From a virus (lineage: Duplodnaviria; Caudoviricetes): 39,612 bases of DNA. A program made the position numbers and the translations under genes. Below are positions 1-39,612 of the stretch, one piece after another. The DNA lies in the IMG/VR virus record IMGVR_UViG_3300020716_000017, positions 1 through 39,612 of that record; one strand, written 5' to 3'. The notes under the pieces are model-generated. The model had not been told where the DNA came from and did not search any database. It worked only from the letters and a program-made list of their open reading frames with translations. Within the stretch, counting starts at the first letter, position 1; every line of letters starts with the position of its first letter.

Positions 1-310
1 CCTTGCCTCGCTGCCATGTCCCGTGTGGTGGCAATTCTACGTCTGGCCTTCTCTGATACTGCCGGCGCTTCACTTCGGTTCGACGTTGTGAGGCGGTCAT
101 CCCACCCCACACGCCAAAGTCCTTCTCATGAACGAGCGCCCAATCCAGACACTCCTGCTGAACAGGACACCCTAGACAGAACCGACACGCTGCTTTCAGG
201 TCCGCCTTGATTGCCTCCTTGGTCCTGAACACAGTGATGTATTCGTCGGGGTAGAACACGGATGTCATGTCCTGGCCCCGACACTTCGCTTCCTCCCGCC
301 AATCCTTCAC
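1..310 (-). CDS. whiB: WhiB-family Fe-S transcription factor (3'-partial, runs off window start)
   Basis: Manual translation from GTG at 310: MKDWREEAKCRGQDMTSVFYPD...CRFCLGCPVQQECLDWALVHEKDFGVWGGMTASQRR. Four-Cys spacing and GVWGG signature. No stop in window, so absent from the ORF track. Confidence 0.92.
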   Translation of the reverse strand, partial: MKDWREEAKCRGQDMTSVFYPDEYITVFRTKEAIKADLKAACRFCLGCPVQQECLDWALVHEKDFGVWGGMTASQRRTEVKRRQYQRRPDVELPPHGTWQRGK

Positions 311-609
311 TATGCGATAGCCATCTTGATCGCCGTGAGCAACTTGGCGTGTTCGGCAGCAACCTTGCAAAGTTCATCATTGCTTTCCGAGAACTCTTGG
401 ATGCGCTGAATGAAGTCCTTGTTTTCGGCCTCGCAATCGGCCAGTTCAACCAACAACTTGCGAATGATCGGGTCCACATCTGAACCCCATCCTTCCTGAC
501 CCAAGTGTTCGGTGATCCACTCAACCGACCGCTCCGATATTGCTTGACGCTCTGCGTTCATTTCTGCCTCCTGTTCGTAGACTTCAAGTGTCTGCTTCAT
601 CATTGCCAT
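310..609 (-). CDS. Hypothetical coiled-coil protein
   Basis: 99 aa, translationally coupled to both neighbours. Confidence 0.7.
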   Translation of the reverse strand: MAMMKQTLEVYEQEAEMNAERQAISERSVEWITEHLGQEGWGSDVDPIIRKLLVELADCEAENKDFIQRIQEFSESNDELCKVAAEHAKLLTAIKMAIA

Positions 610-1340
610 TAGAACGGTTCCTCTCCTGCTGCGTACTCAACTGCGCCGGGGAAGGCATCAGTGAGCGCCTTAGTCTGACCACTACGCTTGCCCGAGTCAA
701 GAACCTTTCGAGCGGCATTGAACCCTGCGCCCAACTGCTTGTCGCTGAGCTTGCCGAACTCCCTGCCCTTGGCGACGAGATCCTTAAGGAACCCTTGGCT
801 TGGGTCTGCCTCATGGCCCTCAACAATCACAGCCCACCGACTGTCCGACTCAATCTCCATGCGAGGTGAGTTGGACTTGGTTGGGACTGGCGGTGCGTAG
901 GTTTCCTTCTTTGCCTGCGTTACAGCCTGCCGTGCCTGCTGCACACCCTTGGGGTTAGACGCTGCGTTGCCATCGTCATCGTTGTCAGCGACGAGTCCAA
1001 GGACAGCCATGTACGCATAGCGCCGACCGTAGGTGACAGCACTACCCTGTCCCTGCGGATCGCTCTTGGGCAGGTGCAGCACCATTGAGTTAGCGATGTA
1101 CTCGCCCGATGAGTGCAGCAGGTAAGTGGTCAGTGTGTCCACGCCTGCCTCGTTGCTGATGTGCTGCGAGATGGACAGCCCATGCTTGGTCAGCACAGGG
1201 GTCGCAACCTGGACCACGGTGGCAAGGTCCGCGTACTTCGACTTGAAGAACGGGTTTGCCGACTCCTTGGGTACTGCCGAAAACTCAGCCTGTGCTGCGC
1301 TCAGGGCAGTAGCCAGTTCCTTGAGGGTTTCGCTCTGCAT
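609..1340 (-). CDS. erf: ERF-family single-strand annealing protein
   Basis: NPFFKSKYADL and PQGQGSAVTYGRRYAYMAVLGLVADNDDDGN motifs. Confidence 0.93.
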   Translation of the reverse strand: MQSETLKELATALSAAQAEFSAVPKESANPFFKSKYADLATVVQVATPVLTKHGLSISQHISNEAGVDTLTTYLLHSSGEYIANSMVLHLPKSDPQGQGSAVTYGRRYAYMAVLGLVADNDDDGNAASNPKGVQQARQAVTQAKKETYAPPVPTKSNSPRMEIESDSRWAVIVEGHEADPSQGFLKDLVAKGREFGKLSDKQLGAGFNAARKVLDSGKRSGQTKALTDAFPGAVEYAAGEEPF

Positions 1341-1711
1341 CAGAACGCCTCCGTGGTCTGCTTCTCAAGCTTGGTAACGCCGGCCAACTGCCAACGAAGG
1401 TTCACGCCGATCTCGTCAGCGATGAACGGCAACGATGCTGCGGTGGTCCCGTCCTTCTTCTCATACACACGGGGAGACTCGATGCGCCCGATGGCGATGA
1501 TGTCCGTACCCTTAGCCAGAGACTCGGTGACGTTCTCGGCCAGTGAACCGAACACTGTGACATCGTGCCAAACAGTTTCGGATTGCCACTCGCTGCCCAC
1601 CTTGCGACGACGCTCGACAGCAACGGAGAACCGTGCCGTGGGCGTGCCACTGTCTGAGTAGGAAAGCTTGGGGTCTGCGCCCAAGCGTCCAGTGATGGAT
1701 GATACCTGCAT
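1340..1711 (-). CDS. ssb: Single-stranded DNA-binding protein
   Basis: ITGRLGADPKL, FSVAV, WHDVTVFGSLAENV, KGTDIIAIGRI. Start at 1711 overlaps the upstream TAA. Confidence 0.93.
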   Translation of the reverse strand: MQVSSITGRLGADPKLSYSDSGTPTARFSVAVERRRKVGSEWQSETVWHDVTVFGSLAENVTESLAKGTDIIAIGRIESPRVYEKKDGTTAASLPFIADEIGVNLRWQLAGVTKLEKQTTEAF

Positions 1712-2550
1712 TACTTCCTCCCAATCTGGATCAGGGGTGTTCCTGGTCCATCGTTGACGCATTGCTCCATGTATGAGCAGTATTGACAGCGCCAATCTTG
1801 CTTCGCTCCCTCGGGTGAGAGAGACATCTCATTGCCCTTGTCGTCAATGGCGAACCGCTCAGGCAACACGCCTGCCTCGAGGTCGTCAATGATCCGCAAC
1901 TGTCGGGCGATCTCCTGATCTGCGAGTGGTTCCCACGCTTCCTTGGGAATCCAGAACTCGCTGATGATCCGCATGGCTTCGGGCAGAGCCATCTGTGCTG
2001 CCATGCCCTTGCTCACGGCTTCAAGTGCAATGTGTCCGACACAGATCCACTCACAGTCGTTGGCCTTAGCGTTCAGGGCTGACTGCAAAACTGTGGAGAA
2101 TCGGGGACCGCTTGGGTTCTCGATCTTTGGTGGCCGAGTCTTGATGCCTGACGCTGACTTGTACGCCGTGCCGTTCATGGTCTTGAGTTCGTAGAGAACC
2201 CTCCCGTAATCGGGATGATTGATGACACCATCACAGTGACCCGATGAGGTAGCCACCTGCGTCGGGATCTCAAAAGTTGAGTCAGGGTAACGCTTGGCGA
2301 TTGCCTCCTGCACCTGTTCGTGGATCATCGTGCCGAGTCCAGTGACCAGCGTGCCAGCCATGTCAAACGGCTCACCCTCAAAACCGAGAGCGGAGTATGC
2401 CATAGCTCGGGCGCACTTGCCTGAGTCGCTGTAGCGGAACGGAGTGTCAAAGGCTTGGGGCTTCTTGCCACGGGCCTCGTTCTCTGCCATCTGATCCTCA
2501 AGCCACAGGTGGGAGAAGATCGGTGCGGTTGGGTTGGTCCACTCAGCCAT
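1711..2550 (-). CDS. Cas4/RecB-like PD-(D/E)XK exonuclease
   Basis: N-terminal Cys (SGKCAR), GTMIH, GHCDG, ELKT, C-terminal CQYCSYMEQC; next to ssb/erf. Confidence 0.85.
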   Translation of the reverse strand: MAEWTNPTAPIFSHLWLEDQMAENEARGKKPQAFDTPFRYSDSGKCARAMAYSALGFEGEPFDMAGTLVTGLGTMIHEQVQEAIAKRYPDSTFEIPTQVATSSGHCDGVINHPDYGRVLYELKTMNGTAYKSASGIKTRPPKIENPSGPRFSTVLQSALNAKANDCEWICVGHIALEAVSKGMAAQMALPEAMRIISEFWIPKEAWEPLADQEIARQLRIIDDLEAGVLPERFAIDDKGNEMSLSPEGAKQDWRCQYCSYMEQCVNDGPGTPLIQIGRK

Positions 2551-2761
2551 GAAGGTGTCCGTTCTGCTCCGGCTCGGGCTGAACTTCTGGCTCGCCCTCA
2601 TGCTTGATGTAAACGGATTCCAGTTCAAACAGCATTGTGCTGAATGAGTTGCTCAGAGCAAGCAGTTCGTCACTGATCTGCTTGAGTGCGTTTCCCATCG
2701 CTGCTGCACGTTGACCAATCTCAACGACACGCTTGATGGATTGCTGTGGTGTTTGTGCCAC
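2543..2761 (-). CDS. Hypothetical protein
   Basis: 72 aa with strong AAGGGAGG RBS, overlaps next gene. Confidence 0.7.
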   Translation of the reverse strand: MAQTPQQSIKRVVEIGQRAAAMGNALKQISDELLALSNSFSTMLFELESVYIKHEGEPEVQPEPEQNGHLHG

Positions 2762-2805
2762 GTTGCCTCCCTTGATCTTGCCGCCGGTTGGCGACAGGGA
2801 GAAAG

Positions 2806-3000
2806 TTAGGCGCTCAGCAATTCAATGTCAAGCGATTTGCACTCATGCCCGTGGAAAATTTCTGCAAGCTCTGACATCAGGCGAGTGGTCTGCGGAAGAT
2901 TGCCGAGGTATCCCACTTCGTATCGAGCGTTGCAGTCGGAGCAGTAAGCCTGTAGGTGCATGGGAAAAGTCCTCGTTGTGATCTTCGGTGGGAAGGTCAC
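2806..3000 (-). CDS. Small hypothetical protein (CxxC...HxC)
   Basis: 64 aa ORF filling the gap; start uncertain. Confidence 0.5.
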   Translation of the reverse strand: MTFPPKITTRTFPMHLQAYCSDCNARYEVGYLGNLPQTTRLMSELAEIFHGHECKSLDIELLSA

Positions 3001-3020
3001 AGTATCAGATCAGAGGACTC

Positions 3021-3857
3021 TCAACCTGCCCATTCCAAGCCATATTTCTTGGTCACAAAATCTGCCACGGGCATCCCCTCGTAGCGTCGGCAGAGAAAGT
3101 CAAGCGATACTTCCATCAAGTCGTAGTCACCGTCACGGACCTGGTGCAGCACCAAGATCCCACGCCACTCGCCCATCGCTTGCGGGCCTCGATAGCCTTC
3201 GCTCTTTAGGTAGCACGACCCTGCCACGATGCCCCTGCGCCTGCCGGCGATAGTCTCCACCATGCCAACCTTGAGTCCCTGCTGGTGGCCCTGCACAAAG
3301 GATGCACCGATGGACTTGATGCGAGTCTCAATCATCCCCGAGATGGCTCGACCATTGGAGTTGTTGACGAAGAAGTGTGAGTAGTTCACACCGTCCAGCG
3401 ACAGCACGTTCAGGAACGGATGGACCTGCCAGCCCGAACGCTCGTAGTCAAGGTCGCTGAGTTTCAGCTTGCCTTCCAGCCGAGGGTCTTGCTGCACCGC
3501 ACGACTGATGTGGTTCTCATGGTTGCCAAGCAAGATGTGGCGCTCAGGGTTCCACTTCTTCTCCTTGAACTGCCGGCGCTTCTTGTTGTACGCAACCAAC
3601 GGCTCGTTGAGTTCGGCCCATGCTGCGTTGGACGAAGTGATGTCGTCCTCGTAGGTCATGCCTTGCTGTTCAAGCGGAGAGTTGTGGACCGACAGAGAGT
3701 TCATGGCAGCGTGGTCGCCAAGGTGAATGACCTTGACGTTCTTCCTGCCGGCGAAGTGGTCAACGAGATAGTTGCCAATCCACCTACACATATCTGTGGG
3801 GTCGCCCGGTTCAATCTGCGTGTCAGGTATGACAACGTGTGTGATCGGGTCCGACAT
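3021..3857 (-). CDS. Calcineurin-like metallophosphoesterase
   Basis: IPDTQ, HLGDH, LLGNHE, SHFF, GHQQ motifs; GGAGG RBS before ATG 3857. Confidence 0.88.
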   Translation of the reverse strand: MSDPITHVVIPDTQIEPGDPTDMCRWIGNYLVDHFAGRKNVKVIHLGDHAAMNSLSVHNSPLEQQGMTYEDDITSSNAAWAELNEPLVAYNKKRRQFKEKKWNPERHILLGNHENHISRAVQQDPRLEGKLKLSDLDYERSGWQVHPFLNVLSLDGVNYSHFFVNNSNGRAISGMIETRIKSIGASFVQGHQQGLKVGMVETIAGRRRGIVAGSCYLKSEGYRGPQAMGEWRGILVLHQVRDGDYDLMEVSLDFLCRRYEGMPVADFVTKKYGLEWAG

Positions 3858-3859
3858 GA

Positions 3860-4378
3860 CTACCTCCTGGTAGTTCTCCCCTGCGCCCAACATGCTAGTT
3901 CAGCAGGAGTCACTTGGTAGGGATCTCCACCGTCAGGTACTTCCCATCCGCCATGCTCCCATGCCCGAGCCACTAGGCCCGAGCAGATCAGAGCCTCGCC
4001 GTGTCTGCGAAAGTCAAAGCGAATCCACTTTGGGGTAAGCAACGAAAGAGCGATAGAGAAAATGGTGGCTACCGAGTAGCGCACACCGACTTGCCTGAGT
4101 GCGTAGTCCACGGCTCGAACCCTGTCCACGTTTGCAGGACAGGCGAAGATGGCTGTGCTGCCACCGGGCGACACTTCGCTCAGGTCAATAGTGACGCAGC
4201 GACGGGACATCTGAGTGCAGCGGATCGTGCCATCAGCCTTGATGCTGGTGACGATGGCCGCATGATTCCAATACTTGTAGGGTCGCCATGACGGACGGAG
4301 CCACTGACCGAACCGGATCAGAGTGCTGAACGCACCCTTACCGTGTGCAAGAACAAGGTCGCCTGGTTGTACCTTCAC
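3860..4378 (-). CDS. Permuted papain-like NlpC/P60 (YiiX/YaeF-like) enzyme
   Basis: QPGDLVL, WNHAAIV (His first) ... ALICSGLVARAW (Cys last); GTGA overlap with upstream gene. Confidence 0.82.
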   Translation of the reverse strand: MKVQPGDLVLAHGKGAFSTLIRFGQWLRPSWRPYKYWNHAAIVTSIKADGTIRCTQMSRRCVTIDLSEVSPGGSTAIFACPANVDRVRAVDYALRQVGVRYSVATIFSIALSLLTPKWIRFDFRRHGEALICSGLVARAWEHGGWEVPDGGDPYQVTPAELACWAQGRTTRR

Positions 4379-4749
4379 AGTTTCCCCTTTAGGACAAGTA
4401 TCTCTCGTTCCATCCAACGGATCTTTGCGTCACGCTTGTCGTCCTCTGCTGCTTCTTCCTCGTCCTCAATCCCTGACGAGAGATGGGTAGCGTGCATGGT
4501 GACGAAGAACCCTGTGATGAGGATGGGGATGACACCGAACCAACCCCGCCAACCAAACGAGTGCGTAAGTTGCACACCCGACACCGACAGAATGGTGATC
4601 TTGGCAAGGTCGCCGGCAGCGTCCATTGCTCCTGCGAGAACCCCTCGACCTGCCGCTACAGCCCTAACGAGAATCGTTCCTACCGTGTCCTGCACAGCCA
4701 TGCCCACACAGCCGAGTGCGGAGTAGCCGACAACGCTCCACCAACTCAT
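4375..4749 (-). CDS. Multi-pass membrane protein
   Basis: Several hydrophobic segments and a charged C-terminus; in the lysis-proximal cluster. Confidence 0.7.
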   Translation of the reverse strand: MSWWSVVGYSALGCVGMAVQDTVGTILVRAVAAGRGVLAGAMDAAGDLAKITILSVSGVQLTHSFGWRGWFGVIPILITGFFVTMHATHLSSGIEDEEEAAEDDKRDAKIRWMEREILVLKGKL

Positions 4750-4922
4750 AGCTTCTTCAAATCAATGCCGTGCTTGGTACACTTTTTGCCTTTGTACAAG
4801 CCAGCGTCCAACGCTACTTTCTTCTTGCTACAACAATGGAAAATAATGCAGTCCCAACAATCAGGCCACGGATCAGCAACAGGTTTTCCGCAACGACATG
4901 CGTAAACAGATTCATCAGGCAT
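4746..4922 (-). CDS. Small Cys-rich hypothetical protein (58 aa)
   Basis: MPDESVYACRCGKPVADPWPDCWDCIIFHCC..., ATGA-coupled to next gene. An alternative 33 aa hydrophobic ORF (4814-4915) overlaps it. Confidence 0.45.
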   Translation of the reverse strand: MPDESVYACRCGKPVADPWPDCWDCIIFHCCSKKKVALDAGLYKGKKCTKHGIDLKKL

Positions 4923-5283
4923 CCTTCACAATCCTCTCAAGGATCTGGCGAACATCGTCAAGGACTTCGCCTTCTTCCTCTAGTTCCACGCTCTGCTGTT
5001 CAGCAATCTTCTTGATGTCCAGTGCGATTTTCCGAATTTCCTCAGACGTTGCTGCGCCGTTGTGGGCGAGGGCAGGCTGAGTGATGGCGGAGTAGATGGT
5101 GAGGATGGCAAGAAGGTAGAAGTAGTGCGGGTCAAGGTGGGGCCAGACAATCTCAATGATGCAGATGGCAAAGCAGACAGCAAGGGTCTGCCACACACCG
5201 GCTCCACTACTGAACCATTTATCAAACCGATACAGGACCGTTTGTCCCCATTTGTGGGTCCAGTCTTTCCAACGCTGGATCAC
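4915..5283 (-). CDS. DUF1003-like membrane protein
   Basis: Two TM segments separated by DPHYFYLL, followed by a coiled coil. Confidence 0.6.
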   Translation of the reverse strand: MIQRWKDWTHKWGQTVLYRFDKWFSSGAGVWQTLAVCFAICIIEIVWPHLDPHYFYLLAILTIYSAITQPALAHNGAATSEEIRKIALDIKKIAEQQSVELEEEGEVLDDVRQILERIVKDA

Positions 5284-5615
5284 TTGTCACGCCCTTCGTG
5301 CCAGCCTTCGTGTCGAGCGAACTTGATGTCAAGCTTGTCAAGGTCATCCCGAACCGAGTCAAGTTCGTTCTTGATCTCTGTCTGACGCTGCGTCAGTGTG
5401 TCCACTTTGGACTCAATACGCTTGATCGCATCGGCCATAGACGATCCACCATTGGGAGTAACTGCCTGTCGTACCACGCCGATCCGTTCCTCAACGCCGT
5501 TGATAATTTGATTGTGCATCCACCGCCAGCCAGCGATGAGGAATCCACCAATGAACCCTGCCGATACAACAACCGACAGGATGGTGTTGGTCCAGTTGAG
5601 ACTTACGCCAATCAT
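5280..5615 (-). CDS. Single-TM coiled-coil protein (holin-like/lysis accessory)
   Basis: N-terminal TM, PNGGSSMADAIKRIE motif, directly downstream of endolysin. Confidence 0.6.
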   Translation of the reverse strand: MIGVSLNWTNTILSVVVSAGFIGGFLIAGWRWMHNQIINGVEERIGVVRQAVTPNGGSSMADAIKRIESKVDTLTQRQTEIKNELDSVRDDLDKLDIKFARHEGWHEGRDK

Positions 5616-6409
5616 GGCAACTGCGCTGCGCCCCACCCGTTACCCGAGGTAGCAAAATAGAAAGCAAACCCACGGCTGTCCTCAACCATGACGGTGAGTT
5701 GTCCGTTGGACACAGCAGCCTGCGGAACCTGGTCGGGGAACGTGGCGCTCACCTTGGAGGTGCCACCCGAGGGACCAGCAACACCTTCGTTTGTCCAAAC
5801 CCCACCAATGTTGGCCTTGTGCCAGAGAGTGTTTGATGACACCTGAAAGACATCAAGACGACCGGGCTTGAATGAACTGATAACGGGAGATACTGCCATG
5901 TTGATGTCCTTTGGGGGAGTAGGTACTACGGGTGATGCGAGGTCAAGAATCTGTTGGCGCTGAGCCTTGCGGAGATCGCCGGGGCATCCTGTGTGACCGC
6001 CCCAATCCGCTCCGCCCATGCCGTGCCATCCGAAGCCACGACCGTTCACGTCCTCAGCAATGATCTTGGGCCAGCGGTAGGTAGCCATGCCCCATGCGTA
6101 GAGCTTGGCAAGGGTACTGATCTGTGCGTCAGTCAATGGCTCGGTGGGAACACCCTCAGTCTCAACTGAGTTCCACGTTGCGTTGCCCGACATCTGCGCC
6201 CATGCGACCTGATCGGAGTCAACGTACTGCTCAAGGGTTCCGTCCTTACCAACCCACCATGTGGCCGAGGCTTGGTAACTAGGGTTTGAGAACAGCCCGT
6301 AGCAAGAGTTGTTGCCTGCCTGAACGTGCAGGACCAGCCCATTGTGGGCGCTCATCGGTCCCGAGTGGTTAGGGACAGGGAGCCACTTGGCAAAGTCAAC
6401 TACGGCCAT
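5612..6409 (-). CDS. Endolysin, N-acetylmuramoyl-L-alanine amidase (Amidase_2) with C-terminal binding module
   Basis: LVLHVQAG, SATWWV, QVAWAQ, SVETEG, WHG...HTGCPG zinc-amidase motifs. True start at 6409 overlaps the upstream TAA. Confidence 0.9.
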   Translation of the reverse strand: MAVVDFAKWLPVPNHSGPMSAHNGLVLHVQAGNNSCYGLFSNPSYQASATWWVGKDGTLEQYVDSDQVAWAQMSGNATWNSVETEGVPTEPLTDAQISTLAKLYAWGMATYRWPKIIAEDVNGRGFGWHGMGGADWGGHTGCPGDLRKAQRQQILDLASPVVPTPPKDINMAVSPVISSFKPGRLDVFQVSSNTLWHKANIGGVWTNEGVAGPSGGTSKVSATFPDQVPQAAVSNGQLTVMVEDSRGFAFYFATSGNGWGAAQLP

Positions 6410-7473
6410 TAGGCGAGAGGTCCGAGGTAGGTGGCTTGGAAGTAGTTGTTCAGTGCGCCGATTCCTACGTTCTGAACCGTGGCTCCCGTGCCCGTACTGT
6501 ACGCCTGCAAGTAAACGGTAGTGGTGGCAGAGATTTCTACGTCTGCGCTGATGTTGACACCAGTGCCAAGCGGAGTGTGAGGGGCAACTGCCGCACCGTG
6601 GTTCACGGCAAGTGTCCCATTGTTCACGACAAATCGAGCGTAGAGATAGTTGCTTGTGTTGGCTGCGGTAGTAATCAAGCCAGTGAAACGGTAGACACCC
6701 GATTTGGTGATGCTGATAACTCCGGTGGATGAGTTGAACGACATCCCGCCACCAAGGACTGAACCCCAAGTGTTGTTGAACGGGATCGTGGCAAAGCCAG
6801 AAGTGCTGATCGTCTTGGTTCCAGAGTCAACAATGACTGTGAGTTGGCCAGGGACAGGAGGGGTGATCGGCTTCCAGCCACCCGTGCCAGTTGCCGTAGC
6901 AATTTGTAGTTCTCCCGTGTCGGTCTGATACCAAAGCTGTCCGATAGCGGTGGCGCTGTTGGATGAGTTTGAAGCGTTGTTGAACGAGACATCCACAGGA
7001 GCGGTCCACTGAGGGGCAGTACCGCTAGAGGTAAGAACTCGCTGTGCAGCGCCGATGCCAAGTCGAGTCAGAGCGTTAGCGCCTGAACCGTACAGCAAGT
7101 CGCCGGCAGTAGTGACCTTGCCGATGGTGTTGTAGACAGCAAGATTGGCCTCGTCAATGTCGTGGGCTGAAACAACCGGCACACAGACAGCGTTGGACGA
7201 GTGAGTCGTAGCGGTTGAACCGTCATAGCCACGGGTAACTACCGTGACCACGTTGGACGAAATGCCTGAGCAAAGGATCTTTTCTTCAGACGTACCGCCG
7301 TAGTCAACAGCGACCACGAAGTTACCGTTGATGCCAAGGGCACTATTCCCGTCAGCAATGTCAATCCAGCTTGAAGCGTCAAGAACGGTGAACGTCATGT
7401 CTCCCGCCGCCATGCTTGCAGCAAGGGTGGTTGACAGGGCGCTGCCTGAGTACGACTTATTGGTGTATGCCAT
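6409..7473 (-). CDS. Tail fibre / minor structural protein
   Basis: T/S/G-rich; TTAGDLLYG...LTRLGIG fibre motif; C-terminal C1q-like beta domain (SGVYRFTG). Confidence 0.75.
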   Translation of the reverse strand: MAYTNKSYSGSALSTTLAASMAAGDMTFTVLDASSWIDIADGNSALGINGNFVVAVDYGGTSEEKILCSGISSNVVTVVTRGYDGSTATTHSSNAVCVPVVSAHDIDEANLAVYNTIGKVTTAGDLLYGSGANALTRLGIGAAQRVLTSSGTAPQWTAPVDVSFNNASNSSNSATAIGQLWYQTDTGELQIATATGTGGWKPITPPVPGQLTVIVDSGTKTISTSGFATIPFNNTWGSVLGGGMSFNSSTGVISITKSGVYRFTGLITTAANTSNYLYARFVVNNGTLAVNHGAAVAPHTPLGTGVNISADVEISATTTVYLQAYSTGTGATVQNVGIGALNNYFQATYLGPLA

Positions 7474-7491
7474 GATACAATCCTATCTCTT

Positions 7492-9837
7492 TTAGCCTGC
7501 GAGGGTCTTGAGGTAAACCACCATGTCACCGTGGTAGCCACCAAGGGTCGGGACACGCAGACGTTCGGGGAGCCAGTCAATCATGTCAATGGTGACGTTG
7601 GCCGTGTATGGACCTTCAACGTACTGAACCACTTGCTGAGACTGACGGATCGCTTCAAGGTATGCGTACTCTTGGTACGGGTCGTAGTAACGAATCGTGC
7701 CATCTACTTCCATTGGTTCGTACAGGTTGAGAACAGCCGAGATCATCACGCCTGATGGGATACCTGGCAGAGCCTTGAGAACCCAACGGTTGAGCGTAGG
7801 GCTGACACGGTAGTTATTTGTCCCGCCTGACTTGCCGGCGTACATCGTGGTCGTGACTCGATACTGCTCACCGAACTGCTGCGTTGGGAAGCTGACGGAT
7901 GCCTTCTGGTTGGAGCCGTAGTAGCGCCCAAGGTCAAGCGTGGCCCCGTTGTCAGTGTTCACCGTGAAGTCAACCGAACTTGAGTTGGCGGTGGTGCCGA
8001 TGTTGGCAATGTTGAAGTCAAGAGCAATAGCGTTCTTGTTGTCGGGGATGCCGTAGGTGATGAGGCCCGAGTCAATGGTTCCCGAGGTCACACAGTTGTT
8101 GGGGTCGCCGGTGTAGATGGATGGCTTGGTGGCGTTAGCCCCTGCGGTCGGGGTGATGGAGATGCACGGTGAGTTGGTGATCGGGTCCCATGTGATCCAT
8201 GAGATGTTGCCCTGTCCACTAATCATCAGGTCCGATGCGTAGGCAGGAGCAAGGTTGTCAATGAAGGTGGTGAGGTCCAACCTTCCAAGACCAGTTGATC
8301 CACTGTCGTAGTTGTTCCATGCCCAATAGATGTAGCGGTCGTTGCCGACGATGGCCGTGACTGGCTGCGAAGGAATCTGCGTAACGTCAGGGATCAACGG
8401 TCCAGACTTCAAGTCACCTGACGCACCCGATGGGTCCAAACCGTTGAGTGTTTGCGTCATGCGGATACCCTTGTTGGTTCCGATGAAAATGTAGTTCAAG
8501 TAGCCACGCATAGCTGTCGGGTATTCGCCGGCGGGCAGAGGAAGCGCAACCACGGGTGAGGTCAGGTTGCCGATAGTTCCTGGCGATTGTGTGCTTGGGA
8601 TTGTGGTGCGGTAAATGTTTCCTTGTTCGGGAGCGCCACCACGGTCTGCGTAACCACCAAAGTAAATCTGTGTAGAACCACCGGCAAGACAAGTCCAAGT
8701 CCAGTAGGGGTTGGGGTGGGTGTAGATCCAGCCAAGTGCAGCCTTGTTCGCTGCGGTCGTGGCAAGGGCGTAGATCGGCGTGCCGATTGCGTGTGATGTT
8801 GCGGTTGTGCCGTTCTGTCCTCGGGCATTGACGTTGATAGAAGTAGCACCAACCGACGCTGCCGAAACTTTGATCTGTTCACCTTCAACTTGAATGATTT
8901 GGTTGTTTGTCAAAGCACTAGTCAAAGCGTCAACAGGGATAGTGGTTGCTGTGCTGTTGATGCCTGCCGAAAGATAGCCAACAGCAGTAGCAAGACCTGA
9001 TGCGTTGGAAAAGTCAAAGACGCTTGCACCGGAAGGGATGACAACGCTTGAACCATTGGTGTAAGACTGAGCGCCCGAGATGGTGACGATAAGTCGGCCA
9101 CCAGTGAATAAGACGTTACCCGTAAGGCTGCTGCCCGTAAGAGCCGTAAGGCTCCAAGTTGTCAACGTGGCTACACCATCAGCGTTACCGGCTGTGGTGA
9201 CGTACAACCCTGACGTTGTAAGAATCCAAACCTGCCAACCGTCGCCGTTCAAGTCAAGGACGGTTCCCGAAATGCCGGTGACGGTGGTGTAACTACCCCA
9301 AGCAGAACAGAACCGAACAGTGTTGTTGTCCGTGAAGTAAACGTACTTGCCTGCTCGAATAGCCTTGATGTAGGCGTTGGTGTTGGACGAGCTGTACTGG
9401 TTGATGACATCGGGAAGCAGCGTGACGTTCCATTGAGTCCACGGGTTGATTCCCTTGGAGCGGTAGTATCGCCCATCGTCGGAACCCTTGCGGTCAAAGT
9501 AAATCTGACCAGCGCCGACATTCCAGTTGCGGGCCTCACGCCTCCACAGACCTTCGGTTGAGACAGTCCCATCGTCTGCGATGTTGGTGAAGTGGAGCGA
9601 CTGACGCTGTGGTTGCAAGGACTTGTGACGGAAAGCCTCACGGCGGTACGGCTCAAACGAAGTGTCTACTGCGTAGGTGCGCCCTGCGATGCTGACAGGA
9701 AATCCGTTTTGCGGCGGGGCAGACGTAGATGCAAGCGAGGCAGCAGGGGTATTGAGCGTCAGGGCATCAACTTGAGTTCCATCGCTACGCAGCGGATAAG
9801 TAGATGCGTGGTAGCCCGTGGTGTAAGTAGCAGCCAT
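7492..9837 (-). CDS. Tail nozzle / tubular-B-like structural protein
   Basis: 781 aa beta-rich protein after the adaptor-like gene, in podovirus gene order. Confidence 0.6.
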   Translation of the reverse strand: MAATYTTGYHASTYPLRSDGTQVDALTLNTPAASLASTSAPPQNGFPVSIAGRTYAVDTSFEPYRREAFRHKSLQPQRQSLHFTNIADDGTVSTEGLWRREARNWNVGAGQIYFDRKGSDDGRYYRSKGINPWTQWNVTLLPDVINQYSSSNTNAYIKAIRAGKYVYFTDNNTVRFCSAWGSYTTVTGISGTVLDLNGDGWQVWILTTSGLYVTTAGNADGVATLTTWSLTALTGSSLTGNVLFTGGRLIVTISGAQSYTNGSSVVIPSGASVFDFSNASGLATAVGYLSAGINSTATTIPVDALTSALTNNQIIQVEGEQIKVSAASVGATSINVNARGQNGTTATSHAIGTPIYALATTAANKAALGWIYTHPNPYWTWTCLAGGSTQIYFGGYADRGGAPEQGNIYRTTIPSTQSPGTIGNLTSPVVALPLPAGEYPTAMRGYLNYIFIGTNKGIRMTQTLNGLDPSGASGDLKSGPLIPDVTQIPSQPVTAIVGNDRYIYWAWNNYDSGSTGLGRLDLTTFIDNLAPAYASDLMISGQGNISWITWDPITNSPCISITPTAGANATKPSIYTGDPNNCVTSGTIDSGLITYGIPDNKNAIALDFNIANIGTTANSSSVDFTVNTDNGATLDLGRYYGSNQKASVSFPTQQFGEQYRVTTTMYAGKSGGTNNYRVSPTLNRWVLKALPGIPSGVMISAVLNLYEPMEVDGTIRYYDPYQEYAYLEAIRQSQQVVQYVEGPYTANVTIDMIDWLPERLRVPTLGGYHGDMVVYLKTLAG

Positions 9838-10763
9838 TACCAGCCCTCGGTGCGAGTGTACTGACGCTGCAATCGAGCGGCTTCCTCAGAGATGCGCTGT
9901 TCGTAAGTCATCATCAACGCCTGCACAGAGTTGCTGACAGCAAGCGAGGGAACCTCGGGAGCCTTGCGAGGGTCGGGCTGCGACTCCATGAAGTTACGCT
10001 TGATCTCACGGGGGAGCGTAAGCTGGATCTCCACACCTAGCGGTGGGATGTCGGCCATCGTGGTCGTCATGCCAGTTGTTGTAATATCGGTGCCAAGGCA
10101 GGTTGGCTTGTTGTCGCTGCCAAGCGCAGTTAGGTCAAGCGGAACAAACGCTGCGCTGTACTGAACGTAGATCGGCTGACCTGGATACCCACCCTCGTAG
10201 AACACGATGCCCATGCCCGATGGGAAGGCAGAGTCACCGATGCTACGAAGCACCTTCCACTTGGCAATCTTGGGGTAGTTCCTTGTCGGGAACGGGATCT
10301 TGTGACGCACTTCCATGATGTCAATGAAGTTGTCGGCCTTAGCTTGCGTCAAGTCGTAACCCATGTAGACAGGGTTGTAGGTGATCGTCTGCATACCCAC
10401 ACGGAACAGTCCGTTGTCGGGTGATGACAACCGGTTGAGTTCGTCGTTTAGAGTAACGGCGATGTCAAACTTGGTGTACTTGGGCTGAATGTAGATCAAC
10501 GTGCCTGCATCGTGGGCAGCAGCGGTGGAGCCTTCGTAGCCACGGGCGACAGTCACCGAACCGTTGGACCAGCCAGTGACGTACATAACCTCAAGATCCA
10601 CCGAGATGATGGCACCTGCACGCATGGCTACCGAGTTCGCCGGCGTGACGTTGAAGGTTGTGGTGGTATTGTCAAGGGCGGCGGTAAGTTGAACGGTGGA
10701 GTCAATGGCCCCTGAGTAAACCCTGCGCCAAGACTTCTCGACCCAATCGTTGAACGTAGTCAT
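9837..10763 (-). CDS. Head-tail adaptor / tubular-A-like protein
   Basis: MTTFNDWVEK start, helical ends, inserted beta module, position. Confidence 0.55.
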   Translation of the reverse strand: MTTFNDWVEKSWRRVYSGAIDSTVQLTAALDNTTTTFNVTPANSVAMRAGAIISVDLEVMYVTGWSNGSVTVARGYEGSTAAAHDAGTLIYIQPKYTKFDIAVTLNDELNRLSSPDNGLFRVGMQTITYNPVYMGYDLTQAKADNFIDIMEVRHKIPFPTRNYPKIAKWKVLRSIGDSAFPSGMGIVFYEGGYPGQPIYVQYSAAFVPLDLTALGSDNKPTCLGTDITTTGMTTTMADIPPLGVEIQLTLPREIKRNFMESQPDPRKAPEVPSLAVSNSVQALMMTYEQRISEEAARLQRQYTRTEGW

Positions 10764-11962
10764 GCTGTTTCCTCATCCATGTAAAAGGGTCGGGGGGTTT
10801 CATACAGAGCCTTCTCGTAGGGGTCAAGGCACTTTGGATCAACAAAGCCTGCGTCGTACAGGACACGCTTTACATCGGCAGTAACCTTGTAGTCCTTGCC
10901 CTGTCGGAAGGACAACGATTCGCCGGCGATGGTGCAGGCAATAGGTTCGGTCACTCGCATTGAGAGGTGCGTCTGCGGGCACTCAATCCACTTGCCACGT
11001 TTGCCGCTTTTGGCTTCGGGAAGATGCTCGAGGATCTGTTGTGCTGCGATGTCCCAAGTGAACTTCTTGCGAATCTCCTTGGCTTTCTTCTCGGCACGGA
11101 TGGCGTGGGCCTGGTAGCTCTTGTAGACCACCTTGAGTTGCGCCAGAGCCTCGTCCTCGCTTGGCTCCCACCAATCGCCTGAGCGACCAACGATGTCAGT
11201 CTCGGCAGGTGTGAACCCACATGACACCTTCAAGCCGTACTCAGCGAACTCGGCATGTCCATGAGCGTTAGACAGGATCGTTGGCATACCCTGAGCAATG
11301 GTCTGATGAGGGATCATGCCCCAACCTTCGCCACGGGCCAGCCCAAGGTAGACGTGAGACTGTGCGTAAAGTTTGGCTTCATCTTCCTCGGACATCTCAT
11401 GGTCAAGCACAATGATGTCGCTGCGAGGGTAAGCCAAGTTGACGTTGCCCTTGATGATGAGTCGAGGGGCGGGGTGACTGTTCTTTCCGCACCACTCAGC
11501 GAATCGCTTGAACACCTTGATGGCGATGTCAATACCCTTGCGTCGGCCACCCTTGCCACCCGTGATGATGGTAAAGGGGTCCGACATAACGCGAGTCGTT
11601 ATGCTCCACCTGTCGTAATCACAGCCAAGGCAGAACTTTGTTGTGTTGTGGTTTACTTTGCCAAACATCAACAAATTCTGTTCCGATGGCACAAACACAT
11701 GGTCATAGAGCGGAACGGTGGTGAGATGTTCCATCGCCAGTTGAGTTGACTCCCACATGGTCAGCAAAGAAACGTGCTGTCCCTTAAACCATCCGTTAGG
11801 ACGTTGCGGTGGGGACATAAAGATAACGTGGCTCGCCGTGTCGTCCGGTGCGCCGTTGTGTACCACATGGACACCTGCACGTTCAAGGGCGCGTACCAGT
11901 TCAATGCTCATCCGTCCGTACCCCGTGGTGGGGGTCGGTGCATAGAACACTTGGAGCTTCAC
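10760..11962 (-). CDS. Glycosyltransferase family 4 (GT-B)
   Basis: TGYGRMS, TMWEST, VFVPS, RRKGID, RGEGWGMIPHQTIAQGMPTI motifs. Confidence 0.9.
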   Translation of the reverse strand: MKLQVFYAPTPTTGYGRMSIELVRALERAGVHVVHNGAPDDTASHVIFMSPPQRPNGWFKGQHVSLLTMWESTQLAMEHLTTVPLYDHVFVPSEQNLLMFGKVNHNTTKFCLGCDYDRWSITTRVMSDPFTIITGGKGGRRKGIDIAIKVFKRFAEWCGKNSHPAPRLIIKGNVNLAYPRSDIIVLDHEMSEEDEAKLYAQSHVYLGLARGEGWGMIPHQTIAQGMPTILSNAHGHAEFAEYGLKVSCGFTPAETDIVGRSGDWWEPSEDEALAQLKVVYKSYQAHAIRAEKKAKEIRKKFTWDIAAQQILEHLPEAKSGKRGKWIECPQTHLSMRVTEPIACTIAGESLSFRQGKDYKVTADVKRVLYDAGFVDPKCLDPYEKALYETPRPFYMDEETA

Positions 11963-12270
11963 TTAGCAAGTTCCTTTACGGTGCGCTCAACCTTGGTAGC
12001 CAGGGACTTGTTGCCGATCAACCGGCCTGTCTCAATTTCATGCTTGGTGGAAGCACGGTCCTGCATCTCTGCTGCACCCTTGAGTCGAGCAGGCTGGATG
12101 CCTTGCTCACGCATAGCCTTGAACGCATCCCTGTCACGGGTAAGGCGCTTCTCGGCGGCGTTGGTCTGAGCAGCCTGTGGGCGACGAGTGGGCATGGCAG
12201 ATGAGGCAAAGGAAATGGTTTGGATCTTGCACCCAAAGCAGCTTTCGCCCGAACAGTCGTGTGGCCTCAT
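11959..12270 (-). CDS. Hypothetical protein (HxC...CFGCK)
   Basis: ATGA-coupled start at 12270. Confidence 0.7.
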   Translation of the reverse strand: MRPHDCSGESCFGCKIQTISFASSAMPTRRPQAAQTNAAEKRLTRDRDAFKAMREQGIQPARLKGAAEMQDRASTKHEIETGRLIGNKSLATKVERTVKELAK

Positions 12271-12515
12271 GGAAGCGTGTTCCCTGCCTTGACGTTCAAA
12301 GCGTGGATTCCTGCAAGTCCTTTGGTTCCTGCTGCTGCGTTGCAAGCGCCGGCGAACTCAAGGTAAGGCGGAGCGGTGATGCCACTCTTGACGTTGATAG
12401 CGTGGACAAGCTCAAGATTGGTCGTGCCTGCCCATGCGTTTGCAGCACCCGCAGCCTCAAGGCCGGTCGTGCCTGCCAATTGATTTAGGACTCCTGCTAA
12501 TTCTTTGTATGGCAT
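12267..12515 (-). CDS. Hypothetical virion protein with internal repeats
   Basis: Repeating N-x-x-AGT-x-x-L units; GGAG RBS. Confidence 0.7.
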   Translation of the reverse strand: MPYKELAGVLNQLAGTTGLEAAGAANAWAGTTNLELVHAINVKSGITAPPYLEFAGACNAAAGTKGLAGIHALNVKAGNTLP

Positions 12516-12522
12516 AGTTCTC

Positions 12523-12960
12523 CTACAGCGCCGTGATCCAAGCCGAGTAACCCTTGCTTACAAGAAAGTCGTTCTCGGTTTGATTGATGGTGTGGATGTG
12601 TCCACCCTCATAGATGTATGAAACATGAGGGTTGAGGGCTTCGGTGTCTATTGTACCGTCCCAATTTGTGACATATGAAAATACGTTGAGCGAGTCGTTG
12701 ATAATCCACGGCAACGGAATGTTGGTGTTGGAGTTCTCGGCTGTCGGAGTATCTTGTACAACACTTCCGTCAGAAAGTACAAAGACGTTGACCCCTCGAT
12801 ACCTGCTTGCGTAGTGGCGCATGAGGGCGACTTGGATGCCTCTGGACTCTGGCAAGTAGGTGGGGATGTCCTTGACGTAGGGAGTCTGGAACTGAAACAG
12901 CGGTCCAGAGGTTTCTCCGCCACCTGAGAAGGTGCTTGCTCCGTAGGGTGATGCGTCCAT
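12523..12960 (-). CDS. Hypothetical structural protein
   Basis: 145 aa, coupled to fibre gene; C-terminal YEGGHIHTI...LVSKGY. Confidence 0.7.
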   Translation of the reverse strand: MDASPYGASTFSGGGETSGPLFQFQTPYVKDIPTYLPESRGIQVALMRHYASRYRGVNVFVLSDGSVVQDTPTAENSNTNIPLPWIINDSLNVFSYVTNWDGTIDTEALNPHVSYIYEGGHIHTINQTENDFLVSKGYSAWITAL

Positions 12961-15896
12961 TAGCCGCTCGTCATTGAAAGGTTGATCGGTGTCACACCTG
13001 TAGCAGTTGTAAGCGCCGTGAGGATCGTCTGAGCGATGACAGCGTGACCCCGTGAGTTCGGGTGAAGTCCATCGTTGGAAAAGTTCTGCGTGTTACCGGA
13101 TGCGCCACCCATCGCTGTGTCAATGTCAACAATGAACGCCTGAGTGTTGAGCGCCGGTTCCGTTGAGTTGCCTGATTGCGATGAGGTTGCCGTTCCTGCA
13201 ATGATCGCTGCGAGGTCGGTGTTCATGTTGGCAGCGTTGGTATTGGTCGTAGCACCTTGGTTGTAACCGCTGGTGTTGGTAATGCGTGCCGTGTTGAGAA
13301 CAGCTACCGGAGCGGAAAGGTCAGGGCTAAGCGTGTTGCTTGGCTCAATGCCGTAACCATAGAAGAAGAAAGCAGGGACCGATCCACCACCCATGCTTGT
13401 CAACGTGACAGTGATGGTGTGAGCACCAGCAGCAAGGCCGGTAAGACGCTTGACCATTGGCACGAAACCGAGCAAGGTGTAGCTCGTTCCGCTACCTGTC
13501 GGCGTGGCGCTCATTGTCGCTGTGGTGTTTGTTGCGCTAGGAAGCGTTGCCGTTTGCCCCTCGGTCGCAAGGTTGGAAATGTAAGTTCGAGCAGGGATGT
13601 TGGTCCCAACCACAAACTTGCCAAGGTCGTTAGGGTTGTTGAACGATCCCGAACCAATAGTCAACGTAGCGTTGGCCGATGAGTACGTCCCCGAGGTAGG
13701 TCCGTAGACACCCTGAACTGTGGATGCGTTGTTTGTGTTGATCGTGCATGATCCGCTTGGGGGTGTTGATCCGTCAATTGTGATCGTTGCTGCACCACCG
13801 TTGTTTGCTCCTGCGAGAGCAAGGAAGAACAAGTCAATGGTTCCACCTTCAAATGCGGCAGGGATCTGAATGGTGATCGTTGGAGGGGTTGCGCCGACAG
13901 CACCTGAAAACATCTTGACAGCGCCGTTTTGAACGTAGGCACTTGAACCCATTGAAGCGGGGTTGAAGAACTGGCCTGCTGCCGGTTGCGTGTGGGTTGC
14001 CCACGTTGCGCCCGAGCCGTTGCCTGCGACGTAACCAATGTTGCCCTGAGTGGCACCCGCCATGTACGCACAACTAGCGTTGGCAATGACCGCACGTTGA
14101 GTTTCCTTGATGGCGTTGCGGTCGTAGGAGGCGCTGCCTGCGTCGTTGATGCCCCAATTCAGAATGATAAGTCCGTTGCTGACAAGAGTTTCGTAGCCAC
14201 CGGAAGTGACCTTGGAGTAACCCTGAGAGTTGGCAGGGATGTTGGCGCTGACAGCGGACAGCGTAACGGTGGTTCCACCCTGCGTTCCCGAAACAGTTGC
14301 CGTTGCCGTGCCACCATTGCCAGTCCCGAAAACGTAGGTTCCTGATACTGCCTGAACCAAAGGATCGCAGGCTACGGTTCCACCCGAAGTAGTGACAGCA
14401 GCAAGAAGGTTGACTTCACCTGGCTTGCCGGTGTACGCAAAGTCAAAGCTGTTTGATCCTGCTGCGTAGTAGGACTGGCTTCGAGGTCGCCACGCAAACC
14501 AAGTAGCCCAACCGCCTTGGTACAAACCCGACTGAGAAAGCAGCGAACCAGCGACAGCCATGTTGCGGTACTTGGTGTTGTACCGGACGTAGACAAGACC
14601 ACCGGGGTCTGCAAGCCCCGTGCCAACGTGAGTTGACTTCCATTGCAAAAGTGATTGGCCGGGGACAACGGTTCCGGTGTTGGTGTAAACGTTGTTTGCA
14701 ATCGTGGCTGAGCCAGCGGTCCCACGGAAACCAAGCACAGGGCTTTGGTTTGCCCCAGCATAACCGACTTGCTGAAACGCAGCAATGTTGTTGAAGATTG
14801 AAGAATACAAAGTTGTGCCGGAAGAAGCCAAGTTGAAACTAGCAATAGGGTTTGCCGAGACAAGAAACGCAGGAACAACTTGAAGTTGATAAGTCCGGTA
14901 GTTGGTTGTTCCCGTGCCAGTGACGTTGGAAAGAGGAACGTAAGAAACATTGTCAATCCATGTTTCTTCGGGAACAAACCCAATGTTCGTGGTCGCGTCA
15001 ACTGCGGCGGTAGACGAAGGGACTGTGGCAGACAAGACGTTATTAGTTGCCGAACCAAGACCAAGAAGGTTGCGGATCAGAGAAGGCCAATACTTCTGGA
15101 AGTTGGTTGTTCCGTAACCGTTGTTGCCCGACATAAACGGGTCCGGGGGGGGCGAGTTGTAAGAGTGACCTGCAATCAGGATTCGACCGGGGCTTACACC
15201 GATGTTTGAAGAAGCCTGCGAACCTTGCGCTCCGGTAGCGCCGGTGGCTCCTTGTGCGCCTGTAGATCCCTGCGATCCGGTTGCTCCTTGTGCTCCAGTT
15301 GCGCCTTGGGCTCCTGTAGCGCCTTGAGCGCCTGTTGAGCCTTGGGCTCCCGTCGAACCCTGTGTTCCAACTGAACCTTGCAAACCAGTTGAGCCTTGAG
15401 CGCCAGTTGCGCCTTGATTACCCTGATAGCCCTGTGGTCCTTGGTTGCCGTTGAACCCTTGGTTTCCCTGCGGTCCTTGGTTTCCTTGGTTGCCCTGATT
15501 GCCTTGGTTGCCTTGGTTCCCCTGATTACCCTGTGGACCTTGTGAACCCTGTGCGCCTTGTGGCCCTGCGGTGATCTGAGAAATAATGTCAGCTACGTCA
15601 GCGACAGCCCAACCATGCGCCCAAGCGGTGTACTGAGGCCATGACTGAGCAATGGTGTTGTCGCCTCCACGGGTGATGGTGGCAGTAGAAGCGCCGGCAG
15701 CGTGGTTGGTGACGTAGACGTTTTCTGATGCGACGATGTTGCCGTGGTTGTCTACCGAGTAGAGGCAGACAAGAGCGATGTCCCCACCCGATACAACGCC
15801 CATTCGAGCGAGGCCGGTGGAAACGATGGTAGTAGACGAAACATCAAGTGCTTCGTTCAGTTCACCACGGACAGCATCAAAGCGGAGTCTTGCCAT
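12960..15896 (-). CDS. Collagen-like fibre protein with split SGNH/GDSL hydrolase domain
   Basis: 39 GXY triplets; SGNH blocks ILIAGHSY, NMAVAGS, ILNWGINDA, DGLHPNSRGH separated by beta-rich inserts. Confidence 0.85.
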   Translation of the reverse strand: MARLRFDAVRGELNEALDVSSTTIVSTGLARMGVVSGGDIALVCLYSVDNHGNIVASENVYVTNHAAGASTATITRGGDNTIAQSWPQYTAWAHGWAVADVADIISQITAGPQGAQGSQGPQGNQGNQGNQGNQGNQGNQGPQGNQGFNGNQGPQGYQGNQGATGAQGSTGLQGSVGTQGSTGAQGSTGAQGATGAQGATGAQGATGSQGSTGAQGATGATGAQGSQASSNIGVSPGRILIAGHSYNSPPPDPFMSGNNGYGTTNFQKYWPSLIRNLLGLGSATNNVLSATVPSSTAAVDATTNIGFVPEETWIDNVSYVPLSNVTGTGTTNYRTYQLQVVPAFLVSANPIASFNLASSGTTLYSSIFNNIAAFQQVGYAGANQSPVLGFRGTAGSATIANNVYTNTGTVVPGQSLLQWKSTHVGTGLADPGGLVYVRYNTKYRNMAVAGSLLSQSGLYQGGWATWFAWRPRSQSYYAAGSNSFDFAYTGKPGEVNLLAAVTTSGGTVACDPLVQAVSGTYVFGTGNGGTATATVSGTQGGTTVTLSAVSANIPANSQGYSKVTSGGYETLVSNGLIILNWGINDAGSASYDRNAIKETQRAVIANASCAYMAGATQGNIGYVAGNGSGATWATHTQPAAGQFFNPASMGSSAYVQNGAVKMFSGAVGATPPTITIQIPAAFEGGTIDLFFLALAGANNGGAATITIDGSTPPSGSCTINTNNASTVQGVYGPTSGTYSSANATLTIGSGSFNNPNDLGKFVVGTNIPARTYISNLATEGQTATLPSATNTTATMSATPTGSGTSYTLLGFVPMVKRLTGLAAGAHTITVTLTSMGGGSVPAFFFYGYGIEPSNTLSPDLSAPVAVLNTARITNTSGYNQGATTNTNAANMNTDLAAIIAGTATSSQSGNSTEPALNTQAFIVDIDTAMGGASGNTQNFSNDGLHPNSRGHAVIAQTILTALTTATGVTPINLSMTSG
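15216..15566 (-). repeat. Collagen (Gly-X-Y)39 coding repeat
   Basis: GPQ/GNQ block followed by GAT/GST/GAQ block. Confidence 0.95.
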
Positions 15897-16213
15897 CAGG
15901 CGGTAGCCTCAAAGTCAGCGGCCCCGAGAGTGTGGGACCAAGTGGTTCCAGCAGGCCAGTCTTGGGCGATAGACCCATCCTGTCCTCTGTTGATGAAAGC
16001 AACCTGCGAACCGGGGTCGTGCAGGATGACGTAGCAAACCTCGCCACGGATGATGTTGCCATCGGTGTCCTGTCCTGTGAGACAGATCATGGCGACATCG
16101 GGATCGGACACAGCACCCATACGGGAGAAGCCCGGAGAAGTGACCGAGTTATCCTTTGGCCCAATTCCCTGAGAGAGAACGCCTGCAACCGCGTTGAACC
16201 GCAAGCGGGCCAT
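15896..16213 (-). CDS. Stand-alone paralog of the fibre N-terminal domain
   Basis: MARLRFNAVAGVL...SRMGAVS...RGQDGSIAQDWP aligns with MARLRFDAVRGEL...ARMGVVS...RGGDNTIAQSWP. Confidence 0.85.
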   Translation of the reverse strand: MARLRFNAVAGVLSQGIGPKDNSVTSPGFSRMGAVSDPDVAMICLTGQDTDGNIIRGEVCYVILHDPGSQVAFINRGQDGSIAQDWPAGTTWSHTLGAADFEATA

Positions 16214-16221
16214 GTGGACTC

Positions 16222-16398
16222 CTACTGGTAAGGGTCGCCGCCAGGAGCGCCTTCGCCCTCAAGCTTGGGGTCTGCACCACCCATGAGGAACTGAGTACGA
16301 ATGTCCATCGGACGGAAGTTGATCTCGAACCTGCCAGCGCAAGCAGCGCAACCATCGGCGCAAGTGCCGTGGCAAGAATCAGTCTGTTCTTCCCTCAT
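16222..16398 (-). CDS. Small hypothetical protein (58 aa, Cys-rich)
   Basis: MREEQTDSCHGTCADGCAACAGRF..., ATGA overlap; below the ORF-track cutoff. Confidence 0.6.
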   Translation of the reverse strand: MREEQTDSCHGTCADGCAACAGRFEINFRPMDIRTQFLMGGADPKLEGEGAPGGDPYQ

Positions 16399-16661
16399 AC
16401 CTCACGCACCTTGAAGGGGAAGCCGTGAACCTCGTTTGGAGTCATAACCCCGTTGACCCACGAACCATGTGAGTCGGCTGAGACATCCTGAATGACGACA
16501 GGCTGCTTGAGGTTGGCATCGCCATCCACGACACGCAAGCGACCGGGACCGGGAGTCTCGTACTTGGCCGGCGAGGAAGGGGCGGAGAAGTCGTAGTTCA
16601 TGTGACCGCTCATGTCCTCCTTGGACATAACACGGGTTTCACCTACACGCTGCGGAGTCAT
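16395..16661 (-). CDS. Hypothetical protein
   Basis: Coupled by ATGA overlaps. Confidence 0.65.
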   Translation of the reverse strand: MTPQRVGETRVMSKEDMSGHMNYDFSAPSSPAKYETPGPGRLRVVDGDANLKQPVVIQDVSADSHGSWVNGVMTPNEVHGFPFKVREV

Positions 16662-16960
16662 CGGTTCATCTTGCCCTTCATAATGACCTTGCTACCCATC
16701 GAGGGGTCGCCAAGGTGCGAGCGAGTGGGGTTGGGGTCAATGTTGGCAGGCATCGTGATCTTGGTGAACTTGCCATCGTCTTTCATGTCAGTGCGACCAT
16801 CTGCGGCCATTGCACTGTCCATGTCGTGAGTCCCGATAGATGCTGCTTGGTTAGCCTTTGCACGGTCGGGGCGGTAGCCGGGAAGTGGTGTGCCGGGCTT
16901 GCCGGCGAACTCCATGCCACGCTTTTCACCGTTGCCGGTGGGAGAAGAAACGTAATCCAT
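16658..16960 (-). CDS. Hypothetical disordered protein
   Basis: AAGGAG RBS; G/P/M-rich. Confidence 0.7.
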   Translation of the reverse strand: MDYVSSPTGNGEKRGMEFAGKPGTPLPGYRPDRAKANQAASIGTHDMDSAMAADGRTDMKDDGKFTKITMPANIDPNPTRSHLGDPSMGSKVIMKGKMNR

Positions 16961-17103
16961 CAGGACTCCTTGTCGGTAGTTGAGGGAGCCACAGGCTTGC
17001 CAAGGTGATCGGTGTGCTTACCGCACTTGAGACACTGGTACTGATCAAAACCAGCCATGACATCAAATGCTCCACAGTGAGCGCAGTTACCTTGGAAGCC
17101 CAT
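16960..17103 (-). CDS. Small zinc-ribbon protein (47 aa)
   Basis: MGFQGNCAHCGAFDVMAGFDQYQCLKCGK; GGAGGGAG RBS. Confidence 0.65.
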   Translation of the reverse strand: MGFQGNCAHCGAFDVMAGFDQYQCLKCGKHTDHLGKPVAPSTTDKES

Positions 17104-17135
17104 GACTCCCTCCTTCTACCTAGTTGTTGTGACTA

Positions 17136-18125
17136 CTACTGGTCAATCGCTGGGTCAGCGTAGGTCAGCGAGCTACCAGACTCAATGCGCTGCACTGAAG
17201 CCTGACGGTAGATGCTGTAGCCACCGAGCCAGTACCAGCCCCACGGCACGAAGCGGCGGAGGTAGTCAGTGATGGGACCAGGAACAACGTGCGGCTGCTC
17301 GGTGTTTCCGTCAATCATGCTCCATGCCTTAGCAAGGGACTGACGACCAACACAGATCGTACCGTAGACGTTGGCTCCAACAGTTCCGGTTGAAGAACCG
17401 GCACCTTGGAACACTGGCGAGCGAGGGGTTTCGATGAAGCGGAAGCCCTCAAAAGCGCCAAGCTCACCGGCCCAAATCTCACCAGGCTGTGAGTAGGTGT
17501 GCGGGTCACGCCACGCAGCCGAACCAGTCTCAGACGTGAAGTCGTAAGCAACGTTCGGGTGGATGTAGGCGGTGTAGAACCCGTTGAAGTTCGGGACGTT
17601 CTGCGAGCGCAGACGAGCCTTAGCAGCACGGATGTCAGCAGCCTTGAGTGCGTCAGTCGAAGCGATCTGAACACGCGAGGTCTTGCTGTTCGTGTAAGCC
17701 ACGTTCGTTCCGGCCTTGAGCGTGTCGCGAGCAACCTCGTCAATTGAGACACCAGCGTTGTAGCCGATGACGTTGGCGACAACGGGGTCAATTTCAACGT
17801 ACGACTCACCACGCAGGGCAGCGGTCGTAAGCACGGAGTTACCGTACTCAGCGAGCGTCACCGTGACGGTGGACTGTGAGATGCTCTGCGGCGTGACATC
17901 GGTGGACTCGTTCAAAGGCGAGTTGGCGATGGCAAGGTCGCTGATGATCGGGAACGTGACAGAGGCACCCGGCATACTCTGGTTGGTCGGCTTGACATCG
18001 GCAACGTTGTCAAAGTAAAGCTCAGGACGCAGAGCGAAGCGGGCAAGACGGTCGTAAGCAGCCTGAGCAAGATACAGGTTGCCGGTGTTGGTAGAACCCA
18101 AAGGTGGGTTCGGGTAAATAGCCAT
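17136..18125 (-). CDS. Major capsid protein, N4-gp56-like (HK97 fold)
   Basis: VTVTLAEYGN, YTAYIHPNVAYD, GELGAFEGFRFIETP, TDYLRRFVPWGWY; after scaffold. Confidence 0.92.
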   Translation of the reverse strand: MAIYPNPPLGSTNTGNLYLAQAAYDRLARFALRPELYFDNVADVKPTNQSMPGASVTFPIISDLAIANSPLNESTDVTPQSISQSTVTVTLAEYGNSVLTTAALRGESYVEIDPVVANVIGYNAGVSIDEVARDTLKAGTNVAYTNSKTSRVQIASTDALKAADIRAAKARLRSQNVPNFNGFYTAYIHPNVAYDFTSETGSAAWRDPHTYSQPGEIWAGELGAFEGFRFIETPRSPVFQGAGSSTGTVGANVYGTICVGRQSLAKAWSMIDGNTEQPHVVPGPITDYLRRFVPWGWYWLGGYSIYRQASVQRIESGSSLTYADPAIDQ

Positions 18126-18159
18126 TGTTGGCCGGCTCCTTCGAGCTAGGCCCTACGGT

Positions 18160-18633
18160 TTACCGCATACCGGGAGTAAACACGCCTGACTCTCCGCCAA
18201 GCCTGTTGATGACATCCATCACTTCGTCCTTGTTTGCAGCACCTTGGATCGCAGCAAAAAACTCTTGCTCGTTGGTGGGACCGGAAACATTGGTTCCCGT
18301 TGCACCTGCGATGTTGCGGTGACGCTCAAGTTCATCTCTGACCGGATCATGCGTGTTCTCGGAGGCATGGTTCAGGATTCCGTATTCCTCAGCAGCCTTG
18401 CGGATTGCCTCGGGATCAAAGTCCCCATCGTATGCCTTGCGGAGAAGTGCGCCAGTTCCAGTCTCGGGGATTCCAGCCTTGGTGAACGCTAGTTCACGCT
18501 TCAAGGAGTCAAGTTCGGCTCTGGCCGATTCTGCTTCCTTGGCCCGTTCCCGTGACTTCCGAAGTTCTGCTCGGATGTTGGGGTCTAGGTGGTCGGTTTC
18601 CTCGTCCTGATAAATCTCGTCGGACTCAGCCAT
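18160..18633 (-). CDS. Capsid scaffolding protein
   Basis: Acidic coiled-coil 157 aa directly upstream of MCP; KRELAFTKAGI...YDGD. Confidence 0.8.
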   Translation of the reverse strand: MAESDEIYQDEETDHLDPNIRAELRKSRERAKEAESARAELDSLKRELAFTKAGIPETGTGALLRKAYDGDFDPEAIRKAAEEYGILNHASENTHDPVRDELERHRNIAGATGTNVSGPTNEQEFFAAIQGAANKDEVMDVINRLGGESGVFTPGMR

Positions 18634-18641
18634 GTCTGTCT

Positions 18642-18776
18642 CTCCTCCCGATACACATGCTCACCGGAGGGTGTGAACACGGAAAGTTGTTGGGTTTAGT
18701 TGGCATCTACACAACAAGGTTGCCAGCCCTTGTCGGGCAGCGGCCTTAGCTCGCGATCCGTGATCGGCCAAAGCTC
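18642..18776 (-). ncRNA. Structured 5' leader of the scaffold/capsid operon (candidate tandem pseudoknots)
   Basis: Three stems whose loops are complementary to downstream segments, the last to the GGAGG RBS. G.U pairs are valid only on the minus strand. Confidence 0.55.
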
Positions 18777-18787
18777 CACTGACAGTA

Positions 18788-18799
18788 AGTGTATCAGAT
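18788..18799 (-). promoter_or_regulatory. Extended -10 promoter (TGATACACT)
   Basis: TGn-TACACT in the intergenic gap before the leader; similar AT(C/A)TGATAC at 2999-3010 and 31221-31229. Confidence 0.5.
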
Positions 18800-18806
18800 T
18801 GTTGGA

Positions 18807-20219
18807 CTACTTGCCCTGACCTTCAGTTCCTGCTCGACCGATGCCAAGTCCACCCTTGACATTTTGGGTGAATCCACCACCACCTGAAAGGCCGGCAGTA
18901 CGGGCTTGAGTAGCCAACTGGACAGCAGCCTTGTCCTCAGAAGGTGTAGTGCCAAGAGGTTGATTCAGTCCAGCAAATTCAGTACCAAGGATCTGATTCA
19001 TTGACACGGTTGCCTGACCACGCTGACCAACTTGAGTCTGTTCAAGTGGCTGCAAGTCTGCTGCTTTGTTGAATCCCTGACGGAAGTAATCAAGGGGATA
19101 ACCACTGGTGGTCATTTGCGAAGCCAACTGGCCGGCAATATCTTTACCCTGACCTTGAAGGTTGAACCCTGCAAGATTGGCTTCGGTTCCGATCATGGAT
19201 GCCTGAACCTGTTTGACAATCTGGTCCGTACCCTTGTCGGGGCTAAGGACGTAAGCAAGAAGGTGTCCGGTGTCTACCCCGTACCAGTCGTGAAGAAGTT
19301 GTTTGGCATTGGAGTTGAAGTTCTGGATTGCCTCGTAACCCTTCTGGATTCGATTGGTGAGGTTGCTACCATAAATGCCGTTGGCAACAAGGTTTCCAAT
19401 TTCCTGTGGGTTCAAGAAACCAACGTCAATCTTGGCCCCACGGATCTGATCTTGAATGTCCCGAGAGTAGGTTTGATATTCCCTCTCAGTCATGCTCAAA
19501 CCCTTAGCGGCAAGCTCAGCCATGCCGGGATACGCAGCTTTGTACTCAGGGGTGTTGCGAAGTGCAGCCATTACTTCGCCGGCGTTCAAATGGTAGCCAG
19601 GGTCTGAAATCATTGACCATGCTTGAGCGCCAAGACTGTCAAGGTTCCATTCGTGAAGCGTGCCGATAACTTGAGAATAAGCCCCCAATTCTGCTGAGGC
19701 TTTCATATCGCTTACGCCAGGAGTGCCCCCACCACCCATGACAATGTTGATTGGAGAACTACCACCGCTAGGGGAGTTGCTTCCTCTAGTGGTACTGAAT
19801 GAATCCCATGAACCGCTCTTGTTGGTGAAACCGTTGATAGCCAATCCGTCAGAAAGGCTCAAACCACTTTTTCCTGCTTGGTCAATGGCGGTAGCAATGG
19901 CAGAGTAAGCATGGGTGTAGTCAGTTTGATAACCATTGCTGATCTTGCCGTAAAGATCTTTTACGGCTTGCTGAAACGCAGGGTTTGTAGAGCCACCAGG
20001 GAAAGTGTTTGCCCACATTGCAAGCGAGGCATCACCCGACCCTGCCATTGTGTTTGGGTTGCCGGGGATTAGGCCAAGACCAATGTGGTACTGCGTGCCG
20101 CTGCCCGAAGCACTAAACTGAGGACCTTGTGAGTCGCCATATGGGTTTTGAATTTTCAAAGCACGATTAGTGTGCCGACGATTTGTTGGTGCGTCAAACT
20201 TGAGTGCGAGAAGATCCAT
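18807..20219 (-). CDS. Putative internal virion (ejection) protein
   Basis: 470 aa G/Q/A-rich protein between the large internal protein and scaffold. Confidence 0.55.
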   Translation of the reverse strand: MDLLALKFDAPTNRRHTNRALKIQNPYGDSQGPQFSASGSGTQYHIGLGLIPGNPNTMAGSGDASLAMWANTFPGGSTNPAFQQAVKDLYGKISNGYQTDYTHAYSAIATAIDQAGKSGLSLSDGLAINGFTNKSGSWDSFSTTRGSNSPSGGSSPINIVMGGGGTPGVSDMKASAELGAYSQVIGTLHEWNLDSLGAQAWSMISDPGYHLNAGEVMAALRNTPEYKAAYPGMAELAAKGLSMTEREYQTYSRDIQDQIRGAKIDVGFLNPQEIGNLVANGIYGSNLTNRIQKGYEAIQNFNSNAKQLLHDWYGVDTGHLLAYVLSPDKGTDQIVKQVQASMIGTEANLAGFNLQGQGKDIAGQLASQMTTSGYPLDYFRQGFNKAADLQPLEQTQVGQRGQATVSMNQILGTEFAGLNQPLGTTPSEDKAAVQLATQARTAGLSGGGGFTQNVKGGLGIGRAGTEGQGK

Positions 20220-20848
20220 TAGAGTTTTCCTCCGCCAAAGCCATCATTGATGATTTTGCTGAATTGTGAAGCCCGTTCCTGAGCTTGTGGGCTTTGCTCC
20301 CAATTGTGTCCGGGGTGCGTCATCAAATGCTTGCGCCATTCGTCAAGCGTCATTGGAATTGGGCGATTGGTCTTGGGGTCAATGCCACCGTTGAGTGCTG
20401 CACTCCACTTGGGGTCTGACCAGTTGGGTTGCTTCATCACGGGGCCAAGCACCTGCATAGCGACCTGAACGTAGGGGTCAAGAAGGATTCGAGTAGGGAT
20501 GCCCGTTGTGATCTGTGGGGCAAAGTTTGGGTACATGCCGGCAGCGACTTGAACTGCGTATGCCTTGAATTGCTCAACGTCGCCGGTCTTAGCCCACTCG
20601 TCTAGGGCAGGGGTTGAGATCGGGATGACGTAATCATCTGCCACTCGTTGCATCTCGCCTTTGACACCGCCACCCTTTTTCTCATCAGAGGGGACAGTAG
20701 GCATGTCACCAGTCGCAGGAGCGTTGCCTTCAATTGGTCCTGTCGCTGCCGCCATTTCGGGAGTAGGCATTGGAGCCTGATCTGTAGGTGGCTGATCGGG
20801 CGAAGTCGGCGGAACAGCGTCGGGCGTGGGGGTCATCGTGTCAGTCAT
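20219..20848 (-). CDS. Putative internal virion protein
   Basis: Pro-rich N-terminus; PMTLDEWRKHL motif. Confidence 0.55.
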   Translation of the reverse strand: MTDTMTPTPDAVPPTSPDQPPTDQAPMPTPEMAAATGPIEGNAPATGDMPTVPSDEKKGGGVKGEMQRVADDYVIPISTPALDEWAKTGDVEQFKAYAVQVAAGMYPNFAPQITTGIPTRILLDPYVQVAMQVLGPVMKQPNWSDPKWSAALNGGIDPKTNRPIPMTLDEWRKHLMTHPGHNWEQSPQAQERASQFSKIINDGFGGGKL

Positions 20849-20855
20849 AGTTCCA

Positions 20856-23800
20856 TCACAGGTTGTAGAACAGGGTCATAATGATCTGCTTGAGTTCGGG
20901 GTGGGCAGGGCCAACAACTTTGCCATCTTTATCTTTGCCAGTGATCTGCTGGTCAAGCCATTGTTGCCAAGCAAGTTTGACGCTTGCGCTGTCGTTGCGG
21001 CCTGACTTCACTGTTTTCTGCATCTGATCGTAAAAACCACCAGGTTTCATGGTTGCATCAAGCAGGTAGCCGGCAAGCTGTCCTGTCGGCGTTTTGCCAT
21101 ACGGGGTTTGTTGCAGCATCTTGCCAAACTCGTCCATAGCAAGCTTCTTGCGAGCCACACTTTGCATAGCGTTGTAGTTGGAAAGCCACACTTGGTTGTG
21201 GTTCACGCCATACCAGTTGATCATGGACTGTTCCCACTTGTACGCAGCAGACTTGTCAATGGTTCGATACTGCTCGTACTGAGGCTTGATCCAGTTGTAA
21301 TAGAACGAGTTGCCCGTAGTGATCTGGAATTGATTGACAAACTCGGTTGGTGACATGCGCTGACGAAGGCCAAGGTTCAGCAGCAACGAGTAAGCAGGCT
21401 GGTAATACTTTGTGTCCTTGGACATATCGGGAGCAAGTGCCATCGCCGCCAATGGGTACTGAGTTAGAAGATCCTGATTCTTGGAGGCCCAATCAAACAT
21501 TGTCTTATTTTCAGGGACATAGCCACCGTAGACACTCTTGCTTTTAGCCATTGTGTCAATCGTCGCCCAAGGGTTGTCCATTGTAAAAGCATCAACGGCT
21601 GCGGAGTAACTGCCCTTATATTTGGGGTCTTTGACGTAGTTGTTGAGCTTGTTCACCATCTTCATGTCAGAGTTGCCAACGTTGATGCTGACTGGTGACA
21701 CCATCCCAAACGCTATCTTTGCGAACCACAAAATGCTTGCGTTTGCTCGGGAACGGTCAAGAAGGTTCTGCATTGAAGTCTGGCCGGCAGCGGTGTTCTG
21801 ATTCCAATGGTTCTGCTGCCAAGTGTAGAACGCTTCGGCTTTCTGGAAAGCAGTTGGCTTCTGCCCATTGGGAAGGCGCTGTGTACCAAGCCAATCCCAA
21901 TACTGCTTGCTTTCACTGGACACGATTTGTCGAGTCGCTTCAATCTGCGCCTGGATGTAGGCATTGTCCATGAAGTTAGGCATGGCTGTTTGACCAACGG
22001 TGTAGCCAACAGGCAACTCAATCAAGTTGCGAAGGATTGAGTTGGGGATAGCAGACTGATAAAAGAATTGCGAAGCCGTTTCGCTTTTACCGATGTGTCC
22101 TTCAAGCTCAGTTTCAGCCCATGCTCCGACTTTGGTTCTGCCGATGCCGGGATCTGAGAACTCAAGCAATTTGGTTGGGACAGTGACAACAGGACCGAAC
22201 TTGGGAGAAAGGTAATTGAGAAGCGTTTGCGGTGTTGACATAGGATCGCCGGCTTGCGAAGGCTCAGGCGAGAACGGGTCAATGGTTTGCAACGATGACA
22301 GCGAAGCGGTGAACGGCATCCCCATCAAGGAAAAACCGGGAATCGTGTACAGCGAGATACCGTTCTTGTTGGTGATGTTGCTCACCACAGTCTGAACCTC
22401 GGTCATGGCAGCGGCGTACTGCATAAACGCACCGGGGTTTTCGGCAAACAACCGACCCATACGTCGCCATGCCTGGTTCTGTGCAAAGTAGAACGGAGCG
22501 GCAACCGACATCATTTCCTCAAACTTGGTCTTGTCTGAGGGGTTGTGAATGTACTTGACCATCTTGCGAGTTGCGTTGGACTCAGCAATAACGTCTGCTT
22601 GGTCTGCGGTGATGCTGCCACGGCGAACGGCATCCTCAAGACCCTTGCGCTCAAGAACAAACTCGGCAACGTAGGTGGGCTGACGAGACAGGTAGTTCAC
22701 CATCGGGCCAAGCACCTTGACGTGACCTGCGGTGGAAAGGCGCTGGATCAGGGGGAACTTGTTGAGTGGCTCGGGGCTTCGAGTGATAACGGTTTCGGGA
22801 AACAGCTTGCGGTCAGTGTTGAGTGCGTACTTCTCGTAGAAACCGTTGACATGGCTAGGAAGGTCGTTGTTGGCAATGTCCTGCAACAATTTCAAGTGCG
22901 GGTTGGATTCGTAATTCAAGCTGGTCTGCCACGAAGCCATTGCAGGAGTACGGGTGACGACCTCGCCAGTTTGCGGATCAATCATCTCTGCTGCTCTTTG
23001 CGGAGCGGCAGTACCTTCCAACTTGTCTACGATTGAGTTAGCCCATGAGTTGATCGGGTCAACCTCACCTTTCCTTGGTGTGAAGTTTCGAGCCATTGAA
23101 ATACGGATGTCGTCAGGAAGCCTCTTGATGACATCTTCCATCTGAGACACAGCAGCGGCGTGAAGTTGTTTGCCTCTGTAGCCTTCGTTGTAAAGCTTGA
23201 GGTAAATGTTTGCTGCGGGACGACCAAGGAACTCGCTGCCAGCAAGAGTGTGCGCTCCGTAGAACCATCCCTCAAAGTAACCCTTACCACCAAACGTGGT
23301 CATGCGGAAATCGCTGCCACTCATCAGGCGAAGTTTGGTCTTGATCTGGCCTCGGTTGATGATCTTGTTGGTCTTAGGAATTGCGACTTGTTCGCCGGTA
23401 ATTGGATCGGTGGTTGTCTCTTTCTTGGTCTTGACATCCTCGTAGTAACCAGCGTCACCGTTCAGGTCAACCTCACTAAGCATTGACTGATGAATTGAAG
23501 ATGCTGCGGAAGGCAAGTAGCCACCGTGACGGTACATCAAGTATGCAGCGTTGCGAACAAATTCTTCTTTGCCAATGGCCGTGATAAGTGCTTCTTTTGC
23601 ACCAATGGCGACACCACGGGCAAGCATGTGAAGGTTGTCTGCTTCAACAGGGCTGATCTTGTAACCCTTCTTGGCAAGGTAGCTTTGAACATCAACGGGA
23701 GGCAACGTAGCGCCAAGACCTTCTGCTTCACCCTTGGGTGGCCTAATGCGCTCAACCATTGGAGCAGGAGTAGCGGCAGGGGAACGAAGCCAGTCAATAT

Positions 23801-26534
23801 GGCGCTGTAGATTTGTCAGTTCTTCTTGCTTGCGAGGCAACTGAAAATCATCTTCGGACATGCCCTTGATTTGCAAACGCAGTTCATCGGCTCGACCACG
23901 AAGTTCCTTGACCGTCTTATCTGCGTAAGCAGCGGCCTTGGCAAGTGCTTTGCGCTCTGACTTGATGTAGGAAGCAGTCATCTTGCCGGCGACCATGTTG
24001 ACTGGACCAAGGCGAGCGGTGTTCAATGCCAACTCAGACAGCGAAACTCGAAGCGCCCAACCAGGAGTCAACAGAGCCATTGGCTTGAACACTCGTTCGT
24101 TGACCCAAGCGTCAAGTTGTTCTGCCGTGACCCTGTAGCCATGAGCCATCGTGTCGGCAAAGTTGCCTTCGGGGGTGTTGAGTTTCTTTACGTTGTCAAG
24201 CAGCTTGTGGAATTCTTCTTCAAACGTGCGGAAGTCTGGCAGGTGAAGTTCGCCACGCTGGTTTTCAAGAACGGCAGCAGCACGGTTTCCGTCATTGCCA
24301 ATGACTGAAATGTCTTTGCCTTGACCATCAACACCAAAGATTGAACCTGGCTGGCCTGCATCAGAGTTGCCAACAAGTTTGTCGGTGCGTTCGGAAATGA
24401 CCTGACGCAGTTGGTGATACGTTTGTTCAAGCCCCCGAGTCTTGAGTGCAGCATCAAGCATCGCTGTCTGCTTGTCGGTGAGTTCACCACTGGCAAAAGC
24501 AGCGCGCCACTCGAGGCTGTCAAACCCAAACGAGCGCATAATGATGCGATCAATACGTTGGAAGAAGTTTTGATCAATAGCGTTCTTGACCGTGTTTTCC
24601 CATTCTCCGACGTTGTTGCTAGTGACAAGATCGTTGACAAGTTTGGTGATGTCGCCTGAGCGCATCCCCGTCTGCTGCAACAACTGTCCAAGTTTGTAAC
24701 CCGCTTGAGCGTCACCAAGACGAATGGAGTTGGTCGTGACCATCTGACGAGCTTCATCAACCGACATGGGGTTCTGGCCCAAAACACGGCTTGTCCTGCT
24801 TGCTACGTATGAATCAGACAACTTGCCCTGCATCTTGACGACACCATAAAGACCAAGCGTGGGGAGTTGACGACTCTTTGCCATCTCACCGGCATCTGCC
24901 AATTCACCGATGCGCTTAGACAAGGTGTATTCGGTTGCGTTTCTTGCCTTTGCCGCAATTGCAAGATCTTTGGCAATTGGCTCAAGGGAAGGCATGGTGC
25001 GAGCGATTGCGCCAGCAAGGTTGTCTTTGACCTCTTGCCCATACTCACCCTTAGCCATGACCATGATCTGACTCAAAGCACGGCGGTAGGAAGTGCTGTT
25101 GTTGTAAGCGATGTCAACGGCGGTTGAGTCGGCAGCAGTAAGGTAACGCTCAACGGACTTGCCATAGCCCATTGCTCGACCAATTTCAAACGGTGCGGCA
25201 ACAAGGGAAGCGATGCCATCGGTAGCGCCTGACAACCAAGTGTTCTGCTTGCCGTAAATCATTTCGCTAAGGCCACGACCAATGGTGCTGAGATCGCCAA
25301 CTGGTGCCTGTGCTTGTTTCCAAAGCTTGCCAGTTGCGTCGTCAGTAAAATAAAACGCTTGATCGGGAATTTGAAACCCTGCCATTGCCGGCGAGGTAAG
25401 AGCATCAGTAACAGCCTTGAACCCACGACCCGTCAATCGAGCGGCCATGCCAAGGGGACTGTCCATAACACCCTTGGCGCCACGGGCAACAGCACTCATT
25501 GCTTGTTGTTGACCAACTGTGCCACGCATGGCTGCTTGATCTGCAATTGCTTGTGCGTCTGTTGTAGCACTTGGAATAGCACTCTCGGCAGCGGGGATTG
25601 CGCCTTCTGCCACAGGAGCGGTGCTTGCGGCGACGGGGGCTGCGTTGGCAGCGACAACATCGGTTCCAGCGGCAGCGGCGGTTTCTGCTGCGGTAGCGCC
25701 TGCGGCATCTGCGGCAACAAGACCCATCTCAGGGTTTCCTGCGACAGAACCTGCGACAGCACCCGTTATGGCAGGAGCAAGGACGGCAAGCAAACCATCC
25801 CACCCATGCTGTTGATACCCAAGCACGGCTGCTCGATACATGTGCTGCGGAGTGTCAAACGCTTTGTTGGCTACGTTCCAAGCGGTATGGGCTACTTGAC
25901 CTGCTGCTTGAGAAAGGATGTTTGGTGTGCCTGTCCCATCAGTAGCGACCCAATACCTATTGGTTCCACCGTGGGCCTGCAAACCTTCTTTCCAATAACC
26001 GTGATCAGTCTGTTGCCCTGCTGCGTGATAGTTGTTGAACAACGCATCAACGCCGTGGGTGACTGCTTTGGGAAGGTCAATCAGCAAACCAGTTTCAATT
26101 TTGTCAACAAGGTTTCCTGCTTGTTGTTCAACCGTGATTTGCGGACCTTGACCACCTGTAAGCCAATTGGGAAGTCCTGCGTACTCGCCAAGACCGTTGA
26201 TTGCATTGATGCCGGTCTTGAAAGCACTGTTTGTAAAGTCGTTGGCAGCGTTGTACAGGTTGCCGGGGATCTGCCAAGGCGTTTCGTTCTGAGTTTGAAC
26301 ACCAGCTTCTTTTAGTTGCTGAGCCTGCTGCTGTGTTGCTACATGAAGATCCCGTGCGCCGGCAAGGTTCTCAGCGCCGTGAACAATGTCCATCCCCCAC
26401 TGGCCAATGTCGCCAAGCCAGTTGCCAGCGTCCTTACGAATGTTGATACCACGACCGGGATCGCTAGGGTAGACAGGCGTTTGAGGCGGAGGGGGCGCTG
26501 CTGCGTATTCTCCACGACCGGAACCACCAGGCAT
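20856..26534 (-). CDS. Large internal virion / DNA-ejection protein (1892 aa)
   Basis: Very long helical protein downstream of portal; no tape-measure context. Confidence 0.65.
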   Translation of the reverse strand: MPGGSGRGEYAAAPPPPQTPVYPSDPGRGINIRKDAGNWLGDIGQWGMDIVHGAENLAGARDLHVATQQQAQQLKEAGVQTQNETPWQIPGNLYNAANDFTNSAFKTGINAINGLGEYAGLPNWLTGGQGPQITVEQQAGNLVDKIETGLLIDLPKAVTHGVDALFNNYHAAGQQTDHGYWKEGLQAHGGTNRYWVATDGTGTPNILSQAAGQVAHTAWNVANKAFDTPQHMYRAAVLGYQQHGWDGLLAVLAPAITGAVAGSVAGNPEMGLVAADAAGATAAETAAAAGTDVVAANAAPVAASTAPVAEGAIPAAESAIPSATTDAQAIADQAAMRGTVGQQQAMSAVARGAKGVMDSPLGMAARLTGRGFKAVTDALTSPAMAGFQIPDQAFYFTDDATGKLWKQAQAPVGDLSTIGRGLSEMIYGKQNTWLSGATDGIASLVAAPFEIGRAMGYGKSVERYLTAADSTAVDIAYNNSTSYRRALSQIMVMAKGEYGQEVKDNLAGAIARTMPSLEPIAKDLAIAAKARNATEYTLSKRIGELADAGEMAKSRQLPTLGLYGVVKMQGKLSDSYVASRTSRVLGQNPMSVDEARQMVTTNSIRLGDAQAGYKLGQLLQQTGMRSGDITKLVNDLVTSNNVGEWENTVKNAIDQNFFQRIDRIIMRSFGFDSLEWRAAFASGELTDKQTAMLDAALKTRGLEQTYHQLRQVISERTDKLVGNSDAGQPGSIFGVDGQGKDISVIGNDGNRAAAVLENQRGELHLPDFRTFEEEFHKLLDNVKKLNTPEGNFADTMAHGYRVTAEQLDAWVNERVFKPMALLTPGWALRVSLSELALNTARLGPVNMVAGKMTASYIKSERKALAKAAAYADKTVKELRGRADELRLQIKGMSEDDFQLPRKQEELTNLQRHIDWLRSPAATPAPMVERIRPPKGEAEGLGATLPPVDVQSYLAKKGYKISPVEADNLHMLARGVAIGAKEALITAIGKEEFVRNAAYLMYRHGGYLPSAASSIHQSMLSEVDLNGDAGYYEDVKTKKETTTDPITGEQVAIPKTNKIINRGQIKTKLRLMSGSDFRMTTFGGKGYFEGWFYGAHTLAGSEFLGRPAANIYLKLYNEGYRGKQLHAAAVSQMEDVIKRLPDDIRISMARNFTPRKGEVDPINSWANSIVDKLEGTAAPQRAAEMIDPQTGEVVTRTPAMASWQTSLNYESNPHLKLLQDIANNDLPSHVNGFYEKYALNTDRKLFPETVITRSPEPLNKFPLIQRLSTAGHVKVLGPMVNYLSRQPTYVAEFVLERKGLEDAVRRGSITADQADVIAESNATRKMVKYIHNPSDKTKFEEMMSVAAPFYFAQNQAWRRMGRLFAENPGAFMQYAAAMTEVQTVVSNITNKNGISLYTIPGFSLMGMPFTASLSSLQTIDPFSPEPSQAGDPMSTPQTLLNYLSPKFGPVVTVPTKLLEFSDPGIGRTKVGAWAETELEGHIGKSETASQFFYQSAIPNSILRNLIELPVGYTVGQTAMPNFMDNAYIQAQIEATRQIVSSESKQYWDWLGTQRLPNGQKPTAFQKAEAFYTWQQNHWNQNTAAGQTSMQNLLDRSRANASILWFAKIAFGMVSPVSINVGNSDMKMVNKLNNYVKDPKYKGSYSAAVDAFTMDNPWATIDTMAKSKSVYGGYVPENKTMFDWASKNQDLLTQYPLAAMALAPDMSKDTKYYQPAYSLLLNLGLRQRMSPTEFVNQFQITTGNSFYYNWIKPQYEQYRTIDKSAAYKWEQSMINWYGVNHNQVWLSNYNAMQSVARKKLAMDEFGKMLQQTPYGKTPTGQLAGYLLDATMKPGGFYDQMQKTVKSGRNDSASVKLAWQQWLDQQITGKDKDGKVVGPAHPELKQIIMTLFYNL

Positions 26535-26821
26535 TACTGCCTCCTACCGTGTTCAGCCTGCATACTGCGAATGAGGCTGGAATACATTGCAGGGTTCTCT
26601 TGAGCGTGCTGATGTACAGACTGTGCTACAGCGTGTACAAGTTGCAACGCACCAACCATCTGAGCATTGCTTTCTACGTCGCCACCCTGCTTTGCAATGG
26701 CTACAACAAGATCGGGGTGCTGCTTGAGTGTTGGCGCTGCTTTAAGAACTCGATCAATTTCAACCGCCATGTTGTCATGGAACGGAGCGTTGCTCGGGTT
26801 CGGAACATCAGTCGGAGTCAT
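26534..26821 (-). CDS. Hypothetical protein
   Basis: Coupled ORF, 95 aa. Confidence 0.7.
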   Translation of the reverse strand: MTPTDVPNPSNAPFHDNMAVEIDRVLKAAPTLKQHPDLVVAIAKQGGDVESNAQMVGALQLVHAVAQSVHQHAQENPAMYSSLIRSMQAEHGRRQ

Positions 26822-27285
26822 ACAAGCGTCTTAGCGTAGGCAGCAAGCTCCTGAACCTGTCGAGTCGCCATTGACGATGTAGCGGCCTGCTCAAGAACAT
26901 TTGAGATTTGTGCCATTGGGTTGCTTGCCATCGTTGGCGAATCGGGAGTGTTTGCGATTGGTTCTTTGGGAGGATGTGGTGCTGGTGCAAACAAATCGTA
27001 CTGAGCAAGATCCTCACGGGTGGGCGGAGTTACCATTGACTGACCCTGTGGTGCCTGCATTGGTGCCTGTGGTGCGTTCTGCGGGGCGCTAGGAGGCGGA
27101 GTGGGAGTTTGTACCCCTGCCATTGGAACGGCCCTTTGAGCGGCTTCCTGAGCAGCAGCCTGTCCGTAGGGTTGACCGGGAGCGGTAGTGATCGGCTCGG
27201 GGCCACGGGCGTTCAAATCTGCGCGGTTGGAGTAGGCAGTCTGTGACGACCCCTCGACCTTGCCACCACGACCCTTACGAGGCAT
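26818..27285 (-). CDS. Pro/Gln-rich hypothetical virion protein
   Basis: MPRKGRGG...YSNRADL...GQPYGQ; GAGG RBS. Confidence 0.75.
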   Translation of the reverse strand: MPRKGRGGKVEGSSQTAYSNRADLNARGPEPITTAPGQPYGQAAAQEAAQRAVPMAGVQTPTPPPSAPQNAPQAPMQAPQGQSMVTPPTREDLAQYDLFAPAPHPPKEPIANTPDSPTMASNPMAQISNVLEQAATSSMATRQVQELAAYAKTLV

Positions 27286-27436
27286 TGTGATTCCTCAAGT
27301 GGTTTTCAAAAGCAAGTGAGATGATTTTGCGACGGTAGGCGCATGGCCCGCAAACGCTCGGTGTCTCATCACCTGCGACAAGCGGATCTACAAACAGATA
27401 GCCCGACCACTCGTCGCAATGCCAACACTGTCCCAC
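27275..27436 (-). CDS. Small zinc-finger protein (53 aa)
   Basis: GTG overlapping the portal stop; CWHC...CGPC. Confidence 0.55.
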   Translation of the reverse strand: MGQCWHCDEWSGYLFVDPLVAGDETPSVCGPCAYRRKIISLAFENHLRNHNAS

Positions 27437-29331
27437 TACTGTCCCCCTGCTGGTGAGTGCAACGCTCCCAAAAGTTGTTTCAAATTGTCAAGTCCTTGGG
27501 GTGGCGCTCCGATAGGCGCACCTGCTTGAGCCATCGCTTGCTGGTCAGGCGGAGGGGTGCCAAGACCCGGCTGGTCCTCGGGCTGGACTTCGCCTCCCAT
27601 TCCTGGTCCACCGGGCATCCCAGGTACAGGTGGAGTAGGTGCTTGTCCCTGAGATCCTTGCTGCGAATCATTCTGCTTGTCAGCCTGTTCTTTCTGCATT
27701 TCCTTGTGGACCTGAGCGACCGCTTGCTCGATTGTAGTACGTCCGTCGCCCATAGCCATTGCAATGCGGGAAATCGTGTTGGGGTCAAGCTGTCCCTGAA
27801 CTGCCTGCTGTTCTAGGCCCGTCAGCAAAGCCTTCCGCAGACCTTCCATGTGGATGCGAGAGGTTTCCATCTCAGGGTCACGAATGAGCGGGTCCATCTC
27901 CATCGCAGACTGAATGGACATCTCACCGATGCCGACCTTTTGACCGATCATCACAGCCATTTGGTTAGCGTCGGACCCCGGCAGCGGATAAGACACTTTG
28001 ACCAAATCTGTCTCAAAAGCGTCGTTCGGCGTGTAGTCGGGGGGCGAGTTGATCTCACCGTTCATGCCAAGAAGGAACAGCGTTGGCTTGTTGCCGTAGT
28101 ACGCCTTCTGGACTGCGATAGCCCTGCGGATCTCGGCTTCCATTGAGGCAGCGAAGATTTCCTGTGTCTCTTGAATGTCAGGGTCTACGGCGGCAGACAT
28201 GACAGATTCACCACGGCGAGCGGTACGGATGTTGGAACCCGACTCACCACCCCATTCGGCAGGGATGCCGGCGCTTAGGCGGGCGCTGCGCTCAAGACGG
28301 TCAAGGGTTGCCTCGGAGTGCTGACCTGGCTGCGGTGACAACGCCATGATCGAGCCGTTCTGCAAGATACCTTTTTGTCCGGTTTTGCCATCGGCGTGCT
28401 GCACGATCTTGGCCGACATGCCGGAGGCGTTGGGGTGAGGCACAACCCATTCGTCAGGGAACACTCCACGCATGACAGCGATGGTGTTCAACGCATCAAG
28501 CTTGGCCTGACGCTGGAACATGCCCATCATGGCTTCAAACTTGCTCGTCACCTTGTCAAGTGCGATGCGAGTTGGGATGACCACAGGGCAAATGCCGGCA
28601 CGGTTGGGAATCCGGTCAAGGACGATGTGCGCTACGCCCGGAGTTGTCTCGCCACCCATGAACCCACGGGACTCACGCTTGGCTCCAACGGCAACAAGCA
28701 CGGTTTCCTCGGCATCAACGTACTCAAGGATGCTGAACAGCGTGTCGTCGGTGGACTTGCCGGTGTACAGAACCCCTGCCTGAGCCGGATAGTTCTGCTT
28801 GATCCAGCGCAACGTGCGCCAGTCCTCAAAGATGCAATCATCCGGTTCCATGTTTTCGGGGTCAATAGTGTCTGACGGGAACGTAGACAGAGGGTTACGA
28901 ACCCGCCAGAAAGGGATCTCACGCTTGTCGTTGCGATTCAGCGACACAGGGGAGATAGAGACTGGTGACGAAGCGTAGGCGACTTGGTATCTTGCTCGCC
29001 GGCGCATCTTCATCGTCATGTCGTTCATGTCAAACCAGCCGAGAGTCGCCATCCTGCGTTGACGTGACTTCTCAACTGATCCTGAGATGCTGGCCCGAAG
29101 CGCAGGATACTGAATGTCGGGTAGCACGGAGGCAACGCGAAGGGAGAACTGGTCAATGCCCTGAGCGAGCAGGTTCGCCACGGCGGGCTTTTCGTTTGCG
29201 TCTAGCTCAGGAAGGGGAACGGTGACTTCGTTGTTGTAGTGGGCGCTGATCTCTTTCATGCGCCGGAGGTAGTCTCCACGCTGCGTTACTCGCTGCTGAT
29301 GCAGGCCGGCGATTTCTTCTGCGCTACGCAT
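27436..29331 (-). CDS. Portal protein
   Basis: About 630 aa directly after terL; P/Q/G-rich C-terminal tail; start overlaps terL TAA. Confidence 0.85.
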   Translation of the reverse strand: MRSAEEIAGLHQQRVTQRGDYLRRMKEISAHYNNEVTVPLPELDANEKPAVANLLAQGIDQFSLRVASVLPDIQYPALRASISGSVEKSRQRRMATLGWFDMNDMTMKMRRRARYQVAYASSPVSISPVSLNRNDKREIPFWRVRNPLSTFPSDTIDPENMEPDDCIFEDWRTLRWIKQNYPAQAGVLYTGKSTDDTLFSILEYVDAEETVLVAVGAKRESRGFMGGETTPGVAHIVLDRIPNRAGICPVVIPTRIALDKVTSKFEAMMGMFQRQAKLDALNTIAVMRGVFPDEWVVPHPNASGMSAKIVQHADGKTGQKGILQNGSIMALSPQPGQHSEATLDRLERSARLSAGIPAEWGGESGSNIRTARRGESVMSAAVDPDIQETQEIFAASMEAEIRRAIAVQKAYYGNKPTLFLLGMNGEINSPPDYTPNDAFETDLVKVSYPLPGSDANQMAVMIGQKVGIGEMSIQSAMEMDPLIRDPEMETSRIHMEGLRKALLTGLEQQAVQGQLDPNTISRIAMAMGDGRTTIEQAVAQVHKEMQKEQADKQNDSQQGSQGQAPTPPVPGMPGGPGMGGEVQPEDQPGLGTPPPDQQAMAQAGAPIGAPPQGLDNLKQLLGALHSPAGGQ

Positions 29332-31217
29332 TAGGCCGAAGCTCCGATCCAAGACGGTCGCCACGCAGTTATATCAGGGGCGTTAGGCGTTGACAGGTTG
29401 GGAAGATTCCACTCAAAGAACCACTCAGCCATCACACAGTCATCCGTTCGCCCATGAGGATACTTCGTTACCTCGTCAATAAGGCGCATCCCGACGACCT
29501 TGCCATCCCCACGACCAGGAATCCTGACTCGACCAAAGCGCCAGTGTGGTGCGATAGTTTCCACACCAAACTCTGGATCGGACTTGTTACGACTGGTTGT
29601 GTGTGGGATGATGTCAACGTCGTTCAGCGAACGCCATCTACGCACATGGTCATATTGTAGCATGAAGCGTTGCGCGGCATTAGACTCGACAATCCAAGTC
29701 GTGATAGGAAACCCTAGCATACGCGAGGCATCTTGCCAGTCGTCCATGACTCCGACAAACTTTCCGTCCTGAGCTGACCAGTCTAAGAAGTCGGGAGCGT
29801 CCATCTTCTTGCGAAGAAGATCAATCAGGTATCTCCTGTCTGACTGTGGGTCATAGATCCACCATTGCACCGACCAGTAGTTTGTCGGGCTTGGGTCTGC
29901 GGTGGCAATGCTCAGACAATCGTTAGGATTCAACCCTGCGGGGATCTGTAGGCGATCCCTGTCGTGGTCAATGCAGCCCACAAACTCGTCGTGTCCGTAG
30001 ACCCATGCGTTCGGGACTAGGACTTCGGCGGGGTCTGAGTCCTCTTGCTGGTAGAGAACTGTAAATCTTTCGCCGCGATTAGCCATGAGGGTATTGACTT
30101 TGACCCACGGGATTCGTCGGGGGACAAGCAGGCATCCTTTGGGCCAAGGCTCTGATGACTTTTTGTGCTGTGAACCATCGCATCTGTCGTCGTAGTGGGC
30201 CTTGAAGATGATGTGGTGGTACTTCTTGCCTTCCCGACCCTCGCCAACCCGCTTAGTGAATTCTGCTTCGTCAATGTCGTCATCTTCCTCAATACCTGGA
30301 CTGTTCATGTCCAAGGCAAATCTGTACAAATCGTCGCCCGAGATCCGCTGCCCCTGCAAGATCAAGAGTCCACCCGGCTCAAGTCGAGTTTCACAAACGT
30401 CTTGGTAGACATCTTGGAGAGCTTCACGCTGCTCAACGGTACGCATCTTGCGAGGGTCAACAAGGTCGTCCCACATCACAAAGTCGTAACGTCCACCAAT
30501 GAACGAAGTGTCAATCCCGTAGGCAGACCACGTTGGTTCCTTTTCCGAGATGGCCCCTGTGTCGTCCGGCTGCATGACGATAAACGCTTCGTTGGTCCAG
30601 ATTTCCTTGTCCATCGGGCGGAAACGTCCAAAGTCCTGCGACAGCGTAGACACAGCATCCAAGGCATCGCCCCGTCGAAGTGCGTTGGCTTCGCCTTTCT
30701 CAGGCTCAATACGCTCAAAGGTACGCTTGAGTCGCATGAGGTTACGTTTGGCAAGACTCATGGTGGCCGAGCCAATCATGCCTCGCACAGCCCTGTTGCG
30801 ACAGGTGAGCCATGCAGGGATGTCGTGAACAAACGTCACGGTCTTACCGGAACCTGGCGGTGCGTTGATTACTGCGTATTCCTCGTTGGGAGTATCCAGT
30901 AAGTTTGCGATCTGCTGCGCTGCCTCGTTCTGCCACGGCACAGCAATACGCCCAAAGTACCGCTCTTGAAAATACCCAAAGTCCTCTAGCGCACGTTTGG
31001 CTTCTGCCGACAACTCCGAGTGCTTCTTGGGATTCGGGAGTTCTTGGGTTGCTCGAACAAGCTGCGCCTCTTGTCCCTTGACGTTGTGTGTCTCACGCTT
31101 TTCAAGACGTTGTGCAGTAGCGACAGAAAAACCGGCCTTCTTCGCTGAGTCCGATTGCGAGAACCCTGCCTCACGAAGCGACCAAAACTTTGCTTTCTGT
31201 GCTGGACTAATTGCCAT
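29331..31217 (-). CDS. terL: Terminase large subunit with N-terminal HTH
   Basis: Walker A APPGSGKT, Walker B FVMWDDL, LYQQE, nuclease ADPS / IVESNAAQ / TDDCVMA. Confidence 0.93.
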   Translation of the reverse strand: MAISPAQKAKFWSLREAGFSQSDSAKKAGFSVATAQRLEKRETHNVKGQEAQLVRATQELPNPKKHSELSAEAKRALEDFGYFQERYFGRIAVPWQNEAAQQIANLLDTPNEEYAVINAPPGSGKTVTFVHDIPAWLTCRNRAVRGMIGSATMSLAKRNLMRLKRTFERIEPEKGEANALRRGDALDAVSTLSQDFGRFRPMDKEIWTNEAFIVMQPDDTGAISEKEPTWSAYGIDTSFIGGRYDFVMWDDLVDPRKMRTVEQREALQDVYQDVCETRLEPGGLLILQGQRISGDDLYRFALDMNSPGIEEDDDIDEAEFTKRVGEGREGKKYHHIIFKAHYDDRCDGSQHKKSSEPWPKGCLLVPRRIPWVKVNTLMANRGERFTVLYQQEDSDPAEVLVPNAWVYGHDEFVGCIDHDRDRLQIPAGLNPNDCLSIATADPSPTNYWSVQWWIYDPQSDRRYLIDLLRKKMDAPDFLDWSAQDGKFVGVMDDWQDASRMLGFPITTWIVESNAAQRFMLQYDHVRRWRSLNDVDIIPHTTSRNKSDPEFGVETIAPHWRFGRVRIPGRGDGKVVGMRLIDEVTKYPHGRTDDCVMAEWFFEWNLPNLSTPNAPDITAWRPSWIGASA

Positions 31218-31319
31218 GAGGTATCATATCTAGTACCAACCTCCCTTGGTGCGTTCGGACCCCCACTTGAAAGTGCCGAGGGTCCAACGCGCCTTGGCGC
31301 TAAGAAAATTTTAGATTTT

Positions 31320-31589
31320 CTAGGGGTGCGTTGCAGGGGCAGGTGCGGATGCTGCCGGAGTGGTTGAGCTGTAAGAGGGGATGCCGGCGGCTCCCAGCAA
31401 CACTCCAAGTCTCGGATACTTGGCCTCCAACACCCTGACGACTGAGTAGTAGGCAATAGCGGCGGCAGACCCGATTGCTGAAACCACGGCGGGCTGGCTG
31501 ATGCCAAGATGCGCCAAGAGGGTTACAGCAAACCCCACAACAATCGGTGTGGCGGTCCTTACAATCGAACGTACAACGTCAGTCATCAT
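31320..31589 (-). CDS. Putative holin-like membrane protein
   Basis: SIVRTATPIVVG, two TMs, YYSVVRVLE.KYPRLGVLLG resembling actinophage holins. Confidence 0.6.
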   Translation of the reverse strand: MMTDVVRSIVRTATPIVVGFAVTLLAHLGISQPAVVSAIGSAAAIAYYSVVRVLEAKYPRLGVLLGAAGIPSYSSTTPAASAPAPATHP

Positions 31590-31722
31590 CTTCCTTTACA
31601 TGCTCTACGAAACAGTTAGGCCAGCAGTACCAGCGCCCGTTCTCCCTGAACGATGAACCGATGAACTGTTTACCGCATAAGTCACAACGCTTGGGTTTGC
31701 GCCTGAGTACGTCAGACAGCAT
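31579..31722 (-). CDS. Small zinc-finger protein (47 aa)
   Basis: CDLCGKQF...YCWPNC. Confidence 0.55.
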   Translation of the reverse strand: MLSDVLRRKPKRCDLCGKQFIGSSFRENGRWYCWPNCFVEHVKEDDD

Positions 31723-31847
31723 CTAGCTTCTCAATTGCCCCGTCCCATTCCTCTGCGTTGGCACAAAGGTTTTCGGCGGGATTCTTGGCGTGAACAGCGA
31801 TGTAGTCCCGACGCATGATGTCAGCGACTTGCTGCAAGTAGTGGTAC

Positions 31848-32102
31848 TCAATCTTTGTAATCCTGATAGTGCCGGTCATCATCATCCTCGTCCCCTGGAC
31901 AGTAGATCGCCTGATCGTGGAGCCTGATACCTTCAAGCACACCTTCCAGTGAACTAGATGTTACATGGTATCCGCAGTTCTCGCATTCCCATGATTCCTC
32001 AACCAACTCTGGATCGTAGTGCCGGCGATACTCAATCCAATCTCGAAGGATCAGTCCAGCGATCAAAACCCAAGGCAACACGAAAAGCGCAGCGGAGATC
32101 AT
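31848..32102 (-). CDS. Small membrane-anchored CxxC protein
   Basis: N-terminal TM, CENCG, acidic tail. Confidence 0.6.
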   Translation of the reverse strand: MISAALFVLPWVLIAGLILRDWIEYRRHYDPELVEESWECENCGYHVTSSSLEGVLEGIRLHDQAIYCPGDEDDDDRHYQDYKD

Positions 32103-32830
32103 GTCATTACCCTACAGCCTCCCATCGTGGCCTGCCGAAACCCTTGCTTTGAGCAATGTTGGGAAGCCCATGAATCAGTGAAACACAACCGTAATATTTG
32201 TCTCATTGCTCAAACACCAATAATCCCTTGGGTTACTACGCAGTAACTTGACCTGACACACCGTCAGAAAAATGTCGTGTGATACGATGCGTGGGTTCCA
32301 CCGAGGAAACACAGAACCCGCAAAGCGCAACCTAATAAACAACAGGGCGCTTGCGCTTCCTTCTTTCAGCTACCGCACCTGCCGGTTTGCTCTACGCCTC
32401 GCTTCGCTCGTTGTCATGGTCGAGTCATGTACGTTGTCCAGTGACTCTGCCTTGTTCCGGTTGGTTGTATTCAGCAGCTTTCAGTGTGACGAAATAATGG
32501 CTCTGAAGGAGTGGATCGGACCAATTGCCGTGATGTCGGCCTTGGCGATTGTCTGATGGCAAAATGAGGGCTGTACGTCAGGTAGATATACGGGCCTTTG
32601 ACAGCCACCCGCCTCGGCACACTCCCGGTCGAACCCCCAGACTGGCGATGGTTTGTGATGTTGTCTCACAATGTCGGACGTTCCAGGGGAATGGTCGCAC
32701 GTTCTCACATGTCTCACGATGATGGACAGGGTAGTTATGGGGAATGGGTAAGACTTGGCATATGACGATTTCTGATAGTTCCTGGCCAACATCACAGCAT
32801 GAGACAGGCCAGCTCAAGGTAGCTCGTCAC

Positions 32831-32885
32831 GATCGAAGAAATCTTCCCGTAAAGTCTTGACATATGAGACAGGGTTAATTACGAT
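32831..32885 (+). promoter_or_regulatory. Early sigma70/SigA promoter P1 with upstream conserved box
   Basis: TTGACA (32857-62), 17 nt, TACGAT (32880-85); GATCGAAGAAATCTT upstream. Confidence 0.85.
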
Positions 32886-32920
32886 CAAGAGTGGACCATC
32901 CAGCTAGGCAAGGAGACAAC

Positions 32921-33817
32921 ATGGCCACCATTAGTGAACTAGTCCCGATTGATTCCGTAAGTGTTCACCGCAACTATCGCGAGACCGTCGCTGATGAAGT
33001 CAGACGCATTGCAGACGACATGCGCGAGAATGGATATCGCGCCGCCTATCCGATCCTTACCGACATGCACGGCACCATCATTGCGGGCCACCATCGACAC
33101 GCCGCGGCAATCCTGGCGGGCCTAACGCATGTCTACGTTTCTAAGAGTGATGCAATGGCGGGATCAGCTGATGCACTACTAGAACAGATAGCGGAGAATG
33201 ATCTACGTCATCAATCGACTATCGTCGAAGATGGACGCGCATATCTGGCACTGGTGGACAGTGGCATGTCTACTGATGAGATCGCAAGGCGGTCGCGCCA
33301 TTCCCGTCGATACGTTGAAGATAGGTGCACCGTCGCGGGGCTTGACACCGTTGCGCAATCGCTTGCCATTTCTAAGGGTATTACTTATGGGTTGGTGTTG
33401 GCAGAGTTCCCGCATGACATGCAAGCAGACCTAGCGCGTAGGTTTTCAGAGCTTCCACGATCAGAGTTCTTCGCCGCGGTGGATAAGGCTCGCGCGGCAT
33501 GGCATGAAAGCATGAACGCCGGTGGAATGTTCGGTGATGGATTCACTCTAGAGTCCCAAGAATGGGACCTAGCCGCGGCCGCCTACGTTACTGAGGCAAT
33601 GCGAGAGGCGGAAGAGAAGCGCCAAGAGGAACTAGCCGCGCGCACCATCGTAGTGAAAGATACGCCTATGGGCCGCCATGAGCTTGCCGCGGCGCTAGGC
33701 GTATCAGTCGCCGCCATTGACAAGCGTATCCAACGCGGCACCCTTACCCCAGATATTACGGTGTCGGGTTCACCTATCTGGTACGGGTCTACCGTGGCCG
33801 AGATCATCTCGGCATGA
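32921..33817 (+). CDS. ParB/Srx-domain protein with central HTH and C-terminal AlpA/excisionase-like HTH
   Basis: IIAGHHRHAAA, QIAENDLR, GMSTDEIARR, MGRHELAAALGVS...PIW; AAGGAG RBS before ATG 32921. Confidence 0.85.
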   Translation: MATISELVPIDSVSVHRNYRETVADEVRRIADDMRENGYRAAYPILTDMHGTIIAGHHRHAAAILAGLTHVYVSKSDAMAGSADALLEQIAENDLRHQSTIVEDGRAYLALVDSGMSTDEIARRSRHSRRYVEDRCTVAGLDTVAQSLAISKGITYGLVLAEFPHDMQADLARRFSELPRSEFFAAVDKARAAWHESMNAGGMFGDGFTLESQEWDLAAAAYVTEAMREAEEKRQEELAARTIVVKDTPMGRHELAAALGVSVAAIDKRIQRGTLTPDITVSGSPIWYGSTVAEIISA

Positions 33818-33870
33818 TCAAAGAAATCTTATCAGAAACTATTGACATAGTGCTACTACGTCACTACCGT
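33816..33870 (+). promoter_or_regulatory. Early sigma70/SigA promoter P2
   Basis: TTGACA (33842-47), 17 nt, TACCGT (33865-70); GATCAAAGAAATCTT at the same offset as in P1. Confidence 0.8.
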
Positions 33871-33906
33871 TCTAATCAGTAACCAACTACAGAAGGAGAC
33901 AACGCA

Positions 33907-34413
33907 ATGACCAACACACAGGACACCACCCAAGCGCAGGAATACGCCGACAGCATCGCGGAGACGCTGCGCGCGTGGGATCTTATTTCTGACGCGTGGA
34001 CCGAAGCCGTGGGTCATGATGACGAGGCGCGCTACGCCGCCGTGTGGCTCCGTTGGCAGGTGCGCCACGGGGACGCAACGCAAGCGCGCTACGCACCGTT
34101 GGCTCTGTCTGAGATTGACGACCTTGGAGGTTTCGAGTTCGTTGAGGAGCAGGGCGGCCCCGGTATGGCATGGGGCTATGGCGCGTTGGACGCCTACGCG
34201 ATCACGCATCAGCGACCAGGCCAGAAAGACGACGTGCGCGGTGCTGAGTTCGTCGTATCGTTGGGCGGCCCGAGTTGCTACGTCAAGAACGACGGCAGCA
34301 ACACCACCATTACCGTCTACTGGGGCAGCGACACCGGGACAGCTCACGCAAGCTGCCAGGCCGTGGACGACGCCGCCGAAGCGATCATGGACGCCGCCGC
34401 CTACGGTTTCTAG
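33907..34413 (+). CDS. Acidic early protein of unknown function
   Basis: AAGGAG RBS; SLGGP...VYWG motif. Confidence 0.85.
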   Translation: MTNTQDTTQAQEYADSIAETLRAWDLISDAWTEAVGHDDEARYAAVWLRWQVRHGDATQARYAPLALSEIDDLGGFEFVEEQGGPGMAWGYGALDAYAITHQRPGQKDDVRGAEFVVSLGGPSCYVKNDGSNTTITVYWGSDTGTAHASCQAVDDAAEAIMDAAAYGF

Positions 34414-34478
34414 ACCAACGTCGAAACGCCGTAAGGCGTTCACCGGGAATGGTCCCCCGGTGCTGATGAGACAGACCG
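34413..34478 (+). ncRNA. Type II hammerhead ribozyme
   Basis: GTC-GAAA-CGCC(GTAA)GGCG-T-T / CACCGGG(AATGGTCC)CCCGGTG-CTGATGA-GAC. All core nucleotides and three stems present; loop I TGGTC complementary to flanking GACCA. Confidence 0.92.
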
Positions 34479-34494
34479 AACTAGGGAGGTTCTA

Positions 34495-34851
34495 ATGCAA
34501 CGGATTACACCTATCTACACCGCCACGGACGCCGAGCAACACCTTGCTCAAGACTGGCACGGAGGTCAAAACACCATGCTCCACGCGGTCGCGAGCACTG
34601 GCGCACTGGCACCGGGCGCTGCGTGGCGCGACACTTCAGAAAACCGTTGGAACCTTGCCGCCATGCTGGGCGCAGAGCTGCGCGACGTGCTGCGCGAGAT
34701 TCCGAAGGTTTCATTCATCGACCACGATGCCGACACCGCCACCGTTAAGGCGTGGATCTGCAAGATTGACGCCGTGACCGATGCGCTTGAGGATGGCTTG
34801 CCCACGTTCACCGACGCTTTGCGCGCCGCAGGTGTGCAGGTGACGGCATGA
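34495..34851 (+). CDS. Early hypothetical protein
   Basis: GGGAGG RBS; DWHGGQNTMLHAVASTG motif. Confidence 0.85.
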   Translation: MQRITPIYTATDAEQHLAQDWHGGQNTMLHAVASTGALAPGAAWRDTSENRWNLAAMLGAELRDVLREIPKVSFIDHDADTATVKAWICKIDAVTDALEDGLPTFTDALRAAGVQVTA

Positions 34852-35033
34852 CCCCATACGGAAACGATGTTTTCAGGCTCTCGATTCTTTGGGCGCTTGT
34901 CTTGTTCGTCATCGTGGCGGCAGGCACTCCAGAGAACGATCCGACCATGCTGGGACCGATAGCCGCGCTGATCGTGGGCGCGGGATTCGGTTGGGCGTTG
35001 GCAATCCGTCGAGAACTCCGCCGCCGGCGGTAG
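34848..35033 (+). CDS. Small two-TM membrane protein
   Basis: ATGA overlap; two hydrophobic helices, Arg-rich tail. Confidence 0.75.
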   Translation: MTPYGNDVFRLSILWALVLFVIVAAGTPENDPTMLGPIAALIVGAGFGWALAIRRELRRRR

Positions 35034-35082
35034 CTCATCGGCTAGGGCTTGCGGCTTCGGTCGTGAGTCCTGGCCGGTAGTT
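35032..35082 (+). ncRNA. Long G.U-rich C(UUCG)G hairpin (candidate RNA processing/stabilising element)
   Basis: 19 contiguous pairs 35037-55/35060-78, six of them G.U; extends further with one bulge. Confidence 0.65.
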
Positions 35083-35112
35083 CACCGGGAGACAATAAGA
35101 AAGTAGGAAAGT

Positions 35113-35280
35113 ATGACTTACCGCATAGGGCAAAGCCCTGAGAGCATCGCCGCAGAGCGATTCTATGGGACACCGAAAGACCACGCCGCGCTGCTGGATG
35201 GGCCAGACCCGCGCCACACGCCGGGGATCTGCCTAACGTGCCGCATCATTGACGAAGGTCGAAGCAAGGTGGAAGCATGA
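35113..35280 (+). CDS. Small early protein (55 aa)
   Basis: MTYRIGQSPE...HTPGICLTCRII; AGGA RBS. Confidence 0.7.
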   Translation: MTYRIGQSPESIAAERFYGTPKDHAALLDGPDPRHTPGICLTCRIIDEGRSKVEA

Positions 35281-35438
35281 CCGCCGCCGCTGTTTACCGT
35301 GAACTAGAGCGGACCAGCGATGGGGGCTGGCGCTACTTCGCCCCCGGTACTGGCAACCCGCACAGGGCCTACGGCTACACCAAGCGTGAAGCCGCTCGAC
35401 TCATCGCCGCACGACTAGCTGAGAAGGTGACAGCATGA
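35277..35438 (+). CDS. Small early protein (53 aa)
   Basis: MTAAAVYRELER...YGYTKREAARL; ATGA overlap. Confidence 0.7.
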   Translation: MTAAAVYRELERTSDGGWRYFAPGTGNPHRAYGYTKREAARLIAARLAEKVTA

Positions 35439-35553
35439 CACCGTTTCAGGATGACGCGCTACGGCTGTTTTAGCCCACACCTAACCCACACCCAGCACGG
35501 AGACGAGGAACGTGCTACGATCACCCACAGCTAGTCGAGAGACGAGCGCGATG

Positions 35554-35584
35554 CCCCACCGGATGTCTCCCCGGTGGGGATTTT
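35554..35584 (+). terminator. Intrinsic terminator ending the plus-strand island
   Basis: CCCCACCGG-8 nt-CCGGTGGGG followed by ATTTT, in a convergent gap. Confidence 0.7.
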
Positions 35585-35669
35585 CGCGTCTGGACATTGG
35601 CACTTTACGGCGCATTGGCTGAGCGATGCTTTGATTATTTGGCTCTGCGATGCTTGAAACATTGGCACC

Positions 35670-35894
35670 TTACGCCGACTCGCTCACCGCAAGACTGATA
35701 AGTCGCACCAAACGCTTCACGGCAGCCCTTGTGACGCACTCAGGGTCGCTGTAATCGTATTCGTAGCCCTCGGGTGTGTATCCCATGCTCAGCAATGCAA
35801 TCTCAGGGTTTGATTCAAGCATCATATGGTCTGCACGGGCCTGGATCTTTAGATCATTGGCCTCGGCAAGCTCTTTCATGCGCTCTAGGCTCAC
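35670..35894 (-). CDS. Hypothetical protein
   Basis: GTGA-coupled 74 aa ORF. Confidence 0.65.
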   Translation of the reverse strand: MSLERMKELAEANDLKIQARADHMMLESNPEIALLSMGYTPEGYEYDYSDPECVTRAAVKRLVRLISLAVSESA

Positions 35895-36094
35895 GACAGC
35901 GCCTTCTGCGCTTGTTCAAGGATGTAGCACACGGTTTCATAGGCACGATTTGGGTCGTAGCCCTCAGTGGTTCCCCGATTCTGCCGTGATGCAAGCCAGT
36001 TCTGGCGCTCCTGATCGGTGAGTTTGATCGTGATGTTCACGGTGCAGGTGCAGCGAGCGTCAAACTTGAACTCATCGTGTCGAGCGCAACTCAT
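35891..36094 (-). CDS. Hypothetical protein
   Basis: ATGA start inside repeat copy 1; TVNITIK motif. Confidence 0.65.
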   Translation of the reverse strand: MSCARHDEFKFDARCTCTVNITIKLTDQERQNWLASRQNRGTTEGYDPNRAYETVCYILEQAQKALS

Positions 36095-36339
36095 CGCTCC
36101 CCCTCTAGTGCTGCTCGGGCTGCCCTAATGAACTCTGACGAAAACGGAAACCGCTCATCTTCGGGCCAGTCGGCAACCTTCTTGGCTGCCTTTCGGCTGA
36201 TCGTGATGGTCACGGTGTCAAGTTTTGGTGCTACAAACAATTCACAATTTGATTCACAAACCCAACCAGGACGACAAGGGCCATCGTCGTAAATATGTTG
36301 ATTGGCTCTATGCCCACAATTCACGCAGATATTTTTCAT
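36091..36339 (-). CDS. Small Cys-rich cassette protein ending DTVTITISR...RAALEGER
   Basis: Start at the ATG inside repeat copy 2. Confidence 0.7.
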   Translation of the reverse strand: MKNICVNCGHRANQHIYDDGPCRPGWVCESNCELFVAPKLDTVTITISRKAAKKVADWPEDERFPFSSEFIRAARAALEGER

Positions 36340-36361
36340 CGCTCCCCCTCTAGTGCTGCTC
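36091..36361 (-). repeat. 26-bp exact direct repeat GAGCAGCACTAGAGGGGGAGCGATGA (36091-36116, 36336-36361)
   Basis: Identical copies encoding AALEGER-stop plus RBS and next ATG. Confidence 0.95.
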
Positions 36362-36638
36362 AAAGCGTGTTGTAAACTGCCGGTGCGAACTCCCCGTAGT
36401 TGATGTAGCGGTGAAGGACCTCACGGCTGATCGTTATGGTAACGAAAGTTGGCACAAAGTGACTTTGTGTTCCATCCCGCTGCCCTAAAGTGCTGCTCGT
36501 GATGGTCACGGTGTCACTACGGTCGTGCTGATCCTGCGGTGATCCGAGTGTTTCTGTGGGCTGGTCGGCCTGAATCGCTACGCTCGTGGTGTCGGTCGCT
36601 TTGCTGCCAGTAGTGTCGGAATCTTGACGTTCGGTCAT
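36360..36638 (-). CDS. Degenerate/fused cassette protein with two VTIT motifs
   Basis: SDTVTIT and FVTITISR; TGA where copy 1 has CGA. Confidence 0.55.
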   Translation of the reverse strand: MTERQDSDTTGSKATDTTSVAIQADQPTETLGSPQDQHDRSDTVTITSSTLGQRDGTQSHFVPTFVTITISREVLHRYINYGEFAPAVYNTL

Positions 36639-36988
36639 GCTCCTGCCCCTCGATAAGACGACATAAGGCTCCTGAGTCCGTCCAAACGGCTTTCTGAGGC
36701 TCTCTGTGCGCTTCTAATCGCAGTTAGGGACTCTCGCTGCACTAAGTAGTTTCGGAGGCTTACAGACGCTTCTAGCGTGGCATGGTCCTCAACCTGGTCC
36801 ACCGTCACCTTGACCCCTCGGCCTGCTGCATCGTCACGAAACTTCATTCGAGCCTTAGCGAACTCCACTTTGTAGTCTGCCTCGGCCTCGGCTGCTGCTT
36901 GGGCGATGCTCGCAGTTTCCTCAGCGAGCTTGCCTAGTCGCCTGCCCTCTTGCTCAATCGCCTCAGCGATCTGATTCATGCTCAACAT
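36635..36988 (-). CDS. Helical coiled-coil protein (possibly UvsY-like)
   Basis: AEADYKVEFAKA...RLDGLRSL; adjacent to resolvase. The functional call is tentative. Confidence 0.5.
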   Translation of the reverse strand: MLSMNQIAEAIEQEGRRLGKLAEETASIAQAAAEAEADYKVEFAKARMKFRDDAAGRGVKVTVDQVEDHATLEASVSLRNYLVQRESLTAIRSAQRASESRLDGLRSLMSSYRGAGA

Positions 36989-37323
36989 TCGTCACGTTCC
37001 TTCCACAGTCTTGCGAAGTCAGCCAACGTCAGCACAACGTAGCCATGCTCCGCACCCTTGCCTCGACGTTTGGCGACCACGATGCCGTAGTCAGCCTTAG
37101 CGTTGGCACGTTCACGCTCTGCCTCACCGAGCCAGCCGGGGAGATCCAGTTTGCCCACGTTCTTACATTCAATAACTAGACCTGGCAGACCGTTGATGTC
37201 GCCCTTGTCCATTGTGTTGCCTGCCCCGTAGCGCCTCTCAGCGTAGGGAAACCCATGCTCTGCTAGGTACTTGGCTACATCTCGCTCCCATTGGGAACCC
37301 TTGGCTTTCTGTGGTGTTGTCAT
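36982..37323 (-). CDS. Holliday junction resolvase (Hjc-like PD-(D/E)XK)
   Basis: KAKGSQWERDVAKYL, KGDI, VIECKN; GGAG RBS before ATG 37323. Confidence 0.85.
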   Translation of the reverse strand: MTTPQKAKGSQWERDVAKYLAEHGFPYAERRYGAGNTMDKGDINGLPGLVIECKNVGKLDLPGWLGEAERERANAKADYGIVVAKRRGKGAEHGYVVLTLADFARLWKERDEC

Positions 37324-37502
37324 AGGTGATCTCCGTGGCAGTTGCACTTGCACCCATCGCAGCCACACGTTTGCTTGTGGCCGCACACTTCGCCATCTTC
37401 ATCAAGCGGGCGAGGGTCATCAACGTCCTCGCAGGGACATTCTTCGCAGCCATACCCAAAATATTCTTCTGGTGTCTGTAGTCGCCAATTGTCATATGTC
37501 AT
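37320..37502 (-). CDS. Small Cys-rich acidic protein
   Basis: MTYDNWRLQTP...CEECPC...CGCDGCKCNCH; GGAGG RBS. Confidence 0.65.
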   Translation of the reverse strand: MTYDNWRLQTPEEYFGYGCEECPCEDVDDPRPLDEDGEVCGHKQTCGCDGCKCNCHGDHL

Positions 37503-37900
37503 AGCAATGCCTCCAAGTGATTCGTCTGACAGTTCTTGTCCATATCGCACCAACCGTAGACCGTGCCCTGTCGAACACGCCTCGCAGCCTCAACAATTTC
37601 GTTCACGCCCTGCCACGATGACAGCATCAGTCCGTGGTTCCGTGACCACTCAGGGTTGATCGTGACCCATGAGTGACAGCGCCGGCACAGACTGACGTAC
37701 AACTCTGGCTCAAGCTCTGCACCTGGCCTCACGCCTCGACCGATGATCTCATGGACATCAGTGGCCCAATAATCACATCCCGGCAAGATGCCTGCTTCGC
37801 ATTGTGGAGAGTCAGACAGGTGTGCGTAGCGCAGCACCTTGCGGTCCACGTTGGACTTCTTGCGCTTCTTGCTAAACGGTGCGAGTCGGCTCCGTTTCAA
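37499..37900 (-). CDS. HNH-family endonuclease
   Basis: CEAG..PGC...ATDVHE...LCRRCHSWV; TTG start with GGAGG. Confidence 0.75.
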   Translation of the reverse strand: MKRSRLAPFSKKRKKSNVDRKVLRYAHLSDSPQCEAGILPGCDYWATDVHEIIGRGVRPGAELEPELYVSLCRRCHSWVTINPEWSRNHGLMLSSWQGVNEIVEAARRVRQGTVYGWCDMDKNCQTNHLEALL

Positions 37901-38015
37901 CTTCCACCTCCTTGCACAGCGTTGGCCTCTGGCCGTTCTTGGGGCAGGTGTGTGATGCCTGCTTACCCAAAGCACGAAACTCATGGTCGCACTTGGTACA
38001 CCTAAAGGTTCTCAT
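37872..38015 (-). CDS. Small zinc-ribbon protein (47 aa)
   Basis: MRTFRCTKCDHEF...HTCP; AAGGAG RBS. Confidence 0.6.
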   Translation of the reverse strand: MRTFRCTKCDHEFRALGKQASHTCPKNGQRPTLCKEVEVETEPTRTV

Positions 38016-38344
38016 CTGTCTCCTTTATTCTCTGGATGATCCATTCCACGACAGGAACGGCAACGGCATTACCCATTTGACGATAGCGAGAACTATCAGC
38101 TTGGTCAATCAATCCCTTGATTGGGTCAATCCGTTGCGATGTCCAACCGTCAGGGAATCCTTGCAGCCGCTCGCACTCAATTGGAGTCAAACGTCGAACT
38201 GCTTGGTCAGTCATGACTGCTGCCCCCCCCCCCGCTCTTTCTGAGAGTCGGGCTTGTTTCTTGGCTTGGCTGTGCGTCCAGTCCTTGCGTGTGGCTGAAC
38301 ACAATAAGAACGGTAGCCCTGCTCTCCAGTCCTCGGTAACTCAT
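38002..38344 (-). pseudogene. dcm: C-terminal part of a C5 DNA cytosine methyltransferase, frameshifted at a G11 tract
   Basis: Motifs IX-X: VRRLTPIECERLQGFPDGWT, RYRQMGNAVAVPVVEWI. An upstream TRD-like segment joins in frame only with G10. Motifs I-VIII are absent from the window. Confidence 0.8.
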
Positions 38345-39600
38345 ATGGAATTGATGCCAGCAATTCTAGGTCCGTCCTTGATCGCCACGAGATTAGCGTT
38401 GACATAACTGATATTTCGTTGTTCGTGCCACTCGCTCGGGAAAAACGTCACGAGACGAGACGAATGAAAGCGGCACGTAATCTCGGGCACGAACGCTGAG
38501 TAGTTGGCATCAGTGAAGTACCAAAACGAGTTCTCGTTGTAGAAGGCGACGTGCGTCGGGTCCTGGAAAGCGCCTCGGCCATCAGTGCTCGGCGTATTGC
38601 TGAGCAGAATTCCTCCATGATCAAGAAGTCGGTAGAGCTCATTGAATAAAGCGATCTTGTCAGGGATGTGCTCAAGGAAATCGACGGCGCGAATCACCCC
38701 GACGCTTCCGTCAGGCAAATCGATTCCCTTGGTCACGTCACCCACGATGTTGACTCCCTCAGCCTTGTGCTGATCGACACCGAGATAGCCATCAGGCTTC
38801 CGATGAGCGGCTCCGAGATCAAGGCAAAGCAGTCCCCGTCGCTGAGCCCAAGCCAACGCATTCGCCTCGATGTTGGCATCATAGAGTGCGACCGTTTCAG
38901 CTTGAATCCTTGCGTTCAGTTTGGGATCGCGCTGAGTGTTCCTGTCGTGCATTCTCTGGAGGTATAGGCATTCGTTAATCATGTGAAAATCCGAGTGCTG
39001 ATAGAGCCTGGACATGATGTCCTGATCGTCCAAGATGTCTAACTCTGGGTTGTAGCCGCCGATCGCTTCGTACGCCGTGCGACGGAACGCTCGAACATGA
39101 TTGGGTGCGAACCAGATGTAACTAACATTGCTTGGGAGCGGTTCCATTGATCTGCATTGCAAATAGGCCTTCCCGTCGATCTCAACTTCATCGTAAATCC
39201 AGCCCATGGCCGAATTGAATCGATCGTCGTTCCGGCTGCCGTCCTCATTGATCTGTGCAAAGTGGCTGTAGACAAATCCCGCGTCGGGGTGGCTATCGAA
39301 GGCCTCGACGACCTTCTCAAGACACCTTGAGGCCAGAATGTCGTCATGGTCGTACTCGACGAGGAACTCTCCCGAGGCAAGTGAGCAGGCCCACCGCTTC
39401 GCAGCGCCGACGCCAGTGACTGACGAGTCGGCAACTGAGACCTTGATACGCGGATCGCTGACCGGAGGTGTCCAACGGTTCGAACCGTTCAGGACAACGA
39501 TCCACTCCCAGTCCTCGTAGGTCTGGGCAAGCATCGAACGTGCGCATTCATCAAGATGTGTTCTGCGGTGGCTGGGCGTGAAGACAGAGACGCGTGCCAT
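38341..39600 (-). CDS. Glycosyltransferase family 2 fused to a SAM-dependent methyltransferase
   Basis: VSVFTPS, QTYEDWEWIVV, EYDHDD, IGGY; then LDLGAA, DFLEHI, YRLL..GG, QDPTH. Confidence 0.88.
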   Translation of the reverse strand: MARVSVFTPSHRRTHLDECARSMLAQTYEDWEWIVVLNGSNRWTPPVSDPRIKVSVADSSVTGVGAAKRWACSLASGEFLVEYDHDDILASRCLEKVVEAFDSHPDAGFVYSHFAQINEDGSRNDDRFNSAMGWIYDEVEIDGKAYLQCRSMEPLPSNVSYIWFAPNHVRAFRRTAYEAIGGYNPELDILDDQDIMSRLYQHSDFHMINECLYLQRMHDRNTQRDPKLNARIQAETVALYDANIEANALAWAQRRGLLCLDLGAAHRKPDGYLGVDQHKAEGVNIVGDVTKGIDLPDGSVGVIRAVDFLEHIPDKIALFNELYRLLDHGGILLSNTPSTDGRGAFQDPTHVAFYNENSFWYFTDANYSAFVPEITCRFHSSRLVTFFPSEWHEQRNISYVNANLVAIKDGPRIAGINSI

Positions 39601-39612
39601 TCCTATGATCCC

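What the first reader, a model, noticed from the sequence alone, without database searches (positions are those of the whole stretch)
34413..34478. Intact type II hammerhead ribozyme between two early phage genes
Seen: stem II GTC(34420-22)/GAC(34470-72), GAAA, stem III CGCC-GTAA-GGCG, NUH site GUU (cleavage predicted after 34440), stem I CACCGGG/CCCGGTG, then CUGAUGA. Loop I TGGTC can pair with GACCA (34413-17) or GACCG (34474-78). Established: this is the canonical hammerhead core, and pseudoknotted type II variants are known from phage and bacterial intergenic regions, with roles largely unknown. Inference: it cuts the P2 polycistron 27 nt after one stop codon and 54 nt before the next ATG, leaving a hairpin-capped 5'-OH downstream mRNA and processing early transcripts without host RNases.
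Basis: partly seen in the sequence, partly recalled or inferred. Interest (0 to 1): 0.85.

Follow-up and report, generated by a model that had tools for sequence, protein, structure and literature searches.

The report
Phage hammerhead ribozyme at gene-swap joint
A complete self-cutting RNA motif (a type II hammerhead ribozyme, known from phages since 2011) sits between two small genes of a freshwater phage, where it likely cuts the shared message; related phages keep the same 92-base stretch but carry different genes on either side, so it likely also serves as a joint for gene swapping.

Summary
Every helix and core base is at the stated place, and Rfam Hammerhead_II matches at 48.8 bits (cut-off 37). 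Covariation holds in relatives. The real pseudoknot partner is the 3' GACCG; the 5' GACCA is mutated in sibling alleles. The GUU cut site is a minority form (13 of 151) but circulates in three other samples; siblings L095 and L096 have GUC. The layout (stop codon, ribozyme, ribosome-binding site, start codon) is the norm among the phage type II hammerheads I retrieved, and processing of phage polycistrons was proposed in 2011 (PMC3088659). So this is a new member of a known kind, and the scan has noted many like it on other DNA. One addition: a 92-base block from stop codon to start codon is 95% identical in related phages whose flanks are unrelated. Lake populations pair it with at least three upstream and three downstream genes. 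It likely doubles as a recombination joint that gives any incoming gene a fixed 54-base leader. Cleavage, expression and function remain untested.

The parts
33842..33870 (+). Putative promoter P2 (TTGACA, 17 nt, TACCGT); inferred start of the transcript that holds the ribozyme
   Evidence: Sequence; 42-nt block 79% like the promoter at 32857-32885 (D2); not itself called by the scan
33907..34413 (+). Upstream gene, 168 aa, unknown function; its tail 34398-34411 can pair with stem III or with the pseudoknot tail
   Evidence: no family; 5 homologs; look-alike clusters are viral hypothetical proteins; for the competing helices
34410..34501 (+). Conserved 92-nt cassette: stop codon, ribozyme, pseudoknot tail, ribosome-binding site, start codon
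   Evidence: 88 of 92 identical to L095, 87 of 92 to L096; flanking 60 nt only 14-20 of 60
34420..34472 (+). Type II hammerhead core: stem II 34420-22/34470-72, GAAA 34423-26, stem III 34427-38, stem I 34441-47/34456-62, CUGAUGA 34463-69
   Evidence: Rfam RF02276 48.8 bits; positions; pair counts
34438..34440 (+). NUH triplet GUU; predicted cut between 34440 and 34441
   Evidence: siblings L095 and L096 have GUC; GUU also in runs X4, X6, X7
34450..34454 (+). Loop I pseudoknot strand (UGGUC)
34474..34478 (+). 3' pseudoknot strand (GACCG), the conserved partner of loop I
   Evidence: Unchanged in L095 and L096; 3 of 5 pairs with two-sided changes in A3; matches the consensus in PMC3088659
34484..34489 (+). 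Shine-Dalgarno-like GGGAGG of the downstream gene, 5 nt before ATG
   Evidence: Sequence; kept in L095 and L096 before unrelated genes
34495..34851 (+). Downstream gene, 118 aa, unknown function
   Evidence: no family; 5 relatives besides itself; replaced by unrelated 53-aa and 97-aa genes in L095 and L096

Best explanation
This is a canonical pseudoknotted type II hammerhead ribozyme motif between two small phage genes; it is predicted to cut its own transcript after base 34440, and it likely also serves as the shared homology at which the neighbouring genes are swapped between related phages. Shown: the motif, its covariation, the 3' pseudoknot partner, and the 92-nt cassette recurring between unrelated genes. 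From known chemistry: the cut would leave a 2',3'-cyclic phosphate on the upstream message and a 5'-OH on the downstream one, which starts with the 7-bp stem I hairpin and has a fixed 54-nt leader holding the ribosome-binding site. Inferred: this makes the downstream gene's stability and translation independent of what lies upstream, as the synthetic RiboJ insulator is used to do. Because the cassette carries the stop, the ribosome-binding site and the start codon, a crossover inside it joins any upstream gene to any downstream gene and leaves both intact. GUU may cut more slowly than the siblings' GUC.
For: Rfam match above cut-off. In alignment A3 (12 sequences) 93.3% of cells pair and 11 of 20 pairs change on both sides; 0 of 500 shuffles reach this and slid partners give 23-42%. 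Loop I pairs (4 or more Watson-Crick) with its own 3' tail in 97 of 151 unique motifs, against 25 of 151 for the 5' side and a mean 19% for swapped tails. A stop lies within 15 nt upstream in 100 of 151 (control 7.5%) and a Shine-Dalgarno plus start within 45 nt downstream in 128 of 151 (control 16.7%). Tandem phage hammerheads cleave in vitro and in E. coli (PMC3088659) and type II motifs cleave in vivo in Desulfovibrio (PMC8782182). Swapping: cassette identity against flanks. L095 and L096 share the upstream side but differ downstream. X6 record 5 spans the cassette with an L096-type gene on each side. In X19 three different genes follow the same start. 9 of 22 hammerhead families keep one flank and change the other.
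Against: No cleavage or expression data. GUU is a minority triplet (13 of 151; 12 of the 13 come from a few loci, L011-L061, several clearly related). One X5 contig (depth 5.2) carries a core change T34464C (U4C), so some circulating alleles may be slow or dead. The upstream gene tail can compete with stem III (probability 0.40 in 34390-34500) and with the pseudoknot tail. A3 was selected by a pattern that fixes most of stems I and III, and related sequences inflate shuffle tests. Recombination also occurs outside the cassette, at short GCC-rich matches (L096 internal deletion; junctions at 34371 and 34392), and one search has no control of ribozyme-free gene joints. Run contigs are of low depth (2-19) and graph branches are not single molecules.
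Confidence: 0.7

Rival explanations
1. The GUU allele is a slowed or decaying copy. The cassette persists mainly as a ribosome-binding site and recombination homology, and cleavage is dispensable in this phage.
For: Siblings L095 and L096 have GUC. 134 of 151 motifs have GUC, and GUC and AUC are reported as the most effective triplets (PMC9217987, passage). A U4C core allele is seen in X5. X19 record 9 (61 nt, centred on 34464, 3 differences) has the size of a one-site bubble at the same base (inferred, the letter is not listed). There is only one ribozyme in this genome, whereas L094 has seven in 5 kb.
Against: All core bases, three stems and the pseudoknot are intact in the window. The sibling differences at 34433 and 34443 keep the stem I pair (C-G to U-G) and, in L095, a GNRA loop. 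GUU is listed as an active site (PMC3138052, passage) and recurs in 12 other natural motifs.
Confidence: 0.15
2. Cleavage is gated by translation of the upstream gene. Its untranslated tail pairs with stem III or with the pseudoknot tail and blocks folding, and passing ribosomes release it.
For: Window duplex -16.7 kcal/mol, matched by 1% of shuffles and 3.4% of swapped upstream sequences. The lowest-energy fold of 34400-34500 pairs 34400-34411 with the 3' tail. The stop codon lies 9 nt from G12.
Against: Not general: 7 of 149 motifs at p<=0.05, as chance gives. Absent in L095 and L096, which use the same cassette behind another gene. Found after the fact.
Confidence: 0.08
3. The cut marks the downstream (or upstream) message for rapid decay and so damps these genes, as glmS cleavage does, rather than stabilising or insulating them.
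For: glmS cleavage followed by RNase degradation is the one well-understood bacterial case (PMC6765202, passage).
Against: The 3' product begins with a 7-bp hairpin (probability 0.78-0.99) and keeps a strong ribosome-binding site. The near-constant leader length (median 57.5 nt, 10th-90th percentile 50-69) fits a translated product better. No metabolite gate is known for hammerheads (recalled).
Confidence: 0.07

Closest known systems
Type II hammerhead ribozymes of bacteria and prophages (Rfam RF02276; Perreault et al. 2011, PMC3088659, parts 2-3 of 8 and passages read)
   Same: Topology with open stem II, canonical core, loop I to 3'-tail pseudoknot, short stem II, intergenic place beside small hypothetical phage genes, and proposed processing of long transcripts. 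The paper notes that the flanked genes are 'not constant'.
   Different: Single copy, not a cluster; GUU rather than GUC. Here the exchange of flanking genes around one near-identical cassette is seen directly among sibling phages; the word 'recombination' does not occur in that paper's main text.
PeSL promoter/stem-loop cassettes of T4-type phages (Arbiol et al. 2010, PMC2839356; abstract and outline seen)
   Same: A short conserved regulatory cassette in a variable early region that serves as the homology for modular gene shuffling.
   Different: PeSLs are promoter-terminator units repeated within a genome and can make mini-circles. This is a ribozyme plus ribosome-binding site, single-copy in this genome, so exchange needs a second phage; no circle was seen.
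RiboJ synthetic insulator (described in PMC8750797, passages)
   Same: A self-cleaving ribozyme placed before a ribosome-binding site that removes upstream sequence and gives predictable expression.
   Different: Engineered. Here the same effect is only inferred, and the type II topology leaves the ribozyme's own stem I as the 5' hairpin.
Desulfovibrio vulgaris type II hammerheads (Olzog et al. 2021, PMC8782182, passages)
   Same: Predicted type II motifs near phage-like genes, shown to cleave in vivo and in vitro.
   Different: No such data exist for this motif; different host group.

Membership tests
Type II hammerhead ribozyme (RF02276) | Rfam score above the gathering threshold over the full model | tested here: met
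   48.8 bits against 37, model positions 1-66 of 66
Type II hammerhead ribozyme (RF02276) | Core CUGANGA, GAAA, A15.1-U16.1 pair and NUH triplet | tested here: met
   the triplet is GUU
Type II hammerhead ribozyme (RF02276) | Stem II open (holds both ends); stems I and III closed by loops | tested here: met
Type II hammerhead ribozyme (RF02276) | Pseudoknot of 4 or more pairs between loop I and the 3' tail | tested here: met
   4 Watson-Crick pairs plus one U-G; 3 of 5 pairs covary in A3
Type II hammerhead ribozyme (RF02276) | Covariation of the stems among relatives | tested here: met
   11 of 20 pairs with two-sided changes; five of the stem I cases rest on L077 alone
Type II hammerhead ribozyme (RF02276) | Self-cleavage after H17 | not testable with these tools
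   Needs in vitro transcription or end mapping
Clustered phage hammerheads flanking single genes (PMC3088659 Fig. 3) | Two or more ribozymes bracketing a gene | tested here: not met
   One motif in the whole 39.6-kb record by Rfam and by descriptor
PeSL-type shuffling cassette | Conserved cassette with exchanged flanking genes in close relatives | tested here: met
PeSL-type shuffling cassette | Promoter plus terminator content, repeated within the genome | tested here: not met
   No promoter or terminator called in 34410-34501; single copy
PeSL-type shuffling cassette | Mini-circles formed between copies | tested here: inconclusive
   No joints listed in 8 laid runs; contigs drop rare forms

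The most novel reading that the evidence does not exclude
Phage type II hammerheads are natural insulator-joints. The stop-ribozyme-RBS-start cassette is kept because it lets phages plug any early gene behind any other by recombination in about 90 shared bases and still express it from a standard self-cut leader. That would explain both why these ribozymes sit in hypervariable phage regions and why their neighbours are never constant.
Probability: 0.3. Interest if true: 0.6.

Novelty: new member of a known kind. Interest (0 to 1): 0.32.

Why it matters
The role of the many hammerheads in phage intergenic regions is still described as open (PMC6155905, PMC6765202). This locus does not change the class, but it supplies a small natural test set. 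One cassette occurs with GUU, GUC and U4C alleles and with at least three upstream and three downstream genes. Whether cleavage insulates the downstream gene, and whether the ribozyme is a preferred crossover point, can therefore be tested with a handful of reporter constructs and a breakpoint count.

Tried and rejected
(1) 5' pseudoknot with 34413-17: rejected; it is mutated in siblings and 5' pairing is near chance in the set. (2) Cleavage frees a hidden ribosome-binding site: no support. Native flanks closed the site more than shuffled flanks in only 53 of 133 cases; in the window the opening energy is 5.5 before and 4.6 kcal/mol after cleavage. (3) A conserved anti-stem-III helix: not general (7 of 149). 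(4) The ribozyme moved alone between distant phages: not needed; run X19 shows the window's two flanking genes inside an L095-type backbone, so the whole block can have moved. (5) U17 as an assembly error: rejected; contigs in X4, X6 and X7 carry it. (6) Function of the flanking proteins: no PHROG, Pfam or usable Atlas assignment. (7) Protein-based locus searches in viral contigs found nothing for the 168-aa gene and nothing with the single 118-aa protein. Its alignment gave 15 loci, 1 of which has a hammerhead at Rfam cut-off, about 700 nt upstream and not adjacent, so the downstream gene family is not tied to a ribozyme. (8) The pattern had stem I one base too long and does not match the window; its 67 loci served only as a general set. 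(9) No RNA holder was listed among sequencing runs; this says nothing on expression. (10) Cultured phages: one weak DNA match only. (11) L088 is identical to the window over all 5049 nt and was dropped from all counts.

Full report
Observation. The motif is present exactly as described. Rfam Hammerhead_II matches 34419-34480 at 48.8 bits against a cut-off of 37. It is the only ribozyme match in the 39,612-base record. My own descriptor also finds one hit, and none in 100 first-order Markov copies of the window.

Setting. The record is a phage: terminase, portal, capsid, amidase, ERF, SSB and a RusA-like resolvase lie on the minus strand. A short plus-strand block holds a ParB-like gene and five small unknown genes. 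All 24 runs listed as holding the stretch or part of it are freshwater or lake metagenomes (most hold only small shares and two may be its source). The host is probably an actinobacterium, on weak grounds: all 29 terminase matches among cultured phages are Streptomyces phages, with the top 12 at about 29% over 30% of the protein, and the related locus L095 encodes WhiB. A sigma-70-type promoter is called at 32857-32885. A second, weaker one at 33842-33870 shares a 42-nt block with it at 79% but was not called. 'Early' and 'P2' are therefore inferences.

Structure. In 12 related motifs (A3) 93.3% of cells pair and 11 of 20 pairs change on both sides. No shuffle of 500 reaches that, and slid partners give 23-42%. 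The retrieval pattern fixed much of stems I and III, so stem II and the pseudoknot are the informative parts: 1 of 3 and 3 of 5 pairs covary. A descriptor run over loci L001-L107 (L088 dropped as identical to the window) and window 31901-37000 gave 212 hits, 151 unique. Loop I pairs with its own 3' tail by four or more Watson-Crick pairs in 97 of 151, against 25 of 151 for the 5' side and a mean of 19% (maximum 27%) for swapped tails. This is the pseudoknot described in PMC3088659.

Cut site. The triplet is GUU. Among the 151 motifs, 134 have GUC, 13 GUU, 3 GUA and 1 CUC; the other 12 GUU cases come from loci L011-L061, several of them related. GUU also stands in contigs of X4, X6 and X7, so it is a real allele; L095, L096, X5 and a second X7 contig have GUC. 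GUU is described as cleavable (PMC3138052, passage), with GUC and AUC as most effective (PMC9217987, passage). Against full activity of all alleles: one X5 contig has T34464C, a U4C core change. X19 record 9 has the length and centre of a one-site bubble at that base, but its letter is not listed (inference).

Layout. An ORF stop lies within 15 nt upstream of G12 in 100 of 151 motifs (random positions 7.5%). A Shine-Dalgarno-like site with a start codon lies within 45 nt downstream in 128 of 151 (16.7%). The leader left by cleavage has a median of 57.5 nt, and the window's 54 nt is typical. I found no sign that cleavage uncovers the ribosome-binding site. The window's upstream gene tail can pair with stem III or with the pseudoknot tail, but this is not a family feature (7 of 149 at p<=0.05). 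It matters mainly for choosing an in vitro construct.

Exchange of neighbours. L095 and L096 belong to a related phage group whose ParB-like protein is 29% and whose resolvase is 45-49% identical to the window's. Yet 34410-34501, from the stop codon to seven bases into the next gene, is identical at 88 of 92 and 87 of 92 bases, while the 60 bases on either side match at only 14-20. Both end a different upstream gene at the same TAG, and each starts a different downstream gene. Eight runs were laid. In X6 one 510-base contig carries the window's allele with L096-type sequence on both sides. In X7 two contigs bring two other upstream genes to the cassette, one of L095 type and one resembling the window's own 55-aa gene. 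In X5 the L095-type allele sits before the window's downstream gene. In X19 the window's gene, the L095 gene and the L096 gene all follow the same start, and the window's two flanking genes are bordered by L095-type sequence. Loose ends were matched to by eye (27-30 of 30 letters). X4, X8, X11 and X20 add no new neighbour of this cassette, apart from a divergent X11 piece (9 differences in 57 bases) with its own upstream sequence. Across the retrieved set, 9 of 22 families of near-identical hammerheads keep one flank and change the other; of 223 pairs, 125 share both flanks, 51 share one, 33 share neither and 14 are partial. Limits: depths are low, graph branches are not molecules, many pairs are not independent, other junctions lie at short GCC-rich matches outside the cassette, and I have no control of ribozyme-free joints. 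The cassette is thus a joint, but not shown to be a preferred one.

Mechanism. Most likely the transcript from P2 folds the ribozyme just after the first stop codon and cuts after 34440. The downstream message then begins with a 5'-OH and the stem I hairpin and carries its own ribosome-binding site, so its fate no longer depends on the upstream gene. That is how RiboJ is used in engineering (PMC8750797, passages). The same conserved bases give homology for crossovers that leave both neighbours intact. The motif and the exchange are shown; cleavage follows from family knowledge; insulation is inferred.

Comparison with print. PMC3088659 (parts 2-3 of 8 and passages; supplements not read, and its Dataset S1 could hold close relatives) describes the class, the pseudoknot, the phage setting, the inconstant neighbours and the processing hypothesis, with cleavage shown in vitro and in E. 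coli. PMC8782182 (passages) shows in vivo cleavage of three type II motifs. PMC6765202 and PMC6155905 (passages) call the role open. PMC2839356 (abstract, outline) shows shuffling at PeSL cassettes. I found no paper naming hammerheads as recombination joints in eight searches. Only aimed at that question, and subscription journals are not covered. The scan holds 66 notes on such ribozymes in at least 65 genomes, and two notes suggest ribozymes as joints; I had written that idea down, and those notes are not independent evidence.

Verdict. Real, intact, and a new member of a known kind. The directly visible gene swapping around one cassette is a modest addition. Interest 0.32.

Noticed in passing
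window 35036-35082 (+): Long, nearly unbroken RNA hairpin with several G-U pairs and a UUCG loop (-36 kcal/mol, z -4.6) in the next intergenic gap of the same operon; it resembles an RNase III substrate. A similar hairpin occurs in three viral loci (L110-L112) that also encode a distant relative of the ORF at window 44-322.
   Followed up: partly
window 35083-35093 (+): An 11-base stretch identical to ribozyme positions 34438-34448 follows that hairpin; possibly a remnant of a second hammerhead, possibly chance.
   Followed up: no
window 36091-36116 and 36336-36361 (-): Identical 26-base joint (gene end, ribosome-binding site, stop/start) used twice between unrelated small genes and shared with L095 and L096; a second kind of gene-swap joint.
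   Followed up: partly
window 32823-32864 and 33808-33849 (+): Two promoter-like sites share a 42-base upstream block at 79%, possibly an operator for the ParB/HTH protein encoded between them.
   Followed up: no
L094 685-4050 (same phage type as L099): Seven type II hammerheads within 5 kb, one with a CUC and one with a GUA triplet.
   Followed up: no
L096 about 625-660: An internal deletion relative to L095 joins the end of the 128-aa gene to the middle of the 170-aa gene at a short GCC-rich match, leaving a gene remnant before the ribozyme.
   Followed up: partly
L108 313-361: A close relative of the ribozyme (89% over 54 bases) in a Solirubrobacterales genome bin, in line with an actinobacterial host range.
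   Followed up: partly
window 10760-11962 and 38341-39600 (-): Two glycosyltransferase genes (a GT4-type one, and a GT2 fused to a methyltransferase domain), possibly for DNA or virion modification.
   Followed up: no
window 35550-35585 (+): G+C-rich hairpin at the end of the plus-strand block where it meets the opposing operon, a likely terminator; read by eye.
   Followed up: no
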